A DNA stretch of 64,000 bases from an uncultured Solirubrobacterales bacterium (GTDB lineage Bacteria; Actinomycetota; Thermoleophilia; Solirubrobacterales; JBBDJG01). This document shows positions 1-64,000 of the stretch, piece after piece. Where the stretch lies: positions 108,572-172,571 of the forward strand of contig CAVZDP010000001.1 of assembly GCA_963774075.1 (NCBI GenBank), in the 5' to 3' direction. The position numbers and the translations under genes were made by a program. Within the stretch, counting starts at the first letter, position 1; every line of letters starts with the position of its first letter. The notes under the pieces were generated by a model that saw nothing but the letters and a program-made list of their open reading frames with translations, ran no database searches and had not been told where the DNA came from.

Positions 1-377
1 TCGTCACTCGTGCGGATCTCCTCGCAGGGCACGAGGCGACGCCCTCGCAGGTGGTCGAGCGCCGCGTTGCGGGCCACCCGCAGGATCCAGGCGGCGAAGG
101 GCACGTCGCGCTCCTCGTACTTGACGATCGCGCTGGTCAGCTTCGCGAACACGTTCTGGGTTATGTCCTCGGCCTCGTGGAAGTCGCGCACGATGCTGTT
201 GACGTAGCGGTACACGTCGTCGGCGTAGCGCACGTAGAGGAAGTGCAGTGCGCTGGTGTCGCCCTCCTTTGCGCGGGCGATCGCCCGCCCCAGTAGAGGG
301 TCCCGGCTCGCCGCCGGACGCGCGAAACGGCCGGGGGGAGCGGGAGCGTTTCCGTGCCGTTCGCCTTTCACCTTCAT
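1..377 (-). CDS. ECF-type sigma-70 family RNA polymerase sigma factor, N-terminal part (gene continues past the left edge)
   Basis: Own translation of a frame absent from the ORF track (ATG = complement of 375-377): MKVKGERHGNAPAPPGRFARPAASRDPLLGRAIARAKEGDTSALHFLYVRYADDVYRYVNSIVRDFHEAEDITQNVFAKLTSAIVKYEERDVPFAAWILRVARNAALDHLRGRR... This carries sigma region 2 signatures (AEDITQNVF, F.AWIL.VARNAALDHLR). The listed ORF 4..399 is a different, Arg/Pro-rich frame. Confidence 0.8.
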   Translation of the reverse strand, partial: MKVKGERHGNAPAPPGRFARPAASRDPLLGRAIARAKEGDTSALHFLYVRYADDVYRYVNSIVRDFHEAEDITQNVFAKLTSAIVKYEERDVPFAAWILRVARNAALDHLRGRRLVPCEEIRTSD

Positions 378-661
378 CCTTTCGGAGCTCCGTTCCCAAA
401 TGACCTCAACAAAACGAACCCAATGAGGCCTCGCCTCCACCCACGCGAACGCGGAAGACTAGATCACCCGTCGACAATTGCAAGGGTCTCGGCGAAAGCT
501 TTTTGTACGGCTATCGCGAAAGCGGTCGGGGTCCAGGCAAAACCTAAATCGAGACGCGACCGGTGGATCAGCGGGCACGAAGTTCCCCGCCCGGCTAGCC
601 TAGTGCTGGAGTACTGGCGGGCGGCAGTGTGAGCCGATTCTGACAAGCGAGGAGTGTTGAA

Positions 662-1648
662 GTGGGTCGATTCGAGCGACAGGAAACGGGGGCCGACAGC
701 CCCGCCGCCGCTCTCGAGAACGCAGCCGACGAGCTCACCTCATCGGTCGAGCGCACGTTGCGGGAAATCGTGGAGGGAGCACAAGCACGTGCGGCGGAGA
801 TCGAGGCTGCGGCGCAGGCGCGCGCAGCGGAGATCGAGGAATCGGCCGCTCGCAAGGCCGATGAGATCAGGCGGGCGTCCGAGGGAAGGGCGGAGGAGGT
901 CCTCCGCGCTGCGCTCGACCGAGCCTCCAGGATGCTCGGCGCGATCGATGCCGCCGACGAGAAGCTCGGCAGCACGATCTCAGCGCTGAGATCGGAGAGC
1001 CAGGCGCTCGCTTCGGAGTTGGAGCAAGCGAGGCTCCAGGTCTCCCAGATCGAGGACGGGGCCATTCCGTCTGCGCGGAGCGAGGAGGAGCCTCCGTCGG
1101 AGCCACTCGCCGAAGAGACCGCCGAAGAGACCGCAGAAGTGTCGGACGAGCAGGTCCCGGACCTGAACGCGAAAAGCGAGGAGCCGGCCGCTGAAGGCGA
1201 TGCCTCGGCCGAGCAGGGCGAGGAGCCGGAGAGGCAGGGCGAGGAGCCCGGCGAGCCCGACGAGGAGCTTGGCGAGACCGACGAGCCCGACGAGGAGCCT
1301 GACGAGCCCGACGAGGCGCCCGACGTCAACAACGAGGAGCCCGACGAGCAGGTCCCGGAGGCAGATGGCCAGGCGGACCCCCCGAGACTCGAGCACGCGT
1401 CTTCGGACGAGGCCGCCCCGGCGCCTCGCGAGCAGGGTGCCGAGAGCGCCGAGATTCGCGGCATGATCCGCGAGCAGATAATGAGGATGTATCGCAGCGG
1501 AAGGTCTCGGGCCGAGGCCGAGCGCTTCCTGATGCGGTTCAACCAGGGGGAGTCGTACATGAGTCTCGTCGACGCCATCTACGGCGATGGCCAGGGAGGG
1601 ACCGACAAGGGCCGGGGCATCCTGGGCCTGCGTCGACGGCAGCGCTAG
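662..1648 (+). CDS. Hypothetical acidic coiled-coil protein (Ala/Glu-rich helical N-terminus, EEPDE low-complexity middle, small conserved-looking C-terminal domain)
   Basis: GTG start 662 lies 7 nt after GAGGAG. The 328-aa ORF has heptad-like AAEIE/ARAAEIE repeats, then PDEEPDEPDE tracts, then ..IRGMIREQIMRMYRSGRSRAEAERFLMRFNQGESYMSLVDAIYG. I recognise no family. Confidence 0.55.
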   Translation: MGRFERQETGADSPAAALENAADELTSSVERTLREIVEGAQARAAEIEAAAQARAAEIEESAARKADEIRRASEGRAEEVLRAALDRASRMLGAIDAADEKLGSTISALRSESQALASELEQARLQVSQIEDGAIPSARSEEEPPSEPLAEETAEETAEVSDEQVPDLNAKSEEPAAEGDASAEQGEEPERQGEEPGEPDEELGETDEPDEEPDEPDEAPDVNNEEPDEQVPEADGQADPPRLEHASSDEAAPAPREQGAESAEIRGMIREQIMRMYRSGRSRAEAERFLMRFNQGESYMSLVDAIYGDGQGGTDKGRGILGLRRRQR

Positions 1649-1649
1649 C

Positions 1650-1850
1650 GGCCAGAGCGCATGGTCCCGGAGCCTAGTACCATGGCGCGCTGACGCGACG
1701 ACGACATTTTCCGAGCGCCGAAGACGGTTGGCGGCCGAGAGGCGGAAGTCCAGCCCAGGCGGGGAGAGAGGACCGAAGTGATCCCTGTGCCCGCCTGCGA
1801 GCGGGCTTTTTCGTGGCCGGCCCCGCCGAAGAGCTGAAGACAGGAGACAG
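1650..1850 (+). promoter_or_regulatory. rplJ 5' leader (L10-leader-like region) containing an attenuator hairpin
   Basis: A 200-nt untranslated gap precedes rplJ, with a terminator-like hairpin plus T5 at 1789-1811. r-protein L10(L12)4 autoregulatory leaders are known upstream of rplJ in Gram-positive bacteria. Homology to that RNA family was not verified. Confidence 0.45.
1789..1811 (+). terminator. Intrinsic-terminator-like attenuator in the rplJ leader
   Basis: GCCCGC (1789-1794), loop CTGCGA, GCGGGC (1801-1806), followed by TTTTT (1807-1811), 40 nt before the rplJ start. Confidence 0.55.
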
Positions 1851-2549
1851 TTGAAGAAAGAGCAGAAGTCGCAGGTCGTGCACGAGATCGCGGCCCAGAT
1901 CAGCGGGTCGGAGGCGATCTACGCGGCGGACTACCGAGGTCTGACCGTTTCGCAGGCCGCCACCCTGCGGGCGCGCCTGCGCGATGTCGACACGAGCTTC
2001 CGCATCGTGAAGAACACCCTCACGCTGCGCGCGGCCGACGAGGCGGGCGCCGAGACCGTCAAGGAGCTCGTCGACGGCCCGACGGCCTTCGCGTTCGTGA
2101 AGGGCGACCCGGCGATGGCCGCCAAGGCGATCGACGTCTTCGCCCGCCAGGAGCGCGTGATGGAGGTCCGCGGCGGCGTGATCGAGGGCAAGCTCCTGTC
2201 GGCCGACGATTTCAGGCTGCTCGCCCGCCTGCCGGCGCGCGAGCAGCTCATCGCGCAGCTCGCGGGCGTTGTGGCGTCGCCCGTGACGGGCCTCGTTCGG
2301 GGCCTCGGCTCGCTCTTGTCGGGCCTGGCGATCGCGCTGGGGCAGGTACGGGACCAGATGCCGGCGGAGGAGAGCCCACCGCCCAAGCAGGAGGCTCCGG
2401 CGGCCGAGGAGCCGCCAGCAGAGGAGCCGGCGGCCGAAGCTCCCGCGGAGGAGGCTTCGGCGGAGGATTCGAGCGATGGACCTGCCGCGGAAGAGCAGCA
2501 GGCCGAGGAAGAAAAACCTGAGGATTCTGACGAGAAGGAGGCTGAGTAG
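1851..2549 (+). CDS. rplJ: 50S ribosomal protein L10 with ~65-aa acidic C-terminal extension
   Basis: TTG start after AGGAGA. The N-terminal ~165 aa are typical L10 (..[26 protein letters not shown]..). The tail is [31 protein letters not shown]... Confidence 0.95.
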
Positions 2550-2551
2550 CA

Positions 2552-2944
2552 GTGGCAACCAAGGTCAGTACCGAGGATTGGATCGAGGAGCTGAAGAGCA
2601 TCTCGGTGATCGAGCTGTCCGAGCGCATCAAGGCGCTCGAGGAGGAATTCGGCGTCTCTGCCACGGCGGTCGCCGCTGCGGCTCCGGCTACCGCCGCCCC
2701 GTCGGGCGATGGTGCGGGCGCGGAGGAGGAGAAGTCGACGTTCGACGTCGTCCTCACCGGCGCCGGCGACAAGAAGATCCAGGTCATCAAGGTCGTCCGG
2801 GCGGCGACCGGCCTGGGCCTGAAGGAGGCCAAGGCTCTCGTCGATGAGCACCCCAAGGCCGTGAAGGAGGGCCTGGAGAAGGACGAGGCCGACAAGTTGA
2901 AGGGCGAGCTCGAGGAGGCCGGAGCTTCCGTAGAGTTGAAGTAG
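2552..2944 (+). CDS. rplL: 50S ribosomal protein L7/L12
   Basis: GTG start; Ala-rich hinge; C-terminal domain ..[25 protein letters not shown].. Confidence 0.97.
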
Positions 2945-3114
2945 GCGCCCCGCCCGTTCAGGGCCGGATCAGATAGATTTGGGAAGAAGCCCGATCCCGT
3001 CCGAGGCCATCCGGGGGTGTGGTAACCTAGCCGGTTGCGCCTTTTGGCCTGCCCTTTTTCGCCAAGCCCATTCGTCAGCCGTCGTCCCAGCCGACTTTAT
3101 AAGGAGTCGCCCCT

Positions 3115-10733
<7,619 letters not shown>

Positions 10734-10745
10734 CCAGGACTAGAC

Positions 10746-10768
10746 GAGGGCGGCGACCAGCCGCCCTC
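10746..10768. terminator. GC-rich hairpin after rpoC (candidate bidirectional terminator between convergent genes)
   Basis: GAGGGCGGC (10746-10754), loop GACCA, GCCGCCCTC (10760-10768): a perfect 9-bp stem with no U-tract. Confidence 0.4.
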
Positions 10769-10815
10769 GCCGCCGTTAATCGGAAGGTCCCGGGTGCTAG
10801 ATGGCACCACAACCT

Positions 10816-11319
10816 TCAGCGAGCAAGTTGGCCTGCCCACGCCAGGAGCTCCTCCACGTGGGCGTCCTCTATCCCGATGTGGCTCGGGGTGCTGACCAGT
10901 AGCGTCGGGCCCGGGCGGGACGCGGCCCAGCCTCGGCAGCTCTCGTCGTGGTTGTCGTCTATCCAGGCCAGGGGACGACTCTGGCCCACGAAGGCGTCGA
11001 TCGCGCCTATCTTCCAGTGGCAGCTCCCGTAGCTGGGGGCGCAGTCGAAGCTCAGGCAGGGAAGCTCGCCGGGGAGGCCGAGTAGGACGGGTAGGTACTC
11101 GTTGGCCGTTTCCTCCCATCCGGTGGCCCAGACGAGCTCGTAGCGCTCAGCGAGAAGCAGCAGCCGCCTGCCGGCATCCCGGGATATGTAGTGCAGCACC
11201 CCGTTGACCGAGTGGAATGCGCCGGCCGGCATCGCGTCTTGTGCGAATCCGAACAGACTTATGACCCCGTCGACATCGACCAGCAATACAGGCTTGTGGC
11301 TTAGGTGTTCCTTAGACAC
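10816..11319 (-). CDS. HAD-superfamily hydrolase-like protein (start uncertain; longest ORF extends to 11439)
   Basis: ..KPVLLVDVDGVISLF.. matches the DxDxV/T HAD motif I near the N-terminus. GTG at 11319 gives MSKEHLSHKPVLLVDVDG. The ORF-track start at 11439 would leave almost no divergent promoter space. Confidence 0.6.
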   Translation of the reverse strand: MSKEHLSHKPVLLVDVDGVISLFGFAQDAMPAGAFHSVNGVLHYISRDAGRRLLLLAERYELVWATGWEETANEYLPVLLGLPGELPCLSFDCAPSYGSCHWKIGAIDAFVGQSRPLAWIDDNHDESCRGWAASRPGPTLLVSTPSHIGIEDAHVEELLAWAGQLAR

Positions 11320-11486
11320 GCCTATCAGGGTATGTTGTCCAAGACGAGCGGCGTCGGGGGACGTTTCCAACCGGTCGTATGTCCAGCATCCGGGGTGTTT
11401 CGTCAACCGCGTAGGGAAAGCCACCGAAAGATCGAACAAGGCGTCGAACCCGCTTGCCTGACCTTCCTAACTTTTCCGTGAACTTG

Positions 11487-12356
11487 ATGACTCCACACTT
11501 CGGGCTGCTGCTCGCCCTCTTCTGTGCGGCGGCCACCAACCTGGCCTTCCTGTGGAAGCACAAGGGCGCCGTGGCCGCTCCCGAGGTCGACATGCGCCAC
11601 CCGGTGAAGAGCGCGGCCGGTCTCTTCCGGTCGAAGTGGTTCGCCGTGGGCTTCTTGGTGGCCGTGGGCGCTTGGGTCCTGCACGTCGGCGCGCTTGCTC
11701 TTGCCCCTATCTCCCTCGTTCAGGCCGTCATCTCGGGCGGGCTCGTGCTGCTTGCCGTGATCGCCGAGCGTTGGTTCGGATTCTCGCTCGGCCGCCGTCA
11801 GTGGTGGGGCGTCGGCCTCACCGCCGCAGGGCTTGCCTTCCTCGGGCTCACGGCTCAGAGCGGCATGAACGGCTCGCACTCGAGCTACTCGATCTCGGCC
11901 ATGATCGCCTTCGAGGGCGGCATGATCGTGATCGGGACGCTGCTGCTGCTCTCTCACAGGGTCGAGCGCGTCCGTCACCGCCACGGCGTCCTGCTCGGAG
12001 CCGCCGCCGGCATCCTCTTCGGCGTCTCCGACGTCGCGATCAAGGCGCTCTCCGGCACCGTGCCGGGCGATCCCATGACGCTCTTCGGGCCGTGGACCCT
12101 CGTCGCCCTGATCGCCTCGGTGGGCGCGTTCTACGCTTCCGCTCGCGGCCTGCAGGTCGGAGAGGGCGTCTCGGTGATCACGCTCACGTCCGTGGCCGCC
12201 AACGCCTCGGCGATCCTCGGCGGCGTGCTCGTCTTCGGCGATCCGCTCGGCAGCGACGCGCTCGCGATCGCCGGCCGCAGCGCAGCCTTCGCCCTCGTGA
12301 TCGCAGCGGCCGCGCTCATGCCGGCGCCGCTTCGCGCAGCGCGCCAGACTGCTTAG
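11487..12356 (+). CDS. Polytopic membrane protein, DMT/EamA-like (about 9-10 TM)
   Basis: ORF 11454..12356. ATG at 11487 precedes the first hydrophobic segment, and hydrophobic helices run throughout. Family assignment is by general resemblance only. Confidence 0.6.
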
Positions 12357-12420
12357 CCGCGAATTTGTGCAGGGAGTCCTCCTCGAGGACGATTCCCGAG
12401 CCTTGCTACCATCGCGCCCC

Positions 12421-12816
12421 GTGCCCAGCATCAATCAGCTCGTCCGCAAGAGCCGCAACCGCCCGCGCAAGAAGGTTTCCACGCCCGGGCTGAAGTCGAG
12501 CCAGGGCGGCAAGCGCCGGCTCGCCGCTCCTCAGCGACGCGGAGTGTGCACGCGGGTGTATACGACGACGCCGAAGAAGCCCAACTCTGCGTTGCGCAAG
12601 GTCGCGCGCGTACGCCTGACGAACGGGATGGAGGTCACCGCCTACATCCCGGGCGAAGGACACAACCTGCAGGAGCACTCGGTGGTGCTCGTCCGCGGGG
12701 GTCGCGTCAAGGACCTGCCGGGCGTGCGCTACAAGGTCGTGCGCGGGACCCTCGACGCCGCCGGCGTCTCGGACCGCAAGAAGGCCCGCTCGCAGTACGG
12801 CGTCAAGGCCAGCTGA
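12421..12816 (+). CDS. rpsL: 30S ribosomal protein S12
   Basis: GTG at 12421 gives [10 protein letters not shown]... (canonical S12 N-terminus), then ..[46 protein letters not shown].. The track start at 12367 is an upstream extension. Confidence 0.96.
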
Positions 12817-12826
12817 CCGCCCAAGG

Positions 12827-13297
12827 ATGCCTCGCCGAGGAGGGATAACACCGCGTCCGCTCGAGCCGGACCACGTGCACAACAGCCGGCTCGTCCAGCA
12901 GGTGATCAACAAGGTGATGCAGGGCGGCAAGAAGTCCGTGGCCGAGAAGATCACCTACGACGCGCTCGACATTCTCGCGAGGAAGACGGGCAAGGACCCG
13001 ATCGAGGCGCTCGAGCACTCGATCAAAGTCCTCACTCCGGTGCTCGAGGTGCGGTCACGCAGGGTCGGAGGTGCCACCTACCAGGTACCGGTCGAGGTGC
13101 CCGCGAGGCGCGCTCGCACGCTCGCGGTGCGCTGGCTCGTCGAGTACGCCCGCAACCGGCGCGAGAAGTCGATGTCCGAGCGGCTCGCAAACGAGCTCGC
13201 CGACGCGTCCGAGCAGCAGGGCGACGCCTACAAGCGCAAGGACGACATCTACCGCATGGCGCAGGCCAACAAGGCCTTCGCCCACTACCGCTGGTAG
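12827..13297 (+). CDS. rpsG: 30S ribosomal protein S7
   Basis: 156 aa, ..[20 protein letters not shown]..; follows rpsL. Confidence 0.97.
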
Positions 13298-13450
13298 CGC
13301 CCGACCCCGGTCGCTATCTCGATCCGGGCATAACCACCCCGTCGGGCGCGCGAGGCGCGCGTCGATCCGCACGAGACTCCGCACGTAACGCTAGGCGATC
13401 GATTTAGGCGCCCTCGACCGGCGGCACTGCCGGCGCCGGCCCAACAGACT

Positions 13451-13530
13451 CGGAATACCAGGCCGGCTCCGCCGGGCACCTCAGTCACGTGAGCCGGCTG
13501 CGCCCCCTTCGGGGGCTACGCCGTCTCTCG
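13451..13530 (-). repeat. Single copy of the 81-nt GTAG-hairpin element (minus orientation)
   Basis: The reverse complement reads CGAGAGA-CGGC-GTAG-CCCCC-gaa-GGGGGC-GCA-GCCG-GCTCACGTGACTGAGGTGC-CCGGC-gga-GCCGG-CCTGGTATTCCG. This is colinear with the units at 47200-47472. Confidence 0.85.
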
Positions 13531-14801
13531 TCATAACCAGATCAGCGGCCAGCGTCTCGAGATCGCGCCCGTGCGGCTCGATCGAAACCAAGGCGAAGCC
13601 GAGCGCGACCAGCACTGAGAAACCGGCCAGGAACAGGAACGCCGGCTCCTGCGCCGCGAGGGTGGCCTCCGGATCCACGAGGTCGCCCGTTCCGGCGATC
13701 AGTGCGACTCCGAGTGGTCCCACGATCCGCCCCACCCCGCTGACGGCCCACGCCAGACCCATCCCGTGTGTCCGCAGGCGCGTCGGAAACACCTCCGGCG
13801 TGTAGGGGGCGAGGTTCGCGAAGCCGCCGTCAACGAAGAAGGCCGCGGCCACGAGCCACACGAGGAAGAGGGGGATGCCGGCGACCTTTGAGGTGCCGCT
13901 GAACGCGGCGGCGGCCAGGAGCGGTGGCGCTCCAAGGCCCATGACGAGCCCGCAGGTGCGGCGGCCCAGGCGCTGGGGTGCGAACGAGAAGAAGAGGCGG
14001 CCACCGAAGGAGCCGAGCGTCACGAAGACGAACAGGAGCGCGGCCTCGTCGGTGTCGATGTCGAGAATCCGCTCGAGGATCGCTGTATCGGCTGCCCTGT
14101 CCCTCGGGACTGGGAGGCGCTTCGAGCGAGAGCTCCTCTTCGTCGCGCTCGAGGAGCCACGCGATCACGCTGCGAGCCTCCTCCAGGCGGCCCTGATCCG
14201 CCAGCCAGCGAGGCGATTCCGGCACGTAGCGCCAAACGAAGATCGCGAGCAGCGCCGGCAGCACTCCGACCCCGAAAAGCGGCCGCCAGCCGATCGCCGG
14301 GATCAACACGGCGGCAGCGATGGCGGCCGCCATGATCCCGATCGGCACCATGGCCGTGGTGACGAAGCCCGCGACCTGTGTGCGCAGGCGCGTGGGAGTG
14401 AACTCGAGCGTGAGAGGCAGCGCTATCACAGCAACGCCCGCCACGCCGGCGCCGACGACGAAGCGAAGGGCGGCCAGGTACCACCAGCCATTGTCGGGCG
14501 CGGCGGCGAGGGCGCCCGTCGCGAGGGAGAAGGTGAGGATGCCGGCGATCAGTGGCCGTCTGCGGCCGAGGTGGTCTCCCGCGCGTCCCCACGCGACGCT
14601 GCCGAAGATCGCGCCGACGCCGGCGCTCAGGAGCACGATCGCGGTCTCGCCGAAGGTCAGGTCCCACTCGTCGGCGATCTCCGGCACCACGAAAGCGATC
14701 AGGAAGAAATCGAACAGGTGCAGGACCGCGCCCACCATCACCGCGATCGCGAGCAGGTAGAAGCGGCGACTCAGCGGCGCTGCGTCGAGCGCCTCGAGCA
14801 T
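13481..14801 (-). pseudogene. MFS transporter, disrupted (frame switch and missing TM7)
   Basis: The N-half (14801 down to ~14100) has 6 TMs and motif A (GRAGDHLGRRR). The C-half (from ~14090 down to 13481) is in another frame and starts at TM8 (..AALLFVFVTLGSFGGRLFFSFAPQRLGRR..). No TM7 is found in any frame, and the last 15 codons plus the stop lie inside the repeat element. Confidence 0.7.
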
Positions 14802-14821
14802 GCCGGGACGGTGTTCTGTGG

Positions 14822-15370
14822 CTATCTCTCCGCTCTCTGCCGGCCGAAGCGCAGCAGCAAGGCGAGCGCCCCGCCACCGACGAGCGTCAGGACCCCGCCC
14901 GCGACCTCCACCCAGAAGCCTGCGGCCGGCTTGGCCTCCGCGATGCGGGCGTCGGTGGTCAGGCCCGAGGATGTCGCGTCGGGCAGATCGCCGAGGAAGG
15001 CAACCGCAAGGCCCGCAACGCCGAGCACCGCGGCAGCCGCGGCAGGTGGCCAGGCGCCGGTGCTGCGGGCGGCGAGCGTGGCCGCGATGGCCGCCGCTCC
15101 CGCGATCAGCAGGGCATAAGAGTGGTTGGCGCCGCCGGTTTGCTCCTGGATCACGACGACTCCGCGCTCGACCCGGTAGACGTCGAGGAACTCCGCCACG
15201 ATGAAGAGCCCGCCTCCGAGGAGCGCGATCGCAGTCGCCACCTCGAGGCGGCGGCCGGCCACCAGGCGGCGACTACCTCTGAGGCCGGAGCGAAGGGCCG
15301 CGCCGGCCCGCTCCCAGAGCGCCTCCCAGCCCTCTGGGGAAGGCGTGCGGGCGTCCCTGGGAGGGCTCAT
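14822..15370 (-). CDS. Hypothetical membrane protein (about 4 TM)
   Basis: ATG at 15370 (MSPPRDARTP...) within ORF 14822..15496. It has hydrophobic segments and ends 20 nt before the MFS start. Confidence 0.5.
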   Translation of the reverse strand: MSPPRDARTPSPEGWEALWERAGAALRSGLRGSRRLVAGRRLEVATAIALLGGGLFIVAEFLDVYRVERGVVVIQEQTGGANHSYALLIAGAAAIAATLAARSTGAWPPAAAAAVLGVAGLAVAFLGDLPDATSSGLTTDARIAEAKPAAGFWVEVAGGVLTLVGGGALALLLRFGRQRAER

Positions 15371-15519
15371 ACCCCTGCTATCATCGCCGAACGTCTCCAG
15401 GGGCGCTTTACAGCTTGCCGGCGCGGAAAAAGCGTGCGGCTGAAGGCCCCTCGAAGGCACTGTCGAACAATGGAGGCCGAGGCACGATAGGACCAATCGG
15501 GCACTGAGCGCTTAGCGGG

Positions 15520-15543
15520 GAGCCCGGTGGGGCTCTTTTTTTT
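15520..15543 (+). terminator. Strong intrinsic terminator with no annotated upstream plus-strand gene
   Basis: GAGCCC (15520-15525), loop GGTG, GGGCTC (15530-15535), then T8 (15536-15543), which is very unusual in this GC-rich sequence. It lies 74 nt upstream of the fusA ATG. Confidence 0.7.
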
Positions 15544-15616
15544 GACTCGCCTCGGACCGCTCACCCTCAACCAAGACTCCTCCCAAGACTCCTCCAACCA
15601 CCTCGGACCAAACCTG

Positions 15617-17716
<2,100 letters not shown>

Positions 17717-17831
17717 GCCCGTGGCCACGTTCCGGCTATATTTCTGCGGTTGCGCTGAGAGCCCCGTCGCGGCCGGGCCCTGGTGCCGCCGATTCAGCTT
17801 CCCTAACACCGAGCGATGAGGAGCGAGGAAC

Positions 17832-19019
<1,188 letters not shown>

Positions 19020-19025
19020 CAAATC

Positions 19026-19047
19026 GAGGCCGCCGCGAGGCGGCTTC
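19026..19047 (+). terminator. Hairpin after tuf (possible partial terminator / start of S10-operon leader)
   Basis: GAGGCCGCC, GCGA tetraloop, GGCGGCTTC: a 9-bp stem with one G-U and no clear U-tract. Confidence 0.3.
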
Positions 19048-19160
19048 GACAGGTAACGGATATGCAAAGAGATACGACGGGGGCGGGGCTCGGTTTGGGC
19101 TTCGCCCTCAGGCGCGAAAGATAGGAACAACGAGAGGCCGCCGTAGGCGATTCACAGGAA

Positions 19161-19481
19161 ATGGCAACACTCCCCCAAAATAAGATCCGCATCCGACTGA
19201 AGGCGTACGACCACGACGCGATCGATCGCGCCGCGGCCGAAATCGTCGAAACCGCCGAGCGCACTGGTGCCTCGGTGTCGGGTCCCGTGCCGCTGCCGAC
19301 TGAGAAGAACGTCTACGTCGTGATCCGCAGCCCGTTCAAGGACAAGGACTCACGCGAGCACTTCGAGATCCGCACGCACAAGCGGCTGATCGACATCCAC
19401 CAGGCGACGCCCAAGACCGTCGACTCGCTTCAGCGTCTCGACCACCTACCGGCGGGCGTCGACATCGAGATCCGGTTGTAG
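19161..19481 (+). CDS. rpsJ: 30S ribosomal protein S10
   Basis: 106 aa, ..[31 protein letters not shown].. Confidence 0.97.
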
Positions 19482-19506
19482 GCGTGACCTCCGAGATCGA
19501 GCATTA

Positions 19507-20133
19507 ATGGCGGGAATCATCGGACGAAAGCTCGGCATGACCCAGATCTTCACCGACGAGGGAGAGCGCATCGCGGTGACGGTGATCCAGGCCGGTCCCT
19601 GTCCGGTCACGGCGGTGCGCGACCCCGATCGCGACGGCTACCGCGCCATCCAGCTCGCCTACGGCGACACGCGCGAGAAGCTCCTATCGAAGCCGAAGCT
19701 CGGGCACCTGAAGAAGGCGGGCGCGCCGCCGCTTCGAAAGCTCGCTGAGTTTCGCGGCGAGGGCGGCGACGACACGAAGATTGGCGACTCGGTGACCGTG
19801 GGCGCCTTCGAGGCCGGTCAACGCATCAAGGTCACCGCTCGCTCTAAGGGCAAGGGGTTCCAGGGAACGATCCGCCGGCACCGCTTCCATCGCGGCCCGG
19901 TCAGCCACGGCTCGCACAACGTCCGCGCGCCCGGCTCGATCGGCGCCAGCGCGACGCCGTCCCGCGTGTTCAAGGGCATAAAGATGCCCGGCCAGATGGG
20001 CAACCGCCAAGTCACGCAACGCGGCCTCGAGCTCGTGGCGATCGACGGCGAGAAGAACCTGCTGCTGGTGAGGGGAGCCGTCCCGGGCCCGACCGGCGGC
20101 CTCGTCGAGGTGCGAAGCGAGGGCGCTCGATGA
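19507..20133 (+). CDS. rplC: 50S ribosomal protein L3
   Basis: 208 aa, MAGIIGRKLGMTQIF..GKGFQG..; operon order. Confidence 0.97.
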   Translation: MAGIIGRKLGMTQIFTDEGERIAVTVIQAGPCPVTAVRDPDRDGYRAIQLAYGDTREKLLSKPKLGHLKKAGAPPLRKLAEFRGEGGDDTKIGDSVTVGAFEAGQRIKVTARSKGKGFQGTIRRHRFHRGPVSHGSHNVRAPGSIGASATPSRVFKGIKMPGQMGNRQVTQRGLELVAIDGEKNLLLVRGAVPGPTGGLVEVRSEGAR

Positions 20134-20771
20134 GCATCACGGCGCCAAAGCTCACCGGCCAGGGAACGGTCGACCTTCCCGAGCGCGTGTTCGGCGAGCG
20201 CTTCCACGAAGCCGTCGTCTGGGAGGCTGCGCGGGCCGAGCAGCTCGCGCGCAGGCGCGGCACGGCCGCGACACGCAGCCGCGGAGAGGTCAGGGGCGGC
20301 GGCGCCAAGCCCTGGCGCCAGAAGGGCACGGGCCGTGCGCGCATCGGCTCGAACCGCGCCCCGCACTGGACGGGCGGGGGAGTGACCTTCGGGCCGAGCC
20401 CGCGCGACTACACGGTGAAGGTGAACCGCAAGGCGCGTCGCCGCGCGCTGCGCGCGGCGCTCAGCCTGCACGCGGAGCGCGGGAGCATCTCCATCGTCGA
20501 CGCCGCGTCCTTCGACGAGCCGTCGACCGCCAAGGCTGCCGACGCTCTCGAGAAGGGCAAGACCGAGCTCCCGGTGCTCGTGCTGCTGGGCGAGGAGGAG
20601 GCGGCCTGCGCGAAGTCCTTCCGCAACATCGCAGGGGTGAGCGTGCTCGCCGCAGAGGACGCCGGCGTGGCGGACCTGCTGGCTGCGGCGACCGTGGTCG
20701 CCTCCGAGGTGGCGCTCGCCGGTCTGGAGCAGGCGACCGCCGACCTCAAGCGCGGGGAGGGTGTGGGCTGA
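20130..20771 (+). CDS. rplD: 50S ribosomal protein L4
   Basis: 213 aa; ATGA overlap with rplC; ..GGGAKPWRQKGTGRAR.GS.R.P.W.GGG.. Confidence 0.96.
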   Translation: MSITAPKLTGQGTVDLPERVFGERFHEAVVWEAARAEQLARRRGTAATRSRGEVRGGGAKPWRQKGTGRARIGSNRAPHWTGGGVTFGPSPRDYTVKVNRKARRRALRAALSLHAERGSISIVDAASFDEPSTAKAADALEKGKTELPVLVLLGEEEAACAKSFRNIAGVSVLAAEDAGVADLLAAATVVASEVALAGLEQATADLKRGEGVG

Positions 20772-21070
20772 TGGACGCTCATCAAATCGTCATCCGCCCG
20801 GTTGTATCCGAGAAGAGCTACGCGCTGATAGCGCAGAACAAGTACACGTTTCGCGTGCACCCGGACGCACACAAGACCCAGATCAGGCAGGCTGTGGAGC
20901 AGATCTTCGAGGTCACCGTCACCGACGTGAGGACGATCAAGCTGCGCCCGAAGCCCAAGCGACGCGGCTGGACGTCGGGCCACACGCGCGGCTGGAAGAA
21001 GGCGATCGTGGAGCTCGCTCCCGGCGATCGCATCGACCTCTTCGAGGGCGCCGCGCTCGAGTCGGAGTAA
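20771..21070 (+). CDS. rplW: 50S ribosomal protein L23
   Basis: 99 aa, ..[15 protein letters not shown]...KTQI..AVE..F.V.V..V.T. Confidence 0.96.
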
Positions 21071-21074
21071 TCCA

Positions 21075-21911
21075 ATGCCCGTCAAGAAACACAAGCCCAC
21101 GTCTCCCGGTCGCCGCTTCGCCACCTGGCTCGAGCGGTCCGAGGTGACCCGCTCCGAGCCGCAGAAGTCCCTCGTAAAGGGCAAGTCCGGGTCCGGCGGA
21201 CGCAACTCGCGCGGGCGGGTGACGAGCCGCCACCGCGGCGGCGGCGCCAAGCGCCGCTATCGCGACGTCGACTTCAAGCGCCGCAAGGATGGCGTGCCGG
21301 CCAAGGTGGCCGCGATCGAGTACGACCCCAACCGCAGCGCTCACATCGCACTGCTGCACTACCTCGACGGCGAGAAGCGCTACATCCTCGCGCCGCAGCG
21401 GCTTCAGGTCGGGATGGTCGTGAGCTCGGGCGAGAAGGCCGAGATTCAGGTCGGCAACACGTTGCCCCTGGCACGCATCCCGACCGGCACGGTCGTGCAC
21501 AACGTCGAGCTCACGCCCGGCCGCGGCGGCCAGCTGGGGCGTTCCGCCGGTGCGTCGATCCAGCTCGTCGCAAAGGAGGGAAGGCACGCGACCCTGCGGC
21601 TGCCCTCCGGGGAGATGCGAATGGTCCCGGCCGAAGCGCGCGCGACGATCGGCGCGATCGGCAACGCCGACCACGAGAACGTCACGATCGGCAAGGCCGG
21701 TCGAAATCGTCACCGCGGGATTCGCCCGCAGACGCGCGGTACCGCGATGAACCCCGTCGACCACCCGCACGGTGGAGGCGAGGGCAAGACGACAGCCGGC
21801 CGCCATCCGGTCACCCCATGGGGAGTGCCCACGCTCGGCTACCGCACGCGCAAGAAGAACAAGCCGTCCGGCCGCTTCATCGTGCGAGGACGACGGAGAG
21901 GGAAGAGGTAA
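21075..21911 (+). CDS. rplB: 50S ribosomal protein L2
   Basis: 278 aa, ..[23 protein letters not shown]..; ..[13 protein letters not shown].. Confidence 0.98.
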
Positions 21912-21914
21912 GGA

Positions 21915-22184
21915 ATGGGTCGTTCCACCAAGAAGGGACCGTGGGCCGAGGAGCGCTTGATGCAACGCATCCAGCGGATGAACGAAGCCGGTGAGAAGCG
22001 AATCATCAACACCTGGTCGCGCGCTTCGACCGTCTTCCCCGAGATGGTTGGCCACACGATCGGGGTTCACGACGGGCGCCGCCACGTGCCCGTCTTCGTC
22101 ACCGAGTCGATGGTCGGTCACAAGCTCGGGGAGTTCGCTCCCACGCGGACCTTCCGCGGACACTCCGGCGGCGACAGGAGGTAG
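21915..22184 (+). CDS. rpsS: 30S ribosomal protein S19
   Basis: 89 aa, [10 protein letters not shown]....[28 protein letters not shown]. Confidence 0.97.
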
Positions 22185-22189
22185 CAGCC

Positions 22190-22891
22190 ATGGCGGTGGA
22201 GCGCAAGAAGGACGACGAGCCAAAGACCGGCGGGCAGGCGGCCGGCTCGAAGGGCAAGGCCGGGGCCTCGGACCAGGCCGCGAAGGCCGAGGAGGGCGCA
22301 AAGGCCTCCAAGGCCTCGCCCAAGGCACGCCAGCCAAAGCCCGAGGCCAAGCAGGCTGGCGGCAAGGCGAAGTCCGAAGCCGCGACTCCCGCGCGCCCGC
22401 GAGCAGCACGCAAGCCTCGGGCGAGCGCCAAGAAAGCGCCCGCGACTGCCACGCAGCCATCAGGCGAGGGGGCCGAGCCGTCCAAGCGCGGAGCTCGTCC
22501 CCGCCGCCGCGCGACGCCCGCGGCCGAAACGCCACGGCGCGCTCCCGAGAGGCCGGTCGTGCGAGCGCAGGCCAAGTACGTCCGCTCCTCCGCGCGCAAG
22601 GCGAGGCTCGTAATCGAGCACATCCGCGGCAAGTCCGTCGTCGAGGCCCAAGCGGTGTTGCGCCACACGCCGCGTGCGGTTGCCCGCGACGTCGAGAAGC
22701 TGCTGAAGTCGGCGATCGCCAACGCCGAGAACAATCACGAGCTGGTGGGCGACGACCTCCGGGTCAAGGAGGTCTACGCAGACGAGGGCCCGACCTTGAA
22801 GCGCTTTCGCCCGCGCGCTCAGGGGCGCGCCACGCGCATCCGGAAGCGCACCAGCCATCTGACTGTAACCCTCACCCCGAAGGAGGACTAG
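22190..22891 (+). CDS. rplV: 50S ribosomal protein L22 with ~115-aa basic Ala/Lys/Pro-rich N-terminal extension
   Basis: ATG after AGGAGG. The C-terminal ~115 aa are canonical L22 (..[27 protein letters not shown]...P....V.KLL.SA.ANAE.N..). The N-terminus is [39 protein letters not shown]... Confidence 0.93.
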
Positions 22892-23053
22892 TGCCCCATC
22901 TCGGAGATCACACCCGTTCTGGCTCGCTGCAATCCTTCGCGGCTGCTGCGTCCTCGGTCGCTCAAATAGTGCATGACTATTCGGGCTCCCTGCGTCCTTG
23001 CCCCGCTCGGCTTTCGCGGCCAGAAGCGGGCGTGACCCCCGGGATGGGGCACT
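22890..23053 (+). repeat. 164-bp intergenic element with 26-bp imperfect terminal inverted repeats (MITE-like / long-range stem), family member A
   Basis: Left arm AGTGCCCCATCTCGGAGATCACACCC (22890-22915) matches the reverse complement of the right arm (23028-23053) at 22 of 26 positions. The internal core GCGTCCTCGGTCGC..hairpin..CGGGCTCCCTGCGTCCTTGCC is shared with 31668-31719. Confidence 0.65.
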
Positions 23054-23054
23054 G

Positions 23055-23786
23055 ATGGGCCAAAAGGTGCACCCCGAGGGACTTCGCGTCGGCTACATCC
23101 ATGACTGGAAGTCCAACTGGTTCAACGAGCGGGACTTCGCCGACTACCTGCACGAGGATCTCGAGATCCGCAAGCACATCGAGAACAAGCTCAGCCACGC
23201 CGGACTGTCCTCGATCACGATCCGCAAGGACAAGAACGAGGTGACGGTGGACATCCACACCGCTCGCCCGGGGATCGTGATCGGCAAGTCGGGCGCCGAA
23301 GTGGACGCGCTGCGCCGCGAGCTGCACAAGATGACCAGCAAGCAGGTGCGCGTGAACATCCTCGAGGTGAAGCGCCCGGAGCTCGACGCCAAGCTCGTCG
23401 CTCAGTCGATCGCCGAGCAGCTCCAGAACCGCGTCGCCTTCCGGCGCGCGATGAAGCGCGCGATCACGTCGGCGATGCGCTCCGGCGCGGTCGGCGTGAG
23501 GGTGCAGGTCTCCGGCCGGCTCGGCGGCTCGGAGATGGCCCGCACGGAGTTCTATTCCGAAGGGCGGGTCCCGCTGCACACGCTGCGTGCGGACATCGAC
23601 TACGGCCTGCACGAGGCGCGCACGACATTTGGGCGCATTGGCGTCAAGTGCTGGATCAACAAGGGCGAGGTCATGCCCGTCGGCTACGGGCGCCAAGACG
23701 GCGAGGCAGTTCCGCCGCCGCCACCACAGCGCCCACAGCGCCCGCAGGGCGACCGTGGCGGCCGCCGGGGGCAGAGGGGTAGGTAG
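23055..23786 (+). CDS. rpsC: 30S ribosomal protein S3 (Pro/Arg/Gly-rich C-terminal tail)
   Basis: ATG at 23055 gives [23 protein letters not shown]... The track start at 22998 lies inside the repeat element. Confidence 0.96.
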
Positions 23787-23791
23787 GCGCC

Positions 23792-24205
23792 ATGCTGATG
23801 CCTAAGCGGGTAAAGCACCGCAAGCAGCATCGGGGCCGCAGAGCCGGCTACTCGAAGGGCGGCACGACCGTCCAGTTCGGCGAGTACGGCCTGAAGGCCC
23901 TCGACGCCGGCTGGATCACGAACCGCCAGATCGAGGCCGCGCGTGTCGCGATGACGCGAAAGATCAAGCGTGGGGGAAAGGTCTGGATCAACATCTTTCC
24001 CGACAAGCCGGTGACGAAGAAGCCGGCCGAAACGCGCATGGGCTCGGGCAAGGGATCACCCGAGTCCTGGGTGGCGGTCGTGAAGCCCGGGCGCGTGATG
24101 TTCGAGCTCGCCGGTGTGCCCGAGCAGCTGGCCCGCGAGGCGATGCGCCTGGCCGGCCACAAGTTGCCTATCCGGACCAAGATCGTGCTGCGCGAGGAAC
24201 AGTAA
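23792..24205 (+). CDS. rplP: 50S ribosomal protein L16
   Basis: 137 aa, [17 protein letters not shown].....FGEYGL.A. Confidence 0.97.
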
Positions 24206-24266
24206 TGGCCGCTTCACGGACAGCTAAAGGCACGAGAGTCGGCCTCGAGGCCGACTACCGGAACAG

Positions 24267-24479
24267 ATGAAGACCAAAGAAGTGAGAAACCTCGACAACG
24301 ACCAGCTCGTGGACAAGGTGCGCGAGTTCAGGGCGGAGCTGTTCAACCTCCGCTTCCAGAACTCGACCGGTGAGCTCGAGAACACAGGGCGCCTGACCGA
24401 GGCTCGGCGCTCGCTCGCTCGCACGCTCACGATCGCGAAAGAGCGGGGGATCGACGTCGACGCCGCCCTGCGGCGTTAG
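24267..24479 (+). CDS. rpmC: 50S ribosomal protein L29
   Basis: 70 aa, ..EL...L..LRFQ..TGQLEN.. pattern ([20 protein letters not shown]). Confidence 0.93.
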
Positions 24480-24494
24480 GAACCGGAGAGAGCG

Positions 24495-25202
24495 ATGCAG
24501 GACGAAGAGAAGCAAGAGCAGCCCGAAGAGCAGCAGCCCGCAGCCGACGAGGCCGCGCCGGAAGCCCCGGCGGCGGAGGAGGCTGCGGTGGAACAGCCCG
24601 CCGGCGAAGAGCCCGCGGCAGAGGAGTCTGCGGCGGAAGAGCCCGCGGCAGAGGAGCCTGCGGCAGAGGAGCCTGCGGCAGAGGAGCCTGCGGCAGAGGC
24701 TCCCGCCAAGCCCCCCGCTGCAGCTCCCGCCGAGGACGAGGCGGAGCCGCTCACGCCCAAGCAGCAGCGCAAGCTCGCCCGGTCCCGCGCGAATGGAACC
24801 GCTGCGCCGACGCGCTCGGCGGACGAGCGCGCCCGCGAGCGCTCCGAGCGGCGCACCTCCAAGGCCGCGGGACGCACCCGCTGGCGGCGCAAGCAACGCG
24901 AGCGCAGCCACGCCGAGCCGTCCCAGCCTCGTCCACAGAAGGAGCCTGCGGCCAAGGGCGCGCCCAAGGTCAGGCGCGGAGTGGTCGTCTCCAGCAAGCC
25001 CGACAAAACCATCACGGTCCGGACCGACGCCGTTCGCCCGCATCCGCGCTACGGCAAGGTCATCCGAAACACCAACACGCTTCATGCCCACGACGAGAAG
25101 AACCAGGCAAACGAGGGCGACGTGGTGCGGGTCGTCGAGACGCGGCCGCTCTCACGTACCAAGCGCTGGCTGCTGCTCGAGATCGTGGAGAGAGCCCGGT
25201 GA
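24495..25202 (+). CDS. rpsQ: 30S ribosomal protein S17 with ~150-aa N-terminal extension (acidic PAAEE repeats then basic segment)
   Basis: The C-terminal ~85 aa are canonical S17 (..[19 protein letters not shown]...HP.YGK.I....TLHAHDE.N.A.EGD.V...ETRPLS.TKRW.L). One uninterrupted 235-aa ORF, ATG after GGAGAG. Confidence 0.9.
24600..24704 (+). repeat. Seven tandem 15-bp coding repeats (GCGGCAGAGGAGCCT-like) inside rpsQ
   Basis: Units start at 24600, 24615, 24630, 24645, 24660, 24675 and 24690. Three central units are identical. Each encodes an (A/P)AEE(P/S) pentapeptide. Confidence 0.85.
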
Positions 25203-25567
25203 TCCAGGCGGAAAGTCGCATCAAGGTTGCCGACAACACCGGAGCGCGGGAGATCCTTTGCATACGCGTCAAGGGCGGCTCCCACCGCCGCTACGCGGGC
25301 GTCGGCGACGTCATCGTCGGCACGGTGAAGAGCGCGGCGCCGCAGGGCTCGGTGCGCAAAGGGGAGATCGTGCAGGCCGTAGTCGTACGCACCCGTAAGG
25401 AGCTCGGGCGCAAGGACGGCACCTACATCGCCTTCGACGAGAACGCGGCCGTGCTGATCGACAATGCGAACAACCCTCGCGGCACGCGCATCTTCGGCCC
25501 TGTCGCCCGAGAGCTTCGCGAGCGCAACTACATGAAGATCGTGTCCCTCGCTCCCGAGGTGCTCTAG
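25199..25567 (+). CDS. rplN: 50S ribosomal protein L14
   Basis: GTG start overlapping the rpsQ stop; [24 protein letters not shown].. Confidence 0.97.
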
Positions 25568-25572
25568 TACTA

Positions 25573-25905
25573 GTGGCTACTAGGATCCGCCGCGACGACA
25601 TCGTGCAGGTGATGGCCGGCAAGGACGCGGGCAAGACCGGCAAGGTGCTGCGTGTCGACCCGAAGAAGAACCGTCTCTATGTCGAGGGCCTCAACATCGT
25701 CAAGCGCCACCAGCGACCGCGCTCGCTCAAGCAGACGCAGCAGCGCGGCCAGGTCGGAGGGGTGGTCGAGAAAGAGGCTCCGATCCACGTCTCGAACGTG
25801 ATGCTCGTCGACCCCAAGGACAACACTCCGACCAGGCTCGGCGTGGACCGCTCGGGAGGCAAGCGCGTGCGCGTGACCAAGCGTTCCGGCACGAGGATCG
25901 AGTGA
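25573..25905 (+). CDS. rplX: 50S ribosomal protein L24
   Basis: GTG start within CTAGTGGCT; ..[24 protein letters not shown].. Confidence 0.95.
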
Positions 25906-26708
25906 TGGCAGCGCGTCTCAAGGACAGGTATCAGAAGGAAATACGGCCGCAGCTGTTCGAGCGGTTCCGCTACAAGAGCCCGATGCAGATACCGCGGGTG
26001 GAGAAGATCACGCTCAACATGGGTGTGGGAGAGGCAAAGCTAAATACCGCGATGCTCGATGCCGCGAGCGAGCAGCTCGCCACGATCTCGGGCCAGCGCC
26101 CGCAGGTGCGCCGGGCGCGCAAGTCGATCGCCAACTTCAAGCTGCGCGAGGGCATGCCGGTCGGCGTGAGGGTGACGCTGCGAGGAGAGCGGATGTACGA
26201 GATGCTCGATCGCCTCCAGTCGATCGCCATCCCGCGGATTCGCGACTTTCGCGGCCTCAGCCCACGCTCCTTCGACGGGCGCGGCAACTACTCGCTCGGC
26301 ATTCGCGAGCAAATCATCTTCCCGGAGGTCGACTACGACTCGATCGACCAGGTGCGAGGCCTCGACGTCGCGATCACAACGTCCGCCAAGACCGACGAGG
26401 AGGCCTTCGAGCTGCTGCAATTGCTCGGCATGCCCTTCCGGGCCGAGGGATCGGAGCGCCGCGCCGGCACCGCGACGGAGGAGCCTGAGGCCGAGGATAC
26501 TGAGGAGCCGCCCGCAGCCGAGGAGCCCGTGGTGGAGGAGCCGCCGGCCGAGGAGCCCACCGCCGAAGAGCCGCCGGCAGAAGAGCCGCCGGCAGAAGAG
26601 CAGCCGGCCGAAGAGCCAGCCGCCGAGGCAGCAGACGAGAAGCCAGCGGCCGAGGCCGATTCCACACCAGACGAAACCGAAGAGGAAGGACAGGAGGAGC
26701 AGAGCTGA
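25905..26708 (+). CDS. rplE: 50S ribosomal protein L5 with ~85-aa acidic C-terminal extension
   Basis: ATG at 25905 overlaps the rplX stop (GTG at 25902 is an alternative). Canonical L5 runs to ~aa 180 (..[23 protein letters not shown]..). The tail is [42 protein letters not shown]... Confidence 0.94.
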
Positions 26709-26711
26709 GAG

Positions 26712-26897
26712 ATGGCTAAGACGTCCCAGATCGTGCGCCAGCAGCGCGGCAGCAAGTACAAGACCCGCAACTACCACCGATGCCGCCGCTGCGGACGCGC
26801 CCGCGCCTACTACCGCAAGTTCGGTCTCTGCCGGATCTGCCTGCGCGAGATCGCGCACGAGGGCATGATCCCCGGCATGACGAAGTCCTCTTGGTGA
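26712..26897 (+). CDS. rpsN: 30S ribosomal protein S14, zinc-binding type Z
   Basis: 61 aa with CRRCGR...CRIC (CxxC..CxxC), ending KSSW. Confidence 0.95.
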
Positions 26898-26913
26898 GCT
26901 TGCCGACGCGGAT

Positions 26914-27339
26914 ATGACCGACCCAGTCGCAGACTTCCTGACCCGTGTCCGGAACGCCGTAACGGCCGACCAGGACCACGTCGTGATCCCGGCCTCGGGG
27001 CTCAACCGCGAGCTCGCTCGGCTGCTCGTCGAGGAGGGCTACGTGGTGGGCTTCACGACGGACCGGCGTCGCCCGACCGGCCGCGGCAAGCACAAGGTGC
27101 GCTCCGAGTTCGACGTGCTCGTCGTCGAGCTCAAGTACACCGAGGATCGCGAGCCCGTGATCAGCGGACTGAAGCGGGTCTCCAAGCCCGGCCGGCGCGA
27201 ATACGTGACGGCCGACGAGCTTCCCCGCGTCCTGGGGGGCATGGGTACGGCAATCGTGACCACGTCCAAGGGCGTGATGACCGCCACCACCGCCCGCCGG
27301 GAGCACGTGGGCGGCGAAGTGCTCGCGTACGTGTGGTAA
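26914..27339 (+). CDS. rpsH: 30S ribosomal protein S8
   Basis: 141 aa, [15 protein letters not shown].......V.IP.S.....A..L..EGY; ends ..GGEVLAYVW. Confidence 0.96.
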
Positions 27340-27872
27340 TGAGTCGAATCGGCAGACTTCCCATTCAGGTACCCAGCGGCGTCGACGTCGATATCGAGCC
27401 TGGGCTCGTTCGCGTCAAGGGCCCCAAGGGCGCGCTGTCGCAGACCGTCTCGCGCGACATGAGCTTCGAGCGCGAGGACTCCCAGCTCGTCGTCAAGCGG
27501 CCTACCGACCGCAAGGACCACCGCGCGCTGCACGGCCTCACTCGCACGCTCGTCTACAACATGGTCGTCGGCGTCACAGAGGGGTTCGAGAAGCGGCTCG
27601 AGATCCAGGGCGTCGGTTATCGAGCGCAGCTCAAGGGCAACACCCTGGAGCTCGCGCTCGGCTACTCGCACCCGGTGAGGATCGATGCGCCGGAGGGAAT
27701 CGAGTTCGAAGTGCCGTTGCCGACGCAGGTCGTCGTGCGGGGCATCGACAAGCAGGCCGTTGGCGAGGTTGCCGCACGCGTCCGCAAGATGCGCCCGCCC
27801 GAGCCCTACAAGGGCAAGGGCGTTCGCTATGCGGGCGAGCACGTCGCACGCAAGGTCGGCAAGAGGGCGTGA
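27339..27872 (+). CDS. rplF: 50S ribosomal protein L6
   Basis: ATG at 27339 shares its A with the rpsH TAA; [17 protein letters not shown].. Confidence 0.95.
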
Positions 27873-27885
27873 GCGGAGCATCGGA

Positions 27886-28245
27886 GTGACCACTGCGCTG
27901 CTCGACAAGCAAAGGCGCAAGACGCGCCGCCGCCGGCGCATCCGCGGCAAGGTGGCCGGAAGCAGGGAGCGGCCGCGCCTGTCGGTGCACCGATCGAACC
28001 GCGGAATCTTCGCTCAGCTCGTCGACGACGAACGTGGCGTGACGATCGCCTCGGCGAGCTGGATCGAGCCCGATCTGCGCGCGCTGCCCGCGATGGAGCA
28101 GGCGAAGCGCACGGGGGAGCTACTGGGCGAGCGAGCTCGCACCGCCGGCATCGAGACCTGCGTGTTCGACCGGGGCGGGTACAAGTACCACGGCCGCGTC
28201 AAGGCGCTGGCCGAGGGAGCGCGAAGTGGCGGACTTCGCTTCTAG
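27886..28245 (+). CDS. rplR: 50S ribosomal protein L18
   Basis: GTG at 27886, 8 nt after GGAG; ..[11 protein letters not shown]...RPRLSV.RSN..I.AQ..DD..G.T.ASAS; ends ..[22 protein letters not shown]. The track start at 27685 lies inside rplF. Confidence 0.93.
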
Positions 28246-28294
28246 TACCCTCATCCGAGTCGTGAAAGCCGGTACGAAAAGGCTAAGACGCTAG

Positions 28295-28900
28295 ATGGCA
28301 CGCAGAGATTCGATCAACCCGCAGGGTCTCGACCTCCAGGAGCGCGTGGTCACGATCAACCGTGTCGCCAAGGTCGTCAAGGGTGGGCGTCGCTTCTCGT
28401 TTACGGCGCTGGTCGTTGTCGGCGATGAGGATCGGCTCGTCGGAATCGGCTACGGCAAGGCGAACGAGGTTCCGCTCGCCATCCAGAAAGCTGTCGAGCG
28501 CGCCAAGAAGAGCCTGTTCCGCGCGCCGAAGCACGGGACGACGATCACGCATCAGGTCCTTGGCCGCTACGGCTCCGCCAAGGTGCTCCTCAAGCCCGCG
28601 TCCGAGGGTACCGGCGTCATCGCCGGAGGGCCCGTGCGCGCCGTGCTCGAGTTGGCGGGCATTCGCGACGTGCTCTCCAAGAGCCTCGGCAGCCAGAACC
28701 CGATCAACCTGGTGAAGGCGACGATGGCCGGGCTGCAGTCACTCAAGCGGCCCGAGCGCGTGGCGGAGCTACGAGGCAAGAGCATCTCGCACGTGCTGGG
28801 GATCGAGCGCGGCGAGGAGGCTGCGGAGGACACCGGCGAGGCGGAGGCGGCAGCCCCTGAGCCGCCGGAGCCTGCTCCGATCGGCGCACAGGAGGCCTAG
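28295..28900 (+). CDS. rpsE: 30S ribosomal protein S5 with acidic C-terminal tail
   Basis: 201 aa, ..[39 protein letters not shown].. Confidence 0.96.
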
Positions 28901-28932
28901 TGGCCCTTCCCGGAACCGAGAAGGACCACTAG
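28897..28932 (+). other. Stop/start junction hairpin (CTAGTGGCCC ... GGACCACTAG) between rpsE and rpmD
   Basis: Arms 28897-28906 and 28923-32 pair at 9 of 10 positions. The rpsE TAG (28898-28900) lies in the left arm. CGAGAAGGAC (28917-28926) spans the loop and right arm. The rpmD GTG lies 3 nt after the right arm. Confidence 0.6.
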
Positions 28933-28934
28933 CA

Positions 28935-29141
28935 GTGGCGGCCGAGAGCGTCCGCATCACCCAGCGAAAGAGCGCCAACGGGACGAACCCCGCCCAGCGC
29001 GAGACCCTTCGCTCGCTCGGCCTCGGCCGCATCGGCCGCACGGTCGAGCGCCCGGACAGTCCCCAGCTTCGGGGAATGATCCGCGTGGTCGAGCATCTGG
29101 TGGACGTCGATGCGAACTCCGCCGGAGGCAAGCGTGGCTGA
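28935..29141 (+). CDS. rpmD: 50S ribosomal protein L30
   Basis: GTG start, 68 aa, ..VRITQRKS.....P.QR.TLRSLGL.RIG..V......P...GMI..V.HLV. Confidence 0.92.
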   Translation: MAAESVRITQRKSANGTNPAQRETLRSLGLGRIGRTVERPDSPQLRGMIRVVEHLVDVDANSAGGKRG

Positions 29142-29640
29142 GCGCGTGGGCCTTCACTCGATCGCGCCTCCCAGAGGGGCGCGCAAGCCGCGCAAGCGCA
29201 TCGGCCGAGGCGAGGGGTCCGGCTACGGCAAGACCTCGGGCCGCGGCTCGAAGGGCGCCGGCGCGCGCTCGGGCAGCAAGCGCAAGGCCGGCTACGAGGG
29301 CGGCCAGAACCCGCTCCACATGAGGATGCGGAAGCTGCGCGGGCCGCACATGAAGAAGTCGATGCCGTTCGAGCCTTTCCGGACTCACAGCCAGCCCGTC
29401 AACCTCTCGGACCTCAACCGCTTCGAGGACAACGCCGAAGTGACGCCGGCGACCCTGCGGGAGAAGGGCCTCGCCAAGCGCAGGCGCACACCGGTCAAGA
29501 TCCTCGCGCGGGGCGAGCTCGAGCGAAAAGGGCTCGCGGTCTCCGCCCAGGGCTTCAGCGCCGCTGCGCGTGAGAAGATCGAGGCGGCGGGAGGCTCCTG
29601 CACCGTGGTGAAGCCGGACAGCCGAGGAGACGGATCGTGA
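29134..29640 (+). CDS. rplO: 50S ribosomal protein L15
   Basis: GTG at 29134, 5 nt after GGAGG; ..KRIGRGEGSGYGKTSGRGSKG.. The track start at 29110 is an upstream alternative. Confidence 0.93.
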   Translation: MAERVGLHSIAPPRGARKPRKRIGRGEGSGYGKTSGRGSKGAGARSGSKRKAGYEGGQNPLHMRMRKLRGPHMKKSMPFEPFRTHSQPVNLSDLNRFEDNAEVTPATLREKGLAKRRRTPVKILARGELERKGLAVSAQGFSAAAREKIEAAGGSCTVVKPDSRGDGS

Positions 29641-30905
29641 TCGCGACCATCGCAAATGCTTTCAGCGTTCCGGAGATCCGACGCAAGCTGCTCTTCACCG
29701 CCGCTATCCTGGCGCTCTACAGGATGGGCGCCTACATCCCGGTGCCGTCGATCAACGTCGACGCGATCAACGACGTCGAGGACACCTTCAGCGGCTCGAA
29801 CATCCTCGGCTTCCTGAACCTCTTCTCGGGCGGCGGCCTCCAACGGCTCGCGATCTTCGCACTGGGGATCATGCCCTACATCACGGCCTCGATCATCCTG
29901 CAGCTCCTGACCGTGGTCGTGCCTACGCTCGAGCGCCTTCAGAAGGAAGGGGAGGCCGGGCAGCAGAAGATCACGCAGTACACCCGCTACCTGACCGTCG
30001 GGCTCGCAGCGGGGCAGTCGGTCGGCTACGTGTACTTCTTCCGCTCGATCGGCAGCGGCGGCACGGACGTGATCGGCCAGATCACCTTCAGCAAGATGTT
30101 CCTGATCGTCGTGACTCTGACCGCCGGAACCACGCTCCTGATGTGGATGGGAGAGCTGATTACGCAGCGAGGCATCGGCAACGGGATCTCGCTGATGATC
30201 TTCGCCTCGATCGTGGCGTCACTGCCGAACGGCCTGTCGGCCTGGTGGACGAACCCGGACCAGGTGTTCGTCGTGATGATGCCGTTCATGGCGCTCGCCG
30301 TGATCATCGGCATCGTGTTCATCCAGGAAGGGCAGCGCAGGATCCCCGTTCAGTACGCGAAGCGCGTCATCGGCCGCCGGATGACGGCGGGCGGCTCGAC
30401 CTACCTGCCGCTGCGGGTCAACATGGCCGGGGTGATCCCGGTCATCTTCGCCGCCTCGCTGATGGCCTTCCCGCCGACGATCGGGCAGCTGAGCCAGGCC
30501 GACTGGGCTCAGGACATCGCGGCCTTCTTCAACCCGAACGGCTGGGCGTTCGTCGCCGGCGAGTGCTTCTTCATCCTGATCTTCACCTACTTCTATACGG
30601 CGGTGACGTTCAACCCGGTGGACCAGGCCGACAACCTCAAGAAGTACGGGGGGTTCATCCCGGGGGTGAGACCCGGCCGGCCAACGGCCGAGTATCTCGA
30701 TCGCATCCTCGCTCGGCTCACCTTCCCGGGAGCCCTCTTCCTGGCCAGCGTGGCTGCGCTGCCGACGATACTCATAAGCCAGACGAGCGCCAACTTCTTC
30801 TTCGGCGGCACATCCCTGCTGATCGTGATCGGGGTCGCCCTCGACACGGTCAAGCAGCTCGAGGCGCAGCTCATGATGCGCAACTACGAAGGGTTCCTGA
30901 AGTAG
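29637..30905 (+). CDS. secY: Preprotein translocase subunit SecY
   Basis: GTGA overlap with rplO; a 422-aa 10-TM protein; ..IFALGIMPYITASII.QLL.. Confidence 0.97.
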   Translation: MIATIANAFSVPEIRRKLLFTAAILALYRMGAYIPVPSINVDAINDVEDTFSGSNILGFLNLFSGGGLQRLAIFALGIMPYITASIILQLLTVVVPTLERLQKEGEAGQQKITQYTRYLTVGLAAGQSVGYVYFFRSIGSGGTDVIGQITFSKMFLIVVTLTAGTTLLMWMGELITQRGIGNGISLMIFASIVASLPNGLSAWWTNPDQVFVVMMPFMALAVIIGIVFIQEGQRRIPVQYAKRVIGRRMTAGGSTYLPLRVNMAGVIPVIFAASLMAFPPTIGQLSQADWAQDIAAFFNPNGWAFVAGECFFILIFTYFYTAVTFNPVDQADNLKKYGGFIPGVRPGRPTAEYLDRILARLTFPGALFLASVAALPTILISQTSANFFFGGTSLLIVIGVALDTVKQLEAQLMMRNYEGFLK

Positions 30906-30937
30906 CCCCCATCCGGGCCCGGCGAGACGCTTTCGAG

Positions 30938-31612
30938 ATGCCGGAGTTGAATCTCGTCCTGCTCGGCCCGCCAGGCGCAGGCAAGGGCACTCAGGCGAGG
31001 CGCCTCGTGGACGACTTCGGCCTGCCCTATATCGCGACCGGGGACATGCTGCGGGAAGAGGTGCGCCAGGAGACCGAGCTCGGCGGCAAGGCAAAGGCGT
31101 ACATGGAGCGGGGCGACCTCGTCCCCGACGATCTCATCATCGAGATGATCATGCGGCGGCTCGCGCAGCCGGACACGGCGAACGGCTTCATCCTGGACGG
31201 GTTTCCGCGCACTCAGGGACAGGCCGAGGCGCTGGACGAGGCGCTCGAGAGGTTGGGCCGCTCACTGACGGCGGCCGTGCTCGTCGACGTGAGCGACGAC
31301 GAGGTCACGCGCCGCCTCTCCGGGCGCCGCGTGTGCGTAAAGAACCAGCACAACTTCCACGTCGACTTCGACCCTCCCAAGCGACGTGACCGCTGCGACC
31401 TGGACGGCAGCCGGCTGGTCATCCGCGACGACGACCGCCCGGAGCTCGTACGGCACCGGCTCGAGGAGTACCACGCCAAGACCGAGCCTCTGATCGGGTA
31501 CTACGAGGACCGCAGCATCCTGCGCCGCATCGACGGCACGCGCCCCGCGAGCGAGGTGAGCGACCAGGTCCGCGCCACCCTCGCCGCGGCCCGCCTGGAG
31601 GGACAGGTCTAG
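30938..31612 (+). CDS. adk: Adenylate kinase
   Basis: ATG at 30938; MPELNLVLLGPPGAGKGTQA..L......IATGDMLR..; ..ILDGFPRT..QAEAL. Confidence 0.96.
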   Translation: MPELNLVLLGPPGAGKGTQARRLVDDFGLPYIATGDMLREEVRQETELGGKAKAYMERGDLVPDDLIIEMIMRRLAQPDTANGFILDGFPRTQGQAEALDEALERLGRSLTAAVLVDVSDDEVTRRLSGRRVCVKNQHNFHVDFDPPKRRDRCDLDGSRLVIRDDDRPELVRHRLEEYHAKTEPLIGYYEDRSILRRIDGTRPASEVSDQVRATLAAARLEGQV

Positions 31613-31774
31613 TGGCCTGTCCCATGACGTTCGACCTGAAATGGCGGCTTCGGAGCGCCGCCATGCGGCGTCCTCGGTCGCCCGATAGCGCTGCTATCGG
31701 GGCTCCCTGCGTCCTTGCCTGGCGCCGTCCGAACTTCGCCATTTCCTGGCCAACGTTACGAGACAGACCACTAG
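31609..31774 (+). repeat. 166-bp intergenic element with 21-bp imperfect terminal inverted repeats (MITE-like / long-range stem), family member B
   Basis: CTAGTGGCCTGTCCCATGACG (31609-31629) matches the reverse complement of 31754-31774 at 17 of 21 positions. It contains the core GCGTCCTCGGTCGC, a 9-bp hairpin (CCCGATAGC gct GCTATCGGG), and GGCTCCCTGCGTCCTTGCC. Confidence 0.65.
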
Positions 31775-31805
31775 TGGTCCACCCGTTTTGCGAGAAGGAC
31801 CGTCA

Positions 31806-32579
31806 GTGATCATCCGCAAGACGCCGGAGGAGATCGAGGCGATCGCCGCCGCCGGCGAGGTCGTCGCGCGCTGCCTCACGATGCTGAGTGCGAGCGCCCG
31901 CGCCGGCGCCACGACAGCGGAGCTCGACCGCGCCGCCGAGAAGTTCATCCGCAGCCAGGGGGGCGAGCCGGCGTTCAAGGGCTATCGCGGCTTTCCGGCC
32001 TCGATCTGTACCTCGCCCAACTCGATGGTTGTGCACGGCATCCCGGGGCCCTACACGCTCGAACGTGGAGACATCCTCTCGGTCGACGTCGGCGTGGAGC
32101 TCGACGGCTGGATCGCCGACGCGGCCCTCACGGTGGCCGTGCGCCCCCTCAGCCCCGTGGCGACCAAGCTGCTGCGGGCCACCCGCCAGGCGCTGGAGGC
32201 CGGCGTCGAGCACTGCCGCCCGGGACAGCGGCTCGGCGATGTCTCGAGCGCCGTACAGGAGCGCGTGGAGCAGGACGGCTTTTCGGTCATCCGCTCGCTC
32301 GTCGGCCACGGCATCGGGCGCCAGATGCACGAAGACCCCCAGATCCCCAATTTCGGGGAGCCCGGCAAGGGCCCCCTGATCGAGGAGGGGATGGTCTTCT
32401 GCATCGAGCCGATGGTCTGCGTCGGCGGCCACAGCGTCCGGATGGGCGATGACAACTGGGCTATCTACTCAGAGGACGGCTCTCTGACGGCCCATTTCGA
32501 GCACACCGTGGCGGTCACCGCGGACGGCCCCCGAGTGCTCACCCCATGGCACCTGAAGGCCGAGAAGGCCGCCGCCTGA
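31806..32579 (+). CDS. map: Methionine aminopeptidase type I
   Basis: GTG at 31806, 5 nt after CGAGAAGGAC, gives (M)IIRKTPEEIEAIAAAGEVVA..; ..VHGIPG...L..GDI...D.G....G...D.A.T; ..HGIG...HE.P. Confidence 0.95.
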   Translation: MIIRKTPEEIEAIAAAGEVVARCLTMLSASARAGATTAELDRAAEKFIRSQGGEPAFKGYRGFPASICTSPNSMVVHGIPGPYTLERGDILSVDVGVELDGWIADAALTVAVRPLSPVATKLLRATRQALEAGVEHCRPGQRLGDVSSAVQERVEQDGFSVIRSLVGHGIGRQMHEDPQIPNFGEPGKGPLIEEGMVFCIEPMVCVGGHSVRMGDDNWAIYSEDGSLTAHFEHTVAVTADGPRVLTPWHLKAEKAAA

Positions 32580-32739
32580 GCCCTGGAGCCCTCTGCTAGC
32601 ATTTTCGAGACGTCTGCCGGGTCGCACGGCCCGGGCAGGCTGCGTTAGGCTCTGCGGTTCGTTTCCTGGGACCGCGGAAGCGATCTCTCGATAGCGATTC
32701 CGGCAGCCGCGTGGCCGCCGCGAGAAGGACTGGAGAAAC

Positions 32740-32853
32740 GTGAAGGTCAGAGCATCGGTGAAGCCAATGTGTGAGAAGTGCAAGGTGATCCGCCGCCGCG
32801 GATCCGTGCTCGTGATCTGCAAGAACCCCCGCCACAAGCAGAGGCAGGGCTGA
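32740..32853 (+). CDS. rpmJ: 50S ribosomal protein L36
   Basis: Below the ORF-track size cutoff. Own translation from GTG 32740: (M)[36 protein letters not shown]. Confidence 0.95.
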
Positions 32854-32915
32854 ATATTGGGCAGCTTCGCTGACACCTACGGTCCAGAACGCCGGCCTAT
32901 GGCCGTCGCCTGAAC

Positions 32916-33299
32916 ATGGCTCGTATCGCCGGAGTAAACATCCCACTCAACAAGCGAGTAGAGGTCGGCCTCACCTACGTGTACGGGCTCGGCCCCTCTC
33001 AGGCCAGGAAGCTCCTCGAGAAGACCAAGGTCGACCCGAACACCTACGTGAAGGACCTCACCGAGGACGAGGTCGTGCGTCTGCGCGAGGCGATCGACGA
33101 AGACCTGATGGTCGAGGGCGATCTGCGCCGGGAACGCTCTCAGGACGTCAAGCGCCTGACCGAAATTGGCGCCTACCGCGGTATGCGCCATCGTCGCGGC
33201 CTGCCGGTGCGCGGCCAGCGGACGAAGACGAACGCTCGCGGGCGCAAGGGTCCGCGGCGGGGCCAGGTCGCGCAGAAGAAGAGGGTCGGTAAGCACTAA
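32916..33299 (+). CDS. rpsM: 30S ribosomal protein S13
   Basis: 127 aa, [23 protein letters not shown]. Confidence 0.97.
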
Positions 33300-33344
33300 G
33301 TGCGCTCGGCAAGTCGCTACCGCGCCCATAGGCAGGAGCACTAG

Positions 33345-33746
33345 GTGCCTCCAGCACGCGGTAAGAAGGGCAGCCGTGCCCGGCGAAGGGTGCGCAAGAA
33401 CGTTCCGTTCGGCCAGGCCCACATCAAGACGTCGTTCAACAACACGATCGTCACCCTCACCGATAGGGAGGGGAACGTGATCGCGTGGGAGTCGGCCGGC
33501 GGAGCCGGTTTCAAGGGCTCGCGCAAGTCGACCCCGTTCGCGGCGCAGGTGACTGCGGAGTCCGCCGCGCGCAAGGGCATGGAGCACGGCCTGCAGAAGG
33601 TCGAGATTTTCGTCAAGGGCCCAGGATCGGGCCGCGAGACCGCGATCCGGTCGCTTCAGGCGACCGGGCTCGAGATCGCCGGCGTCAAGGACGTTACGCC
33701 TCAGGCTCACAACGGTTGCCGGCCGCGCAAGCGCCGTCGCGTCTGA
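33345..33746 (+). CDS. rpsK: 30S ribosomal protein S11
   Basis: GTG start after GGCAGGAG; ..[16 protein letters not shown]...[17 protein letters not shown].. Confidence 0.97.
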
Positions 33747-33758
33747 GGGGTTCGGGAG

Positions 33759-34379
33759 TTGGCCAGAGACGTCGGACCGCAGTGCAAGCAGTGCCGCCGG
33801 GAAGGCTTGAAGCTCTTCCTCAAAGGCGAGCGCTGCATGACGGACAAGTGCGCCGTAGAGCGACGGCCATACCCGCCTGGCCAGCACGGCCGTGGGCGAG
33901 TGCGCCAGTCTGAGTACCGCCAGCAGCTTCGCGAGAAACAGCGCGCGCGCCGCTATTACCAGGTGCTCGAGAAGCAGTTCCGCAACTACTACAAGAAGGC
34001 CAGCCGCCAGCCCGGCGTCACCGGAGAGAATCTCCTGAGGCTGCTCGAGCGCCGTCTCGACAACGTGCTCGTGCGGCTCGGCTTCGCGGCGTCACGGCGG
34101 CAGGCGCGCCAGCTCGTGAGCCACGGGCAGTTCGCGGTCAACGGCCGCAGAGTCAACATCCCCTCTTACCAGGTGCGCCCCGGCGACGTCATCTCCGTCA
34201 GGGAGGGCGCCAAAGGCGCCGGCGTGATCCGCGGCGCCACCGAGCTGATCGCCACGGTGCCGCCATGGCTCCAGGCCGATCACGACTCGTTGACTGCGAA
34301 GGTGCTTCGCCTACCCGAGCGAGAAGAGATCAGCGTTCCGGTTCAGGAGCAGCTGATCGTGGAGCTCTACTCCAAGTGA
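33759..34379 (+). CDS. rpsD: 30S ribosomal protein S4
   Basis: TTG start; 206 aa; ..[17 protein letters not shown]...KCA.ERR.YPPGQHG.. Confidence 0.96.
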
Positions 34380-34470
34380 GTGAGCTCGCGACACCCTCTC
34401 CACCCGCTCGGTCCTAACTCAACCCGATCGCGGCCTCCACCGCGACCGGCTCCCCGGAGGAACTACGCAA

Positions 34471-35430
34471 GTGTTGGATTTCCAGGTTCCCAAGATCACA
34501 GCAGAGAACGTCGAGGACAACCGCGGCTCGTTCACGGTCGAGCCGCTAGACCGCGGGTTCGGCTACACGTTCGGCAACTCATTGCGGCGCGTGTTGCTGT
34601 CCTCGCTGGCAGGCGCCGCCGTGACGTCCATCCGGATCGAGGGCGTCGCGCACGAGTTCTCGACCATCTCCGGCGTCAAGGAGGACGTCACCGACATCGT
34701 GCTCAATCTGAAGGACATCGTCTGCCGCATGCACGGCGAGGCGGACGAGATCGAGGCTCCGCTCGTCATCACCGGCCCCGGCGAGGTGAAGGCGAAGGAC
34801 ATCGACCTTCCGTCGGGGGTCGAGATCCTCAACCCCGGCGCCCACATAGCCACACTCGAGAAGAAGGCGAAGCTCGAGATGTACCTCACGATCGGCCGCG
34901 GCCGCGGCTACCGCCCGGCCGAGGGCAACAAGTCGCCCGATCACCCCATCGGGGTGATCCCGATCGACTCGATCTTCTCGCCCGTCCGGCGTGTCTCCTA
35001 CGAGGTCGCGCAGGCCCGCGTCGGCCAGCGCACCGACTTCGACAAGCTGACGCTCGACATCGAGACCGACGGATCCGTTGACCCGCAGGCGGCGCTTCGC
35101 GAGGGGGCGGAGGTGCTGATCAAGAGCCTCTCGATCTTCACCGATGCCAGCCGCATCGAGAGCCTGAGCCTGCCTGCCGACGGTGCCGCGGAGCTGGCGG
35201 CGGTCGCGACCAGCCCGGTCGCGGACGGCATGGACGAGATCCTGATCGAGGAGCTCGAGCTCGGCGTTCGCTCATACAACTGCCTCAAGCGCGCCGGCAT
35301 CCAGACCATCGGCGATCTTGTCCAGAAGTCGGAAGGCGAGCTGAGCGCGATCCCCAACTTCGGCCGCAAGAGCATCGACGAGGTGAAGGAAACGCTGCGA
35401 GTGCGCGGGCTCGGCCTGCGCGACGACTAG
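34471..35430 (+). CDS. rpoA: DNA-directed RNA polymerase subunit alpha
   Basis: GTG start; 319 aa; ..G.F.VEPL.RGFGYT.GN.LRR.LLSSL.GAAVT...I.GV.HEFS.I.GV.ED.. Confidence 0.97.
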   Translation: MLDFQVPKITAENVEDNRGSFTVEPLDRGFGYTFGNSLRRVLLSSLAGAAVTSIRIEGVAHEFSTISGVKEDVTDIVLNLKDIVCRMHGEADEIEAPLVITGPGEVKAKDIDLPSGVEILNPGAHIATLEKKAKLEMYLTIGRGRGYRPAEGNKSPDHPIGVIPIDSIFSPVRRVSYEVAQARVGQRTDFDKLTLDIETDGSVDPQAALREGAEVLIKSLSIFTDASRIESLSLPADGAAELAAVATSPVADGMDEILIEELELGVRSYNCLKRAGIQTIGDLVQKSEGELSAIPNFGRKSIDEVKETLRVRGLGLRDD

Positions 35431-35456
35431 CGACCCGGGTGCGTAGGATCCGGCTC

Positions 35457-35810
35457 ATGCGCCACCGCAAGAAGCGAAACAAGCTCTCGCGCGACAGCGG
35501 ACACCGCAAGGCGCTCTTCATGAACCTCTGCACGGAGATCGTTCAGCACGAGCGCGTGAAGACGACTGAGGCGAAGGCGAAGGCCGTCAAGCCGGAAGTC
35601 GAGCGCCTGATCACGCTCGCCAAGCGGGGCGACCTGCATGCGCGACGGCAGGCGCTCGCCGCGCTGAACCAGAACAAGTTCACGGTCCACAAGCTGTTCG
35701 AGGAGATTGCGCCGCGCTATGCGGAGCGCCCCGGCGGCTACACGCGCATCCTGAAGCTCGGGCCTCGGCGCTCCGACGCGACCGAGATGGTCTTCATCGA
35801 GCTAGTGTGA
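35457..35810 (+). CDS. rplQ: 50S ribosomal protein L17
   Basis: ATG at 35457 gives MRHRKKRNKLSRDSGHRKAL.. (canonical L17 N-terminus). The track start at 35439 is an alternative. Confidence 0.95.
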   Translation: MRHRKKRNKLSRDSGHRKALFMNLCTEIVQHERVKTTEAKAKAVKPEVERLITLAKRGDLHARRQALAALNQNKFTVHKLFEEIAPRYAERPGGYTRILKLGPRRSDATEMVFIELV

Positions 35811-35811
35811 C

Positions 35812-36054
35812 GAGAGGCCGCGTAGGCGCCGAAGGCGCCGCAGCGGACTCACGAGACTTTAGGTGTCCGGCGAAGCCGGCTAGATATTCCTTGAGAGGCC
35901 GCGTAGGCGCCGAAGGCGCCGCAGCGGACTCACGAGACTTTAGGTGTCCGGCGAAGCCGGCTAGATATTCCTTGAGAGGCCGCGTAGGCGCCGAAGGCGC
36001 CGCAGCGGACTCACGAGACTTTAGGTGTCCGGCGAAGCCGGCTAGATATTCCTC
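35812..36054 (+). repeat. Array of three head-to-tail 81-bp GTAG-hairpin units
   Basis: Units start at 35812, 35893 and 35974 and are essentially identical, with no spacers. The array sits between the rplQ stop (35810) and the truA start (36076). Confidence 0.95.
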
Positions 36055-36075
36055 GTTGCCCGCCAAGCCATCGGG

Positions 36076-36855
36076 GTGACGGCCTGCAAGCTCATCCTTG
36101 AATACGACGGGCGTGCGTTCGCCGGCTGGGCGGCGCAGCCGGATCTGCGGACGGTGGAGGGCGAGTTGAGCAGGGCGCTCGCCACCGCTCTCGGGAGCGA
36201 GGTGCGGCTGTCGGTCGCCGGACGTACCGACGCCGGCGTGCATGCCTGGGGCCAGGTGGCGAGTTTCGCTCTCCCGCCGAACGCACCGGGGCCGCCGCGG
36301 CTCGTTGCCTCGCTGAACGGGTTGCTGCCGCACGACGTGGCGGCGGTGAGAGCCGAGACCGTGCCGGAGGGATTCGACGCTCGCACGGACGCGCTCTCGC
36401 GCACGTACTGCTACCGCCTGCTCGCCCGCAGCGCTCCAAGCCCCTTCGAGGCCGGCCGGGCGCTCTGGGTGCAATCGCCGGTGGAGGAGGACGTTCTGTC
36501 GCAGTGCGCCGCGGCCCTCGTCGGCAAGCACGACTTCACGGCCTTCACGCCCACCGACACCGATCACGTGCGCTTCGAGCGCGACGTGATGATGACGGAG
36601 TGGCGGCGTACCGGAGACATCTTGGAGTTCTGGATCGAAGCCGACACGTTCATGCGGCACATGGTCAGGAGTCTCGTGGGGACCATGCTCGCTGCGGCTT
36701 CGGGCCGCCTCTCCGTCAGCGACTTCACCCGGCTTCTGGAGGGCGCGCCGCGCAGCGCCGCCGGCCAGACGGCGTCGCCGCATGGCCTCTATCTCGCGTC
36801 GGTCCGCTACCGACCGCCGTCAGACTGGATGCGAAGCCCGCGACTAACATCTTGA
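36076..36855 (+). CDS. truA: tRNA pseudouridine(38-40) synthase TruA
   Basis: GTG start; ..ILEYDGRAFAGWA.QP...TVEGEL..AL......V.L.VAGRTDAGVHA.GQV.. Confidence 0.93.
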   Translation: MTACKLILEYDGRAFAGWAAQPDLRTVEGELSRALATALGSEVRLSVAGRTDAGVHAWGQVASFALPPNAPGPPRLVASLNGLLPHDVAAVRAETVPEGFDARTDALSRTYCYRLLARSAPSPFEAGRALWVQSPVEEDVLSQCAAALVGKHDFTAFTPTDTDHVRFERDVMMTEWRRTGDILEFWIEADTFMRHMVRSLVGTMLAAASGRLSVSDFTRLLEGAPRSAAGQTASPHGLYLASVRYRPPSDWMRSPRLTS

Positions 36856-36859
36856 TCAT

Positions 36860-39806
<2,947 letters not shown>

Positions 39807-39848
39807 GCTCTGCACACATGAAGCCGCACTAGGAGTTGCCCGGGAACT

Positions 39849-40280
39849 GACTTCGAGTTCCCTTATCCGGACGGACAGTTCGACTTCGCGCTCGTAAACT
39901 CGGTGTTCACGCACATGCTTCCCGACGACGCCGAGCGCTACCTGGCCGAGATTCGCCGCGTGCTCAAGCCGGGCGGAAGGTTCGTCGCGAGCTACTTCCT
40001 CCTGAACTCGGAATCGCTGTCGCTAGTGGCGGGGGACCGGGACAAGCGCAAAGACCCGGCGTGGAACGCCCAGGACGCTCGCTTCGACGAGGACCTGGGC
40101 GGCTACCGGGTCGGCAACCGAAAGTCACCCGAGGCGGTCGTCGCCTACGACGAGCCGATGGTGCTCGACTTCTACGAGGACCTCGGCCTTGCCGTCGAGG
40201 AGCCGATCCACTAGGGGCGCTGGTGCGGCCGTGACGCCGACGTCCCCGGCTGGCAGGACCTGATACTCGCTTATCGCTGA
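39849..40280 (+). pseudogene. Class I SAM-dependent methyltransferase remnant (5'-truncated, internal TAG)
   Basis: The frame opens only at 39822 and begins mid-domain (DFEFPYPDGQFDFALVNSVFTHM..LKPGGRF..), so the GxGxG SAM motif I is absent. An in-frame TAG at 40212-40214 is followed by GRWCGRDADVPGWQDLILAYR*, which looks like the native C-terminus. Confidence 0.6.
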
Positions 40281-40289
40281 CGGGTTTAC

Positions 40290-40321
40290 ATCGAGCCGGC
40301 TTCGCCGGACACCTAAAGTCC
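40290..40321 (-). repeat. Partial copy (3' half) of the 81-nt element, minus orientation
   Basis: ATCGAGCCGGCTTCGCCGGACACCTAAAGTCC is the reverse complement of GGACTTTAGGTGTCCGGCGAAGCCGGCTCGAT (compare 61855-61886). It overlaps the stop codon of the 40313..42118 gene. Confidence 0.75.
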
Positions 40322-42118
40322 AGTCTCGTCACCTTCGCCACGGCCGCCGGAGTAGCCGGCGATCGTCGTCGCGATCCGATCCTGGACCGACCGCGCCCGT
40401 GCCACGTTGACGCCGTTCATCAGCAGGGCGAACGCGATCCGCTCGCGGTCGCGCGACCAGCAGTAGCCGGCGAGCGCGCTGACGCCGATCAGCGTGCCCG
40501 TCTTCCCCCGGCAGCGACCGTCCGCGGTGGTGCCGCGCATGCGCTTGCGAAGCGTCCCACTCTTGCCGGCGAGGGGGAGAGAGCGGTAGAAGGAGCGGAA
40601 CCACGGTTTCGCCGGCGCCTCCGTCAACAGGCGTCCAACGGCCGCCGGCGAGACGACGTTGCCGCGCGAGAGCCCCGACCCGTCGAGCACCGTGGCGCCC
40701 GCACCCATGTCGTCCTGGAAGCGACGAACGACCGCCGCGCCGGAGAGAGTCGAGCCGCGCCCCGAGAAGCGGGCGCCCAGGCCCTTGAGAAGGATCTCGG
40801 CGAAATAGTTGTCTGACACCTGGTTCGTGTGGCGTACGAGCCCCGCCATTTCAGGCGACTCGACGGCGGCGAGCTCCGACGCCGTCTCTGGCGCGCGCCC
40901 GGTGCGAGCTCCGTGGGGCACCTCGACGCCGCGAGCGCGAAGCGCGGCTCGGAAGCGGTCCGCCACGAACCTGGGCGGATCGGCCTGAAAGCCGCGCCCG
41001 TATCCGAGCGCGCTGCCGTGCCCGAAGGCAAGCGCGGAGAGCGGCCCGACGTACGACGAGACTCTGAAGCCGCCGGCCGGCAGGCCGCGCCGGCTGTCGA
41101 AGAACGTCTCGTCTCCGTACACGCGGCCGGTCACGCTGCGCACTCCGGCGGCACGCACCTCCGATGCCAGCCTCGTCAGGCCGGTGCGCCCGAAGGAGGG
41201 GTCCCCGAACCCCTGCACGTAGAGGTCGCCGGCAAGCGTGCCGCTCTCGGTGAGTAGCCCGTCGGTACTCGCCACAGTTTCGACCCGAAATTCGGCCCCC
41301 ATGCGTTCGAGGGCCGTGGCGGTGGTGAAGAGCTTCTGCACGGACGCCGGGGTGCGCCTGGTCTTGGAGCGAAGCGAAAAGAGCCTCTTGCCGCTCTCGG
41401 CTTCGGCCACCCAAGCGCCCGAGCCGGGCCCCGCCGCCCGCATCTGCGCCAGCAGCCGAGCGGCCAGCCGTTGCTCCGGGGGCGTCGCGGCCGAGGCCGG
41501 CTCTGAGGCGCCGAGTAGGCCCGCGAGCGCCGCGGTAAGGAGCAGTAAGGCGATCATCCCTCTCTTCAACGCGGCGACGGCCGCCTGGGTGCGGTTTGCA
41601 ACCCCAAGCCGCTCGAGCACGCTCGAGACGTGAGAGCGCGCGGTTCGTGGGGAGATGCCGAGGCGACGAGCGATCTCGGCATTGTCCAGGCCGTCGGCGA
41701 GCAGGCGCAGCACCTGGCGCTGGCGCGGGGTCAGCTCGACCGGGTCGCCCACCGGTCCGGCGGCGGCCCGGCGAATGGCGAGCGAGAGCTCTCCGAGCCC
41801 CGCGTTCTTGCGCAGGACGCCGCGGGCTCCGACAGCGGTGGCATTGGCGACGTCCTCGGGCCGCACCACCTCCATGAAGACGATCACCGGCGGGCCGAGC
41901 GAGCAGAACGCATCGAGCTCCGACGGAAGCGGCGACTCGACGAACAGCATGTCGACGTCGCTTGCTGCTGCGGCCATTGCCGACCCCTCGAGGACGTACG
42001 CGTCGGCTCCCCGGCTCGCCAGCAGGTCCGCGAGCGCGCGAACGTAGAGCTCGTGCCGCCCCCAGACGCCGGCAACGAGGCCTCCCCACCCAATCTGGGT
42101 GGGATCTCGGGATGACAC
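40313..42118 (-). CDS. Fusion protein: degenerate receiver + LuxR/GerE HTH + TM/signal segment + D-Ala-D-Ala carboxypeptidase/endopeptidase (PBP4/DacB, peptidase S13)
   Basis: A single 601-aa ORF from GTG 42118. aa ~125-185 = LTPRQRQVLRLLADGLDNAEIARRLGISPRTARSHVSSVLERLGVANRTQAAVAA. aa 188-211 = MIALLLLTAALAGLLGASEPASAA. PBP motifs follow: SVQK (SxxK), SDN, KTGT. There is no stop between the regulator and PBP parts. Confidence 0.8.
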   Translation of the reverse strand: MSSRDPTQIGWGGLVAGVWGRHELYVRALADLLASRGADAYVLEGSAMAAAASDVDMLFVESPLPSELDAFCSLGPPVIVFMEVVRPEDVANATAVGARGVLRKNAGLGELSLAIRRAAAGPVGDPVELTPRQRQVLRLLADGLDNAEIARRLGISPRTARSHVSSVLERLGVANRTQAAVAALKRGMIALLLLTAALAGLLGASEPASAATPPEQRLAARLLAQMRAAGPGSGAWVAEAESGKRLFSLRSKTRRTPASVQKLFTTATALERMGAEFRVETVASTDGLLTESGTLAGDLYVQGFGDPSFGRTGLTRLASEVRAAGVRSVTGRVYGDETFFDSRRGLPAGGFRVSSYVGPLSALAFGHGSALGYGRGFQADPPRFVADRFRAALRARGVEVPHGARTGRAPETASELAAVESPEMAGLVRHTNQVSDNYFAEILLKGLGARFSGRGSTLSGAAVVRRFQDDMGAGATVLDGSGLSRGNVVSPAAVGRLLTEAPAKPWFRSFYRSLPLAGKSGTLRKRMRGTTADGRCRGKTGTLIGVSALAGYCWSRDRERIAFALLMNGVNVARARSVQDRIATTIAGYSGGRGEGDETGL

Positions 42119-42149
42119 CTCTGCTCGGCGAACCTCCTGCTCGTACCGG

Positions 42150-43067
42150 TTAGGCGATCGGAGTCAGGCCGATGACCTTCATGCGCCGTGTGAGCGCCTG
42201 CATGGCGAAGGCGCGGGTGTCCTCCAGGGAGACGCCGAAGAGCTCGAAGGTGTCCTGTTCCTCCGCCCACGGCGGGGCCAGCACCTTGTCGGCGACGGGA
42301 AGCGATTCCTCCATCGCGCGCTGGATCGCCTTCGCGTACTTGGAGTCGTTCCTGACCATTTCGCGCAGGAACCTGGCGCCGAACGCGACGTGGCGATGCT
42401 CGTCGCGTGCGATCAAGCTGAAGCCCTGCACGAAGCCGGGTAGCGTTCCCTCGCGCTCGTTGTACTCGATGATGAAGTGCTGGCCGGTGAGGGCGAGCAT
42501 GCCCTCGATGACCATGTGGTAGAGCGTCACGGCCTCCACGAGTGTCTCGAGATCGCTCGGGTCCTCGCCCAGCTTGCGCGTTCGCGAGCCGAGCATGTCG
42601 TGGAAGAGGGTGTTGAAGGCGGGGTTCAGGTGCTTGCTCGTCTCCGCGAGACGCGCATGGAGCGAGTCGGACTCGAGCACGCCGACCTGCGCGTAGAAGC
42701 GGTCGAAGAAGCGCACGTGGCGGGCCTCGTCCGCGATCTGCGTGGAGAGGAAGATCTTCATCTCCTCGGTCGGGCACGCCTTTACCATCGGCCCAAGCTC
42801 GTCGGTGACCTCGAGCTCGCCGACGAAGAACGACGACAGGCCGTACATGCGCTGGTAGCGCTCGTCGTCGGGGAAACCCCACCAGTCCTCGCGGTCCTGG
42901 GAGAAGTCCAGGTCCTGCGTGCGCCAATGCTGGCGCTCCCACAGCTCGTAGAGCTCCCGGTAGCTCAGGAGCTGGATCTCGCCGCGGTCCGCTCCCTCCT
43001 GAAGGGCAGGGTCCGAGGTTTCCTGGAAGAACTGGTTCTCCTCGACCCGCGTGCTGGGCGTGCTCAC
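42150..43067 (-). CDS. Ferritin-like diiron/Mn-Fe carboxylate protein, ribonucleotide reductase R2-like (R2lox-type)
   Basis: GTG start after GAGAGAGGAGAGG. Metal-ligand motifs ..DEARHVRFF.., ..MVIEGML.., ..ARDEHRHVAFG.. are present. Confidence 0.75.
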   Translation of the reverse strand: MSTPSTRVEENQFFQETSDPALQEGADRGEIQLLSYRELYELWERQHWRTQDLDFSQDREDWWGFPDDERYQRMYGLSSFFVGELEVTDELGPMVKACPTEEMKIFLSTQIADEARHVRFFDRFYAQVGVLESDSLHARLAETSKHLNPAFNTLFHDMLGSRTRKLGEDPSDLETLVEAVTLYHMVIEGMLALTGQHFIIEYNEREGTLPGFVQGFSLIARDEHRHVAFGARFLREMVRNDSKYAKAIQRAMEESLPVADKVLAPPWAEEQDTFELFGVSLEDTRAFAMQALTRRMKVIGLTPIA

Positions 43068-43206
43068 GATCCTCTCCTCTCTCGACCGCTGGTCAGCGTA
43101 CCGCCCCGGAGCGCCCGCCGTAGGTCGAACGAAGGTCTACCCGCTCTCGTGCGGATTGGCGCAAACTGTGCGTTCCCCCGCTGGAGGGTGAGGTAAGCTA
43201 GCCGGG

Positions 43207-44526
43207 ATGGGCGAGGTCGTCGAGCTAGAGGCCACTCCCAAGGACGGGGCCGGGCCCAGGCTCAAGACGACGCAGAAGTCCGCCAGGGCCCGCAGGCGCC
43301 GCTCCAAGACGGCCCTGGTCCTCGGCGGCGGAGGCTTCACGGGCGGGGTCTACGAGATTGGCGCGCTGCGCGCGCTCGACCTCCTGACCGTCAACCGCAC
43401 GGTCAACGACTTCGACATCTACATCGGGACCAGCGCCGGGTCGTTCGTCGCGAGCCTGGTGGCGAGCGGGATCACCCCCGAGGAGATGTCCCGGGTCGTC
43501 AACAACCAGGTTCCGACGCCCTTCCGTGACGTCGACCTCGGGACGCTGCTGCGGCCAAACTACGGCGACTTCGCCGCCCGCGCCGCGCTCATGCCACTGC
43601 GCCTGGCGGGGCTCACGCGCAGCATCGTCGGCCGCTGGCGCGAGGTCTCGCTGATGGACGTGCTGACCGGCCTGGCCGAGGCTCTTCCCCCCGGCCTCTA
43701 CACCGGCTCCGGCGTCGAGCGCTACATCAGGGAGATCCTCGAGGACGCCGACCTCACGAACGACTTCCGGATGCTCGAGCCCGAGCTCTACCTGACCGCC
43801 ACCGACCTCGATACGTGCGAGCGCGTCGTGTTCGGCGCCGCAGGCTGGGACGACGTGCCGATATCCAAGGCGGTTTCCGCCTCGACCGCGCTGCCGATGG
43901 TGTACCGGCCGGTCGACATCAAGGGCCGCCAGCTCGTCGACGGCGGCATCCGGTCGACGACCAACGTCGACATCGCGGTGGAGCGGGGAGCGAAGTTCAT
44001 CATCGTGGTCAACCCGCTCGTCCCTTACGTGAACGACTTTCAGAAGCGGATCCCGACGATCTTCGGCAGCCGGGTGCGCCGGGTGTCCGACATGGGCTAC
44101 CCGCAGGTCGGCTATCAGGCGTTCAAGCTGCTGGCACACGCGCGCCTGCACGAGCACGTCAAGCGGTGGAGCGAGCGCTATCCCGGGGTCGACATCATTC
44201 TGATCGAGCCCGACCCGAACGACGAGCTGATGTTCGGGACCAGCATCATGAACTACTCCTCACGGCTGGAGATCGCGCGCCACGGCTTCGAGTCCGTGAC
44301 GATCAAGCTGGCGCAGGACTACCACCGCTACAAACGGATCTGCGAGAAGCACGGGATAGAGATCTCCGCGCGCCGGGTGAGGAAGATTCTCACCCAGGCC
44401 GAGGAGCAGCGCGAGAAGCAGACCGCATGGCGGCGCATCCTCGAGCAGACCACCGGCGCGCTGCTGCGCCAGTCTGAGCGTTCCGCCGGCTCCGAGCCCG
44501 ACCCCGCTTCAGACCGCTCGGCCTAG
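43207..44526 (+). CDS. Patatin-like phospholipase family protein
   Basis: ..LVLGGGGFTGGVYEIGALRALD.. (oxyanion Gly-rich loop), GTSAGS (GxSxG), ..VDGGI.. (catalytic Asp). Confidence 0.88.
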   Translation: MGEVVELEATPKDGAGPRLKTTQKSARARRRRSKTALVLGGGGFTGGVYEIGALRALDLLTVNRTVNDFDIYIGTSAGSFVASLVASGITPEEMSRVVNNQVPTPFRDVDLGTLLRPNYGDFAARAALMPLRLAGLTRSIVGRWREVSLMDVLTGLAEALPPGLYTGSGVERYIREILEDADLTNDFRMLEPELYLTATDLDTCERVVFGAAGWDDVPISKAVSASTALPMVYRPVDIKGRQLVDGGIRSTTNVDIAVERGAKFIIVVNPLVPYVNDFQKRIPTIFGSRVRRVSDMGYPQVGYQAFKLLAHARLHEHVKRWSERYPGVDIILIEPDPNDELMFGTSIMNYSSRLEIARHGFESVTIKLAQDYHRYKRICEKHGIEISARRVRKILTQAEEQREKQTAWRRILEQTTGALLRQSERSAGSEPDPASDRSA

Positions 44527-46346
44527 GGCACCTTTTCGGAATACATTGCGTCGAAGACGGGCGCGTACTTCTCGTAGACGATGTTCCGCTTCACCTTGAG
44601 GGTCGGCGTCAGCTCGCCGGTCTCCTGGGTCAGGTCGTGCGGGAGGATCGTGAACTTCTTGACCTGCTCGACCTTGGCGAACTTGACGTTCAAGTCATCG
44701 AGCGCCTTCTGGACGATCGCCTCGACCTCCGGATGCTTCGACAGCTCCGCGACGTCGGTCGTGCCGAGGTTGTGGTCCTTGGCGTAGGCGGCAATCTCCT
44801 CGGGGTCGAGGGTCACGATCGCGGTCAGATATGGGCGGCGGTCTCCGTAGACGACCGCCTGCGAGATGTACTGGTTCTGCTTCAGCCCGTTCTCGAGGTT
44901 CGCCGGCGTGATGTTCTTGCCCCCCGCCGTGATGATGATGTCCTTCTTGCGGCCGGTGATGTAGAGGAACCCATCCTCGTCGAGGCGGCCGAGGTCGCCG
45001 GTGTGCAGCCAGCCATCGACGATCGTCTCACTGGTGGCCTGCTCGTTCTTGTAGTAGCCGCGGAAGATGTTCGGGCCCTTGATCAGGACCTCGCCATCCG
45101 CGGCGATCTTGATCTCCACGTCCGGAAACGCCTTTCCGACGGACCCGAACTTGAAGTCGTCGATGCGGTTGATCGTCGCGGCGGTCGAGGTCTCCGTCAT
45201 GCCATAACCCTCGAGCACCAGGACGCCGCAGGCCCAGAAGAACTCGAGGATTTCCTGAGAGATAGGGGCAGCCCCGGTCACGCACTGCTTGATGTTGCCG
45301 CCGAACAGGTTGCGGATGTTCGAGAGCACGTTCTTGTCGGCCCATTCGAACTGCTTCCTCAGCAGCCAGCCTGGCTCCTTGCCCTGGCGCTCGAGCTCCC
45401 GCACCCTGCGGCCGACCCGTACCGCCCAGTTGAAGATGGCCTTCTTGACCGTTCCCGACTTGTCGACGCTGCCGATGGCGGTCGCGTAGATCTTCTCGAA
45501 GATACGCGGCACGCTCGGGAAGTAAGTGGGCTTCACCTCCACGAGGTTGGAGATGATCTTCTGCGGGTCCTTCTCCCAGTATGCGATGGTGGCTCCGACG
45601 TCGATCGCACCGAGCTGGATCAATCGAGCGAAAGCGTGCGCCAGCGGGAGGAAGAGGTAGCCGACCTCGCGCTCGACGAGAACGTCCTCGTTCTCGACCA
45701 TGTCGAGCATCGAACGCCAGTTGGCGTGGTCGATGACGCAGCCCTTGGGCGGCCCCGTGGTGCCGGAGGTGTAGATGTAGGTCGCGATGTCGGCAGGCTC
45801 GACGGTGGCGATGCGGGCGCCAAAGTCGCTATCGGAGCGGGCACGGCCGCGCTGGCGAACCGAGTCCATCGAGATCACGTCGGGTCCGTCGATCGGCTCG
45901 ATCGAGATCACGTGCTCGAGCGTGGGAAGCCGGTCGCGAACCTTGCGGACCTTCTCGAGCTGCTCGAGATCCTCGACGATCACGGCCTTGGAATCGGAGT
46001 GGTGCAGGACGTACTCGCACTCCTCCGGCGAATTCGTCTGGTAGATCGGCACGACCGTGCCGCCGGCGCAGAGGATCGCGAAGTCCGAGTAGGTCCACTC
46101 GGGCCGGGTGTTGGAGAGGATGCCGACCTTGTCGTGGCGCTCGATGCCCAGATCCTGCAGCCCGAGCGACAGCTCCTTGACCGTTGCCCCAAGCTCCGGA
46201 TAGGAGAGGTCCACCCAGTTGCCGCTCGCGTCCTTGAACCGCAGCGCGGTGAGCTCGGCGTGCTTTTGGACCGCGAGCGGGATCAGGTCCGCCAGCGTCC
46301 TCGAACCGGTAGCCGCGGCAGCGGCGGTGACGGCCTGAGCCTCCAT
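44523..46346 (-). CDS. Long-chain fatty-acid--CoA ligase (AMP-dependent synthetase)
   Basis: ATG at 46346 after GAGGAGGAGA (MEAQAVTAAAA..). AMP-binding motifs YIYTSGTTGPPKG and ..LHTGDLG..DEDGFLYITGRKKD.. are present. Confidence 0.9.
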   Translation of the reverse strand: MEAQAVTAAAAATGSRTLADLIPLAVQKHAELTALRFKDASGNWVDLSYPELGATVKELSLGLQDLGIERHDKVGILSNTRPEWTYSDFAILCAGGTVVPIYQTNSPEECEYVLHHSDSKAVIVEDLEQLEKVRKVRDRLPTLEHVISIEPIDGPDVISMDSVRQRGRARSDSDFGARIATVEPADIATYIYTSGTTGPPKGCVIDHANWRSMLDMVENEDVLVEREVGYLFLPLAHAFARLIQLGAIDVGATIAYWEKDPQKIISNLVEVKPTYFPSVPRIFEKIYATAIGSVDKSGTVKKAIFNWAVRVGRRVRELERQGKEPGWLLRKQFEWADKNVLSNIRNLFGGNIKQCVTGAAPISQEILEFFWACGVLVLEGYGMTETSTAATINRIDDFKFGSVGKAFPDVEIKIAADGEVLIKGPNIFRGYYKNEQATSETIVDGWLHTGDLGRLDEDGFLYITGRKKDIIITAGGKNITPANLENGLKQNQYISQAVVYGDRRPYLTAIVTLDPEEIAAYAKDHNLGTTDVAELSKHPEVEAIVQKALDDLNVKFAKVEQVKKFTILPHDLTQETGELTPTLKVKRNIVYEKYAPVFDAMYSEKVP

Positions 46347-46466
46347 CGATTCTCCTCCTCTGTTTCCTCGGTAGGGCGCCCTCACGGACGCAGGCGGATT
46401 CTAGCCGAGGGGTATCCCTGTACCCGCGGAACGCATGGCCATCGAGCGGCGGTAACCGCCGGTGGA

Positions 46467-46485
46467 GGGGCCGCACCGCGGCCCC
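46467..46485 (-). terminator. GC hairpin downstream of the small HTH gene
   Basis: GGGGCCGC acc GCGGCCCC: a perfect 8-bp stem, 24 nt after the stop at 46509, with no clear U-tract on the minus strand. Confidence 0.35.
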
Positions 46486-46508
46486 GGCTTCGTTTCGCTG
46501 TCAGGCCG

Positions 46509-46691
46509 CTAAGCCTTGGCGGCTTGAGCGGGGGGCTGGGCCTGAACCTGCTTGATGGAGGCCAGGAACAGCGTCTTGTCGATCCTACCCTGGAAGATCG
46601 GTACGCCCATCTCCATGCATTTCGAGATCACCTCGCGTCGGCCCATCCCTGCCTCGCGTGCCAGCTCAGTGGGCGTCAGGTGGTTCGCCAA
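46509..46691 (-). CDS. Small helix-turn-helix DNA-binding protein (60 aa)
   Basis: MANHLTPTELAREAGMGRREVISKCMEMGVPIFQGRIDKTLF.. resembles excisionase/MerR-type HTH. It has a good promoter and RBS (GGGAGA). Confidence 0.6.
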   Translation of the reverse strand: MANHLTPTELAREAGMGRREVISKCMEMGVPIFQGRIDKTLFLASIKQVQAQPPAQAAKA

Positions 46692-46727
46692 TGCCTATCT
46701 CCCTTCTGGTCGCAGCGTATACAGGGC

Positions 46728-46755
46728 TTATACCGGCTTTGACAGACGTGTCAAC
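46728..46755 (-). promoter_or_regulatory. Sigma-70-like promoter for the small HTH gene, overlapping a 16-bp palindrome
   Basis: On the minus strand: TTGACA (46755-46750), 16 nt, TATAAG (46733-46728). The plus strand at 46740-46755 reads TTGACAGACGTGTCAA (6-bp inverted arms), lying in a local AT-rich island. Confidence 0.5.
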
Positions 46756-46808
46756 CGAAAGCCCTGCTCAATTACGTACTTTTTACGCACGATGTACGCT
46801 CCGGCCCC

Positions 46809-47051
46809 ATGAAGGCCCCCGCCGGCGACACCTTCCTCGAGTCGCTCATGGACACGAGCCTCTACAGCATGGGGGCCTACTTCTCCGATGAGCACCCGGA
46901 GCTCGTGGACGAGGTGATCGAGCAGAGCGTGGCGATCGAGGAGCGGGGCATCCGCGACTATGCGGACGCCAACGGCCTCAGCCCCCAGGAGTGCTTCGAG
47001 ACCCTGATGACGGGGCTGGCCGTCCGCTACTACAAGGCCGTCGCCAGCTAG
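46809..47051 (+). CDS. Hypothetical acidic protein (80 aa)
   Basis: ATG-initiated ORF divergent from the HTH gene. No family recognised. Confidence 0.4.
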   Translation: MKAPAGDTFLESLMDTSLYSMGAYFSDEHPELVDEVIEQSVAIEERGIRDYADANGLSPQECFETLMTGLAVRYYKAVAS

Positions 47052-47119
47052 CCTCCCTTCGGACCCCAGGGGCTCTGCGATAATCCGGCCCGTCTGACCG
47101 GCTCTGCCGGGCTATTCGT

Positions 47120-47193
47120 CGGGGCGTGGCGCAGTCTGGTAGCGCGCACCGTTCGGGTCGGTGAGGTCCCCGGTTCAAATCCGGGCGCCCCGA
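47120..47193 (+). tRNA. tRNA-Pro (anticodon CGG)
   Basis: Manual cloverleaf: acceptor CGGGGCG/CGCCCCG, D arm GCGC-AGTCTGGTA-GCGC, anticodon arm CACCG-TTCGGGT-CGGTG, variable AGGTC, T arm CCCGG-TTCAAAT-CCGGG, discriminator A. CCA is not encoded. Confidence 0.93.
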
Positions 47194-47199
47194 TATATG

Positions 47200-47472
47200 T
47201 CAGAGGCGGCGTAGCCGGCAGAGCCGGCGCAGCCGACTCACATGACTGAGGTGCCCGGCGTCAGCCGGCTGGATATTCAGTCAGAGGCGGCGTAGCCGGC
47301 AGAGCCGGCGCAGCCGACTCACATGACTGAGGTGCCCGGCGTCAGCCGGCTGGATATTCAGTCAGAGGCGGCGTAGCCGGCAGAGCCGGCGCAGCCGACT
47401 CACATGACTGAGGTGCCCGGCGTCAGCCGGCTGGATATTCAGTCAGAGGCGGCGTAGCTGGCTAGATATTCG
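47200..47472 (+). repeat. Array of three full 81-bp GTAG-hairpin units plus one internally deleted unit
   Basis: Units start at 47200, 47281 and 47362. The fourth, at 47443, keeps the first 16 nt fused to the tail TGGCTAGATATTCGG. The array starts 7 nt after tRNA-Pro. Confidence 0.95.
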
Positions 47473-47486
47473 GACAGGCGGCCGCC

Positions 47487-48311
47487 TCAAGCGCCGAAGA
47501 ATCCGCCCAGCAGCCGGCCCACCTCGTCGGGGCGCTCCTCCTGCAGGAAATGGCCGCAGTCGGGAAGCGCGGTCACCTCGGCGGACCGGACGTCGTCGGC
47601 CACCCGTCGCATCGTCTTCTCGACGTCGGGAAGGATGCGGTCGCGCTGCCCGTAGACGATCCGCACGGGTACGCGAACCGAGGGCATCCAGGCGCCGATC
47701 TCGCGAAACCCACCGGGGTGGAGCCTCGAGCCGGCCTTGATCAGGGCGCGGCGGTCCGCCTCCGTCTGGAAGGGCTCCTGGACGCCGCGAAAGACCTCCT
47801 CCGTCAACCGGCTCGGATCGGCGACCCCGATCCGCATCGCTCTCCTGAGGCCGCGCGGGTTCACCATCAGCCGCCGGACGCCGGGCGTGCGACAGGCGAT
47901 GACGAAGAGCCATGCGGCCCAGGAGAGCTGCGGGTAGACGAGCGTGTTCAACAGCGCCAGCTTGCGCAGCCGCTCGGGGTGCTGGCTTGCCCAGTACAGG
48001 CCGATCGGGCCGCCGAGGTCGTGGACGGCCAGGCCGGTTCCATCAACGCCGACGGCGTCGAGGAAGCCGTCGAGCGTGCGCGTGAAGAAGCGGAAGCTGT
48101 AAGAGGCGTCGAGCGGCTTGTCGGAGCGGCCGAATCCCGGCAGGTCGAGAGCCAGGACGCGGTTTCGCTCGGCGACCGCTCCGATCACGTTGCGCCACAG
48201 GAAGGACGAGGTCGGCCATCCGTGCAGGAGCAGCACGGGATCTCCAGACCCCTGCTCCAGGTAGTGCAGCCGCAGGCCATCGACCTCGACGTGCTTGCTC
48301 ACGGCGGGCAC
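47487..48311 (-). CDS. Alpha/beta hydrolase (haloalkane dehalogenase / epoxide hydrolase-like)
   Basis: ..VLLLHGWPTSSFLWRNVI......RV.ALDLPGFGRSDKP..; ..HDLGGPIG.. Confidence 0.85.
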   Translation of the reverse strand: MPAVSKHVEVDGLRLHYLEQGSGDPVLLLHGWPTSSFLWRNVIGAVAERNRVLALDLPGFGRSDKPLDASYSFRFFTRTLDGFLDAVGVDGTGLAVHDLGGPIGLYWASQHPERLRKLALLNTLVYPQLSWAAWLFVIACRTPGVRRLMVNPRGLRRAMRIGVADPSRLTEEVFRGVQEPFQTEADRRALIKAGSRLHPGGFREIGAWMPSVRVPVRIVYGQRDRILPDVEKTMRRVADDVRSAEVTALPDCGHFLQEERPDEVGRLLGGFFGA

Positions 48312-48336
48312 GGCCCAACCCTATCTCTCGCGGCTG

Positions 48337-48972
48337 TCAGGCCGGCACTTCGGCGCTGCTTTGGGCCATCGTGCGCATGCCCGTGAAGAACACCGCCAGC
48401 ATCGACCCGTAGAGGTCCTCGCTGACGGCGTCCGGCTCGAGCAGGCTCTCCAGCGCGATGCCGTTCGCCATCGCGAACGTCATCAGCGCCACCTGGTCCA
48501 GGGGCACAGGCGGCTCGAGCCCCAGCTCCTCGCATCTCCGCTCGAGTATCTGCGTGATGCGATCACGAAGCGCGCGATAGCGCGTCACGAGCTCCTCGCG
48601 GAACTCCTCGTTGCGGGCTGCATAGGCGGCGAACTCGAAGAAGAGCCGCTGCCATTCGGAGTCGGCGCGAAGGAAGCGAACGAAGTCCTCGCCGGCCTGG
48701 CGTGCCTGCGCCTCCGGCGACTCACCGCTCGCGACCGCGCTGTCGATCTCCCGCAAGCGGGCGGCGAAGCGCTCGTCGAGCATCGCCAGGAAGAGCTCCT
48801 CCTTGCTCTTGAAGTTCGCATAGAACGCGCCCTTGGTGAAGCCCGCGTCCTCGGCGACCTCGTCTATCGAGGCGTTCTGGAGCCCGCGGCGGGCGAAGAT
48901 CTTCGCAGCGGACTTCATCAGGCAGGAGCGGGTGTGCGCCTGCTGCTCCTTCCGCGTCAGCCTGCGCGGCAT
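48337..48972 (-). CDS. TetR family transcriptional regulator
   Basis: ATG at 48972 (MPRRLTRKEQQAHTRSCLMKSAAKIFARRGLQNASIDEVAEDAGFTKGAFYANFKSKEELF..). This is only the last 211 aa of track ORF 48337..49920. The ATG shares its A with the P450 TGA. Confidence 0.9.
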   Translation of the reverse strand: MPRRLTRKEQQAHTRSCLMKSAAKIFARRGLQNASIDEVAEDAGFTKGAFYANFKSKEELFLAMLDERFAARLREIDSAVASGESPEAQARQAGEDFVRFLRADSEWQRLFFEFAAYAARNEEFREELVTRYRALRDRITQILERRCEELGLEPPVPLDQVALMTFAMANGIALESLLEPDAVSEDLYGSMLAVFFTGMRTMAQSSAEVPA

Positions 48973-50342
48973 CAGGCCGCGACCTCCATGCCTTCGTGCG
49001 CGGCCGGGGCGGCTCGCGGAACCCCACGCCTGCGCTCGACGACCACGACCTCCGCGCCCCGGCTGGGGGTGAGCGTGATCGCGCGGCGCACGACACGCTC
49101 CGGGGCCGGGTGGGCGGCGCGCAGACTCACCTCGCTCACCACCGCGGAAAGCACCGTCTTCAGCTCGAACAGGGCGAAGCTCGCACCGAGGCAGCGGCGC
49201 ACACCGCCTCCAAAGGGGATCCAAGTGTAGGTGCCCGGCGTCGAGTCCACAAAGCGCTCGGGAAGGAAGCGCTCCGGCTCCGAGTAGACGTCGGGCCGCC
49301 GGTGGACCAGGTAGATGCAGGGCGCGACGCGCGCCCCGGCCGGCAGCAGGTGGCCGGCGATCTCCAGCGGCTCGGTCAGGCGCCGCAGCACGATGGGCAG
49401 CACGGGCCGCAGGCGCAGCGTCTCCTTGACGACCGCATCGGCGTACGTGCTCTCGCTCTCGCGCGCCTCCTCGGTGAGGCGCTCGAGCTTGTCCGGGTGT
49501 CGCACGAGCCGCTCGATCGCCCAGGCGAGCGAGGTCGCCGTCGTCTCGTGGCCCGCCAGCAGCAGCGTCATCAGCTCGTCGCGAAGCTCTCCGTCGCTCA
49601 TCGGGCTGCCGTCCTCGTGGCGAGCCTGTATGAGGAGCGAAAGGACGTCGTCGCGCTCGGTGACGGTGGGATCGTCGCGGCGGCGCCTGATCTCCTCCAG
49701 CAGCATCGCGTCCAGGGGGTCGAGCGCGCGTCGAAACGGCCTCAGTGAACGCACCCGCTGCGGCCCGAGGACGGCCACCGTGAGCATCCGGCGCGGATCC
49801 GCCGTCCAGTCCAGGGCGGTCTTGATCAAGGCCCGCAGCCGGTCGAGCCGGTCGGCCTCGCGCACGCCGAAGACGGCACGCATGATCACCTCGAGCGTGA
49901 CGGCCTGCATGCGCGGCCACAGTCGCAGGGGCTCGCCGGCCGGCCAGCCCGACACCTCTCGCTCGGCGATCGAGCGCATCAGGTCGCCGTAGCGCTCCAT
50001 GCGCTCGCCGTGAAACGAGGGCAGCATCAGCTTGCGCTGCGCCATGTGCTGCTCGTCGTCGAGCAGCAGCACGGAACTCGGCCCAACGATCGGCAGCAGC
50101 ACCGCGTTCGCCTCTCCGGCGTGCAACACGTGCGGATCACCCGTGAACACCTGCTTCACCGCATCCGGATGACATAGGAACACCCACGTGCCCTCATGGG
50201 CGATCCGGAGTGAGAAGACGTCGCCGTAGCGCGCCCGGCAACGCTCCATCAAGGGCAGCGGTCGCGTCATCCACTGCACGGTCTGAACGGCGCGAGGCTG
50301 GGGGGGACCGGGCGGCAGTGCGGCCGCGCGCCCGGCCGTCAC
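48972..50342 (-). CDS. Cytochrome P450
   Basis: GTG at 50342 (VTAGRAAALPPGPP..) overlaps the cyclase stop (GTGA). Motifs AGHETT, ETLRLRP (ExxR) and FGGGVRRCLGASFA (heme Cys loop) are present. Confidence 0.9.
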   Translation of the reverse strand: MTAGRAAALPPGPPQPRAVQTVQWMTRPLPLMERCRARYGDVFSLRIAHEGTWVFLCHPDAVKQVFTGDPHVLHAGEANAVLLPIVGPSSVLLLDDEQHMAQRKLMLPSFHGERMERYGDLMRSIAEREVSGWPAGEPLRLWPRMQAVTLEVIMRAVFGVREADRLDRLRALIKTALDWTADPRRMLTVAVLGPQRVRSLRPFRRALDPLDAMLLEEIRRRRDDPTVTERDDVLSLLIQARHEDGSPMSDGELRDELMTLLLAGHETTATSLAWAIERLVRHPDKLERLTEEARESESTYADAVVKETLRLRPVLPIVLRRLTEPLEIAGHLLPAGARVAPCIYLVHRRPDVYSEPERFLPERFVDSTPGTYTWIPFGGGVRRCLGASFALFELKTVLSAVVSEVSLRAAHPAPERVVRRAITLTPSRGAEVVVVERRRGVPRAAPAAHEGMEVAA

Positions 50343-50908
50343 GATCGCGCTCCCGAGAAGCTCTCGAACAAGCGCAGCGAAAGGAGGCGCCCCGCCGCAA
50401 AGCTGCACCCGCGCTCGTAGGCGAGGCGAGCCGAGACCGGCTCGGTCACGTTCTTCAGCCAATGGAGCTCCGCATCGGCCAGCTCGACCGAGTGAAGACG
50501 ACCCGCCGCCTTGTGCGTGGACTCGCTCACGAGCACCTGACCGCCGGCGGCCGCGGAGCACAGTCGCGCGGCGACGTTGACGGTGGCTCCGTACCAGTCC
50601 CCACTGCGCTCGACCGCGGGGCCCGTGTGCATGCCGACCCTGACGGGCGGCAGCCCCGGCACGGCGTCCAGCTCGTTGACGATGCCCAGCCCGAGCTTGA
50701 TCGCGAGGGTGGGGTCCTGGCAGCGCAGCATCATCGCGTCGCCGATCGTCTTCACCTCATGGGCCTCGTGAGCGGGAAGGAGGCCGCGCACGCGTAGATA
50801 GAAGTCGTGCGCCACCTCGGCTGCCCGATCGTCGCCGTTGGCCTCCGTGAGGGCGGTGAAGCCGACCAGGTCGGTGAACAGGAACGTCTGTCGGGTGCCT
50901 GGCGGCAT
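50339..50908 (-). CDS. Class III adenylate/guanylate cyclase catalytic domain protein (stand-alone, 189 aa)
   Basis: ATG at 50908 after GAGGAG; ..FLFTDLVGFTAL.., ..KTIGDAMM.., ..G.HTGP...... GATVNVAARL.. Confidence 0.85.
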   Translation of the reverse strand: MPPGTRQTFLFTDLVGFTALTEANGDDRAAEVAHDFYLRVRGLLPAHEAHEVKTIGDAMMLRCQDPTLAIKLGLGIVNELDAVPGLPPVRVGMHTGPAVERSGDWYGATVNVAARLCSAAAGGQVLVSESTHKAAGRLHSVELADAELHWLKNVTEPVSARLAYERGCSFAAGRLLSLRLFESFSGARS

Positions 50909-50999
50909 CGGATCTCCTCGGGTCGGCGAGGGCAAATCAGATACCGGATAGTACGCGAATACCGGGAGGTATGCAAGCTGCCCATAGGATCCTTCCGCG

Positions 51000-51764
51000 G
51001 TGGCGGAGCAGGTCCTGATCCCAAAGCGCTTCAACGGTCCCCCGAGCACCGGTCACGGCGGCTATTCGTGCGCGATGGCGGCGCAGTTCCTGGAGGGGCC
51101 GGCCGAGGCCACGCTGCGCGCCCCGCCGCCGCTCGATACTCCCCTCGCGGTGGAGCGGGACGGCGAGGAGGTGCGCCTTCTCGAAGGGCCGACGATGGTC
51201 GCCGGTGCGCGCTCGGCCCCATCCGGCCTCGGGCTCGACGGCGCGGTGCCGGAGCCGGTCTCGCTCGAGGCGGCTCGGGTCGCGACGGCCCGCTCGCCGC
51301 TGCTCGACCACCACCCATTCGACACCTGCTTCGTCTGCGGCACCGGGCGCGCCGAAGGCGACGGCATGCGCCTGTTTCCGGGGCCGGTCGAAGGCCGCGA
51401 GGTCTTCGCGGCGCCGTGGCGCCCGCACGGCTCCCTCGCCGGCGAGGACGGCCGCGTGCGCTTCGAGTTCGTGTGGTCGGCGCTCGACTGCCCGGGGGGT
51501 AACGCCGCATGGATGGTGGGCGACGTCGGCATCGCGGTGCTCGCCCGGATGGGGGCGAGCATGCTCGCGCCCGTGGACGCCGGCGATGACCACGTGGCCA
51601 TCGGTTGGGTCGTCGGCCGCGATGGGAGAAAGCTCACGGTCGGCTCGGCGATCCACACCGCAGACGGTCGTCTTTGCGCCCTCTCGCGCGCGCTCTGGAT
51701 CGAGCTGACAGAAGACCAGATCGCCGCGCTCGGCACGACAGAGCCGACGAGCCCTGAAGGCTAG
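51000..51764 (+). CDS. Hotdog-fold (PaaI-like) thioesterase family protein
   Basis: GTG start; ..STGHGGYSCAMAA.. and ..CFVCG.....GDGMRLF.. are motifs typical of this thioesterase group. Confidence 0.6.
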   Translation: MAEQVLIPKRFNGPPSTGHGGYSCAMAAQFLEGPAEATLRAPPPLDTPLAVERDGEEVRLLEGPTMVAGARSAPSGLGLDGAVPEPVSLEAARVATARSPLLDHHPFDTCFVCGTGRAEGDGMRLFPGPVEGREVFAAPWRPHGSLAGEDGRVRFEFVWSALDCPGGNAAWMVGDVGIAVLARMGASMLAPVDAGDDHVAIGWVVGRDGRKLTVGSAIHTADGRLCALSRALWIELTEDQIAALGTTEPTSPEG

Positions 51765-51816
51765 GATAGGCGCCCGCGGCGAGAGCCTTCCCTAAACGAG
51801 CACGAGGAGCAATTCA

Positions 51817-52419
51817 ATGGCATACACGGTTCCCGACCTGCCCTACGCGTACGACGCGCTCGAGCCTCACATCGACGACGCAACGATGCGCCTACACCAC
51901 GACAAGCACCACCAGGCCTACGTGGACAAGGCGAATGCGGCGCTGGAGGGAACCGAGTGGGTGGACAAGCCGGTGGAGGACGTGCTGCGCAATCTCGACA
52001 AGCTCGGCGACAAGGCGACGGCAGTGCGGAACAACGGCGGGGGCCACTACAACCACTCGCTGTTCTGGGAGTGGATGAGCCCCGACGGCGGCGGTGAGCC
52101 CGATGGCGACCTCGCGGCCGCGATCGAGTCGGCCTTCGGGTCGTTCTCGAGCTTCCAGGAGGAGCTCAAGACCGCGGGAATCAACCGCTTCGGCTCTGGC
52201 TGGTCGTGGCTCGTCCACGACGGCAGCGGGCTCGCGGTCGTGTCGTCGGCGAACCAGGACAACCCGATCTCCGACGGCCAGACGCCGCTGCTCGGCGTCG
52301 ACGTCTGGGAGCACGCCTACTACCTCAAGTACCAGAACCGGCGCCCGGACTACATCGACGCCTGGTGGAACGTCGTCAACTGGCCCAAGGTCGCCGAGCG
52401 CTTCTCGGCCGCCTCGTAG
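51817..52419 (+). CDS. sodA: Fe/Mn superoxide dismutase
   Basis: 200 aa; ..[24 protein letters not shown]; ..[17 protein letters not shown].. Confidence 0.96.
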
Positions 52420-52437
52420 GACCGTCTAACACCCCAG

Positions 52438-53355
52438 CTAGCGCGAGCGACTCTGGCGCTGGGCGAACTGCGCGATCAGGGCGGCGGTCCGCGCGGGCTC
52501 TTCGACGTGCGGGCTGTGCCCGGTCTCAGGTAGCGAGACGATTGTCGCCCCCGCAACGCGCTTGAAGTCGCCGGACGAGTCGGGGTCGACGATCTCGTCC
52601 TCGGCCCCGTAGATCACGAGCAGGGGCTTGCCGGCCGCGGCGAGACGATCGACTGAGGGCCGCTCGTCCTGGAAATCCGATGCTCCGTCGTGCGAGCCGT
52701 CGTAGGAGCTGTAGGTCATGCGCCGGAAGTCCTCGACGAACTGGGCCGGGATGTCGGGGTCGCCGTGGAAAGCGTCCTTGAGGTTGTCCTCCACGACGCT
52801 GTCCGGGACGACGCGCCGAATGGCCTGCCCGAGCACCGGCACGAACCCGAGTCGCGCGAGGAAGGGAAGCTCGCCCGACTCGCCGTCGGGCGGGCTCGCG
52901 ACCATCACGACGCCGCCCACGAGGGACGGGTCGATCTCGGTCAAGGCGGTCGCGACGCCGCCGCCCATCGAGTGCCCGGCAAGGATGGCCCGGCGCACTC
53001 CGAGCTCGTCCAGCGCCTGCTGGACGAGCCGCGCCTGGTTCTCCATCGAGTAGCCATCTCTGGGCTTGGCCGAGCCTCCGTGGCCGAGAGAGTCGACTCG
53101 CACGACGTGCAGGTCGCGGGCGAGCCGCTTGGTCGCCTCCGTCCACCAGTGCATCGAAGTCGCGAACCCGTGCAGCAGGACGACCGTCGGGGCGTCGGCC
53201 GGGCCGTCTTCTCGTATCTGGATGTTGCCGCCCGAAAGGTCGAGCACGCGGCCGATGTCCGCCTCGGCGTCCTTCGTCTCCCGGTTGGTGACGATCGTGT
53301 TGACCGCCAGCAACACCGCAAGGGCCACCAGCGCCGCGAGCAGTAGTCGCCTCAT
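52438..53355 (-). CDS. Alpha/beta hydrolase with N-terminal membrane anchor/signal
   Basis: ATG at 53355 (MRRLLLAALVALAVLLAV..); ..VVLLHGF..; nucleophile elbow GHSMGG. Confidence 0.85.
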   Translation of the reverse strand: MRRLLLAALVALAVLLAVNTIVTNRETKDAEADIGRVLDLSGGNIQIREDGPADAPTVVLLHGFATSMHWWTEATKRLARDLHVVRVDSLGHGGSAKPRDGYSMENQARLVQQALDELGVRRAILAGHSMGGGVATALTEIDPSLVGGVVMVASPPDGESGELPFLARLGFVPVLGQAIRRVVPDSVVEDNLKDAFHGDPDIPAQFVEDFRRMTYSSYDGSHDGASDFQDERPSVDRLAAAGKPLLVIYGAEDEIVDPDSSGDFKRVAGATIVSLPETGHSPHVEEPARTAALIAQFAQRQSRSR

Positions 53356-53365
53356 CGCGCGAACG

Positions 53366-53926
53366 CTATCGCGGGAAGCGCAGCGCCGCCTGCTCGCGCT
53401 CGACGCCGCATGCGTTCGCCATGAACGAGACCAGGTGGTAGAAGGCGGCGACGGCAATCAGCTCTACGAGCCGAGGCTCGTCGAAGTGCTCAGCGAGGCT
53501 CTGCCAGAGCCCATCCGAGACCGTGGCCGTGTCGTGGAGCTCGTCGGCAAGGCGCACCAGCAGCGACTGCCGCTCGGACCAGGCCTCGTCGTCGGACGAC
53601 CCGGTCACGGTCGCCTCGAGCTGCTCCTCCGTCAGGCCGAGCGGCCCGGCAAAGACGGCGGCGTGCACGCCCCACTCGTACTCGCAGGCACAGCGCGCGC
53701 AGGTGCGGTGAATGACGATCTCACGATCCAGCGGGTCCAGCAGGCCGAAGTTGAGTATGTAGGCGCCGGTGGTGCGGAACCTCTCCAGGATGTGGCGGTT
53801 GTGCGCGACGGTCCTGAAAAGCTTCAGCGGCTCGACGCCGGGCGGCATCATCCGCTCGAGCGTTCTGGCGAGCTCCGGCTCGTAAGGCGGCTCGAGCGGC
53901 TGGATCCGAGTGGCGGTCGTGGTCAT
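53366..53926 (-). CDS. Carboxymuconolactone decarboxylase (AhpD-like) family protein
   Basis: ATG at 53926 (MTTTATRIQPLEPPY..); ..REIVIHRTCARCACEYEWGVHA.. Confidence 0.7.
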   Translation of the reverse strand: MTTTATRIQPLEPPYEPELARTLERMMPPGVEPLKLFRTVAHNRHILERFRTTGAYILNFGLLDPLDREIVIHRTCARCACEYEWGVHAAVFAGPLGLTEEQLEATVTGSSDDEAWSERQSLLVRLADELHDTATVSDGLWQSLAEHFDEPRLVELIAVAAFYHLVSFMANACGVEREQAALRFPR

Positions 53927-53944
53927 GGCACCCCCTGGTCTATG

Positions 53945-53985
53945 CTTCGGAAATCGAAGCGATGCTATCACTTCGAAATTCGAAG
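53945..53985. promoter_or_regulatory. Two 15-bp palindromes CTTCG-N5-CGAAG in the divergent CMD/HxlR promoter region (candidate operators)
   Basis: CTTCGGAAATCGAAG (53945-53959) and CTTCGAAATTCGAAG (53971-53985), centres 26 bp apart, in an AT-rich island. Confidence 0.5.
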
Positions 53986-54002
53986 CACAACGCGGCGCGG
54001 TT

Positions 54003-54326
54003 GTGAGCCCGCCCGTTCCCGGTGGGCCGGTTCGGGGCTCGCGCACCGGTCGCCCGATCATGGCCCTGCTCGACCTGCTCGGGCGCAGGTGGACGCTGAG
54101 GGTGTTGTGGGAGCTGCGGGCGCAGCCTCAGACCTTCAGGCAACTACAGGAGCGCTGCGACTCCATGTCGGCGAGCGTGCTGAGTCAGCGGCTCTCGGAG
54201 CTTCGGGAGGCGGGCATAGTCGAGCATGGTCCCGACTCGGCCTACGCGCTCAGCCCCGAGGGCCGGAAGCTTCTGGGAGCGCTCGCCGGGCTCGACGCCT
54301 GGGCCAAGCGCTGGGCTCAGCGGTAA
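54003..54326 (+). CDS. HxlR family (winged-helix) transcriptional regulator
   Basis: ..IMALLDLLGRRWTLRVLWELRAQPQTFRQLQERC.SMSASVLSQRL.ELREAGIV.. The start is uncertain (GTG 54003, ATG 54060, or track 53910). Confidence 0.8.
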   Translation: MSPPVPGGPVRGSRTGRPIMALLDLLGRRWTLRVLWELRAQPQTFRQLQERCDSMSASVLSQRLSELREAGIVEHGPDSAYALSPEGRKLLGALAGLDAWAKRWAQR

Positions 54327-56173
54327 GGCCCGGTCTTCTGGAAGATGGCCTGGATGTCGGCGAACCCCGGCTTCGGGCGGCCGCCGTCGTCGATCAGGCC
54401 CTTCTGGTTGAGCGGCGGCTTGGGGAACGGGTTTCCGCCCACCCAGCCCGGCTTTACACGGAAGTCGCGCAGGTTCCAGATCAGCGCCCCGTTGATGAAG
54501 GGGCGCTGCGCGAAGACGTCGAAGTGGTACGCCAGAAACTGGCGCTGGAAGTCATAGGTGCCCTTTTCCGTCGCCGGGCCGGGGCGGCTGGCCTCGGCCC
54601 CGACCTCGGTGATGAAGATCGCCTGATTCGGGTAATCGGAGTGAAGTCTGTTCAGGTAGCCGCCAAGCTGCCCGGCATCGGCGATCGTGCCGCGCGGGCC
54701 GTTGTACCAGCCGAAGTAGTCGTTGATGCCGAGCACGTCGAGCTCCGTGTAGATCCGCTGCTTCTCGACCGTGGGAAAGCCGGAGGTTGCGACTCCGACG
54801 AGACGCGTCGGGTCGAGGCTCTTCGCGGTGCGCTCGGCCTTGCGTATGTACTTGCGAAGCCCCGTCCCCGGCCGGGAGGCGTTCTCGTTCCCGAGGCTCC
54901 AAACCATCACCGATGGGTGGTTTCGGTCTCGCAGGATCTCGGTGCGAAGCATCCGCAGAGCCTTCAGGCGCACCTCGGAGTTCGCGAACAGCGAGCTCCT
55001 CATGCGGAAGACCGGGATCTCGGACCAGATCAGAACGCCGTTGCGGTCGGCCAGCTCGAGGAAATAGGGATGGAGCGGGTAGTGCGCGCGCGTCATCTTC
55101 GCGCCCAGCCGTTTGAGCCAGCCCATCGCCGTACGCATCTGCTTCGGGCCGATCGCCGCGCCGAGAAGCGGGTGGTCCTCGTGGATGGACGCGCCGGGCA
55201 GGTTGACCTCGCGGCCGTTCAGCTCGACGCGGCCGAGCCGGTTCACGCGCAGAGTGCGGATTCCCGTGTGCACGCGATAACGCTGCACCTCGCGGCTCCC
55301 CTCGTAGAGCCTCAACCGGAGGGTGTAGAGGCGCGGCCTGTCGGGCCACCACAGCCGCGGGTTCCGGATTCGGACCCGGCCCCTGAAGCGGCGAGAGCCG
55401 CGGCCCGGCACCCGGTGGCCGATGAAGCGCACCCGCTTGCCGCCGAAGGTCGCAACGATGCGCGCGCGGCGCCCGTGATTGGAGAGGTTGTGGATCGCCG
55501 CCTCGACGTTGATCCGAGCCGCGCAGCTGCGGCAGCGCAGTGATGGGCGCGCGTAGACGTTCTGGACGTCGAGATTCGACACGCGCCGCAGGTAGACCTC
55601 GCGCAGGATGCCGGTGTAGTTCCACCATCCGCCCTCGAAGGCGCCGGAGCTACGTACGGACAGCGGCGGGATGTCGAATTTCTGGCGGCGGCCGTCCACC
55701 CGCACGACGAGACGGTTGACGCCCCGGCGCGCGCCCTTCGCGCGCAGCTCGAAGGGCAGGTAGGCGCCGACGTGGGAGCCGAGCGGGCGGTCGTTCAGCC
55801 ACACCTTCGCGCGGTAGTTGACCGACTCGAACCTCAAGATCCATTTCGAGTCGCGGCTGCCCTTGGGGAGTCTGAAGTCCTTGCGGAACCACTGGACGCT
55901 GCCGAGGTAGCTGTCGTTCGAGAAGTTGCCCGCGTTGACCGCCCGCGGCACCGACGTGGGCGACCAGCCTGAGAGGGATTTCTGGCGCTGGAAGCGAAGG
56001 GCGACCCCCTGGTCGGCCGGATCCGGGCGGACCTGCCAGGCTCCCTCCAGCAGAAAGCGCCCGCTCGGCCCGTCGCGGTAGATGCTCTTGGCCTTCGGGG
56101 TGGAGGCGGCCTCGGCGGCCGGGGGCACGAGCAGCAGGGCGCAGCAGGCCGCGGTCAGGGCAGAGCGTCTCAT
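54317..56173 (-). CDS. Glycoside hydrolase family 2 protein with signal peptide
   Basis: MRRSALTAACCALLLVPPAAEAAS..; ..RDRNHPSVMVWSLGNE.. (GH2 acid/base region); sugar-binding, Ig-like and TIM-barrel-length architecture. Confidence 0.85.
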   Translation of the reverse strand: MRRSALTAACCALLLVPPAAEAASTPKAKSIYRDGPSGRFLLEGAWQVRPDPADQGVALRFQRQKSLSGWSPTSVPRAVNAGNFSNDSYLGSVQWFRKDFRLPKGSRDSKWILRFESVNYRAKVWLNDRPLGSHVGAYLPFELRAKGARRGVNRLVVRVDGRRQKFDIPPLSVRSSGAFEGGWWNYTGILREVYLRRVSNLDVQNVYARPSLRCRSCAARINVEAAIHNLSNHGRRARIVATFGGKRVRFIGHRVPGRGSRRFRGRVRIRNPRLWWPDRPRLYTLRLRLYEGSREVQRYRVHTGIRTLRVNRLGRVELNGREVNLPGASIHEDHPLLGAAIGPKQMRTAMGWLKRLGAKMTRAHYPLHPYFLELADRNGVLIWSEIPVFRMRSSLFANSEVRLKALRMLRTEILRDRNHPSVMVWSLGNENASRPGTGLRKYIRKAERTAKSLDPTRLVGVATSGFPTVEKQRIYTELDVLGINDYFGWYNGPRGTIADAGQLGGYLNRLHSDYPNQAIFITEVGAEASRPGPATEKGTYDFQRQFLAYHFDVFAQRPFINGALIWNLRDFRVKPGWVGGNPFPKPPLNQKGLIDDGGRPKPGFADIQAIFQKTGPYR

Positions 56174-56336
56174 GCGGGCGCAAAGTTAACCGCTGCTCAG
56201 GTCGAAAGCGCCGTCCTGCGCGCGAGCGAGCCTCATTCGGCAAGCCTGGAGAGCGCCCGCCCGCACCGGCAGGAGTACGCTTGCCGAGCCCTGCGGCTCG
56301 CAGGGCAGAGCCGTAATCCCGAGCCAGGAGGACCAA

Positions 56337-57515
56337 TTGACGGAAGTAGTGATCACCTCGGCCGCTCGCACCGCCGTCGGACGCTACGGCGGCAGCCTGA
56401 GGGACGTGCCGCCGACGGAGCTGGGCGCGATCGCCACCCGAGAGGCGCTGGAGCGCTCGAGCATCGAGCCCGACCAGGTCGATCAGGTGGTGTTCGGAAA
56501 CGTCATCCACTCGGCGCCCGAGGACATGTACATGGCGCGGGTGGTGGGCATCAAGGCCGGGATTCCGAAGGAGGTCCCCGCGTTCACCGTGAACCGACTC
56601 TGCGGCACCGGCGTCCAGGCGATCGTCTCCGCGGCGCAGACCATCGCCACCGGCGATGGGGACGTGGTGCTGGCCGGAGGAGCGGAATCGATGAGCCGCG
56701 GCCCCTACTGGATGCCCGCCGCTCGCTGGGGTGCGCGCATGGGGGACGCCGCGGTCGTGGACCCGGTGGTCGGCGGCCTGACCGATCCGTTCAACGACAT
56801 CCACATGGGTGTGACGGCCGAGAACCTCGCAGAGTCGCACGGCATAACGCGTGAGGAGCAGGACGAGTTCTCGGTCGAGTCGCACATGCGCGCGCTGCGG
56901 GCTCAGGAGGAGGGTCTGTTCGACGACGAGATCGTCCCGGTGGAGCTCAAGTCGAAGAAAGGGACGAGCGAGTTCACGCGCGACGAGCACGTGCGGCCGG
57001 ACGCTTCGATCGAAGGAATGGCGAAGCTGAAGCCGGTGTTCAAAAAGGACGGCACCGTGACCGCCGGAAACGCCTCGGGGATGAACGACGCGAGCGCCGC
57101 GGTGGTGCTGATGTCCGCCGAGCGAGCGGAGCAATTGGGAGCGCCCGTCAGGGCCCGCATCCTCTCGTACTCCTACTGCGGCGTCGACCCGAAGGTGATG
57201 GGAATCGGTCCTGTGCCGGCCGTGAGGAAGGCGCTCGAGCGAGCCGGCAAATCGCTCGAGGACGTCGACGTGATCGAGCTGAACGAGGCCTTCGCGGCTC
57301 AGTCGCTGGCCGTGATCAAGGATCTGGACCTCGACCGCGAGATCGTTAACCCGAACGGGGGCGCGATCGCCCTCGGACACCCGATCGCTGCGACCGGCGC
57401 GGTGATCACGGCGAAGATCCTGAGTGAGATGGAGCGCCGGGACCACAAGCTCGGGCTGGTCACGCTCTGCATCGGCGGCGGCCAGGGCATCGCGATGCTG
57501 CTGGGCCGCGACTAG
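56337..57515 (+). CDS. Acetyl-CoA C-acetyltransferase (thiolase II)
   Basis: TTG start after CCAGGAGG; ..[12 protein letters not shown].. (active Cys); ..[12 protein letters not shown]..; ..CIGGGQG.. Confidence 0.95.
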
Positions 57516-57551
57516 AATCAAGCAACGCTAAGGGAGAGTTAGGAGGAAAGG

Positions 57552-57980
57552 TTGCCAGTTTTCAAGAACGACCAGGAGGTCTACGACTACATCGGCAAGC
57601 TCTTCAAGGACCTTGCCGACGACGAGGAGCTCGGGCCTCGCTTCCGCAAGGCGGACACGATCGTCCAGTACAAGTACACCAATCCCGACTCGCAAATCAC
57701 GGTCAAGATGAAGGACGGCCAGGATGGGCAGGTGGACTTCGGGCCCACCGAGCTCGATCCGGAGATCGTGATGGCGATGGAGGCCGACACCGCGCACAAG
57801 TTCTGGCTCGGGAAGGTGAACGTGACGATGGCGCTCGCCCGCGGCCAGATGAAGGCGAAGGGGCCGGTGGCGAAGATCCTCAAGCTGGTGCCCCTGACAA
57901 AGCCGATCTTCCCGCGCTACAAGGCCATTCTCGAAGAGAAGGGCCGCCAGGATCTGGTGAAGGCGGCGGAGGCGGCGTAG
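57552..57980 (+). CDS. SCP2 sterol-carrier domain protein
   Basis: TTG start after GGAGGAAAGG; 142 aa; ..F.LGKVNVTMALARGQMKAKGPVAKILKLVP.. Confidence 0.7.
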   Translation: MPVFKNDQEVYDYIGKLFKDLADDEELGPRFRKADTIVQYKYTNPDSQITVKMKDGQDGQVDFGPTELDPEIVMAMEADTAHKFWLGKVNVTMALARGQMKAKGPVAKILKLVPLTKPIFPRYKAILEEKGRQDLVKAAEAA

Positions 57981-58017
57981 CCAAAACCCACCAACCGCAC
58001 GAACGAACGGAGGCTCG

Positions 58018-59547
58018 ATGGCGATCGACACCAAGACAAGCGCCGAGGTCAAGCACTTCAAGAACTACATCGGCGGAGAGTGGGTGGATGCCGCCTCGGG
58101 CGAGACGTTCGAGGTCATCAACCCCGCGACGGAGGAGACGATCGCCACCGTGCCGAAGGGCGGCCGGGAGGACGCGCAGCGCGCGATCGCGGCCGCGCGC
58201 GAGGCCTTCGACTCGGGCGTGTGGAGCGGGATCGATCCGGAGGAGCGCAAGCGCATCATGCTCTCGCTGCTCGAGCGCCTGACCGAGGCCGAGGACGAGC
58301 TCGCGACGCTCGAGACGATGCAGGCGGGGATGACGATCCGCGCCACCAGCACGGTGGTGATCGGCTACTGCATCAACCACTGGGACTACTTCGCCCGCCA
58401 GGCGACGCGCCCGACTCAGGAGCCGCTGGAGCCGGTGACGTACCCCACCCACTCCTACAACTTCGTCCTGCGCGAGCCGGTCGGCGTCTGCGCCGGCATC
58501 ATCCCCTGGAACTTCCCGCTCGTGATGGCGGTCTGGAAGCTGGCGCCGGCACTGGCGATGGGCAACACGTGCGTGCTGAAGCCGGCCTCCAACACGCCCC
58601 TGACGGCGCTCAAGCTGGCCGAGCTCATCGACGACACCGACATGCCGAAGGGCGTCGTCAACGTCATCACCGGCAGCGGCGCCGGCGTCGGCGAGGAGCT
58701 CGCCTCGCACCCGAGCGTCGACAAGGTCGCCTTCACCGGCTCCACGGTCGTGGGGCGCCGCATCATGCAGCTCGCCTCGAGCACGATCAAGCGGGTCACC
58801 CTCGAGCTGGGCGGGAAGTCGCCGAACATAGTGTTCGACGACGCCGACATGGAGCAGGCTGTCGATGGAGCGCTCTGGGCGACGTTCTTCCACCAGGGCC
58901 AGGTGTGCGAGTCCGGGACGCGGCTGCTGCTCCACGAGTCGATTCACGACGAGTTCGTCGAGCGCCTCGTCGAGCGGGCGCGGCAGATCAAGGTCGGCGA
59001 CCCGATGGACTACGAGTCGGATATGGGACCGCTCGTGTCCGAGGCACAGCGAGAGACCGTCGAGAACTACGTGCGGATCGGCAAGGAGGAGGGGGCGAAG
59101 CTCGTCCTCGGCGGCAACCGTCCCGAAGGGAACGGCTTCGACCGCGGCTACTGGTTCGAGCCGACGATCTTCACCGACGTCGACAACTCGATGACGATCG
59201 CGCAGGAGGAGATCTTCGGCCCCGTTCTGTCGGTTATCAAGTACAAGGACGACGACGACGCGATCCGGATCGGTAACGACACGATGTACGGCCTCGCCGC
59301 CGGCGTTTGGTCGAAGGACCCCGACCGTTGCCTCACGACGGCCAAGCGCCTACGTGCGGGCACGGTGTGGATCAACGACTTCCACCTGATCAACTGCGTC
59401 GCTCCGTTCGGGGGCTTCAAGCAGTCGGGAATCGGTCGGGAGCTTGGGCGCTACGGGCTCGACGTCTACACCGAGGTGAAGCACGTGCACTGGGACCTGG
59501 GAACGCCGAGCGAGATGAGGCTCTCAGGCGTGCTGCTGTCGCAGTAG
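58018..59547 (+). CDS. NAD(P)-dependent aldehyde dehydrogenase
   Basis: 509 aa; ..FTGSTVVGRRIM.., ..ELGGKSP.., ..GQVCESGTR.. (catalytic Cys). Confidence 0.95.
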   Translation: MAIDTKTSAEVKHFKNYIGGEWVDAASGETFEVINPATEETIATVPKGGREDAQRAIAAAREAFDSGVWSGIDPEERKRIMLSLLERLTEAEDELATLETMQAGMTIRATSTVVIGYCINHWDYFARQATRPTQEPLEPVTYPTHSYNFVLREPVGVCAGIIPWNFPLVMAVWKLAPALAMGNTCVLKPASNTPLTALKLAELIDDTDMPKGVVNVITGSGAGVGEELASHPSVDKVAFTGSTVVGRRIMQLASSTIKRVTLELGGKSPNIVFDDADMEQAVDGALWATFFHQGQVCESGTRLLLHESIHDEFVERLVERARQIKVGDPMDYESDMGPLVSEAQRETVENYVRIGKEEGAKLVLGGNRPEGNGFDRGYWFEPTIFTDVDNSMTIAQEEIFGPVLSVIKYKDDDDAIRIGNDTMYGLAAGVWSKDPDRCLTTAKRLRAGTVWINDFHLINCVAPFGGFKQSGIGRELGRYGLDVYTEVKHVHWDLGTPSEMRLSGVLLSQ

Positions 59548-59562
59548 GCGGTCGCTCTAGCT

Positions 59563-60540
59563 CTAGGCTCTGCCGCGCTCGCGCCGGCGGGCGCGCTCGC
59601 GCTTTGCGATCTTGCGAAACCGCCGCATGTTGCGCGCGTGGAGGCGGTAGCGCGACAGCATCGAGCCGGGCGGTAGCTCGAGGCCGCCGACGAGCTGTCT
59701 CGGGACCAGCGCCCAGCCTCCGTCGTCGGGTACGAGGTCGCCGCGCACCTGGAAGTTGATCTGCCACTCGAAGTCGGGGTGGTGGTCGTGCGCGGTCAGG
59801 CAGGCACGTTCCGTCGCGAGCGGGACGCCGACGGGCTGCTCGGGGATCCTGATCCGGCCCGCTGGCTCGTCCGGCTCGATCGCGACACGCGCCGACATCG
59901 GGAAGCCGTCCGGGGCCGCGAGCGACAGCACGGCGGTGGGGTAGCGCCGGCCAAGCTCGTTCAGGCGATCGTCCCAAGGGCTGGGGCCGCCCACCACCTC
60001 GGCCGGAGGAACGGGTGGTTCCTGCGCGTGCTGCGAGCGCACCTCCTCCATGTGACAGTCGTAGAGCTGCGGCTCGCGCAGGAAGTCCCCTTCCGGCCAC
60101 ACGAAGACCCGTTCCGGCCGCACGTGCACGTAGATGCGGGTGTAGTACCAGTCGAGCAGGCGCTGAATCGGCTTCGGAGGGTTCATGCCCTTCGTGGCGG
60201 GCAGCTTTTCGATGCTCTCCCTGCCGTAGCGCTCGCGGTTCGCCTCGAGGTCCTCGTCGTCCACGACCGCTGTGCCCTGGACGAGCACAGCGGGCGGCCG
60301 CTCCATCCGCGACCCCTTTGGATCGGAGAAGAGGAGCGAGACGTGTGGATTGCGGCGCGCGTCCTCGGCCTTCTTGGGGTAACCGAGGGCCGTGGTGACG
60401 TCGATGTGAGGCCCGCCGGGCGAGTAGTAGGGCGTGACCGGCCACGTGATCGGCTGGCCGTCAGCGTCGATCGTCGTGTACTCGGTGGTGATGAATCGTT
60501 GAAAGACGCCCTGGACGTCCTCGGGCAGGCTTCGCGTCAT
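59563..60540 (-). CDS. Pyridoxamine 5'-phosphate oxidase-like (split-barrel FMN/F420-binding) family protein, two-domain
   Basis: ATG at 60540 (MTRSLPEDVQGVF..). General PNPOx-like pattern (..TTIDADGQPITWPV...; ..HVSLLFSDP..). Family assignment is moderate. Confidence 0.55.
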   Translation of the reverse strand: MTRSLPEDVQGVFQRFITTEYTTIDADGQPITWPVTPYYSPGGPHIDVTTALGYPKKAEDARRNPHVSLLFSDPKGSRMERPPAVLVQGTAVVDDEDLEANRERYGRESIEKLPATKGMNPPKPIQRLLDWYYTRIYVHVRPERVFVWPEGDFLREPQLYDCHMEEVRSQHAQEPPVPPAEVVGGPSPWDDRLNELGRRYPTAVLSLAAPDGFPMSARVAIEPDEPAGRIRIPEQPVGVPLATERACLTAHDHHPDFEWQINFQVRGDLVPDDGGWALVPRQLVGGLELPPGSMLSRYRLHARNMRRFRKIAKRERARRRERGRA

Positions 60541-60577
60541 GAGCGAAAAGTACCGCTCCTGCTGGGATACTGAAAGC

Positions 60578-60928
60578 GTGACGGATCCCACCGGCAGCGC
60601 GCTTCCGACCATCGTCCTGACGGAGGCCGCGCGCGAGGTGCTGGAGCGAGTGCGCGAGGAGCGGACTGGCGCGCTCGCGCTCGTGATAGGGAACGGCTGC
60701 TGCGACTCGACCGCTCCCTACCTGTTCGCCGACTACGTCGCGGGGCCGAACGAGCGCAGGCTGAGCGACGTGGAGGGACTGCCGGTGTTCCTCGACGAGA
60801 CCCTCGGGCGCTCGTTCGAAGGCACGGAGGTCGTGGTGGACGCGCGCGACGATCCTCAGCCCGACAGCTTCTCCTGCGAGGCCGAGCTCGGCTACCGGCT
60901 GGTTCTAGAGCGGATGCCGGCAGCCTGA
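60578..60928 (+). CDS. DUF779-like protein (aldehyde-dehydrogenase-associated small protein)
   Basis: ..LALVIGNGCCDSTAPYLF.. resembles the GGCCD motif of DUF779. GTG at 60578 is preferred, because the track ATG at 60539 would overlap the divergent start codon. Confidence 0.55.
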   Translation: MTDPTGSALPTIVLTEAAREVLERVREERTGALALVIGNGCCDSTAPYLFADYVAGPNERRLSDVEGLPVFLDETLGRSFEGTEVVVDARDDPQPDSFSCEAELGYRLVLERMPAA

Positions 60929-60947
60929 CTGGGCGCGGGCCTCACGC

Positions 60948-61589
60948 TCAGTCGTCCCCGGCGTAGCCGGGCTCCCACGGCAAGACGATGCGAGGCTCGT
61001 TGTCGCGGATGACGATGCGCGGCAGCACCGGCTCGGTCGGATTCCAATGGCTTGCGGTGAGCGCCTCCTCCGCGGACGCGAACTTGCGCAGCACCTCGAG
61101 CTGCTTGATCGTCGGGAACACGAGCTCGATCTCGCCGGCGGCGTGCCGGTCCAGGGCGACCTGCGGGGCCAGCCACGAAACCTCGACGATCTCGCTGCCG
61201 TCGGGCTCGGGCGAGGAGTGGGGGGGCGCGAGAGCGAGGTAAAAGCGCGTGTCGTAGCGCACCTTCACCTCCTCCGGAGTCACCCAGCGCGAGAAGGGGA
61301 CGAGCGAGCCAGGGTCCTCGATCCGGATCGCGACCTCTTCCTCCAACTCTCGAAGGCCGGCGACCCGGAACTCCTCGTCGCCGGGCTCGTCTCCCGGCTC
61401 GCCGTCGAGCGCGCCGCCGGGGAAGACCCAGACGTTCGCCATGAACCTGGCGGCCCCGGTGCGCTTGCCCATCAGCACCTGGAGGCCCCTGGACTCGTGC
61501 TTTCCGCCGCGCCGGAGCAGGATCACCGCCGCGGCCGGCCTCGCTGCGGTGGGACCGGCAGGGTTCAGGTCTTCGATTCGCTCGTTCAC
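60948..61589 (-). CDS. NUDIX hydrolase
   Basis: GTG start; Nudix box [31 protein letters not shown]. Confidence 0.85.
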
Positions 61590-61636
61590 GGCGTAGATCC
61601 CTACACGGAACCTATCGCCCGCTAAGGTTCCGGGCC

Positions 61637-61816
61637 ATGGTCGAAGCGACCGTCCAGAGGTACATATGCACGTCCTGCGGGTTCATCTACGACCCGGCCG
61701 AGGGCGACCCCGACGGCGGCATCCCGCCTGGCACGGCGTTCGAGGAGATCCCCGCCGACTGGTTCTGCCCGGTCTGCGGCGCGCGCAAGAGGGATTTTGA
61801 GGTATATGAGGACTAG
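61637..61816 (+). CDS. Rubredoxin
   Basis: 59 aa, below the track cutoff. Own translation: [59 protein letters not shown] (CxxC...CPxCG). Confidence 0.93.
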
Positions 61817-61894
61817 AGACCGCGTAGCCGCCGAAGGCGGCGCAGCGGGCTCACAGGACTTTAGGTGTCCGGCGAAGCCGGCTCGATATTCCGC
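61815..61894 (+). repeat. Single copy of the 81-nt GTAG-hairpin element
   Basis: AGAGA-CCGC-GTAG-CCGCC-gaa-GGCGGC-GCA-GCGG-GCTCACAGGACTTTAGGTGT-CCGGC-gaa-GCCGG-CTCGATATTCCG. It begins inside the rubredoxin TAG. Confidence 0.9.
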
Positions 61895-61918
61895 GTAACG
61901 GATACGGCCGAATAGCGA

Positions 61919-63232
61919 TTAGGCCGCTGCAGCGAGGGGTTGCCGCGTCGCGGTCGCCGCGGCGATCGAATCGGCCGTGATCTCGACAAGCTCTTCGAGC
62001 TCGTCCGCCTCGATCGCGAGGGGCGGCATCAGTACCACGACATCACCGAGCGGGCGTACGATGGCGCCTCTGCTCCTCGCCTCGAGCGTCACCTGGTGGC
62101 CCATCCTCGCCTCTGGCGGGTAGCCGCTCCGGAGAGACGGGTCGGCGGCCAGCTCGATTCCGCACATGAAGCCGACGCGGCGTACCTCCGCCACGTGCGG
62201 CAGCGGCTCGACCAAGTGCTCGAGAAGCTGCGTCAGCAGAGCGATCTTGGGGACGAGTCGCTCCAGCGTGAGCTCACGCTCGAAGACGTCAAGCGTCGCG
62301 ATCGCCGCCACGCAGGCGAGGGGGTTGCCCGTGTACGTGTGGCCGTGGAAGAACGTGCGCAGCTCTTCGTGGTCGCCGAGGAACGCGTCGTGGACGCGCT
62401 CGCTCGCAAGCGTCGCCGCCAGCGGCAGGTAGCCGCCCGTCAGCCCCTTGGCGAGGCAGAGCAGGTCGGGTACGACATCCTCGTGCTCGCAAGCGAACAT
62501 GCGACCGGTGCGGCCCAGGCCGGTCGCCACCTCGTCGCAGATGAGAAGCACGCCGTGGCGATCGCACAGCTCGCGCACCGCGCGCAGATAGCCCGGCGGC
62601 TGAACGAGCATGCCGGCCGCGCCCTGGACCAGCGGCTCGACCACGACCGCCGCGATCTCGTCGTCGTGCGCGGCGAGAGTGCGCTCGAGCGCGCCGGCGT
62701 CGCCCGCGGGAACGCGGAAGGAGTCGAACAGCAGCGGGCGGTAGAGCGAGTGGAAGAGGTCGATGCCACCGACCGACACGGAGCCGACGGTGTCGCCGTG
62801 GTAAGCGTTCTCGAGGCTCACGAAGCGCGTGCGCGACGGCCGTGCGCCGCTCGCCTGCTGCCAGTACTGGAAGGCCATCTTGAGCGCGATCTCGACCGCT
62901 GTCGAGCCGCTGTCCGAGTAGAAGACGCGGCGAAGGGACGCCGGCGCCAGCTCAACCAGGCGGCGCGCCAGCTCCTCAGCGGGCTCGTGCGTCAACCCAA
63001 GCATCGTCGTGTGCGCGACCCGGTCGAGCTGCGCGCGTACCGCCGCGTCGAGTGCCGGATGGCGGTGGCCGTGCACGTTGCACCAGAGCGAGGAGATGCC
63101 GTCGATGTAGCGCCGCCCTGCCGTGTCCGTCAGCCAGACGCCCTGGGCGCTCGCGATCGACGGCGCCCTCTCGCCCTCCCAGCTGCGCATCTGCGTGAAC
63201 GGATGCCAGAGGAAGCTGGGTCGGGCGTGCAC
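61919..63232 (-). CDS. bioA: Adenosylmethionine-8-amino-7-oxononanoate aminotransferase
   Basis: ..LWHPFTQM......P.I..A.GVWL.D..GRRYIDGISSLWCNVHGH.HP.L..A..; PLP-Lys region ..CLAKGLTGGYLPL.. The start is uncertain (GTG 63232 preferred; the longest ORF reaches 63316). Confidence 0.9.
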   Translation of the reverse strand: MHARPSFLWHPFTQMRSWEGERAPSIASAQGVWLTDTAGRRYIDGISSLWCNVHGHRHPALDAAVRAQLDRVAHTTMLGLTHEPAEELARRLVELAPASLRRVFYSDSGSTAVEIALKMAFQYWQQASGARPSRTRFVSLENAYHGDTVGSVSVGGIDLFHSLYRPLLFDSFRVPAGDAGALERTLAAHDDEIAAVVVEPLVQGAAGMLVQPPGYLRAVRELCDRHGVLLICDEVATGLGRTGRMFACEHEDVVPDLLCLAKGLTGGYLPLAATLASERVHDAFLGDHEELRTFFHGHTYTGNPLACVAAIATLDVFERELTLERLVPKIALLTQLLEHLVEPLPHVAEVRRVGFMCGIELAADPSLRSGYPPEARMGHQVTLEARSRGAIVRPLGDVVVLMPPLAIEADELEELVEITADSIAAATATRQPLAAAA

Positions 63233-63279
63233 GGGCGGCGATGCTAGTCCGGCGCCAGGTCGGAAGCGGATGCGACGAT

Positions 63280-64000
63280 ATGGCCGTGAACCGAGCGACG
63301 CGCGAGCTCCCGCCACTGGAGCTCCTGGTGTTCGTGGTGGGCGCCGCGTCGCTGGGCGCGGAGATCGCCGCGGCCCGCCTGATGGCGCCCTTCTTCGGCG
63401 CCTCGACGATCGTGTGGGCGAACACGATCGGCGTCGTGCTCGTGGCCCTCTCGGTCGGCTACTGGCTGGGAGGGCGCTTCGCCGACCGCCATCCTCACCG
63501 CCGCGGCCTCTGCACGCTGGTCCTGATCGCGTCGCTTGCGGTGGGCCTCATTCCGTTCGTCGCAGACCCGTTCCTGGACGTTTCGGTGGAGGCGCTCGAC
63601 AAGGTCTCCGCCGGGGCGTTCATCGGCTCGCTTGCCGCGGTGCTCGTGCTGGTGGCCCCCCCGGTGATGCTGCTCGGGGCGGCGTCTCCCTACGCGATCA
63701 GGCTCGCGGTCCGGAGCGTCGAGGAGAGCGGCACGGTCGCCGGGCGCATGTACGCGATCTCGACCTTCGGCAGCCTGGTCGGGACCTTCGCGTCCGCGCT
63801 CCTGCTGATACCGCTTCTCGGCACCAGGAGAACGTTCCTCACCTTCGCGCTCGTGTGTGCGCTCGTGGCGGTGGTGGGCGTTCCACGACGGCGCGGCGCG
63901 CTCGTGCCGGCGGCCCTGGCCTTGCTGCTCGTCCTCCCCGTGGGGACGATCAAGGCGTCGGACGACGCGAAGGTGCTGGAGGAGATCGAGACGCAGTACC
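63280..64000 (+). CDS. Polytopic membrane domain of a fused membrane/spermidine-synthase-like protein, N-terminal part (runs off the right edge)
   Basis: Open-ended frame absent from the ORF track. Own translation from ATG 63280: MAVNRATRELPPLELLVFVVGAASLGAEIAAARLMAPFFGASTIVWANTIGVVLVALSVGYWLGGRFADR...GRMYAISTFGSLVGTFASALLLIPLLGTRRTF...VLEEIETQY. The pattern is typical of membrane-anchored polyamine aminopropyltransferase-like proteins. An in-frame ATG at 63241 is an alternative start. Confidence 0.6.
   Translation, partial: MAVNRATRELPPLELLVFVVGAASLGAEIAAARLMAPFFGASTIVWANTIGVVLVALSVGYWLGGRFADRHPHRRGLCTLVLIASLAVGLIPFVADPFLDVSVEALDKVSAGAFIGSLAAVLVLVAPPVMLLGAASPYAIRLAVRSVEESGTVAGRMYAISTFGSLVGTFASALLLIPLLGTRRTFLTFALVCALVAVVGVPRRRGALVPAALALLLVLPVGTIKASDDAKVLEEIETQY

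Follow-up and report, generated by a model that had tools for sequence, protein, structure and literature searches.

REPs are palindromes of 20–50 nt that are preceded by GTAG and processed as single strands by TnpA-REP, and they often give TAG stops to adjoining ORFs or sit inside ORFs (PMC8266576, PMC3733652). They are also thought to act as cis RNA modules at gene ends (PMC3733652), and a REP-like repeat that makes a gene end is an already known phenomenon. IS200/IS605 elements move as folded single strands that are recognised at subterminal hairpins (PMC6006769). Our literature search on repeats in Solirubrobacter, Conexibacter or Thermoleophilia returned nothing relevant, and the literature searched held no link of REP-type repeats or RAYT genes to Thermoleophilia. 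Here we describe a family of structured repeats from an uncultured Solirubrobacterales bacterium that appears to be undescribed and has an architecture unlike that of canonical REPs, and we define its unit through one copy whose insertion near the 3′ end of an MFS transporter gene can be read to the base.

The window, that is, the whole 64-kb stretch of DNA that was analysed, has a G+C content of 67.6% and carries on its plus strand rpoB, rpoC, rpsL, rpsG, fusA and tuf, together with the S10, spc and alpha ribosomal-protein operons. The repeat family occupies seven loci in it, three on the plus and four on the minus strand, of which copies F and G are newly found (Table 1). The GACTGAGGTGC variant is common to copies D and B, and GACTTTAGGTGT to copies A and C. 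Array B starts 2 nt after tRNA-Pro(CGG) (47119-47194); its fourth unit, at 47444-47475 on the plus strand, bears an internal deletion that fuses CAGAGGCGGCGTAGC to TGGCTAGATATTCGG. The window also contains 15-nt (5-codon) tandem repeats at 24513-24729, 26472-26658 and 2390-2476, which encode Pro/Ala/Glu-rich low-complexity stretches; such repeats make up part of the N-terminal region of ORF 24495-25202.

Table 1 Features of the repeat family and of the interrupted MFS gene in the window
Feature	Position	Strand	Description	Basis
Copy D	13452..13534	-	ATGACGA, P1, linker ACGTGACTGAGGTGC, P2, trailer CCTGGTATTCC	R1 match
P1 of copy D	13491..13527	-	bipartite hairpin including the GTAG tag	minimum-free-energy fold and covariation
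P2 of copy D	13463..13475	-	hairpin CCGGC-GGA-GCCGG, GNA loop	covarying variants in other copies
Element TGA, current end of MFS reading frame	13481..13483	-	inside GACTGAGGTG	
Native MFS 3′ end, displaced	13404..13451	-	15 codons ESVGPAPAVPPVEGA and TAA	
MFS pseudogene body	13535..14801	-	95-nt out-of-frame deletion at about 14079/14080, TM7 lost	
Array A	35807..36054	+	three identical 81-nt units, rplQ stop to truA start	
Array B	47196..47475	+	three identical 81-nt units and an internally deleted fourth, right after tRNA-Pro	
Copy C	61809..61894	+	abuts rubredoxin stop codon; TAG within element leader	
Copy E, degenerate	40283..40369	-	leader-like GTGACGAGA, core, P2 and trailer kept	39.3 bits
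Copy F, short form	32849..32916	-	rpmJ stop to rpsM start, antisense	32.3 bits, E = 6e-7
Copy G, short form, weak	24196..24264	-	between rplP and rpmC, antisense	17.6 bits, E = 0.005

Two minus-strand ORFs lie between rpsG (12827-13297) and fusA, namely the MFS transporter gene and a 224-aa unknown. A preliminary description had placed at the 3′ end of the MFS gene a minus-strand element copy with a GCCCCC-gaa-GGGGGC stem. This copy, termed copy D, is indeed present: R1, a covariance model built from 26 copies of the repeat, matches it with 88.4 bits (E = 6.2e-22; match span 13450-13534, minus strand), and over a 59-nt stretch it shares 85% complementarity with the units at 47202-47422. The location thus stood, but the extent first given, 13451-13530, did not, the correct one being the 83 nt of Table 1. 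We set these boundaries by restoration of the native MFS ORF. When the 83 nt were deleted in silico, ...LAADLV was rejoined in frame to ESVGPAPAVPPVEGA, and the resulting translation ended in ...LAADLVESVGPAPAVPPVEGA (...DLVESVGPAPAVPPVEGA, or ...ETLAADLVESVGPAPAVPPVEGA over a longer stretch), a tail that agrees with the ...PPVEGA* of the orthologues and matches those of P0001 (...DLVEEAGARAPVAPPVEGA*), L086 and L001. The native C terminus, suspected earlier of having been replaced by the element, is therefore intact and in frame 83 nt downstream, where the minus strand from 13451 down to 13404 reads GAG TCT GTT GGG CCG GCG CCG GCA GTG CCG CCG GTC GAG GGC GCC TAA. The same segment (13401-13450) had tentatively been taken for a degenerate plus-strand partial copy serving rpsG; it has no R1 match on the plus strand and is the displaced MFS end.

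Copy D is a clean insertion of exactly 83 nt, located between a Val and a Glu codon, 15 codons 5′ of the natural MFS stop. The junctions GTT/ATGAC and ATTCC/GAGTCT (the slash marks the boundary) are unambiguous and make any alternative placement impossible. We found no target-site duplication at these junctions and no terminal inverted repeats at the ends of copy D, and we rejected a classical MITE on both grounds. Because copy D is the one locus at which the insertion site was resolved to the base, no target rule for the element follows from it; many 5′ flanks of family copies seem to carry GATAT or GATAG, which resemble the 3′ tail of the element. In its present state the MFS frame runs into copy D and ends inside it at a TGA, as had been noticed, though after 17 element codons and not 15. 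The C terminus of ORF 13481-14023 (minus strand) accordingly reads ...DLVMTRDGVAPEGGAAGSRD* (...LAADLVMTRDGVAPEGGAAGSRD over a longer stretch), with a pseudo-extension from copy D that ends ...MTRDGVAPEGGAAGSRD.

Comparison with orthologues placed the break at the same point. Protein homology stops at ...ETLAADLV, the insertion boundary, beyond which the orthologues go on EEAG...PPVEGA*, and DNA identity between the window and L001 stops exactly at CTGGT(T/C). The proposed insertion into a gene 3′ end was borne out, as the orthologous proteins and three element-free loci are without the 17 terminal residues: the element copy is absent from L001, L086 and L087 (3 of 3), whose MFS proteins share 77–82% amino-acid identity with that of the window. 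Both L001, from the Solirubrobacterales MAG GCA_038330145.1, and L086, a metagenome contig, have the same rpsL-rpsG / fusA neighbourhood, and on the strength of this common gene arrangement the MFS genes were taken as orthologues; L087 is a 2.4-kb contig with no informative flanks. Exact-protein look-ups gave no record of identical RpsG or L36 proteins from sister strains. An account without any insertion, in which divergence, recombination or an assembly artefact produced the odd C terminus in a dead gene, could appeal to the pseudogene state of the MFS gene and to the variable orthologue tails after ...DLVEEA. Since, however, the 83 nt score highly as a member of the family and the native tail including PPVEGA* follows intact, in frame and immediately 3′ of the element, this account is refuted and we give it a negligible probability.

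The host gene had been called decayed, and the orthologues, with proteins of 465–470 aa, agree: the MFS gene of the window is short of 31 residues (TM7) and changes frame, and both defects are explained by a single 95-nt deletion flanked by CCT microhomology. This deletion, and not the element alone, makes the MFS gene a pseudogene.

Two further structures were seen at the orthologous loci. In L001 (7385-7413) the native MFS stop lies inside a hairpin, GGCCCC-gtcgaa-GGGGCC, that encodes the conserved PVEGA* tail, and the conservation of PVEGA* may owe as much to RNA or DNA structure as to the protein. We considered whether the GCCCCC stem of copy D was borrowed from an L001-type terminal MFS hairpin; with the native tail still in place downstream, we abandoned this idea. 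GCA_038330145.1 also contains a different palindromic repeat of ~140 nt (GGCCCTT...AAACGGCG...CAGGCAAGGACGC...CGCCGTTT...AAGGGCC), at L001 7414-7550 and L088 about 4271-4445, which fills the MFS/rpsG and PBP4/ligA gaps, the same two convergent gaps where the window has copies D and E.

Across the family, units are 62–86 nt long and consist, from 5′ to 3′, of leader, P1, linker, P2 and trailer. The leader is ATGACGA or, in another sub-family, (TA)GGGACAACGA. P1 comprises an outer helix GAG-R-NNNN with a conserved purine–purine mismatch at position 4, then GTA, an inner 6-bp stem with a GNA loop, and GCA; in copy D it reads GAG-A-CGGC / GTA / GCCCCC-GAA-GGGGGC / GCA / GCCG-G-CTC. The linker is CTCAC..GACT(TT/G)AGGTG(T/C), P2 is a 5-bp stem with a C-GNA-G loop, and the family trailer reads C..GATATTCC. 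GTAG stands directly 5′ of the 6-bp stem/3-nt loop, its last G overlapping the stem, in 24 of the 26 long-form copies. Short forms have a GNNA or GNA loop in place of the GTA, hairpin and GCA; as the inner hairpin is flanked by the direct repeats GTAGCCG and GCAGCCG, they can arise by simple slippage.

In the 26-copy alignment 99.6% of cells are paired, and seven pairs (54 cells) have changed on both sides. None of 500 shuffled controls was as high as the observed pairing and covariation, and slid controls came nowhere near. In most of the collected copies the search pattern had dictated the P2/3′ half; copies that came from the model only nevertheless have covarying P2 stems, CAGC/GCTG (copy F), CCGT/GCGG (copy G), TCGGC/GCCGA and CCGCC/GGCGG. 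Among 59 distinct P1 hairpins we counted about 17 G.T pairs against a single A.C pair, so the fold belongs to the strand as written and not to its complement. As judged from the aligned sequences, the structure is under selection, on one strand, with a DNA and an RNA fold both fitting the wobble signature. Fold z-scores of the units range from -1.2 to -3.3. An intrinsic terminator was dismissed, as there is no T run after the G+C-rich hairpin: no terminator-like site was found in 13200-13650, where P2 is followed by CTCGATATTCC.

Flanking-gene orientation, called by a crude GC3 frame test, was co-oriented (+,+) at 10 loci, opposite (-,-) at eight, convergent (+,-) at five and divergent (-,+) at five, counts that give no orientation rule relative to host genes. 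The element had been supposed to carry stops, and it does: each of the three sense frames of copy D contains a stop codon, and the co-oriented upstream ORF ends at or inside the element at every one of the 31 callable loci, between -52 and +5 of the GACT anchor; at several loci its stop is the TAG of GTAG. For ORFs that come in from the opposite side, the ends fall at +4 to +67 of that anchor. The stop of the ORF at 40313 likewise falls, as reported before, at the homologous position of its own copy: copy E supplies the TAG (40313-40315, in GACTTTAGGTG) of ORF 40313-42118 (minus strand, 601 aa), which encodes a fusion of a LuxR-type HTH with a PBP4 (peptidase S13) domain. Among the homologues listed, most end near ...YSG, ...YRG or ...FRG, and the window protein has 10 more residues, GRGEGDETGL, of which only the last five are clearly element-derived. 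Neighbouring copies in inverted orientation are rare (L048, L078) and flank ordinary genes; we discarded the idea that these pairs are REPtron-like cassettes, the enclosed genes being those for an ornithine carbamoyltransferase and an ABC permease.

This placement, together with the fold, bears on whether the repeat is instead a structured cis-acting RNA module (a 3′-end protector, a processing site or a terminator without a U tract) that the host keeps at gene ends, with the MFS case an incidental spread. Such a role would suit the strong covariation with tolerated G.U pairs, the GNRA-like tetraloops of the short forms, the conserved G.A mismatch and the GUA/GCA internal loop, as well as the tight tie to ORF ends and the copies within ribosomal-protein operons, and REPs are thought to have a similar role (PMC3733652). 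Sense and antisense placements are, however, about equally frequent, copies F and G included, yet the wobble signature is confined to one strand; there is no terminator-like T run and no Rfam family match, the fold z-scores are modest, and the copy in the pseudogene has no obvious client gene. We regard this RNA-module explanation as unlikely.

Array A raises a different possibility, that of a MIRU-like intercistronic repeat whose units are mini-ORFs overlapping the start and stop codons of their neighbours, so that translational coupling is kept. The array is spanned by a 90-codon ORF (35807-36079, plus strand), with 27 codons for each 81-nt unit, whose GTG overlaps the rplQ TGA (GTGTGA) and whose TGA overlaps the truA GTG (GTGA) (compare PMC12548453); the leader ATGACGA/GTGACGA provides ATGA/GTGA, and the MFS frame enters copy D in the mini-ORF frame. 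Elsewhere the arrangement breaks down. Stop codons close copies B and D in every frame, the unit lengths of 62 and 83 nt are not divisible by three, every compensatory stem change alters the peptide, and many copies are antisense. Start–stop overlap motifs show no excess in trailers (11 observed, 11.1 expected) and only a weak one in leaders (19 observed, 13.8 expected). As a general rule MIRU-like coupling was rejected, since it holds for array A only, and we consider it very unlikely as an explanation of the family.

When one genome per species was scanned with an exact pattern, six true matches were returned beyond the window, all in two Solirubrobacterales MAGs, and a metagenome scan returned 76 contigs, about 68 of which are true family members. 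Roughly one locus in four carries a head-to-tail array; the array periods are 62, 63, 72, 81 and 83 nt. The same locus can differ in copy number, with one unit in L040 and two in L060, and L014 and L029, again the same locus, differ by a single core substitution (GACTTT versus GACTGT); these differences are VNTR-like variation of the family in natural populations. No family copy was found by a pattern scan of viral contigs, and blastn of one unit against plasmids and phages gave no match. In Rfam, tRNA-Pro was the sole match at the gathering threshold, with no repeat family, and a permissive threshold applied to array A gave nothing below E = 0.1.

We hold with moderate confidence that copy D is a unit of a small, non-coding, non-autonomous mobile repeat, REP-like but composite, that lies in the MFS gene; the family as a whole is probably a REP-like non-autonomous mobile element that is moved as a folded single strand. 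Presence/absence and copy-number polymorphism and the head-to-tail arrays of identical units speak for mobility. Because the stems admit G.T but not A.C pairs, in whichever direction the host transcribes, the selected structure would be the fold of one particular single strand, formed while the element is copied. Taken with the one-strand fold, the GTAG tag that precedes the inner hairpin, the C-GNA-G loops, a second hairpin in subterminal position on the 3′ side and the absence of any target duplication suggest that the element is mobilised as folded single-stranded DNA. The HUH/Y1 enzyme responsible would have its gene elsewhere in the genome, and a RAYT/TnpA-REP-like or an IS200/IS605-like protein would be a candidate. 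A tblastn search of 384 kb (the window plus the loci) gave no Y1 transposase match with two queries, RayT and IS608 TnpA, which is a weak test. Against mobilisation of this REP/HUH kind, inverted pairing of the BIME type is missing, and the GNNA tetraloops and G.A mismatches suit RNA equally well. Copies would persist at gene ends because their own stop codons make insertion least harmful there; the MFS host gene may already have been a pseudogene or may have become one, and any effects on mRNA 3′ ends would be possible by-products.

Under a bolder proposal the family would represent a novel class of structured nucleic-acid replicators among deep-branching Actinomycetota, either an RNA that is copied back to DNA or self-processed from arrays, or the substrate of an undescribed single-strand transposition, with the open 81-nt variants co-opted as coupling bridges in ribosomal-protein operons. 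The array transcribed behind tRNA-Pro may exemplify the source of such a self-processed RNA, but we judge the proposal as a whole decidedly improbable.

The MFS locus offers a base-exact 'before and after' of one insertion of the repeat and defines the mobile unit as 83 nt, with no duplication and no inverted ends. The family resembles a REP-type system in Thermoleophilia, and its one-strand covariation signature could guide the search for the mobilising enzyme. There are consequences for annotation as well: in these genomes ORFs often owe their ends to the element, tails such as ...MTRDGVAPEGGAAGSRD or ...DETGL are pseudo-extensions that should not be annotated as protein features, and arrays like A generate spurious 90-aa ORFs.

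Set beside the described systems, the family shares with GTAG REPs and BIMEs (PMC3733652, PMC8266576) a G+C-rich hairpin preceded by GTAG and closed by short loops, sub-families whose stems change in a complementary way and include G.T pairs, one active strand, and a high copy number mostly by ORF 3′ ends, with TAG stops supplied, some copies inside ORFs and tandem reiteration. It departs from REPs in its composite unit, in which an outer helix surrounds the GTAG hairpin and is followed by a conserved linker of 16 nt, then by another hairpin and lastly by an AT-rich tail; in its head-to-tail arrays, where canonical REPs form REP/iREP inverted pairs (BIMEs); and in a hairpin sequence that is highly variable within one genome. 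No RAYT gene was seen in the 384 kb of window and loci with the two queries, and the host belongs to the Thermoleophilia type of actinobacteria, a phylum that goes unmentioned in the running text of PMC3733652.

Like IS200/IS605 ends and PATEs, the units have a hairpin close to either end but neither terminal inverted repeats nor a target duplication (PMC6006769, PMC8266576); their fold, too, is confined to one strand, be it as DNA or as RNA. Unlike them, they have no known tnpA or tnpB partner, no conserved target tetranucleotide that could be demonstrated from one resolved site, and no orientation bias in the window. With MIRUs (PMC12548453) they have in common an actinobacterial host, direct tandem arrays of 40–100-bp units between operon genes, locus-specific unit variants and a variable copy number, and array A adds a bridging ORF with -4 overlaps; compared by description, the family differs from MIRUs in its strong dyad symmetry, in that most units are not open, and in its occurrence in both orientations. 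Finally, the Rickettsia RPE and the enterobacterial RU/ERIC are likewise short palindromic repeats in coding regions that add residues or gene ends (PMC3733652, PMC2759123), but whereas RPEs insert in frame and leave the protein whole, the stops of the element truncate the reading frame here and the gene is a pseudogene.

Follow-up and report, generated by a model that had tools for sequence, protein, structure and literature searches.

Classical amino-acid attenuators (trp, his, thr, ilv and pheA, as well as ilvBNC of C. glutamicum) place a short promoter-proximal ORF ahead of an intrinsic terminator. The leader analysed here, which precedes fusA in a Solirubrobacterales bacterium, has the same layout, and likewise possesses a candidate alternative hairpin just 3′ of the leader stop codon, such that the position of a ribosome could decide whether transcription terminates. 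Despite this, the two arrangements differ in several respects. The ORF of the fusA leader has six codons rather than 14 or more, and displays no run of codons for a single amino acid, but one rare A-ending codon whose amino acid varies; it has no Shine–Dalgarno (SD) sequence, its target is a translation factor and not a biosynthetic operon, and no 1:2 pairing was found within the leader. One defining trait of classical leader-peptide attenuators, namely amino-acid-specific regulatory codons, is absent.

Control by upstream ORFs (uORFs) has been described for the whiB7 leader of mycobacteria, for which uORF and terminator are discussed together (PMC10274678), and for toiL-topAI of E. coli (PMC12121999), whilst uORF-linked conditional termination has been reported genome-wide in M. 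tuberculosis (bioRxiv 10.1101/2022.06.01.494293). In the whiB7 and toiL-topAI leaders, as well as those of ABCF and HflX genes in Firmicutes, short uORFs sense ribosome function and control read-through into a gene acting on translation, a feature that recalls the reading proposed for the fusA leader. The targets in those cases are stress or resistance genes, induced by drugs or starvation, whereas the gene in question here encodes the essential housekeeping factor EF-G; moreover, the fusA leader has no sequence similarity to any of them.

Three further systems show partial likeness. [quoted passage not shown] These share with the present locus both the genomic position and a premature terminator with a possible antiterminator before fusA, but are internal to the str operon, with no promoter of their own and no uORF described. 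The E. coli S10 leader, which responds to L4, likewise has an intrinsic terminator that serves the feedback control of an operon of translation genes, yet it is protein-mediated and has no uORF, and no protein-binding motif was recognised in the fusA leader. Lastly, very short ORFs with a rare AGA-type codon before UAA (AGA minigenes of 3–8 codons) trap peptidyl-tRNA (PMC2490762). Both these and lambda bar (AUG-AUA-UAA) resemble the fusA ORF in having a rare A-ending last codon (AGA, AUA or CGA) followed by UAA or UAG, and minigenes in E. coli hold or drop peptidyl-tRNA in a manner sensitive to tRNA supply; they are, however, toxic or artificial elements acting via tRNA sequestration, and not attenuator sensors. 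Judged by its sequence, the fusA leader differs from all of the systems compared in its target (EF-G), its six-codon length and its A-ending last codon of variable amino acid. A covariance-model scan, as had been proposed in a first-pass annotation of this DNA, matched no family: at gathering score, Rfam 15 returned only tRNA-Pro for the whole window (the entire 64 kb stretch of DNA analysed) and nothing for 20 related loci, whilst all matches of a permissive search of 15150–15750 had E > 4.

The fusA locus and its relatives

The window has a GC content of 67.6 %, and constitutes the main translation-gene cluster of a Solirubrobacterales bacterium. Its gene order is rpoB, rpoC, rpsL (12367–12816), rpsG (12827–13297), two minus-strand genes, the leader interval, fusA, tuf, rpsJ and further ribosomal-protein genes, with the minus-strand pair comprising a frameshifted MFS transporter and a small membrane protein. 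The product of fusA (15617–17716, plus strand) is an EF-G of 699 aa with the complete EF-G set of Pfam domains, and tuf (17832–19019) follows directly downstream in the order fusA-tuf-rpsJ. From this position, within the canonical rpoB-rpoC ... rpsL-rpsG ... fusA-tuf-rpsJ neighbourhood, it follows that fusA is the housekeeping copy, and that the classical str operon is split between rpsG and fusA.

With regard to the surrounding genes, the MFS transporter (13481–14801, minus strand) is present as two overlapping ORFs of 323 and 180 aa, with a switch of GC3 phase near 14050. Intact homologues occur in L162 (472 aa) and L169 (465 aa), and the split is a frameshift that reflects either a pseudogene or an assembly error. 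Between rpoC and rpsL, an ORF of 300 aa (11454–12356) shows coding-like GC3 and has no Pfam match. A tRNA/tmRNA scan of the window found tRNA-Pro (47119–47194) alone.

The leader was compared across 28 fusA loci, the window included, which were taken from collections of genomes and metagenomes as well as from contigs encoding close EF-G homologues, and whose EF-G proteins are 72–93 % identical to that of the window. Because the relatives are all metagenome-derived and phylogenetically clustered, counts such as 25/25, and the Fisher and Wilcoxon p-values given below, overstate independence. The distance from rpsG to fusA ranges from 0.3 to 2.6 kb and the genes in between differ; in L082 the gap is 314 nt, with no inserted gene, and the leader module lies within it. 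Irrespective of the upstream genes, the module accompanies fusA in 28/28 loci. In L010 (EF-G 70 % identical) and all more distant bacteria, rpsG directly precedes fusA and nothing comparable is present. In Solirubrobacterales, fusA has thus been uncoupled from rpsL-rpsG.

A -10-like box and a GC hairpin with a T-run are found in all 28 loci, and a mini-ORF lies between them in 25. Alignment of gene neighbourhoods and leaders in this way establishes, at the level of predicted elements, the conservation of promoter box, mini-ORF and terminator, together with the absence of an alternative promoter discussed below. Conservation upstream of fusA, which the first-pass annotation had suggested looking for in relatives, is therefore extensive and reaches beyond the hairpin. 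Three loci (L081, L083 and L088) keep promoter and terminator but not the mini-ORF, indicating that the terminator has some role independent of it. In these short variants (L083:1388–1441, L088:1386–1439 and L081:5–82) the terminator occurs within 20–60 nt of the -10 box.

The terminator

The hairpin GAGCCC-GGTG-GGGCTC with its T8 tract was found exactly where it had been placed by the first-pass annotation, at 15520–15543 on the plus strand. Its 5′ arm occupies 15520–15525, the GGTG loop 15526–15529, the second arm 15530–15535 and T8 15536–15543. In a terminator scan of 10000–22000, three G-U pairs, formed between a preceding GGG and the first TTT of the tract, lengthen the stem to 9 pairs (15517–15538), so that the complete element, including the rest of T8, spans 15517–15543. 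The last T is 73 nt from the fusA ATG (15617). The description of this element as the clearest terminator, with a conspicuous T-run, is borne out, as T8 is the sole run of T or A of at least 6 within the 64 kb window; six terminator-like matches in 10000–22000 are no excess over shuffles, and a real T tract is present only at 15520–15543. Given the confirmed position and the uniqueness of T8, the combination of hairpin and T8 is not a chance feature.

Variation amongst relatives points in the same direction. Stem pairing is preserved by compensatory changes, and a T-rich tract follows the hairpin in 28/28. At the second position of the stem, most leaders have G-C, whilst the window, L161–L163 and L168 have A-U, and L165 has G-U; the pair outside the terminator core is either C-G or U-A. 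Hairpin and T8 are thus predicted to be an intrinsic (Rho-independent) terminator.

It had also been stated that no plus-strand gene ends at this point, which is correct for real genes, but overlooks a plus-strand ORF of 312 aa (14552–15490) that stops 30 nt before the hairpin. This ORF was rejected as a gene: its Arg-rich product shadows the membrane gene encoded on the minus strand (14822–15370). The codon-position GC profile speaks for the minus frame, a minus-strand gene of 137–190 aa is consistently called at the equivalent place on related contigs, and in L001 a homologue of the membrane protein in the window was detected by tblastn on that minus strand. The label of orphan, in contrast, does not stand, because the terminator closes a unit of ~153 nt that starts at a conserved promoter-like box and forms part of the module found before fusA in every locus.

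The promoter-like box and the 5′ part of the leader

The extended -10-like box, TGCTATCAT (TGn + TATCAT; 15376–15384, plus strand), occurs at the same place in 28/28 leaders. Upstream of fusA it has the general form TG[C/G/T]TA[T/A/C]nnT, with TGCTATnnT in the window, and the GC hairpin with its T-run comes about 40–170 nt later. No conserved -35 was found among the 28 leaders. Transcription is predicted to start at ~15390–15392.

The reading of the box as the -10 of a local promoter is supported by the presence of the same type before both tuf and tRNA-Pro. For tuf, a box of this type, AGCTATATT / AGCTATATTTTCGCGGTTG-like, is located at 17733–17742 and is conserved in 11/11 fusA-tuf spacers (L161–L171), which suggests that tuf has its own promoter. 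For tRNA-Pro, CTGCGATAAT (47075–47084) shows the same -10 type ~35 nt upstream of the gene. In a window-wide search for CTGCTATNNT with one mismatch allowed, the frequency was not above that of shuffles, and it is the intergenic matches that are informative. Unlike fusA, tuf has a strong SD, GAGGAG, and in L164 and L167 the tuf leader also has a hairpin with T5–6.

Only 5 nt separate the start of the divergent membrane gene (ATG 15370, minus strand) from the leader's extended -10 box (15368–15384), and the arrangement GCTCAT-N4–5-CTGCTAT is repeated in L161, L163 and L168. With so short a distance, either the divergent promoters overlap or the mRNA of the membrane gene begins within leader DNA.

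Downstream of the predicted start lies a GC-rich 5′ domain of one to three hairpins (15390–15461, plus strand). It folds in every leader, with hairpins that vary in sequence and length among relatives, and its sequence is poorly conserved. Since the complete 175-nt interval does not exceed shuffles in folding stability (z = -0.24), the structure of this domain has no independent support. It is followed by the conserved linker GTCGAACA (15462–15469, plus strand), which sits directly before the mini-ORF start and contains no SD. In the window's clade the form YCGAA(C)(A)-ATG is kept, and positions -10 to -1 of the mini-ORF are C/A/U-rich in the 25 leaders that have one.

A conserved six-codon ORF

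The sole ATG-initiated ORF of the interval is MEAEAR* (ATG GAG GCC GAG GCA CGA TAG; 15470–15490, plus strand), as had been noted in the first-pass annotation, which nevertheless judged that no plausible ORF was present. That judgement is overturned by the relatives, for MEAEAR* is the best-conserved feature of the interval and is maintained in 25 of the 28 leaders. Each of these has exactly one six-codon ORF at a constant place between -10 box and terminator, for which the chance expectation is ~0.04 per leader. Across the 25, the start codon is ATG in 24 and GTG in one, the stop codon is TAG in 16, TAA in eight and TGA in one, and there are zero indels inside the ORF, whilst the lengths of its flanks vary.

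Its composition is coding-like. Codons 2–5 have a GC3 of 87 %, against 55 % for GC1 and 53 % for GC2 (Fisher 5e-9, for sequences that are not independent), a pattern that follows the genes of the window, where A and T account for 4.8 and 5.7 % of third positions, respectively. The encoded residues are similar but not identical (M-E/D-[TSA]-x-[TSA]-x), and variation of the synonymous type is seen for Thr at codon 5 (ACA/ACG/ACC) and Ser at codon 3 (AGC/TCN). The pattern ATGGAG-N12-TAG occurs once in the window, compared with 0.11 expected. Public annotation does not include the mini-ORF.

The last sense codon, a rare CGA in the window (15485–15487, plus strand), ends in A in 23/25 leaders (AGA, CGA, ACA, ATA, GGA, GCA and AAA) and is never NNT; these A-ending forms are rare codons for six amino acids (R, T, I, K, G and A). 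In high-GC bacteria, A-ending codons need minor tRNAs with UNN anticodons, whilst T-ending codons are read by major GNN tRNAs. Against this background, the use of NNA and never NNT fits a deliberately slow last codon, although the bias may instead be a nucleotide-level constraint (an A before UAR). As no codon is repeated for any one amino acid within the mini-ORF, and the amino acid of the rare NNA codon varies, an attenuator of this kind, if such it is, would not be amino-acid-sensing. At residue 5 (15482–15484 in the window), the penultimate one when the A site holds the stop codon, 21/25 leaders have Thr, Ser or Ala. Thr, Ser and Ala at the penultimate position form the residue class that favours stalling by phenicols and oxazolidinones.

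None of the 25 leaders has an SD before the mini-ORF, and a G-rich stretch at -15 to -11, considered as a candidate, proved to be the end of the 5′ hairpin domain. An SD core is found at 30/51 gene starts in the window, whilst fusA has none in any locus. The idea that UAG acts as a rare stop codon was likewise discarded, with TAG being the commonest in the window's genes (25/51). Judging from its frame, start, stop and codon usage, the mini-ORF may be translated.

The spacer and the need for read-through

A C-rich, G-poor spacer (C 48 %, G 14 %; 15544–15616, plus strand) separates fusA from the terminator. That of the window contains no TA dinucleotide, no -10 and no SD, and a -10 (TAnnnT) is absent from the terminator–fusA spacers of 27/28 loci. 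Spacer length varies from 19 to 134 nt amongst the 28, the shortest being that of L005. A second promoter after the terminator was considered and rejected, as no -10 follows the TTG with which the T-run ends, and none is possible in the spacer. Thus, fusA is predicted to have no promoter of its own downstream of the terminator.

Since the spacer offers no -10 and can shrink to 19 nt, RNA polymerase has to read through the terminator to arrive at fusA, which argues for a leader and against an independent sRNA gene. The first-pass annotation had left the choice between these open, and its leader option is favoured over its sRNA option, since the module always accompanies fusA and has its own -10-like box, with no -10 between terminator and gene.

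Several further observations concern this spacer. The motif CAAGACTCCTCC is repeated within 15544–15616, and the composition is typical of Rho loading sites, for which reason a second, Rho-dependent layer of control may exist. The public fusA protein P0001 (729 aa) begins at GTG 15527, within the loop and 3′ arm of the terminator; counted from the ATG that corresponds to 15617, the proteins of all relatives have 699–702 aa, so that the database entry probably starts 30 codons too early. In the spacer of L007 (L007:2884–2893), CGAGGACCGG resembles CGAGAGGACCGG of the sarcin-ricin loop of 23S rRNA, a contact site of EF-G; the likeness is not conserved in other leaders and is probably due to chance.

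A candidate antiterminator

Upstream of the terminator, the box AUCGGGC (15496–15502, plus strand) is complementary to GCCCGGU at 15522–15528, and could provide the 5′ strand of an antiterminator. The segment with which it would pair, over 7 bp, combines four nt of the terminator's 5′ arm with three of its loop. In most of the 25 leaders with a mini-ORF, the best partner of the terminator 5′ arm is located 26–39 nt after the AUG, and the duplexes of the window's clade comprise 7–9 bp with energies of -13 to -16 kcal/mol. Within the window's subclades, the box varies together with the loop. GGUR loops accompany YAC-type boxes and GCGA loops accompany CUCGC boxes: GGUG/GGUA is found with CACUGGGC/UACCGGGC, and GCGA with CUCGC-GGCC in the window's clade. 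For six leaders, that of the window among them, the box pairs better with its own terminator than with any terminator that has a different loop.

Beyond these subclades the picture is less consistent. Taken family-wide, the comparison of own and foreign terminators gave p = 0.33–0.5, with a positive outcome only in the window's subclades, and no consistent partner for the terminator arm was found in the more distant clade. Duplex energies of 10 leaders, set against dinucleotide shuffles, yielded z-values of about -1 to +1, with the exception of L001 (z = -3.1). RNAalifold found no consensus structure in a MAFFT alignment of the 25 leaders, a null result that arises because terminator loops of 3–5 nt shift the arms out of register. 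In folds upstream of the terminator, no consistent structure was seen for an anti-antiterminator in which the mini-ORF pairs with the box.

A folding model was used to place a ribosome at different points of the mini-ORF. With the ribosome on the stop codon, releasing the terminator arm becomes cheaper: the mean cost drops from 6.9 to 5.3 kcal/mol, and that of the window from 9.6 to 6.2 kcal/mol, although any mask nearer to the terminator removes potential partners, which explains part of the effect. Ribosomes positioned at the AUG, or having codon 5 in the P site, brought about no such change (Wilcoxon p = 0.0007 and 0.002). The ribosome footprint reaches the box only partly in many leaders. 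Taken together, these results make an antiterminator plausible in the window and its close relatives, and leave it unproven across the whole family; the pairing itself, and the direction in which it would exert control, are inferred from complementarity and folding.

Proposed mechanism and its alternatives

We lean, with somewhat more confidence than doubt, towards the view that the element is a ribosome-mediated transcription attenuator in the cis-acting 5′ leader of housekeeping fusA. In such a mechanism, the extended -10 promoter (15376–15384) would start fusA transcription, with the leader RNA beginning at ~15390, and a ribosome would translate the six codons of 15470–15490. Once on the stop codon, the ribosome would cover the box (15496–15502), so that the terminator could form and transcription would stop at T8, releasing a leader RNA of ~153 nt. 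Were the ribosome absent or held up earlier, the box could pair with 15522–15528, the terminator hairpin would be blocked and the polymerase would enter fusA. The point of hold-up would be the rare A-ending last codon, which calls for delivery of a minor tRNA by EF-Tu and then translocation driven by EF-G; in this way, slow translation would result in more synthesis of EF-G. The opposite logic may instead apply, with a long-parked ribosome favouring termination and control being exerted through the pool of free ribosomes.

Among the alternatives, we consider it unlikely that the leader is simply constitutive, with the terminator being a fixed and partly leaky brake, or a 5′/3′ stability element, on a very strong promoter, and with a mini-ORF that controls nothing and at most loads ribosomes or protects from Rho. 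Such a leader would accommodate L081, L083 and L088, in which promoter and terminator persist with no mini-ORF, as well as the lack of family-wide significance for the antiterminator and of any consensus alternative structure, and the likeness of the C-rich, G-poor spacer to a Rho loading site makes protection by translation conceivable. What it leaves unexplained is why frame, length, start, stop and A-ending codon of the mini-ORF are held constant in 25 otherwise diverged leaders, and why, in the window's subclades, box and terminator loop change in step. The same coding traits tell against a stand-alone, trans-acting sRNA of ~153 nt (~15390–15543), in which ATGGAG...ATAG would be a seed or protein-binding motif: GC by codon position, the use of three stop codons and GTG in place of ATG all fit an ORF better than a seed. 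Whilst the layout suits an sRNA (its own -10 box, a 5′ hairpin domain, a conserved and less-structured middle and a strong terminator), the ORF has no SD, and the short RNA would be abundant if the terminator were efficient, the element is always immediately before a fusA that has no promoter of its own (with a spacer down to 19 nt and no -10), and no Rfam family was matched in the window or the 20 related loci. We therefore regard an independent sRNA as decidedly improbable, although a cis-acting leader may yield a terminated product that also acts in trans.

Very unlikely, in our estimation, is attenuation mediated by a protein, whereby a ribosomal protein or translation factor would bind the conserved blocks and promote or block termination, in the manner of L4 with NusA at the E. 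coli S10 leader, or of S7 as has been proposed for leaders of rpsL/fusA. Autogenous control is a common mode for ribosomal-protein operons, and the locus is indeed inside a ribosomal-protein gene cluster; the premature terminators predicted for streptococcal rpsG-fusA have been discussed in connection with S7 control (PMC2965389). Contrary to such a mode, no Rfam ribosomal-protein leader was matched, the 5′ domain is unconserved in both sequence and shape, and the features that are conserved behave like an ORF.

If the ribosome-mediated attenuator is indeed the correct reading, there is still the matter of which signal it senses, and this we infer from the mini-ORF. A tentative and rather doubtful proposal is that the leader is a sensor of elongation capacity, in which the slow last codon sets the pace of the ribosome relative to RNA polymerase. 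If delivery by EF-Tu or translocation by EF-G were limiting, or poisoned by soil antibiotics that target these factors, the ribosome would be late at the stop codon, the box would block the terminator and more EF-G would be made. Should this be true, it would represent direct feedback of translation speed on a core elongation factor.

Implications for the control of EF-G

In the usual view, the level of EF-G tracks that of ribosomes because fusA belongs to the str operon together with rpsL and rpsG, and the gene is not known to be under dedicated control. Within this order of actinobacteria, fusA has been cut loose, and appears to have acquired its own promoter, six-codon ORF and terminator. 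If the mini-ORF gates the terminator, the leader would be a compact case in which the speed of translation, or the supply of ribosomes, feeds back on the synthesis of an elongation factor, and would show that a six-codon ORF with one slow codon suffices for attenuation.

Follow-up and report, generated by a model that had tools for sequence, protein, structure and literature searches.

The window, a 64,000-nt stretch of DNA from an uncultured Solirubrobacterales bacterium, carries an imperfect palindrome lying exactly between the TAG stop codon of rplV and the ATG start codon of rpsC. An earlier, sequence-only reading had described this insert as a 164-bp insertion flanked by terminal inverted repeats (TIRs); while its placement between the two genes is correct, its length is not, the unit that recurs throughout the family being 162 nt long and running from GTG to CAC. 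The inverted arms, previously put at 26 nt with 22 paired positions, are indeed there, at 27 nt and 85% complementarity. The + strand RNA of the insert folds to −89.5 kcal/mol (z = −4.1), a stability that none of 200 shuffled sequences attained. The copy has TA to its left and TG to its right, and our search for a terminator or promoter within it found none. It is also fair to say, as had been noted, that rpsC lacks a convincing Shine-Dalgarno (SD) sequence: the sole candidate is a purine-rich stretch in the right arm. An open reading frame, which we refer to as the relay frame, crosses the element from the stop codon of rplV to the start codon of rpsC. The features of this junction and of the two related sites in the window are as follows:

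22190–22891, + strand: rplV, ending in TAG at 22889–22891
22889–22891, + strand: TAG of rplV; TA is the putative target dinucleotide and G the first base of the element
22890–22916, + strand: left TIR arm of the rplV–rpsC copy
22891–23052, + strand: element copy 1 (rplV–rpsC), 162 nt, subfamily A (GTGCCCC...GGGGCAC)
22891–23055, + strand: relay ORF, 54 codons; its GTG overlaps the rplV TAG (TAGTG) and its TGA overlaps the rpsC ATG (TGATG)
22948–23001, + strand: conserved core of the rplV–rpsC copy, GCGTCCTCGGTCGC-hairpin-GGGCTCCCTGCGTCCTTGC
22965–22981, + strand: central covarying hairpin, AATAGT / ACTATT
23027–23053, + strand: right TIR arm of the rplV–rpsC copy, holding the purine-rich GGGAUGGGG just 5' of the rpsC start
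23055–23786, + strand: rpsC, with ATG at 23055 (MGQKVHPEG...)
28900–28929, + strand: mini-palindrome between rpsE and rpmD, 30 nt, consisting of two subfamily-A termini only
31612–31771, + strand: element copy 2 (adk–map), 160 nt, CTA|GTGGCC...GACCAC|TAG
31612–31809, + strand: relay ORF at adk–map, 65 codons, from a GTG overlapping the TAG of adk to a TGA overlapping the GTG of map at 31806 (GTGA)

The window thus holds two full copies and one remnant. That the rplV–rpsC and adk–map inserts share a core had been proposed before, and it stands: 22944–23002 aligns with 31664–31719 (59 nt, 85% identity, E = 2e-10). The adk–map copy, too, is a palindrome, with 58-nt arms that are 71% complementary, and it reaches the start of map only by way of 35 additional nucleotides. 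The rpsE–rpmD remnant is 10 codons long and in frame: its GTG overlaps the TAG of rpsE, a TAG of its own follows at 28930–28932, and rpmD starts with GTG at 28935. A nucleotide profile built from 68 elements detected no additional full copy in the window, and the remnant was the sole match when we looked for solitary termini outside the known copies. Two further candidates were set aside: the rpsJ–rplC spacer (19481–19509), which has weak blastn similarity to the arms and is not an element, and a TA-flanked palindrome at 51825–51957, a spurious hit inside a superoxide dismutase gene.

Beyond the window, the core pattern matches at least 118 stretches of GTDB genomes, each match forming the centre of a palindrome of ~160–170 nt. 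Every core-bearing record that is labelled below phylum or class level belongs to Thermoleophilia, the remainder being generic Actinomycetota or Actinomycetes MAGs. Copies are mostly single, with one tandem pair (in L107). A literature search for such repeats in Thermoleophilia, Conexibacter, Solirubrobacter or Gaiella returned nothing, and the elements, which are small, palindromic and mobile-looking, make up a family of Thermoleophilia that had not been described before.

The rplV–rpsC insert is absent from L001 and from 80 relatives. The empty site reads CTAGTGGG in L123, L124 and L126 and GAGAGCTAGTGGGCCAGAAAG in L127; in the latter, the nearest relative, the adk–map junction (a TTGA overlap) and the rpsE–rpmD junction are empty as well. 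The ancestral TAGTG junction with a GTG GGC CAx AAG start of rpsC, which had been reconstructed from the filled site, is present in these closest relatives. Exact-protein look-up of L16 led to a relative without the insert, and the same look-up of S3 gave no match on record. TA lies directly left of the palindrome end in 72 of 122 matches. On the right side, the 68 left-TA copies of 155–170 nt have TA in 29 cases and TG in 10. Of all dinucleotides in the window, ~1.2% are TA. A CTAG target had been suggested earlier, but either the C or the G is missing in several copies, so that TA seems to be the target instead. As TA is self-complementary, its duplication can be told apart from the TIR only by means of an exact empty site; the relatives have a single TA. 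At rplV–rpsC the right flank is TG, and converting TAGTG to TGATG requires two substitutions, so both target and duplication are putative here.

Many copies in many genomes, TA flanks and presence or absence at orthologous junctions support the previously suggested MITE-like nature of the insert. As in a MITE, the element is short (162 nt), its sole ORF is a non-conserved 54-codon frame, it has no transposase capacity, TIRs are found family-wide, and the copies are dispersed and variably present at orthologous sites. A search of ~1.5 Mb of fetched loci for TA-flanked TIR pairs 600–3000 nt apart returned no autonomous parent, neither of the IS5-like type that had been put forward nor of any other. 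As to a putative derivation from IS630/Tc1-mariner elements, which would entail a TA duplication and termini like those of an IS630-family transposon, we observe TA flanks and, in these ~1.5 Mb, no parent.

What sets subfamily A apart is its reading frame. Its members are 162 nt (54 codons) long in 15 of 22 copies (17 if two copies starting with GCG are included), and the length is a multiple of three in 17 of 22 copies versus 17 of 46 in the other subfamilies. Read from the terminal GTG, the 17 copies of 162 nt contain no stop codon, whereas the other five frames contain 11, 6, 8, 16 and 12; as the copies are related by descent, counts like 17 of 17 do not represent independent events, and the open frame could partly come from a master copy. 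The core lies 60, 61 or 62 nt from the left terminus, such that it is read in all three frames, and still the total is 162 nt. The GTG of subfamily A overlaps an upstream TAG, and the stop of the frame overlaps the downstream start as TGATG, TAGTG or ATGA. By a complete bridge we mean that a start overlaps the stop of the gene upstream, the ORF spans the element and its stop overlaps the start of the gene downstream; with genes in the loci called by a GC3-based heuristic, 28 of the 75 forward copies that have an upstream gene are complete bridges, as compared to 6 of 57 in reverse orientation (Fisher p = 5e-4), and these six are loose cases. An SD-core motif lies no more than 16 nt 5' of the element's GTG in 13 of 22 copies; the final 4–17 nt of the right arm contain one in 11 of 22 copies, as against 3 of 22 for the left arm. 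The other subfamilies (GGAGGG..., GAACTCG...) display neither the 3n length nor the orientation bias.

The same relay architecture recurs, nearly always in one orientation, at rplM–rpsI, rplW–rplB, rplB–rpsS, rplF–rplR, carA–carB, gcvT–gcvH and other junctions. Inspection by eye of the translated flanks places insertions at classically coupled pairs, namely rplM–rpsI, rplW–rplB, carA–carB, gcvT–gcvH, pntA–pntB and a permease–permease pair, and these insertions appear, again as judged by eye, to be independent. In the r-protein loci of relatives all 11 profile matches lie on the gene strand; we count them as 10 distinct elements, because two matches in L152 may be fragments of one copy. All eight copies located between two r-protein genes in these relatives are bridged. 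Indels in orthologous copies are compensated: one pair differs by +7, +1, −22 and +2 (net −12) and another by −1 and −2 (net −3), with ATGA kept at both ends in each case. Taken together, the 3n length, the stop-free frame, the net-3n indels and the orientation bias, as seen across the family, indicate at the level of sequence that this relay frame is maintained.

We consider it probable that the insert is a non-autonomous, MITE-like palindrome, restricted to Thermoleophilia as far as sampled, that carries a translational relay frame. The anatomy, the family, the pattern of presence and absence, and the statistical signatures of a maintained frame and a constrained orientation are direct observations; we infer insertion via TA duplication, translation of the relay frame and an effect on the expression of rpsC, along the following lines. 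The element would integrate at the TA of the overlapping rplV-stop/rpsC-start junction. Because it begins with G, the TAG stop of rplV would be rebuilt, and because it begins with GTG, the old TAGTG overlap and the upstream SD AAGGAGGA would now serve the frame of the element. Ribosomes ending rplV would re-initiate on the element, unwind and translate the hairpin, terminate at the TGA on the rpsC ATG and re-initiate on rpsC, and the translational coupling of the operon would survive a 162-nt insertion. Prior to the arrival of the ribosome, the closing stem may mask the start region of rpsC. Elements are tolerated at stop/start overlaps apparently because the stop-free relay frame hands ribosomes on downstream.

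Some of this arrangement is also expected of a selfish palindrome that lands at TA and whose translation is not selected, the open frame being a by-product of G+C content and the coupling being due only to unmasking of the stem: a ribosome terminating at the rplV TAG would melt the closing stem and free the rpsC start, which is the helix-preserved coupling proposed in the sequence-only reading. The stable closing stem does have TAG and ATG at its foot, a preference for TA would by itself account for location at stop codons (at high G+C, TA is often part of a stop), and other subfamilies are free of the frame constraint. Open frames, moreover, are common at this G+C, the chance of an open 54-codon frame being ~0.3 per frame in a ~68% G+C genome. 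We nevertheless regard this explanation as unlikely, since it does not predict a 3n length of 162 nt across sub-lineages with differing arm lengths, the complete lack of stops in one frame compared with 6–16 in the others, or the excess of exact stop/downstream-start overlaps in forward copies, and it leaves the net-3n compensating indels unexplained. As to the helix-preserved coupling, the closing stem that it invokes is present, but the main feature, the exact 54-codon frame overlapping codons at both ends, does not follow from it.

The relay model leaves the conserved core and the strand asymmetry without explanation. The interior core is conserved and the termini vary between subfamilies. 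The compensatory difference between the core hairpins of the rplV–rpsC and adk–map copies, which had been pointed out before, is real, and covariation is seen over 59 copies: pairing in the hairpin amounts to 95.7%, and 105 cells show changes on both sides versus 34 ± 5.6 upon shuffling (0 of 500 shuffles reach 105), and in a control in which the 3' partners of the hairpin were slid, pairing was at most 45%. In all 68 copies the fold of the transcribed (forward) strand is ~20 kcal/mol less stable than that of its complement, there are 412 G·U pairs on reverse-strand folds versus 180 on forward-strand folds, and each of the 68 has a negative GC skew on the forward strand.

These strand asymmetries would be in line with mobilisation as a single strand, either as ssDNA or as RNA of reverse polarity, with the core as the recognition module and without a TA-duplicating DDE transposase; the orientation in operons would then reflect which strand folds. 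A conserved core with variable termini is the reverse of an ordinary MITE, and the loci searched contain no TIR-flanked parent, both of which speak for this mode. We judge it quite improbable, however: TA on both flanks combined with long TIRs is typical of cut-and-paste transposition, no HUH or other enzyme has been linked to the family, and selection on the translated strand, against strong structure and against stops, could also account for the asymmetry.

The covarying hairpin in a highly conserved core, as well as the strong orientation bias inside operons, could also point to a non-mobile, structured cis-regulatory RNA, in which the core is functional (for example as a protein-binding or processing site) and the arms form the closing helix. 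We hold this to be very unlikely, since the copies are dispersed at unrelated loci, present or absent among relatives and flanked by TA, and since it is the transcribed strand that folds worse in every copy, with the G·U pairs favouring the non-transcribed strand, which is the opposite of a fold-selected RNA. Rfam 15 gave no match for the whole window at the gathering score, and at E ≤ 10 the region 22800–23150 produced chance-level miRNA and snoRNA matches only. The core has no match among PLSDB plasmids either, and is a candidate for a new protein- or enzyme-recognition motif. We find it barely credible that rplV and rpsC enclose a gene for a functional small protein of 54 residues: while the ORF has a start, an upstream SD and a coupled stop, it varies from 36 to 65 codons among forms and encodes no conserved peptide because the core is read in all three frames, and a conserved micro-protein was rejected on the grounds that the frame of the core differs between copies, including the two in the window.

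Among known repeats, the best reading by analogy is that the element may be functionally like the MIRUs of mycobacteria. MIRUs are actinobacterial intergenic repeats in polycistronic operons (Supply et al. 1997, summarised in PMC12548453, PMC3184786); they contain a small ORF in gene orientation, its ends overlap the flanking stop and start codons (a −4 nt, ATGA-type overlap), and the ORF has been interpreted as allowing insertion with minimal effect on expression (PMC12548453, PMC3184786). Our element shares with them the location inside operons, the gene-oriented ORF overlapping the flanking codons (here TAGTG, 54 codons, TGATG) and the existence of filled and empty sites. However, MIRUs are 40–100 bp long, often form variable-number tandem arrays and belong to mycobacteria, whereas the elements described here are single hairpins of ~162 nt (or ~100 nt) in Thermoleophilia, with TA flanks, a covarying core and several terminal subfamilies. 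An M. intracellulare repeat primer, CGACGATGCAGAGCGAAGCGATG (PMC10117815), bears a weak resemblance to the element, which, for a fragment of primer length, we treat as a lead only.

Other families are similar in part. The Correia/NEMIS elements of Neisseria and the RUP elements of pneumococcus are likewise small, non-autonomous, TA-flanked palindromes without a transposase, often co-transcribed with their neighbours. Both Correia and RUP elements duplicate TA. In Correia elements, however, it is the 26-bp TIRs that are conserved, and the interior, with promoters and an IHF site, varies; here the interior core is conserved, the termini vary, and a relay ORF is present. Correia transcripts are processed by RNase III, and the IHF site is documented (PMC10969869). 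The Rickettsia palindromic elements (RPE) are palindromes of ~150 bp whose insertion keeps the frame open (PMC10969869); they differ in being inserted within genes, whose protein products thereby gain a conserved peptide, in contrast to the separate, coupled ORF without a conserved peptide that we find between genes. The enterobacterial ERIC/REP sequences, too, are imperfect palindromes; they lie in transcribed regions between cistrons and affect mRNA in an orientation-dependent manner (PMC10969869), but they are not reported to be translated, act on mRNA stability, and differ in sequence and host clades.

A broader picture can be offered tentatively, and we put it at somewhat less than an even chance: mobile palindromes throughout Thermoleophilia may be adapted to coupled stop/start overlaps, with termini that mimic the junction (TA|GTG...CAC|TA, or ATGA...) and a length-constrained relay frame permitting repeated colonisation, even of essential r-protein operons. 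The invariant, strand-asymmetric core would be the recognition module of the mobilisation system, possibly a single-strand-specific one, and the family might be anciently related to MIRUs.

If the relay reading is true, a mobile element would be able to make itself translationally transparent: by rebuilding the stop/start at both ends and keeping a frame open across its hairpin, it would settle in the most constrained of junctions, such as rplV–rpsC, rplM–rpsI, rplB–rpsS and carA–carB. MIRU, the single precedent from mycobacteria, would thereby become a case of a more general behaviour, shared by an element of different structure in a deep class of actinobacteria, and termination-reinitiation across a long, stable RNA structure would gain a natural test bed. 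For annotation, gene callers can be expected to mis-set downstream starts or to call spurious small ORFs at the sites of these elements.

The insert between rplV and rpsC is real and more than a single insertion; in our judgement it is MITE-like in kind and would act as MIRUs do. The window (67.6% G+C) holds the S10/spc/alpha ribosomal-protein cluster on its + strand, and the features on which the argument turns are as follows.

22190-22891, + strand: rplV, 233 aa, with its TAG stop at 22889-22891
22890-22916 and 23027-23053, + strand: arms of the imperfect palindrome of copy 1 (rplV-rpsC), 27 nt, 85% complementary
23055, + strand: ATG start of rpsC, whose protein begins MGQKVHPEG...
28900-28929, + strand: 30-nt mini-palindrome between rpsE and rpmD, consisting of both subfamily-A termini (GTG...CAC) only, CTA-GTGGCCCTTCCCGGAACCGAGAAGGACCAC-TAG over 28898-28932
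31612-31771, + strand: copy 2, between adk (TAG 31610-31612) and map (GTG 31806), with its own 58-nt arms

The + strand RNA of copy 1 folds into a single long hairpin (-89.5 kcal/mol, z = -4.1), and copies 1 and 2 have in common a 59-nt core (85% identity, E = 2e-10); the sequence-only reading, which had described this palindrome and a core common with the adk-map insert, was right in every checkable detail. The mini-palindrome looks like a third copy with an internal deletion: it comprises 10 in-frame codons, its GTG overlaps the rpsE TAG, and it has a TAG of its own ahead of the rpmD GTG at 28935 (Shine-Dalgarno sequence GAGAAGGA). Three junctions of the gene cluster have therefore been hit in the window's lineage. 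The 35-nt spacer TAGTGGTCCACCCGTTTTGCGAGAAGGACCGTCAGTGA between copy 2 and map (31772-31809) resembles a further terminal remnant (GTGGTCC...GAGAAGGACC), and so the adk-map junction may have been hit twice. Separately, rplV begins with a Lys/Ala/Pro-rich extension of ~120 residues (22190-22560); L22 of one relative (L001) is 181 aa long.

When rplV-rpsC spacing was compared in relatives, the element was absent from all 80 metagenomic relatives (S3 77-91% identical), the closest of which read CTAGTGGG at this junction; a relative with identical L16 has merely TGAGGCAAGCATG between the two genes. L127, at ~81% nucleotide identity the nearest relative, has GAGAGCTAGTGGGCCAGAAAG at the junction, where stop and start overlap as TAGTG and the start codon is GTG; the empty site had been reconstructed in this form from the window alone. 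The adk-map and rpsE-rpmD junctions of L127 are also empty (a direct TTGA overlap and GAGTAGGAGCATGG, respectively). As judged by this comparison of sequences, the rplV-rpsC element is an insertion. The right junction of copy 1, CAC/TGATG, may have arisen from TAGTG by two substitutions or from TAATG, which is often seen as a native junction, by one.

With a length of exactly 162 nt, or 54 codons, copy 1 has no stop in the frame that opens at its terminal GTG, hereafter the relay frame. This GTG (22891) overlaps the rplV TAG (TAGTG) 4 nt past AAGGAGGA, and the frame closes with a TGA at 23053-23055 that shares a base with the rpsC ATG (TGATG). In copy 2 the relay frame runs for 65 codons, from a GTG overlapping the adk TAG to a TGA overlapping the map GTG (GTGA). 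The minus strand of copy 1 (22888-23052) has a second 54-codon open frame, which starts with the GTG of the other terminus and extends to the CTA on the rplV side, read as its complement; in the family as a whole, the opposite-strand frame is open in only 11/17 copies.

We scanned one genome per GTDB species for the exact core pattern CCTCGGTCGC-N12-26-GGCTCCCTGCGTCC, which occurs in at least 118 stretches. Among the matches listed, all titles that name a lineage below phylum or class are Thermoleophilia (Gaiellales, Solirubrobacterales or Thermoleophilaceae), the remainder being generic Actinomycetota, Actinomycetes or Actinobacteria MAGs, and the core lies in every case in the middle of a palindrome of ~160-170 nt. 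Subfamily A ends in TA/GTGCCCC...GGGGCAC/TA or TA/GTGGTC...GACCAC/TA, and other subfamilies begin TA/GGAGGGCTTGGCGAAAC... or TA/GAACTCGTTTCAGAATGA...; shorter forms measure ~100 nt. TA, 1.2% of dinucleotides in the window, directly precedes the palindrome in 72 of the 122 core matches listed, and among the 68 of these that measure 155-170 nt, 29 are followed by TA and 10 by TG. Because the copies are related, counts such as these are higher than the true number of independent events. The short forms carry the core variant GCGTCCTCAGTCGCTCGCGTGC..GCACGCCACGCTCCCTGCGTCCTTG (in the ribosomal-protein loci L128, L140, L148, L164, L176, L178, L188 and L152 of relatives; also L007, L020 and L094) and often end in TGAG...CTCA without TA ends, which places the upstream TGA stop inside the left terminus and lets an ATGA overlap open the relay frame. 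Upstream of fmt in locus L107 (minus strand), two subfamily-A copies stand in direct tandem, 3 nt apart (5692-5853 and 5857-6015). The element has no match in Rfam, and we found no description of such repeats in the literature on Thermoleophilia. No autonomous parent emerged when about 1.5 Mb of the fetched loci were searched for TA-flanked inverted termini 600-3000 nt apart.

The most conserved part of the element is the core, GCGUCCUC-GGUCGC-hairpin-GGCUCCCU-GCGUCCUUGC, while the termini vary among subfamilies, which is the reverse of an ordinary MITE; core conservation is partly by construction, since copies were selected on the core, and nearly the same core is present in 8 additional flank copies found with a profile and in 11 profile hits in unrelated loci. 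The compensatory stem changes noticed between the two window copies extend to strong covariation across the family: the central hairpin is 95.7% paired, with both-side changes in 105 cells as compared to 34 +/- 5.6 in shuffles (0/500 reach the observed value).

The relay-frame pattern recurs across the family. Fifteen of the 22 GTG-type copies are 162 nt long (17 copies with two GCG variants), and length is divisible by 3 in 17/22 GTG-type copies versus 17/46 in other subfamilies. Taken together, the 17 copies that are 162 nt long have no stop in the frame of the terminal GTG and 11, 6, 8, 16 and 12 stops in the other five frames. Depending on the sub-lineage, the core begins 60, 61 or 62 nt from the left terminus, with correspondingly 57, 56 or 55 nt on its right; as the two offset each other, it is total length that is fixed and not core position. 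A conserved peptide is ruled out, the core being read in all three frames.

By a mechanical test, we scored a copy as bridged where a start codon overlaps the stop of the upstream gene, the reading frame stays open through the element, and its stop in turn overlaps the start of the next gene. With genes called in the fetched loci by our own GC3-based heuristic, bridges are found in 28/75 forward copies with an upstream gene versus 6/57 reverse ones, the latter loose (Fisher p = 5e-4), typically as TAGTG / 54 codons / TGATG or TAGTG, or as (A/G/T)TGA / 55-56 codons / ATGA or GTGA. Relative to the gene that reads into them, 16 subfamily-A copies are in forward and 4 in reverse orientation (p = 0.012); for the GGAGGG subfamily the numbers are 12 and 11. 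Judged by eye from translated flanks, bridged copies at the classically coupled pairs rplM-rpsI, rplW-rplB, carA-carB, gcvT-gcvH, pntA-pntB and two ABC permeases are independent insertions.

In 584 kb of relatives' ribosomal-protein loci, 11/11 profile hits lie on the gene strand (two-sided binomial p ~0.001); these represent 10 distinct elements, as two hits in L152 may be fragments of one copy. All eight copies between two ribosomal-protein genes are bridged.

Bridged copies between ribosomal-protein genes of relatives (by locus)
L121, rplW-rplB: 54 codons, TGATG; element closely similar to window copy 1
L143, rpsJ-rplC: 54 codons, TGATG
L148, rpsS-rplV: ATGA - 43 codons - ATGA
L128 and L140, rplB-rpsS: ATGA - 47 and 43 codons - ATGA
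L178 and L188, rplF-rplR: ATGA - 45 and 44 codons - ATGA
L176, rplW-rplB: 36 codons, then GTG 5 nt past the first base of the TAG stop

Within the two orthologous pairs the indels are +7, +1, -22 and +2 (net -12) and -1 and -2 (net -3), and frame-breaking indels have therefore been compensated.

From the anatomy of the element and its signatures of constraint, which are observed, we infer the rest of the mechanism. The element would insert at TA within a stop/start overlap; its leading G would rebuild the TAG stop for the upstream gene, and its GTG would take over the overlap together with the previous Shine-Dalgarno sequence (13/22 copies have an SD-core motif upstream). Ribosomes would relay through the 54 codons, opening the hairpin as they go, and terminate at the downstream start; close to its end the right arm is rich in purines, with an SD-core motif there in 11/22 copies versus 3/22 in the left arm. 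Since the closing stem would hide the downstream start until the ribosome arrives, unmasking and relay probably act jointly. We found no terminator or promoter inside the insert. A documented precedent is the mycobacterial MIRU, with open reading frames that overlap the stop and start codons of the genes on either side (PMC12548453; PMC3184786).

Strand asymmetry argues against selection for RNA folding on the mRNA strand. Folding energies as RNA are ~-88 to -90 kcal/mol for the forward strand and ~-109 to -112 kcal/mol for the reverse, and the core-forward strand is ~20 kcal/mol less stable than its complement in 68/68 copies (loci L004-L119 and the window). G.U pairs number 412 in reverse-strand folds, at positions where the forward strand has A.C mismatches, versus 180 in forward-strand folds, and forward GC skew is -0.12, negative in 68/68 copies. 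Two accounts would fit this asymmetry: selection to keep structure weak on the strand that is translated, or a single-stranded stage involving its complement. Finally, an M. intracellulare repeat primer (CGACGATGCAGAGCGAAGCGATG; PMC10117815, Table 1) is similar over ~13-15 nt to the core read as its reverse complement (GGACGCA(A/G)GGAGCGAAG in short forms); the likeness may be fortuitous, given the high G+C content, or may hint at a remote relationship to MIRU-type repeats.

Follow-up and report, generated by a model that had tools for sequence, protein, structure and literature searches.

Inserted intercistronic hairpin modules with stop-start overlaps in a ribosomal-protein gene cluster of Solirubrobacterales and their probable role in translational coupling

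Results

Genes and Spacers of the Ribosomal-Protein Cluster

We analyzed a 64,000-nt stretch of DNA (the window) that carries the ribosomal-protein cluster of a member of the Solirubrobacterales. The identities of rpsE, rpmD, secY, adk, map, rpmJ, rplN, and rplX were borne out by Pfam. The comparison set consisted of related loci (n = 160), the nearest of which are 79% identical in RpsE and 83-84% identical in SecY (L090 and L081). Exact matching of the RpmJ and RpmD proteins, with V or M as first residue, retrieved no contig. The relatives' sequence scanned for the 10-mer CGAGAAGGAC (see below) amounted to 2.2 Mb, and stop/start statistics were taken from 2270 orthologous junctions. Three spacers of the cluster, rpsE/rpmD (34 nt), adk/map (193 nt), and rplV/rpsC (163 nt), look like lineage-specific insertions when compared with the relatives. 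In ~130 related loci the rpsE stop and the rpmD start overlap in nearly all cases (GTGA, ATGA, or TGATG; the L090 junction reads TAAccggggATG), and adk and map mostly overlap as well, with GTGA in L090 and L081. Between positions 22000 and 36500 we found no internal sigma-70 promoter (-35/-10 hexamers), and terminator-like sites (GC-rich hairpin followed by a T run) were as frequent as background (8 vs. 8.2), with none at junctions. An Rfam 15 search of the whole window at the gathering score returned tRNA alone and no ribosomal-protein leader; the two long spacers searched at E ≤ 10 gave nothing beyond a chance miRNA match (E = 8).

CTAGTG Strings at Gene Junctions

The original prediction held that CTAGTGG(C/T) or CTAGTG recurs at ribosomal-protein gene junctions above background. 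CTAGTGG was found eight times on the two strands of the window (25570+, 28897+, 28926-, 31609+, 31768-, 31771+, 40023+, and 40208-) compared with 2.6 ± 1.5 after dinucleotide shuffling (a count of 8 was reached in 0 of 100 runs). The listed junction sites are present, with two corrections: the site at 22888 reads CTAGTGC and matches CTAGTG alone, and the rplX site starts at 25570, one position later than given. The eight matches are not independent, as 28897 and 28926 are the two arms of a single hairpin and the pair at 31768/31771 is a single palindrome, GACCACTAGTGGTC (31766-31779). The CTAGTGG…CCACTAG pair at 40023/40208 was considered as a fourth hairpin element and rejected because it is coding sequence with z = -1.45: 40023 is internal to an unrelated methyltransferase-like ORF, 40208 coincides with the stop of that ORF, and the region has no significant hairpin.

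The hexamer CTAGTG overlaps the stop codon at 3 of ~29 cluster junctions (rplV, rpsE, and adk), whereas in the relatives it does so at 23 of 2270 orthologous junctions (1%) despite equal TAG usage (35.5%). The predicted enrichment at junctions is real, roughly tenfold, on small numbers. In these strings the TAG stop of the upstream gene overlaps a GTG that opens a non-conserved ORF bridging the spacer (relay ORF). This internal GTG is the key feature of CTAGTG and was absent from the earlier reading. CCACTAG, complementary to CTAGTGG, forms the hairpin's 3' foot. At the rplN/rplX junction (CTAGTACTAGTGGCTACTAGG, 25564-25584, plus strand; rplN stop TAG 25565-25567, rplX GTG 25573) the local fold is non-significant, and the CTAGTA/CTAGTG string resembles a tandem duplication (6 nt) of the TAGTG overlap found in the relatives L021, L051, and L063.

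Mini Hairpin Modules and the 10-mer

The rpsE/rpmD spacer holds a mini hairpin module (28897-28932, plus strand), in which the 5' arm CTAGTGGCCCTTC (28897-28909) pairs with the 3' arm GAAGGACCACTAG (28920-28932) at a predicted -21 kcal/mol (z = -2.7). As had been predicted, the rpsE stop (TAG, 28898-28900) is in the left arm; the rpmD GTG begins 2 nt past the right arm. A second copy was located in the tail of the adk/map spacer (31771-31805, plus strand), where a CTAG-TGGTCC…GGACC hairpin (31775-31801; -16.2 kcal/mol, z = -2.5) contains the 10-mer CGAGAAGGAC at 31791-31800, followed by 5 nt and the map GTG. The two ~40-nt modules (CTAGTGGYCC-N-CGAGAAGGACC-N-CAGTG) have 27 of ~41 positions in common, among them two identical blocks (7 and 11 nt) that are equally spaced in both copies, and on this comparison we regard the rpsE/rpmD spacer and the 3' tail of the adk/map spacer as paralogous copies. 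The Shine-Dalgarno (SD) sequence is masked in both predicted folds.

In the window CGAGAAGGAC is present in seven copies, all on the plus strand (7 vs. 0.3). Four of them (3357, 3711, 6791, and 7319; span 3357-7328) lie inside rpoB/rpoC, are read xxC-GAG-AAG-GAC (Glu-Lys-Asp), and have no link to junctions; the raw excess is therefore partly a codon-string effect. The remaining copies at 28917, 31791, and 32721 are located 8, 5, and 9 nt upstream of the GTG starts of rpmD, map, and rpmJ, in agreement with the predicted 5-9 nt. Their purine-rich core GAAGGA ends 9, 6, and 10 nt before the GTG, in keeping with the 5-10 nt usual for an SD sequence, and is complementary to CCUCCUUUCU, which we take to be the anti-SD of actinobacterial 16S rRNA (the rRNA gene is absent from the window). 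All 13 plus-strand copies in the relatives look coding by sequence context (three are in mapped genes), and in the 2.2 Mb no copy falls in the 30 nt preceding a mapped start; with ≤1 mismatch allowed, variants were found within 25 nt of a start at only 9 of 866 junctions. In the rpsE/rpmD copy (28917-28926, plus strand) GAAGGA pairs with CCUUC in the hairpin, and the string is read (C)-GAG-AAG-GAC in the mini-ORF described below. The copy before rpmJ (32721-32730, plus strand; GTG at 32740) is the lineage's ordinary SD within a conserved orthologous leader and lies outside the module. We concluded that CGAGAAGGAC is the SD sequence of a ~40-nt mini-module, present in two copies, in which it occupies the 3' arm. 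The idea of a portable stop-hairpin-SD-start module used three times thus survives for rpsE/rpmD and the adk/map tail and falls for rpmJ.

Long Hairpin Elements in the Window

The whole rplV/rpsC spacer is one long hairpin element (22889-23054, plus strand; feet UAGUGCCCCAUC and GAUGGGGCACUG, invariant core 22949-23000) with a minimum free energy of -89.5 kcal/mol; a covariance model of the element scored it at 69 bits (E = 3e-16). Its 5' foot includes CTAGTG at 22888-22893 (plus strand), in which the rplV stop TAG (22889-22891) overlaps the relay-ORF GTG (22891-22893). The second copy, in the adk/map spacer (31609-31774, plus strand; feet CTAGTGGCCTGTC and GACAGACCACTAG, invariant core 31669-31717), folds into a single long hairpin (z = -4.75) and scored 76 bits (E = 3e-18). 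The model search of the window gave these two copies, the next best match being at 19 bits. An alternative local hairpin, GGGACAGG-tctagtgg-CCTGTCCC (31600-31623, plus strand), appears in the centroid structure with the adk stop (31610-31612) in its loop and competes with the long outer stem.

The suggestion that the small module may be the empty-site form or right end of larger inverted-repeat elements was supported in part. CTAGTG/CCACTAG at 22888, 31609, and 31768 are indeed inverted-repeat feet. For the mini-module itself the link to the larger element is plausible, since the mini hairpin feet match those of a full-length element in L146 at 13 of 16 and 13 of 14 positions; we infer that the ~40-nt modules are core-less relatives or derivatives of the long hairpin family.

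The Element Family in Related Loci

On comparison with the relatives, the long inserts at rplV/rpsC and adk/map appear as members of a MITE-like hairpin family of Solirubrobacterales. The element measures ~165 nt in the window and ~100-190 nt across the family, with an invariant core (CGTCCTCGGTCG…CTCCCTGCGTCCTTG) made of two GCGUCCU stretches flanking a co-varying hairpin; the outer stems are variable and co-varying. Its structure was drawn by hand and then tested by pair counts: 70% of cells were paired vs. 53% after shuffling, and the covariation score was 0.43 vs. 0.17 (0 of 500 shuffles as high). The consensus from RNAalifold on a MAFFT alignment was weak, owing to misalignment of the variable outer stems. 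The covariance-model census of the relatives yielded ~45 copies in 32 of 160 loci (20%), at non-orthologous junctions and in more than 10 junction types across genomes. The sampled 20-kb loci of the complete Solirubrobacterales genomes OY969768.1, OY970203.1, and NZ_CP098502.1 gave few matches or none. In the relatives 42 of 45 copies (any score) fall inside the ribosomal-protein cluster span, where copy density is ~3x higher than outside. All 29 copies at ≥50 bits, the window copies included, are sense-oriented. The copies are single hairpins throughout, with no tandem array at these junctions, and their ORFs have no Pfam match or homologues. Two near-identical full-length copies are found at different junctions of L122, which indicates recent mobility.

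The element ends pair in every copy, and the end sequences vary among copies, both window copies included; they are identical only within L122 and alike between the window mini-module and L146. CTAGTGG did not hold as a signature of the whole family, other copies having ATGA, TGAnATG, TAATG, or TAGGTG cassettes. CTAG…CTAG flanks the window copies, and because CTAG is its own reverse complement, a target-site duplication cannot be distinguished there from an extension of the stem. The near-identical L122 copies show no clear target duplication. Readings of CTAG as an excision footprint, and of the small module as an empty site, were considered as well and are conjectural. Junction-like direct repeats were noticed in L060, in L062, and at rpsM/rpsK and rplP/rpmC of the window. 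A weaker subfamily (25-43 bits) is mostly without relay ORFs and lies antisense at three junctions. A scan of viral contigs gave one true copy, between divergent genes outside ribosomal-protein operons; the other viral matches were discarded, one as a chance match inside a large phage gene and two because they failed the covariance model.

Relay ORFs Across the Inserts

Each of the three inserted spacers is crossed by a relay ORF on the plus strand. The 54-codon ORF (22891-23055) runs from a GTG over the rplV stop (TAGTG) to a TGA over the rpsC ATG (TGATG). The 65-codon ORF (31612-31809) runs from a GTG over the adk stop (TAGTG) to a TGA over the map GTG at 31806 (GTGA). The 10-codon mini-ORF (28900-28932), GTG-GCC-CTT-CCC-GGA-ACC-GAG-AAG-GAC-CAC-TAG, has its GTG over the rpsE stop (TAGTG) and its own stop 2 nt short of the rpmD GTG (28935). 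The 65-codon ORF has no Pfam match and a protein search found no homologue, so that such a search is unfit for an unbiased census of copies.

Among the strong copies in the relatives, relay ORFs are present at 17 of 19 element-bearing junctions, in addition to both long copies of the window (2 of 2). The expectation for those 19 junctions was 3.1 with a full shuffle and 9.9 ± about 2 with the spacer ends kept. With the ends kept, a relay ORF still arises in 52% of shuffles; the element is A-poor, and its sense frames are thus fairly often open by composition alone. Frame compatibility was found for 23 of 25 copies at the true spacer length vs. ~7 of 25 after a length shift of 1 or 2 nt. We rejected the possibility that relay ORFs are a common trait of long spacers, as 22 of 196 element-free long spacers have one, and also that of a conserved peptide, since copies differ in the frame in which they read the core (12, 7, and 4 copies for the three frames). 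In our reading the relay ORFs would be translated, and coupling would depend on them.

Discussion

We consider it probable that the CTAGTG strings and the 10-mer belong to hairpin modules inserted between cistrons, and that these modules keep neighboring ribosomal-protein genes coupled in translation. The observed basis is the architecture, the predicted folding, the covariation, the non-orthologous spread, and the frame statistics. In the proposed mechanism the TAG in CTAGTG(G) would end the upstream gene, and the overlapping GTG would open a short relay ORF that spans the insert and ends on or beside the downstream start (TGATG, GTGA, or TAG followed by GTG 2 nt on). CCACTAG being the complementary 3' foot, the stop and the next start would come together at the base of the stem, and GAAGGA in the 3' arm would be paired with CCUUC just past the stop. 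A ribosome terminating on the upstream stop, or re-initiating on the GTG and translating the relay ORF, would melt the stem and then be handed to the downstream start; if the upstream gene were not translated, the downstream SD and start would remain masked. The coupling model assigns the invariant core no role, which we counted against it, as we did the weak antisense subfamily, the copy between divergent genes, and the A-poor composition. A wider reading, which we hold tentatively and rate slightly short of an even chance, is that of a new mobile RNA-hairpin family fit for essential coupled operons. With stop-start cassettes at both ends, an open but meaningless frame, and an SD-masking outer stem, such an element would have no polar effect, and the core would be the recognition site of a mobility machinery or a host factor.

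The elements may also be purely selfish and MITE-like, with the hairpin as their inverted repeat, with independent downstream SD starts and with bridging ORFs as by-products of A-poor composition and inherited split-junction codons. The non-orthologous positions, the near-identical L122 copies, the related subfamily found antisense, the one copy outside operons, and the 52% of ends-kept shuffles that yield a relay ORF are all in keeping with this account. We nevertheless think it unlikely in view of the frame test (23/25 vs. ~7/25), the number of relay ORFs (17/19 vs. 9.9 ± about 2 even with ends kept), and the sense orientation of all strong copies (29/29); in several copies, moreover, the stretch from the 3' foot to the start codon contains no SD (e.g., window rplV/rpsC, L121, and L122). 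If the long hairpins were sites of RNA processing or stability (e.g., RNase III substrates), the polycistronic mRNA would be cut at the stem base to give a near-leaderless downstream mRNA, with the core as recognition element. Long imperfect stems with a conserved internal loop would suit such a role, as would a 3' foot that often ends directly at the start codon, and in relatives the map start is preceded at 6-8 nt by -10-like boxes, which suggests leaderless starts for the clade. Because processing leaves both the conservation of the relay-ORF frame and the stop-start cassettes at the two ends unexplained, we judge it quite improbable.

We give very little weight to a regulatory reading, in which the core would be the operator of a ribosomal protein or some other RNA-binding regulator and the copies would be feedback sites spread through operons. 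The invariant GCGUCCU pair does flank its co-varying hairpin like a pseudo-symmetric internal loop, and the ~3x copy density within the cluster span would fit, but the positions are non-orthologous, just 20% of the related loci carry copies, one copy lies away from ribosomal-protein genes, and no Rfam ribosomal-protein leader was matched. Scarcely credible, finally, is chance combined with ordinary signals, i.e., C-preceded TAG stops, GTG starts, and a common SD word. TAG does make up 35% of the clade's stops, the 10-mer occurs four times as codons and once, at rpmJ, as an ordinary SD, and two of the eight CTAGTGG matches are unrelated to junctions. This disfavored account has to contend with CTAGTG at 3 of 29 stops vs. 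1% in the relatives, with the total lack of 10-mers within 30 nt upstream of a mapped start in the relatives, with two 40-nt modules that agree in register at 27 of 41 positions, and with hairpin z-scores of -2.5 to -4.75.

Several families of small non-autonomous inverted-repeat elements are located in intergenic regions and inside operons, among them Correia/NEMIS in Neisseria, ERIC/IRU in enterobacteria, and RUP/BOX in pneumococci. They are co-transcribed, and form RNA hairpins able to affect expression of the flanking genes; their terminal inverted repeats are conserved and their target duplications well defined. The elements described here differ in having an invariant centre and variable, co-varying stems, and to our knowledge a bridging ORF is no described feature of those families. 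Like MITEs, they occur as multiple non-orthologous copies that do not code for a transposase.

MIRUs (mycobacterial interspersed repetitive units) insert at start codons, and their internal ORF is thereby coupled to the gene (Supply et al., 1997, summarised in PMC12548453); an insertion of this type is tolerated because translation stays coupled. We regard MIRUs as the closest precedent by analogy, the likeness being one of description. Both are apparently mobile actinobacterial repeats between operon genes, and in both an internal ORF overlaps the stop codon before it and the start codon after it. The elements here lie in sense orientation between co-oriented operon genes (29/29 at ≥50 bits), and their ORF ends overlap or abut the flanking stop and start (17/19 plus 2/2). 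MIRUs are units of 40-100 bp that are frequently arrayed in tandem, and long hairpins are not part of their description, whereas the elements here are single hairpins of ~100-190 nt (or ~40-nt mini hairpins) in which the core is conserved and the outer stem masks the SD, and are found in a different class, Thermoleophilia. Classical translational coupling works by unmasking of the ribosome binding site or by termination-reinitiation (reviewed in PMC12548453). The resemblance lies in an upstream stop in or beside the stem in which the downstream SD and start are hidden, with ATGA and TGATG overlaps present; the difference is that coupling here would be relayed over 34-193 nt by an intervening, non-coding-like ORF instead of a direct overlap.

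If the relay ORFs are translated, they would provide a natural means for genes to stay strictly coupled in translation when 30-190 nt of structured RNA has been inserted between them, and this in the operons that the cell expresses most highly and whose dosage is most sensitive. The MIRU idea would thereby reach hairpin elements and a further class of actinobacteria, and one would have a model of the entry of mobile elements into essential operons without polar effects. The design rules (stop-start overlap, open frame, and SD in the 3' arm) may serve synthetic operons. For annotation, such spacers would be better labeled as repeat elements with relay ORFs than as empty intergenic DNA or hypothetical proteins.

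Results

The window (G+C content of 67%) carries the S10-spc-alpha ribosomal-protein cluster and was placed in the Solirubrobacterales (class Thermoleophilia) by protein-guided scans, in which the nearest sequences found were 79% identical for RpsE and 84% for SecY. The Pfam-confirmed genes include rpsE (28295-28900), rpmD (GTG 28935), secY, adk (stop 31610-31612), map (GTG 31806), rpmJ (GTG 32740), rplN and rplX. Orthologous junctions were compared in 160 related loci (2.2 Mb) from protein-guided scans. Tandem repeats of 15-nt period (24513-24729, 26472-26658, 2390-2476 and 1122-1433) encode Pro/Glu/Ala-rich low-complexity extensions in the rpsQ ORF (24495-25202; N-terminal part), rplE (25902-26708; C-terminal part) and upstream genes; the rpsE tail is similar.

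Comparison with relatives suggests that the rpsE-rpmD (34 nt), adk-map (193 nt) and rplV-rpsC (163 nt) spacers are lineage-specific insertions. The rpsE stop and rpmD start nearly always overlap in relatives (GTGA, ATGA or TGATG), and the closest relative, L090, reads …caggagTAAccggggATG at this junction. The adk-map junction is GTGA in the closest relatives L090 and L081, and removal of 22889-23052 from rplV-rpsC would leave a typical GAC/TGATGG overlap. Two short window spacers are bounded by direct repeats of their own stop/start junction, rpsM-rpsK by CACTAAGTGC and CACTAGGTGC (33294-33303 and 33339-33348) and rplP-rpmC by GGAACAGTAATG and GGAACAGATGA (24196-24207 and 24260-24270); the junction appears to have been duplicated as each spacer arose. 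A -10-like TAnnnT box (cTAAGCT or TAGCGT) lies 6-8 nt 5' of the map start in many relatives (for example L025, L036, L039, L055, L101, L108 and L113), an arrangement that points to frequent leaderless expression of map in this clade.

The adk-map spacer is predicted to fold into one long imperfect hairpin (-106 kcal/mol, z = -4.75), with CUAGUGG (31609) paired with CCACUAG (31768). BLAST found its centre again in the rplV-rpsC spacer and in many related loci, and alignment revealed an invariant core of CGTCCTCGGTCG, a variable hairpin and CTCCCTGCGTCCTTG, flanked by stems that differ in sequence between copies and always keep their pairing. With a hand-drawn structure on a 20-sequence alignment, 70% of the cells were paired vs. 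53% after shuffling, the covariation score was 0.43 vs. 0.17, and 0 of 500 shuffles reached the observed level; sliding the 3' partners by a few columns caused a sharp drop in pairing. The covariance model of the long element, R1, detected exactly two copies in the window (76 and 69 bits; next best 19 bits) and 45 matches in 32 of the 160 related loci. Copies were located at many junctions, among them rplF-rplR, rplB-rpsS, rpmJ-rpsM, rpsK-rpsD, rpsM-rpsK, rpsC-rplP, rplD-rplW, rplW-rplB, rpsH-rplF, rplV-rpsC, rpoA-rplQ and secY-adk, and all matches of at least 50 bits (29/29) are sense-oriented. In one genome, L122, two full-length copies at separate junctions are nearly identical, a sign of recent mobility. 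When viral contigs were scanned, one true copy (L162 577-677, IMG/VR contig IMGVR_UViG_3300026300_000009, 65 bits) turned up between two divergent non-ribosomal genes, one thioesterase-like and the other an ORF on the + strand; the family therefore extends beyond ribosomal-protein operons. A diverged subfamily of ~150 nt (25-43 bits, …GCAAAYCGGCGCATATCGGGGTCCTCGGTCGG…CCTCCCTGCGTCCCC…), mostly without relay ORFs, was found in sense orientation at secY-adk (L106 11282-11403, L122 8858-8979 and L102 11290-11411) and in antisense at rplR-rpsE (L108 8417-8535 and L053 9862-9980) and adk-map (L102 12126-12247). A search of Rfam 15 matched nothing to the long hairpin element.

The short rpsE-rpmD spacer is predicted to pair UAGUGG with CCACUA and CCUUC with GAAGG (-21 kcal/mol, z = -2.7), the latter pairing masking the SD core. 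A second copy of this mini-module, a hairpin unit of ~40 nt, lies at 31771-31805, 3' of the long adk-map hairpin, with a predicted hairpin of its own (-16.2 kcal/mol, z = -2.5). The two copies are identical at 27 of ~41 positions, with an 11-nt gap from GTGGYC to CGAGAAGGAC in both. The mini hairpin feet match those of the full-length L146 rpsK-rpsD element (CTAGTGCTCCTTCTCG…CGAGAAGGAGCACT) at 13/16 and 13/14 positions, and CCTTC after the stop together with GAAGG before the start occurs at only 2 of 678 junctions in relatives, L146 being one. The mini-modules probably derive from, or are related to, the long elements and have no core; pairing of an SD in the 3' foot with an anti-SD-like sequence in the 5' foot would in that case be one part of the element's design.

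Each of the three spacers contains a relay ORF, a short frame bridging the upstream stop and the next start: in rplV-rpsC from GTG 22891 (54 codons) to a TGA overlapping the rpsC ATG (TGATG), in adk-map from GTG 31612 (65 codons) to a TGA overlapping the map GTG (GTGA), and in rpsE-rpmD from GTG 28900 (10 codons) to a TAG 2 nt before the rpmD GTG. Counting frames whose start lies at -1 to +12 relative to the stop and whose own stop lies at -6 to +8 relative to the next start, we found a relay ORF in 17 of the 19 element-bearing junctions with defined flanks in relatives, vs. expectations of 3.1 (full dinucleotide shuffling) and 9.9 (spacer ends fixed). Only 22 of 196 element-free long spacers have one. 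In a composition-independent test, 23 of 25 copies were frame-compatible at their true spacer length, compared to ~7 of 25 after a 1- or 2-nt length shift. Relay frames cross the invariant core in each of the three possible phases (12, 7 and 4 copies), and a protein search found no homolog of the relay ORF peptide; as judged from these sequences, the trait that is kept is openness, not the peptide. Relay ORFs that overlap at each end are also present in the window spacers rplP-rpmC (TAATG…ATGA, 21 codons), rpsM-rpsK (CACTAAGTGC…CACTAGGTGC, 14 codons), rpsN-rpsH and rplF-rplR.

The strings and junction positions of the original prediction, in which CTAGTGG and CGAGAAGGAC recur at gene junctions, were confirmed in part. 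CTAGTGG exceeds background in the window (8 matches on both strands vs. 2.6 ± 1.5 in shuffles), but the eight are not independent: 28897 and 28926 form one hairpin, and 31768 and 31771 one palindrome. The others are at the adk stop (31609), at the rplX start (25570) and in an unrelated methyltransferase-like ORF (40023 and 40208); position 22888, also proposed, reads CTAGTGC. The 40023/40208 pair was rejected as a candidate, 40023 being coding and 40208 at the ORF's stop, in a region without significant structure (z = -1.45). This ORF (39903-40214) resembles the C-terminal half of a SAM-dependent methyltransferase, has stop codons just upstream, and could be a pseudogene or a truncated gene. 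Orthologous junctions in relatives are a more relevant CTAGTG background than shuffles; the string covers the stop codon at 3 of ~29 window junctions vs. 1% of 2270 orthologous junctions, whose TAG stop usage (35.5%) is the same as in the window. The G of the TAG stop is the first base of a GTG in all three spacers. Since the 5' cassette varies among element copies (ATGA, GTGA, TAGTG, TAATG, TAGGTG or TGAnATG), CTAGTG is a preferred form of the source genome, not a family signature.

The 10-mer CGAGAAGGAC, which carries the SD core GAAGGA, has seven window copies, all on the + strand. Four are inside rpoB/rpoC as codons xxC-GAG-AAG-GAC, and the 13 +-strand copies in relatives all look coding by context (0/13 within 30 nt upstream of a mapped start), so the raw excess is partly a codon string. 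Both relay frames that include the 10-mer read it as (C)-GAG-AAG-GAC. In relatives, variants that differ from it at no more than one position fall within 25 nt of a start codon at 9 of 866 junctions; judging by the loci compared, three exact copies at SD positions (28917, 31791 and 32721) are unusual for the clade. The proposed portable stop-hairpin-SD-start module is partly supported, with the rpmJ copy set aside as an ordinary SD within a clade-conserved leader containing the hairpin GGTTCGTTTCCTGGGACC (32656-32673). The rpmJ SD region in relatives reads gagaagggga, cgagggac or cgaaaggga, and the exact match to the other two copies is probably a coincidence. The upstream hairpin motif (consensus approximately GGCCCGAYTCCTGGGGCC) occurs across Solirubrobacterales, in most related loci's rpmJ leaders, had no match in Rfam, and is a candidate leader for rpmJ/alpha-operon genes. 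infA is missing between map and rpmJ.

A distinct repeat family has an 81-nt unit with two small GC hairpins (GGCGCCGAAGGCGCC and CCGGCGAAGCCGG) and sites at 35812-36053, 47201-47442, 61814-61893, 13470-13528 (inverted) and 40290-40324 (inverted), the last adjoining the methyltransferase-like ORF. Three perfect tandem copies lie directly 3' of rplQ and three tandem copies directly 3' of a tRNA gene (47120-47193); the single copies are found in either orientation. These repeats are probably the "larger TIR elements" of which the module had been proposed as a possible empty-site form or right end.

Discussion

A scan for promoter-like and terminator-like sites found none accounting for the spacers. 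In the architecture described here the stop is in the 5' foot, the start is at or after the 3' foot, and an open frame joins both ends; predicted folds and alignment have the SD paired and the stems co-varying. A terminating ribosome could melt the stem base and unmask the downstream site, or it could re-initiate at the overlapping GTG, read through the insert and terminate on the next start. Either route would maintain coupling across the insert, and sequence statistics suggest that the relay ORFs are translated. The invariant core could be a recognition site for mobility machinery or a host factor.

Among known elements, the mycobacterial MIRU is the nearest parallel. As outlined in a 2025 review (PMC12548453, citing Supply et al.), MIRUs are inserted at start codons in a way that couples an internal ORF to the gene, and the window elements share this coupling logic. 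Unlike MIRU, each window element is a single long hairpin whose centre is conserved and whose feet mask the SD, and the family occurs in a different bacterial class. Correia and ERIC are transcribed hairpin MITEs with conserved termini and target duplication; the window elements likewise resemble transcribed hairpin MITEs, but their termini, which pair in every copy, mostly differ in sequence between copies, and no target duplication could be demonstrated. This family of intercistronic hairpin elements appears to be undescribed so far. On the sequence evidence, we concluded that the two long spacers belong to a family of intercistronic hairpin elements that carry relay ORFs and resemble both MIRUs and MITEs, with the two mini-modules as probable short derivatives.

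Follow-up and report, generated by a model that had tools for sequence, protein, structure and literature searches.

Among the described systems that come closest to the repeat reported here, MIRUs are tandem repeats of 46-101 bp, and the attC sites of integrons carry boxes with the consensus R''/L''-L'/R' = RYYYAAC...GTTRRRY. In REP and REPIN elements, the conserved part is an unpaired tag at the foot of the stem. For the REPs tagged with CGTC, PMC3733652 gives stems of 8-9 bp with A/T at stem positions 1-2, loops of 4-5 nt, a stem-adjacent tag and a CCA tail. MIRUs carry a short ORF that overlaps the flanking stop and start codons, so that downstream translation stays coupled (PMC12548453), which is the same relay logic that we consider below for a repeat at the junction of adk and map.

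This repeat, copy B, occupies 166 nt (31609-31774) of the window, the whole 64-kb stretch of DNA that was analysed, and lies at the stop codon of adk in the spc ribosomal-protein operon. Our results indicate, with a probability of about 0.75, that copy B belongs to a family of palindromic, hairpin-forming mobile repeats, non-autonomous and found widely in the class Thermoleophilia. Its parts and the related features of the window are:

22889-23055, + strand: sister copy A at rplV|rpsC, with the core as in copy B and different arms; 54-codon frame from TAGTG to TGATG
28897-28932, + strand: mini-hairpin at rpsE|rpmD (CTAGTGGCCCTTCC..GAGAAGGACCACTAG), with the termini of the copy B subfamily (that of L068, below) and no centre; -21 kcal/mol
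31597-31603, + strand: Shine-Dalgarno (SD)-like GGAGGGA within the final codons of adk, ahead of the GTG at 31612 by 8 nt
31600-31623, + strand: local alternative hairpin of the adk 3' end GGGACAGGUC with GGCCUGUCCC of the left arm, TAG in the loop; -20.7 kcal/mol
31609-31774, + strand: copy B entire, one of the family's long forms; no inverted repeat in the window is longer; 72.4 bits with the covariance model on its centre, 80% identical over its full length to L068
31609-31666, + strand: left arm, starting CTAGTGG and holding the adk TAG (31610-31612) and an overlapping GTG (31612-31614)
31612-31809, + strand: proposed relay ORF of 65 codons, from the GTG overlapping the adk TAG to a TGA overlapping the map GTG; peptide unconserved
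31660-31666, + strand: 5' half of stem P1, GCCATGC, pairing with GCCTGGC at 31717-31723 with the U.C mismatch typical of the family
31668-31679, + strand: invariant 5' core box GCGTCCTCGGTC
31680-31703, + strand: central variable hairpin P2 (GCCCGATAGC-gct-GCTATCGGGGC)
31703-31717, + strand: invariant 3' core box CTCCCTGCGTCC, then TTG
31717-31774, + strand: right arm, ending CCACTAG
31771-31808, + strand: junction module, a small hairpin unit on the 3' side, CTAGTGGTCC-N10-CGAGAAGGACC-GTCA-GTG; -16.4 kcal/mol

An earlier note, made from the letters of the DNA, had read this spacer as the second member of a TIR element family. Apart from one spacer in the junction module, its coordinates and sequences agree with the DNA: the adk stop lies in the left arm, CTAGTGGCCTGTCCCATGACG (31609-31629) pairs with CGTTACGAGACAGACCACTAG (31754-31774) at 17 of 21 positions plus one G.U over a span of 166 nt, and CTAGTGG is found at both ends (31609 and 31771). 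The complementarity is longer than had been described, comprising two arms of 58 nt that are 71% complementary. When inverted repeats in the window are ranked, the arms of copy B are the longest and those of the rplV|rpsC copy come third. The anchored arm score is 53 for copy B and 42 for copy A, against a maximum of 24 in controls made of 2000 arm shuffles and 2000 random window positions, and thus copy B has the terminal inverted repeats of a MITE. The RNA fold z-score of copy B is -5.1 for the sense and -7.9 for the antisense strand. The local pairing that had been suggested at the adk end is present and is stronger than supposed, with 10 bp (31600-31609 with 31614-31623). Like a MITE, copy B is also small and non-coding, the ORF that spans it being unconserved as a protein and having no Pfam match.

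The copies of the family share a near-invariant centre, GCGTCCTCGGTC - variable hairpin - CTCCCTGCGTCCTTG, closed by a covarying 7-bp stem and surrounded by outer arms. Copy B belongs to a long subfamily (~165 nt) whose arms of ~58 nt start with TAGTG and end with CACTA. As had been proposed, the core is common to copies A and B, in an exact 14-nt and an exact 20-nt match. In the window, GCGTCCTCGGTCGC occurs exactly only at 22948 and 31668, the count of 9 that takes in sites with 1-2 mismatches being not above chance, and GGCTCCCTGCGTCCTTGCC, for which 0.06 occurrences are expected, is confined to 22984 and 31701. A covariance model detects just these two copies there, at 72.4 and 70 bits, and the next match has 20 bits. 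Beyond the window, an exact 24-nt core pattern gives at least 120 further loci; among the matches listed, all named hosts are Thermoleophilia lineages or unclassified Actinomycetota MAGs. A fuzzy scan of 948 kb added 14 copies with 1-4 core mismatches, against 2 in the reversed-sequence control.

The covariance model has 114 matches in 99 of the at least 120 core-pattern loci together with the window. In a plain MAFFT alignment the variable arms were misaligned and RNAalifold gave a poor consensus, so that pairing was assessed with an anchored register instead, and by alignment to the covariance model. The ends of the arms are defined to within a few nt, too coarsely for element length modulo 3 to be compared between contexts. 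The median score of arms paired with their own partner is 34, compared with 5 for arms swapped between family copies. Stem P1 is 84% paired across the family, with both sides changed in 6 of its 7 pairs, and its covariation score of 0.382 (0.118 when shuffled) was reached in none of 500 shuffles. The reading of copy B as a repeat-family copy with inverted-repeat arms, inserted at this site, stands; that of a classic TIR element does not, given that it is the centre rather than the termini that is conserved. In a MITE the termini should be the most conserved part, whereas in this family the arms vary, both from copy A to copy B and from one subfamily to another, around an invariant centre. This centre may perhaps be what a mobilising or otherwise interacting factor recognises. 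The complementary (bottom) strand may likewise be the relevant folded form, which would hint at a single-stranded intermediate; selection against strong mRNA hairpins might then explain why the weaker-folding strand is mostly the sense one.

Copy B was inserted on the adk stop codon in this lineage. In the closest relatives, on contigs whose Map is 86, 80 and 78% identical, adk and map overlap by 4 nt (GTGA), and the adk|map spacer in the window is hence an insertion; overall, the junctions of the closest relatives have either this overlap or a short spacer without the core. Moreover, the unit has changed its place together with its arms: a copy in another species, L068, lies at an unrelated locus and is 80% identical to copy B with the arms included (135 of 168 positions), and the arms of the two differ by two compensatory double changes. 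An independent, decayed short copy lies at the adk|map junction of L129, and further copies are found at secY|adk (L123, L128) and rpmJ|rpsM (L002). With two copies in the window, at least 120 elsewhere and an empty adk|map junction in the closest relatives, the family shows the multiple dispersed copies and the presence/absence polymorphism of MITEs. No recent transposition event of the family was seen.

The repeated CTAGTGG had been taken as a possible target duplication, which the family as a whole does not support: no direct repeat of 6 nt or more is found family-wide at the element edges, and the longest word common to the two edges is not above a null from mismatched pairs. TAGTG...CACTA is a conserved terminus of the copy B subfamily at many loci, and the second CTAGTGG (31771) is the start of the adjoining small hairpin unit. 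At most a short duplication of TA or CTAG may have taken place; TA is enriched at the ends of long forms, but TA and CTAG are palindromic and belong to the terminus.

This small unit had been described as a duplicated copy of the rpsE|rpmD junction module, with a spacer of N16 that is in fact N10. The likeness to 28897-28937 holds for its two ends (9 of 10 positions in CTAGTGGnCC and 11 of 11 in CGAGAAGGACC) and fails between them (2 of 10), which makes it only a loose copy. One may equally well take 31775-31805 for the ancestral spacer between adk and map, SD included (compare L130). However, L068 has the same layout as copy B, the element followed by a mini-hairpin, and the rpsE|rpmD hairpin amounts to termini of the L068 type that meet with no centre between them. 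When mini-hairpins were sought as a widespread family in 1.19 Mb, only the rpsE|rpmD hairpin qualified. In the predicted fold, the hairpin at 31771-31808 sequesters the map SD (31792-31799) and GTG start (31806-31808).

The family appears to have no earlier description in the literature. A literature search by core sequence returned only unrelated primers, and one on Thermoleophilia repeats returned general repeat papers and nothing on the family. Rfam at the gathering threshold gave a tRNA as the sole match in the whole window and none for the repeat; at an E-value threshold, the best match for 31560-31850 was a chance miRNA match (E = 8.3), and neither strand matched a family. There is no match to the repeat in plasmids and phages and one in 2.9 million viral contigs, so that nothing points to a plasmid or a phage as its vector.

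Several observations suit a structured RNA under selection by the host, or a domesticated element, acting in cis and sequence-specifically at the 3' ends of genes and at junctions within operons; it would be inherited mostly vertically rather than spread as a selfish transposon. With a conserved trans factor to recognise it, such a device could, for example, enforce translational coupling or serve the processing, stabilisation or termination of mRNA. Across orders of Thermoleophilia the core does not vary, stems P1 and P2 show covariation, and G.U pairs of the sense strand are conserved in the inner shell (209 G.T vs 119 A.C). The distance from stop codon to core is fixed, being ~23 nt for the short and ~56 nt for the long forms. 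The element is co-oriented with its left flanking, upstream gene in 78 copies and opposed in 17, and it is enriched at 3' ends, with 34 copies between convergent and 4 between divergent genes; between tandem genes, 30 copies are sense and 9 antisense. Apparently orthologous sites in different species, with different but complementary stems, occur at the 3' end of gyrB (two), of a MoaD/ThiS-like gene (three), and at an '...ITNRFGG' gene (three). Central conservation, invariance across orders and orthologous-looking sites fit host selection as well as, or better than, a selfish element. However, copy B is missing from the orthologous junction in the closest relatives, the genes next to the elements are unrelated, the gene upstream has the opposite orientation in 17 of 95 copies, it is on the non-transcribed strand that the outer arms fold far better, and neither strand matches an Rfam family. 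We regard host selection as the main explanation as possible, if rather unlikely.

If the family is mobile, it could be an ordinary MITE of a DDE transposase of the IS630/Tc1-mariner kind, moved as double-stranded DNA by cut-and-paste into TA or CTAG with duplication of TA, its hairpin a by-product of the TIRs. IS630 targets CTAG and duplicates TA. In agreement with this, long forms start with TA(G/A) and finish with (C/T)TA, and TA is found at 28 of 43 left ends and 18 of 43 right ends, where ~8% is expected; TAG is the stop codon at 17 of 22 long forms, many copies are flanked by CTAG...CTAG, and the subfamilies have recognisable TIR consensus sequences. A double-stranded mechanism does not predict the folding asymmetry between strands or the C.A mismatches conserved between copies, and the variable termini around an invariant centre, the compensatory double changes that keep the arms paired and the short forms with locus-specific arms and no TA ends also speak against it. 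A search of 1.19 Mb of related sequence gave no IS630-like partner, no transposase with matching ends and no solo TIR pairs enclosing a gene as in an autonomous IS; the solo TIR consensus and TIR pairs at distances of 0.02-3 kb turned up at chance level only, the mini-hairpin of the window excepted. A DDE-type origin thus seems somewhat improbable.

A REPIN- or REP-like element, moved as a folded single strand by an HUH enzyme (RAYT or IS200/IS605-type) or another structure-specific enzyme, is a further candidate. The element forms a hairpin over its entire length, compensatory changes maintain the pairing, and one strand folds far better than the other: the complementary strand is favoured in 82 of 99 copies, in 42 of 43 long forms (by 20 kcal/mol on average) and in all 9 antisense-oriented copies. 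Extragenic copies lie at 3' ends and between convergent genes, as in REPs. The core has GCGTCC twice, and CGTC-tagged REPs without a dedicated transposase exist (PMC3733652). On the other side, the GTAG tag is absent, and CGTC, inside GCGTCC, lies 7 nt from the stem, with stem and loop sizes off those of published families, a geometry that does not match the CGTC REPs. No RAYT gene was seen beside the copies in the 8-kb pieces around them. The better-folding strand is usually the template strand of transcription, which for co-directional genes would be the leading-strand template and not the lagging-strand template of IS200/IS605. We consider REP-like mobility unlikely.

The stems themselves suggest a further, tentative reading, of which we are doubtful: a new kind of element, in which a class-wide, sequence-invariant structured module makes its own stem from the 3' end of the host gene. 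The right arm of short forms repeats, perfectly and in inverted orientation, as many as 17 nt from the end of the upstream gene, its final codons and stop; the 3' end of gyrB in L018 is an example, and its ortholog in L024 is different. In copy B, two changes in the arms match the ancestral adk end CAGGTC and create the 10-bp hairpin around TAG. Of 930 gene ends without the element, only 4 have a hairpin embedding the stop codon, which indicates that the stems arise with or after insertion and leads us to reject pre-existing stop-codon hairpins as insertion targets, at least as the main explanation. The stems could originate by templated palindrome extension or hairpin-primed integration. Together with the folding bias towards one strand, host-built stems suggest either mobilisation of a folded single strand by a novel enzyme or a stop-codon-clamping RNA device adopted by the host.

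In the case of copy B, the insertion may have been tolerated as a translational relay that keeps map translated, a proposal to which we give slightly less than even odds. The SD-like GGAGGGA at the adk end and the element's GTG overlapping TAG (TAGTG) would start the 65-codon frame, which would remain open across the hairpin and end at the TGA overlapping the map GTG; by opening the structure, ribosomes would expose the SD and start codon of map, which the 3' hairpin holds, and could then re-initiate there. As in MIRUs, the frame overlaps both flanking genes (TAGTG at 31610-31614, GTGA at 31806-31809). Of 26 copies inside operons, 15 have a start codon that overlaps the stop of the preceding gene or adjoins it, compared with 2 of 30 between convergent genes, and 13 operon-internal long copies, A and B included, have a frame from a stop-overlapping start to within a few nt of the next gene start. 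No promoter or intrinsic-terminator consensus was found in the adk|map spacer. In this DNA of 68% G+C, one to two of the three frames are open across elements in any context, which makes the relay ORF by itself weak evidence. The frame of copy B misses the element's own terminal stop and reaches the GTGA of map only by reading on through the next 33 nt.

The same frames, with their SD and with start and stop codons overlapping the flanking genes, might be thought to encode small proteins, one of 65 aa here and one of 54 aa at rplV|rpsC. This is highly improbable: the conserved core nucleotides fall in different frames in copies A and B, the frame shifts at the central hairpin between copy B and L068, neither ORF matches Pfam, and open frames are frequent by chance. 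Differing frames and the lack of a family match lead us to reject a coding role. A chance palindrome or an ordinary, vertically inherited spacer is practically excluded by the shuffle controls, the empty sites and the at least 120 homologous copies.

Taken together, a widespread repeat family of the Thermoleophilia, Actinomycetota that are abundant in soil and barely cultured, appears to have gone unannotated, and its copies would otherwise be read by annotators as hypothetical small ORFs or as unexplained long spacers in ribosomal-protein operons. The core provides a clean 24-nt marker for Thermoleophilia, and insertion polymorphisms could serve strain typing. If the relay is real, it would be the second independent case, after MIRUs, of mobile DNA colonising overlapping stop/start junctions with coupling intact, and it would bring a built-in hairpin masking the SD, an idea that is directly testable. 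The invariant centre, the strand-asymmetric folding and the stems copied from host gene ends are not explained by current MITE and REP models, and could point to a novel mobilisation enzyme or RNA-binding factor.

Compared with known systems, the Thermoleophilia repeat resembles Correia/CREE-NEMIS elements of Neisseria and ERIC/IRU elements of enterobacteria in its size class (100-170 bp), its non-coding nature and its long transcribed hairpins, in inverted-repeat arms with TA-associated ends (in the long forms), and in dispersed intergenic sites, also within operons, with co-transcription and empty sites in relatives. Its sequence is unrelated to theirs, and it differs from these MITEs in having an invariant centre and variable arms, the reverse of elements with conserved TIRs, as well as strand-asymmetric folding, short forms with locus-specific arms and no known partner IS. 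With REPs and REPINs it shares extragenic hairpins (at 3' ends and between convergent genes), compensatory pairing and a possible single-strand mechanism, and with the CGTC REPs the lack of a known transposase (PMC3733652). It is larger, lacks GTAG and has its conserved boxes in an internal loop around the central hairpin; among the hosts of tagged REPs given in the accessible part of PMC3733652 there are no Actinobacteria. Integron attC sites are likewise imperfect palindromes that abut or overlap the 3' end of an ORF, keep their structure while the sequence varies and are functional as the folded form of one (bottom) strand. Unlike them, the repeat has no R'/R'' boxes and no integrase or cassette array, is conserved at its centre rather than its termini and sits in core housekeeping operons; copy B has TAGTG/CACTA termini and lies in the spc operon rather than an integron. 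The Rickettsia palindromic elements (RPEs) are palindromic repeats that also survive in translated sequence by keeping a frame open, although they insert in-frame within protein genes, whereas the Thermoleophilia repeat is intergenic with a separate relay frame. MIRUs are not long hairpins, are unrelated in sequence and belong to a different class (Mycobacterium), and copy B is a single 166-nt hairpin rather than a tandem array of 46-101-bp units; what the two have in common is their position in operons and an ORF that overlaps the flanking stop and start.

Copy B is the 166-nt element at the junction of adk and map, two genes whose identities Pfam confirms (ADK, 2e-53; Peptidase_M24, 8.6e-50). 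The coordinates of the earlier note all proved correct when checked against the window sequence. The layout of the element was derived from alignments and a register scan.

Features of copy B and of the family element
31609-31774: copy B
31610-31612: adk stop codon TAG, inside CTAGTGGCCTGTCCCATGACG (31609-31629)
31609-31666 and 31717-31774: 58-nt arms, 71% complementary
P1: 7-bp stem adjoining the core; left positions -2 to -8, right positions +3 to +9 (register scan)
5' box: GCGUCCUCGGUC (alignments)
P2: central hairpin of two main sequence types (alignments)
3' box: CUCCCUGCGUCC, then UUG (alignments)

The reported pairing of CTAGTGGCCTGTCCCATGACG with CGTTACGAGACAGACCACTAG (31754-31774) holds at 17 of 21 positions with one G.U, and CTAGTGG does recur at 31771, while the complementarity extends further than described, to the full 58-nt arms. 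These form the longest inverted repeat of the 64-kb window, the third being copy A, the sister element at rplV|rpsC (22889-23055). Anchored arm-alignment scores are 53 for copy B and 42 for copy A, against a maximum of 24 in a null of 2000 right-arm shuffles and 2000 random window positions. The core said to be common to both copies is exact and, in the window, confined to them: GCGTCCTCGGTCGC matches exactly only at 22948 and 31668, and GGCTCCCTGCGTCCTTGCC occurs only at 22984 and 31701 (0.06 expected). A covariance-model search of the window finds exactly these two copies (72.4 and 70 bits), the next match having 20 bits. That weak match (minus strand, 4210-4281, E = 0.008), about 27 kb upstream of copy B, contains GCGTCCTCGGTCGT and is probably due to chance.

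We put at about three in four the probability that copy B arose by insertion of a mobile palindromic repeat at adk|map. The alternative, a conserved vertical spacer, was checked on the same junction in relatives, and the outcome favours insertion. The set comprised 80 metagenome contigs encoding relatives of the window Map, with the junction inspected in 30. In the three closest (L121, L125 and L122, with 86, 80 and 78% Map identity) adk and map overlap as GTGA, and the other inspected junctions have core-less spacers of 6-55 nt; the window spacer is 193 nt. L129 (74%) carries a different, decayed short-form copy at adk|map, and family copies sit elsewhere in the operon, at secY|adk in L123 and L128 and at rpmJ|rpsM in L002. 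These sites indicate that operon junctions were colonised repeatedly and independently; the copies there are always in sense orientation. Among the matches listed, the best for copy B is L068, from another species, where an acyl-CoA dehydrogenase gene precedes it. Full-length comparison of the two gives 135 identical positions of 168; two adjacent positions have changed on both arms with pairing kept, and two C.A mismatches are conserved. The long unit, arms included, is therefore what moves. No autonomous partner enzyme was found in 1.19 Mb of related sequence.

The proposal that the two CTAGTGG motifs are a target duplication is not supported: across the family, element edges show no enrichment of direct repeats of 6 nt or longer. 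TAGTG/CACTA is part of the element terminus at many loci, and the second CTAGTGG at adk|map is the start of the adjacent small hairpin. A duplication of TA or CTAG is possible. One short-form copy (L114, 5344-5467) has on both sides the 7-nt direct repeat CGATGAG, which contains the ATGA stop/start overlap of the host genes, and encloses the end of the upstream gene as an inverted copy of 17 nt; the direct repeat is a single case, not seen family-wide.

Scanning species-representative genomes with the pattern GCGTCCTCGGTC-N13-43-CTCCCTGCGTCC yielded at least 120 loci. Among the matches listed, all named hosts are Thermoleophilia lineages (Solirubrobacterales, Gaiellales, Thermoleophilaceae, Miltoncostaeaceae and Conexibacter) or unclassified Actinomycetota MAGs. 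A core-mismatch-tolerant search of 948 kb added just 14 copies (2 in the reversed-sequence control), mostly with a single change, often GCGTCCTCAGTC; the core is therefore highly conserved even when a match is not required. The background density comes to about one copy per 70 kb. The element had no match in Rfam on either strand or in plasmid and phage collections, and literature searches found no description of the family. Among 2.9 million viral contigs a single one carries a copy, the sole exact core match in that collection (L201, 601-649; IMG/VR contig IMGVR_UViG_3300026300_000009). Family elements can occur as tandem pairs: in L029 (3517-3715) and L107 (around 3133-3258) the second copy begins, head to tail, within a few nucleotides of the end of the first.

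In 114 copies aligned on the covariance model, pairing in P1 is 84%, with both-side changes in six of seven pairs. Its covariation score is 0.382, against 0.118 when shuffled (0 of 500 shuffles reach 0.382) and at most 0.103 in slid registers. All four Watson-Crick pair types are found at its middle positions, and pyrimidine-pyrimidine mismatches are common. Beyond this central module the arms are copy-specific (median score 34 with own arms, 5 with arms swapped between copies). Two size classes exist, short forms with arms of about 26-30 nt and long forms, including copies A and B, with arms of about 56-61 nt. The long forms group into subfamilies with recognisable termini starting TA(G/A), those of the window type being TAGTGnnCCnnCCGG...CCGGnnGGnnCACTA; TA stands at 28 of 43 left and 18 of 43 right long-copy ends, where about 8% is expected. 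Between the upstream stop and the core the distance is constant, about 23 nt in short and about 56 nt in long forms, which puts the stop at the outer edge of the arm. Long forms have TAG as this stop in 17 of 22 cases, and short forms mostly TGA.

With flanking coding strands called from positional G+C, 78 copies run in the direction of their left flank and 17 against it. The genes around the element are convergent for 34 copies and divergent for 4, and 30 copies in tandem-gene contexts are sense and 9 antisense. When mismatches are scored symmetrically on the sense strand, those of the outer arms are mostly A.C (265, with 86 G.T), and the inner shell is reversed (209 G.T, 119 A.C). Of 99 copies, 82 fold better as the complementary strand, as do 42 of 43 long forms (mean difference 20 kcal/mol) and all nine antisense-oriented copies, so the asymmetry belongs to the family itself and is not a local adaptation. 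Copy B folds at -100.2 kcal/mol (z -5.1) in sense and -117.6 kcal/mol (z -7.9) in antisense. Double-stranded cut-and-paste does not predict strand-asymmetric folding, whereas a folded single-strand intermediate does; given such an intermediate, a hairpin strong on the complementary strand and disfavoured in mRNA would lead to the orientation bias.

In short forms the arms are locus-specific and reach as far as 17 nt into the coding sequence upstream, and at least two stop-codon bases are paired in 30 of 43 copies. Two Thermoleophilaceae species have a short-form element at the 3' end of gyrB (...VTNLDV*). The right arm in L018 (2311-2433) repeats the last codons and stop as a perfect 16-nt inverted copy; in the ortholog of L024 (5378-5500) the arms differ and the right one is not such a copy. 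Pre-existing stop hairpins as insertion targets are rejected as the main explanation, given the rarity of perfect stop-embedding hairpins at element-free gene ends (4 of 930), which indicates that short-form stems were made with or after insertion. At one element-free end (L031, about 4150-4180) the stop codon lies in a 9-bp perfect hairpin, CACTGATGC-gcaagc-GCATCAGTG, whose CACTGATG resembles the right terminus of long elements.

The local alternative hairpin noted at the adk end is real, with 10 bp rather than 7: GGGACAGGUC (31600-31609) pairs with GGCCUGUCCC (31614-31623) around a UAGU loop (predicted -20.7 kcal/mol), and the sense-strand minimum-free-energy fold of copy B includes it. Copy B thereby tends the same way as the short forms: it differs from L068 at two positions on each arm, and these changes have made its left arm pair with the end of adk, whose CAGGTC is ancestral by comparison with relatives; the arm changes thus produced this hairpin. 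Stems that differ yet remain complementary are found at sites recurring in different species (twice at gyrB, three times each at a MoaD/ThiS-like C-terminus and at an '...ITNRFGG' gene), which suggests old maintained copies or insertion hot spots. A host-selected RNA function of the family, or at least of its short forms, seems rather unlikely, and stems templated from host gene ends together with single-strand mobilisation seem slightly less likely still.

How the operon would tolerate copy B may be seen in its reading frame. GGAGGGA (31597-31603) in the last adk codons lies 8 nt upstream of a GTG (31612) overlapping the adk TAG, and the frame stays open for 65 codons to a TGA (31807-31809) overlapping the map GTG. 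Copy A has AAGGAGGA, then TAGTG, 54 codons and TGATG. Thirteen long copies, A and B included, have a frame ending within a few nucleotides of the next start; ten lie between genes called co-oriented, and six have exactly 54 codons despite differing hairpin lengths. In 15 of 26 operon-internal copies the upstream stop has a start codon overlapping or directly adjoining it, versus 2 of 30 between convergent genes; these frame and start counts come from related copies and are not independent, and in such G+C-rich DNA one or two of the three frames stay open through an element whatever its context. In the copy B subfamily the right terminus places GGAGG 5-8 nt upstream of the next start, and copy B itself has the map SD and GTG enclosed in a predicted -16.4 kcal/mol hairpin. 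From the SD and GTG at the adk stop, the open frame, the start-overlap counts and the masked map SD, we tentatively propose, at a little under even odds, a translational relay that would keep the operon working after insertion. Ribosomes leaving adk, or initiating at GTG 31612, would translate through copy B, melt its structure and re-initiate at map. The spanning peptide is not conserved and has no Pfam match, and the core lies in different frames in A and B.

The segment at 31771-31808, which the earlier note took for a duplicated junction cassette, resembles the rpsE|rpmD hairpin at CTAGTGGnCC and CGAGAAGGACC and nowhere else, and its spacer is N10, not N16. It may be the ancestral adk-map spacer with its SD, to judge from GAGAAGGGCGCC-GTG in L130. 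In L068, too, a mini-hairpin comes after the element, and it forms an 8-codon TAGTG-to-TAGTG frame. At rpsE|rpmD itself (28897-28932) a near-perfect hairpin of 34-36 nt (CTAGTGGCCCTTCC..GAGAAGGACCACTAG, -21 kcal/mol) encloses the rpsE stop, and a 10-codon TAGTG-to-TAG frame ends 2 nt before the rpmD GTG. It consists of L068-type long-subfamily termini joined without the centre, and may be a derivative formed by deletion, or else an unoccupied shell; mini-hairpins are rare (one in 1.19 Mb searched).

Perfect 81-nt tandem repeats occur at 35812-36053 (3.0 copies) and 47199-47462 (3.3 copies, directly after a tRNA at 47120-47193), with a single related unit at 61814-61893. Between arrays the units show only 68% similarity; they keep two small hairpins via compensatory changes, have no Rfam match and look like a second, unrelated repeat family. 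Coding repeats of 15 nt (5 codons), rich in Glu/Pro/Ala, lie in or near ribosomal-protein-cluster genes (24513-24729, 26472-26658, 2381-2463 and 1244-1315) and would encode low-complexity acidic stretches.

Unlike a textbook MITE, the element family is invariant at its centre and not at its termini, including across orders. Its strand-asymmetric folding, the locus-specific arms of short forms and the recurrent sites likewise depart from that model. It is not a member of Correia, ERIC, MIRU or REPIN by sequence or defining features, and CGTC-tagged REPs share its tetranucleotide but not its geometry (PMC3733652). Copy B can be likened to Correia and ERIC as a transcribed palindromic MITE and to REPINs in the maintenance of its hairpin, and it adds the coupled mini-ORF logic likewise described for MIRUs (PMC12548453).

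Follow-up and report, generated by a model that had tools for sequence, protein, structure and literature searches.

A tandem array between rplQ and truA

The window (the whole stretch of DNA analysed here, 64 kb long) carries three head-to-tail 81-bp units between rplQ, which encodes L17, and truA (Table 1). A sequence-only reading of this DNA had claimed such an array; the units are real, and the unit parse agrees with the printed sequence at every letter. Tandem Repeats Finder places the array at 35812–36053 with a period of 81, 3.0 copies, 100% matches, no indels and a score of 484. It begins 1 nt past the rplQ TGA (35808–35810) and ends 22 nt before the truA GTG (36076). The 5′ part of unit 1 comprises, in order, a GAG/CTC helix, a G.A pair, a CCGC/GCGG helix, a GTA/GCA 3x3 loop, and a 6-bp stem with a GAA loop; the 3′ part comprises the linker CTCAC-GA-GACTTTAGGTGT, hairpin 2 (CCGGC-GAA-GCCGG), and the tail CTAGATATTCCTT. 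Both the unit count of three and the 100% identity may be limited by the assembly, a short-read assembler reporting identical 81-bp units as a minimum. A 90-codon frame that runs open across the array is probably fortuitous. The rank of type locus that had been given to rplQ–truA carries no special meaning, because the array is merely one of several insertions.

Table 1. Element copies, flanking genes and compared spacers (positions in the window; bits and E from the covariance-model search; L numbers denote fetched loci)
Feature	Positions	Strand	Remarks
Solo copy	13451..13531	-	C-terminal MFS ORF (14023-13481) enters by 17 codons and stops at the TGA of GACTGAGG
Tentative weak degenerate copy, short-variant-like	24194..24260	-	15 bits, E ~0.06
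Degenerate copy, antisense, rpmJ-rpsM spacer	32849..32912	-	31 bits, E ~1e-5
rplQ (L17), C-terminus IELV*	35457..35810	+	Same C-terminus in relatives
90-codon open frame across array	35807..36079	+	GTG overlaps rplQ TGA (GTGA); TGA overlaps truA GTG (GTGA)
Unit 1 of array	35812..35892	+	101 bits
Unit 2 of array	35893..35973	+	106 bits; identical to unit 1
Unit 3 of array	35974..36054	+	98.5 bits; same up to 36053, final base differs (C)
truA, GTG start	36076..36855	+	Exact match to database protein P0001
Decayed copy, 5′ half decayed, 3′ half intact	40283..40331	-	GerE/Peptidase_S13 gene ends inside
Second array, three full 81-bp units and an internally deleted fourth	47199..47475	+	Starts 5 nt after tRNA-Pro(CGG) 47119-47194
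Solo copy	61814..61894	+	Rubredoxin stop TAG forms its first three bases; orthologous L008 spacer 6 nt, empty
ALDH/PNPOx spacer			Filled in L008, empty in window
NUDIX/rubredoxin spacer			Filled in L008, empty in window
Rubredoxin/aminotransferase spacer			Filled in window, 6 nt in L008

Other copies in the window

The second array, the two solo copies and the partial copy that the same reading had listed were all confirmed, with the boundaries given in Table 1. Two degenerate copies that it had missed (32849–32912 and 24194–24260) are both antisense to ribosomal-protein genes, and the latter fills a 61-nt spacer between two such genes. The window thus holds 7 loci and 8 full units in 64 kb, all of them extragenic or overlapping gene ends. 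In the second array, Tandem Repeats Finder reports 3.3 copies of 81 bp at 99% over 47199–47462, after which the shortened unit reaches ~47475; all three frames of this tRNA-Pro-linked array are closed. The pattern AGGTGYCCGGC-N3-4-GCCGGC matched nine times in the window against 0.00 in dinucleotide shuffles, and GTAG-S6-N2-6-S6-GCAG matched five times against 0.04.

The GerE/Peptidase_S13 gene has lost its native stop, which follows ...AGYSG in orthologues, and continues for 10 additional codons to the TAG of CTTTAGG in the decayed copy. Directly upstream of the copy at 13451–13531(-), an MFS transporter (13481–14801, -) is split into overlapping ORFs, the N-terminal half at 13830–14801 and the C-terminal half at 13481–14023; the split is either a frameshift/pseudogene or a sequencing error. 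As a separate observation, in-frame 15-bp (and 45-bp) tandem repeats at 24570–24706 and 26502–26654 (also 2389–2463) encode Ala/Glu/Pro-rich low-complexity extensions in the ribosomal-protein operon ORFs 24495–25202 and 25902–26708.

Anatomy of the element

Alignment of 15–22 copies yielded a family architecture of four parts: the 5′ module and the unpaired linker after it are conserved, the second hairpin varies, and the tail is AT-rich. The family consensus reads (TAG)GGACAAC-GAGAGRCSGC-GTA-stem-RNA-stem-GCA-GCSGRC-TCAC-NN-GACTTTAGGTG-hairpin-GATATTCC. Within the 5′ module, a 3-bp GAG/CTC helix is followed by a purine–purine pair, a 4-bp helix, a 3x3 loop, a 6-bp stem, and a triloop. The 3x3 internal loop sets GTA opposite GCA (G.A, T.C, A.G) and is invariant in 22/22 copies, while the triloop is always R-N-A closed by C-G, and is GNA in 18/22. 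GTA is present in 22/22 copies and GTAG in 21/22, the G of GTAG being itself paired and GCA lying opposite GTA. The invariance of GTAG that had been claimed from the sequence therefore holds in the window and fails outside it: one L008 copy has GTAC, and in the short form found in L016 the GTA is itself the loop of a 5-bp stem, the inner hairpin being lost and the linker and hairpin 2 kept. The variants of the hairpin 1 stem and the swap between CCGC/GCGG and CGGC/GCCG are as that reading described them.

The linker, CTCAC-NN-GACT(T)TAGGTG, is unpaired and conserved across distant genomes. Hairpin 2 is CCGGC-GAA-GCCGG in the window; outside it, the hairpin takes the form TCGGC/GCCGA or GGC-GA-GC-GAA-GC-GA-GCC with tandem G.A pairs, and in L005 it is duplicated. 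The tail is AT-rich, (G)ATATTCC, and the unit ends GATATTCC(GA). Many copies outside the window have a 5′ extension, (A)TAGGGACAAC. Unit lengths across the family are about 71–111 bp, and the units of L006 have a third hairpin.

Some loci are more elaborate. In L006 (2866–3200), three copies lie between greA and lysS at intervals of 108 and 111 bp; after each comes a further hairpin, CCGC-GTAA-GCGG (or GCCGCC-TGAAA-GGCGGC), and TTCGATCG, which gives a longer composite unit. A composite antisense copy lies between rplR and rpsE in L012 (2376–2561), in which a second, diverged hairpin module separates the 5′ module from hairpin 2/tail. Upstream of rpsE, L012, L013 and L016 all keep the native TAGTACCCTCGAA motif.

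Covariation and folding

Among 21 distinct sequences, 97.6% of cells are paired, and in 8/18 pairs both partners have changed (38 cells). Covariation scored 0.313, compared with 0.061 in shuffles (0/500) and at most 0.026 when partners were slid. Both hairpins and the outer helix covary, which bears out the paired architecture proposed earlier, and RNAalifold, unprompted, returned the identical two hairpins. At the purine pair, 15 copies have G.A and 7 have A.G, with nothing else seen (22/22), and both states are mixed across variants of the neighbouring pair. Folded as DNA, the top strand has an energy of -20.8 kcal/mol (z = -2.8) versus -18.0 (z = -1.75) for the bottom strand; as RNA, the z values are -1.9 for the top and -1.2 for the bottom. 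Because folding energy is no more than modestly better than that of shuffles, the case for structure rests on covariation. Two further structural features were considered and set aside: a linker–tail helix enclosing hairpin 2 appears in single folds of some units and is absent from the consensus, and by inspection the sequence pattern of the internal loops fits neither a K-turn nor a sarcin–ricin motif.

G-T/G-U pairs are absent (0 of 376 paired cells). The C-(GNA)-G triloop of hairpin 1 corresponds to d(C-GNA-G), which we take to be a classic, very stable DNA minihairpin motif. Together with the better folding of the top strand as DNA, these features hint at a fold formed at the DNA level. 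A host factor that binds RNA could explain equally well why loop and linker are conserved across genomes.

Distribution of the family

A covariance model built from 11 distinct copies scored the 8 full window units at 79–106 bits on the forward strand and at most 24 bits on the reverse. Overall, at least 22 strong copies were found: 21 full copies score 58–106 bits and a degenerate L012 copy 43.5 bits on the forward strand, with reverse scores again at most 24. Since the forward-strand scores far exceed the reverse-strand ones, the element is strand-asymmetric and not a simple palindrome.

A strict 20-base pattern, searched against one genome per species (185,579 species), returned 2 copies only, both in one Solirubrobacterales MAG of GTDB. 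A metagenome scan matched nine soil contigs, and loci of TruA homologues yielded further copies in L012 and the short variant in L016. Overall, about a dozen soil-metagenome contigs and a single Solirubrobacterales MAG contain related copies, and nothing else matched. Within the collections searched, the family appears to be confined to Solirubrobacterales-like soil actinobacteria; from the MAG label and synteny, we infer that its hosts are Solirubrobacterales-type (Thermoleophilia) actinobacteria.

Searched with Rfam at the gathering threshold, the window gave tRNA-Pro as the sole match, and in E-value mode the best hit (E 0.5) was noise. A literature search on the motif string and on Thermoleophilia repeats found nothing relevant. 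Two isolated matches are attributed to chance, namely a viral-contig match (L014), which has no stem and no linker, and a 35-nt plasmid blastn match in Kitasatospora. The sequence-only reading was aware of no described element of such form, and the searches agree with it: neither Rfam nor the literature search gave a real match, nor did the collections of plasmids and viruses. The repeat family appears to be previously undescribed; it adds a new family to a kind of bacterial repeat that is already familiar, and does not amount to a new kind of system.

Independent assemblies contain such head-to-tail tandem arrays too, with two units in L005, three in L006, at least two in L010, where the contig ends within an array, and two in L016; their periods differ. 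Six of the seven array periods (81, 81, 96, 87, 108, 111 and 71 bp) are multiples of 3 (p ~0.02 if loci are independent), and several of these arrays are nonetheless closed in all frames.

Filled and empty sites at gene ends

The rplQ–truA spacer measures 265 bp in the window versus 19 (L012), 30 (L015), 48 (L013) and 107 bp (L017) in relatives, and the element is absent in all four. The L17 C-terminus is IELV* in most relatives and LELV* in L013. Because the L17 end is conserved and the relatives' spacers are short, the 243-bp array is an insertion right behind the native rplQ stop. Other, unrelated hairpins occupy this spacer in L013 (GTCATTCGC...GCGAATGAC, 9953–10000) and L017 (GGAGCGGGGG...CCCCCGCTCC, 480–586), so the rplQ–truA spacer has been struck by different structured insertions in different lineages. 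The rpmJ–rpsM spacer is likewise 62 nt in the window versus 3–10 nt in L016 and L013. At 58–63 kb the window is syntenic with L008 (ALDH 83% amino acid identity), and 3/3 spacers in this block differ in occupancy (Table 1). Since orthologous spacers are empty and the three syntenic spacers vary in occupancy, the element is inserted DNA, not a conserved regulator; the relatives compared are distant (64–83% amino acid identity) and therefore speak to insertion, not to recent mobility. The proposal of a dedicated regulatory device at rplQ–truA gives way to insertion and turnover, the orthologous sites being empty or differently occupied.

The spacers that hold copies are very short. Typically a copy covers the stop codon of a neighbouring gene or sits directly at it, and where filled and empty sites were compared, the stop codon and the 5′ end of the element fell together. 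Every reading frame meets a stop codon within the element, and two window genes (Peptidase_S13 and the MFS ORF) end inside a copy. No target duplication was seen at three filled/empty comparisons, and there are no terminal inverted repeats, the ends GAGAG... and ...ATATTCC not being inverted repeats of one another. Selection alone could give much of the positional regularity, because insertion into such tiny spacers must leave a downstream ribosome-binding site intact. The flanking genes are unrelated and of housekeeping type (nadC–nadA, greA–lysS, valS–folC, ALDH, tRNA-Pro). No transposase was found among 30 ORFs scanned in the window and fetched loci, and no Y1 transposase in the roughly 300 kb examined, including the interval between two inverted L008 copies.

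TAG is the commonest stop codon in this DNA, at 48%, followed by TGA at 39% and TAA at 13% (30/20/6 in the window), according to GC3-based gene calls in the window and L001–L013; its place as top stop is unusual at such high GC (GC3 0.8–0.9). TAG is not over-represented beside the element, given that the background is already 48% (p = 0.45). In L008 (3680–3830, -), a NUDIX gene lies downstream of a sense copy, and from the in-frame TAG of the element to the conserved N-terminus of the gene product (LEELNP) there is no canonical start codon; the gene may use a non-canonical start, or the insertion may have moved it.

Orientation

At 14 loci, the 5′ end of the element faces the 3′ end of a co-oriented gene, convergent pairs being uninformative. 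Between co-directional genes, six copies are sense (rplQ–truA, L001, L002, L004, L006 and L009) and four antisense (window 32.9 kb, window 24.2 kb, L012, and L003, which is intact), and one L008 copy lies in a divergent (promoter) spacer. The rule that every copy is oriented like the gene on its 5′ side, drawn from five loci, stands for those five and not generally; as co-orientation is not a rule (6:4), the argument for a role in sense RNA is weakened. Three of the 4 antisense copies are degenerate compared with 0 of the 6 sense copies, and 6 of the 7 intact ones are sense (Fisher p ~0.03). The decay of antisense copies is a weak hint of strand-dependent maintenance and leaves room for selection at the RNA level. 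Along the window the orientations run -,-,-,+,-,+,+, an interleaving that does not fit the strict lagging-strand/replication-strand rule of IS200/IS605-type elements.

Nature and spread of the repeat

Taken as a whole, the units probably represent a new family of REP/MIRU-like interspersed repeats, structured, strand-asymmetric and non-coding, with the rplQ–truA array a local tandem amplification of one member. We propose that the spread of copies would take place at the DNA level and depend on a protein acting in trans, which would recognise the top strand in its folded form; by analogy with REP/RAYT, a single-strand-specific HUH/Y1-type enzyme would be the obvious candidate. Arrays may arise by slippage or unequal exchange, in the manner of a minisatellite (VNTR), and any effects on rplQ/truA expression, such as 3′ stem-loop protection or pausing, would be a by-product.

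Possibly, the element is a bona fide GTAG-type REP moved by RAYT (TnpA-REP), with hairpin 1 and the 5′ GTAG being recognised and the rest a co-amplified linker; we regard this as a credible reading, if an unlikely one. In 21/22 copies a GTA(G) stands at the 5′ foot of a 6-bp, GC-rich stem whose loop is 3 nt long, which matches the operational description of GTAG-tagged REPs, as the sequence-only reading had recognised (PMC3733652). GTAG REPs are located downstream of genes and often provide the stop codon of the flanking ORF (PMC3733652), and the present copies are likewise extragenic, mostly downstream of genes, and able to donate a stop codon; strand-specific conservation points the same way. 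However, no RAYT/Y1 gene was found in the DNA examined (roughly 300 kb, 30 ORFs scanned), and the conserved unit is about 81–95 nt long and includes the conserved unpaired linker. The short L016 variant, moreover, drops the inner hairpin yet retains the linker and hairpin 2. Every multi-copy locus is head-to-tail, whereas REPs usually form inverted HH/TT pairs, with HT rare; the term BIME-like that had been applied to the repeat thus does not suit it, as none of the arrays (two in the window, and those of L005, L006, L010 and L016) contains alternating or inverted units. Finally, Actinobacteria go unmentioned in the main text of the GTAG survey of 8 phyla (PMC3733652).

A host-selected function in RNA is also possible, and we consider it doubtful. 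The element would then be a cis-acting module of 3′ UTRs or intercistronic RNA, whether a stabiliser against 3′-exonucleases, a processing/punctuation site, or a protein-binding site, and would set truA relative to the alpha operon. The strong covariation, the invariant 3x3 loop (G.A/U.C/A.G in RNA), the single-stranded linker kept across distant genomes, the placement of most intact copies 0–18 nt past the stop codon of a co-oriented gene, and the tendency of antisense copies to degenerate are all consistent with such a module. Sites are not conserved among relatives, however, and copies also occur after a tRNA, in the divergent L008 spacer, and intact in antisense in L003. The flanking genes have no common theme, G-U pairs number zero, and RNA folding is no more than modestly better than in shuffles (z = -1.9). 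The element lacks a U-tract terminator; as to the partial termination that had been suggested at rplQ–truA, a promoter and terminator scan returned nothing, with no terminator-like site (a GC stem followed by a U-tract) in 35400–36400. A host RNA function is thus disfavoured by the lack of positional conservation, the antisense and non-3′-UTR copies, and the lack of a terminator.

It is quite unlikely, though conceivable, that the 5′ module and linker are a candidate recognition site of a dedicated Thermoleophilia protein that places or maintains elements exactly at stop codons in a strand-specific manner. On this view the element would be a mobile one that targets stop codons by a new insertion mechanism, with no TIR, TSD or replication-strand bias, or else a genome-wide RNA signal for gene-end punctuation.

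We consider it highly improbable that the array is a MIRU-like translated bridge, in which the 90-codon frame restores rplQ–truA translational coupling and units that are multiples of 3 keep the frame at any copy number. The GTGA overlaps of ORF 35807–36079 at the rplQ stop and the truA start, the homologous frame open across the L005 and L010 arrays, the MIRU precedent (PMC3184786) and six array periods (81, 81, 96, 87, 108, 111), all multiples of 3, would accord with this idea. Yet the 47-kb array, which has the same period and follows a tRNA, has no open frame, L002, L004, L006 and L011 likewise have the frame closed, and the units of L016 repeat every 71 bp. Substitutions compensate one another in pairing and are not synonymous; the 90-aa peptide has one weak relative among 5.8 billion proteins; and the coincidence of frame at the array has a ~1-in-9 chance of arising at random. 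An assembly artefact or chance repeat is scarcely credible, for although identical 81-bp units in ~3 copies at both arrays match a de Bruijn minimum path and the L010 contig ends inside an array, the family occurs in independent assemblies and samples with diverged units and arrays, and shuffles give ~0 matches.

Relationship to known repeat families

The favoured reading, a new family of REP/MIRU-like repeats, places the element among several known systems. Like GTAG REPs (REP/REPIN, SMAG), it has a short stem, rich in GC, with GTA(G) at the 5′ foot and a loop of 2–3 nt, is extragenic and mostly just downstream of genes, donates stop codons, occurs in clustered copies, and forms sub-families with compensatory stem changes inside one genome. 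Unlike them, it is bipartite at 81–95 nt and includes G.A pairs, an outer helix, a second hairpin and a linker that is conserved but unpaired; its arrays are strictly head-to-tail where REPs form inverted pairs, and its host is actinobacterial.

MIRUs are 40–100-bp units in actinobacterial operons, with empty and filled sites (PMC3184786). The element resembles them in its actinobacterial host, in direct tandem units (40–100 bp) within short operon spacers, in minisatellite behaviour, in empty and filled orthologous sites, and in units that abut neighbouring stop and start codons. It differs in that a bridging ORF is present at the rplQ–truA array and not at the tRNA array nor at most solo copies, in that no tetranucleotide direct repeats flank the insertions, and in its strongly covarying two-hairpin fold.

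With BOX, RUP, SPRITE and the IS200/IS605-derived palindrome-associated elements, the repeat shares a modular, non-coding make-up, sub-terminal hairpins and dispersal beside genes, but no sequence similarity. It has the lack of TIRs and TSD in common with IS200/IS605 derivatives, which also sets it apart from TIR-type MITEs, whereas its orientations are interleaved in the window and show no replication-strand bias, unlike those of IS200/IS605 insertions. The terminator architecture of SPRITE is lacking.

Implications

The covariance model and consensus can be used for masking and annotation, with fewer spurious ORF calls and mis-set gene ends as a result, and with their help the mobilising enzyme can be sought. 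For strain typing, the arrays are candidate VNTR markers; in short-read assembly, they are a known hazard. In other respects the repeat is an ordinary kind of genomic feature. For the biology of the group, the work adds a well-defined, covariation-supported repeat family to an abundant, poorly studied soil lineage, and it suggests that GTAG-hairpin repeats may occur in Actinobacteria, which the 2013 GTAG survey does not mention (PMC3733652).
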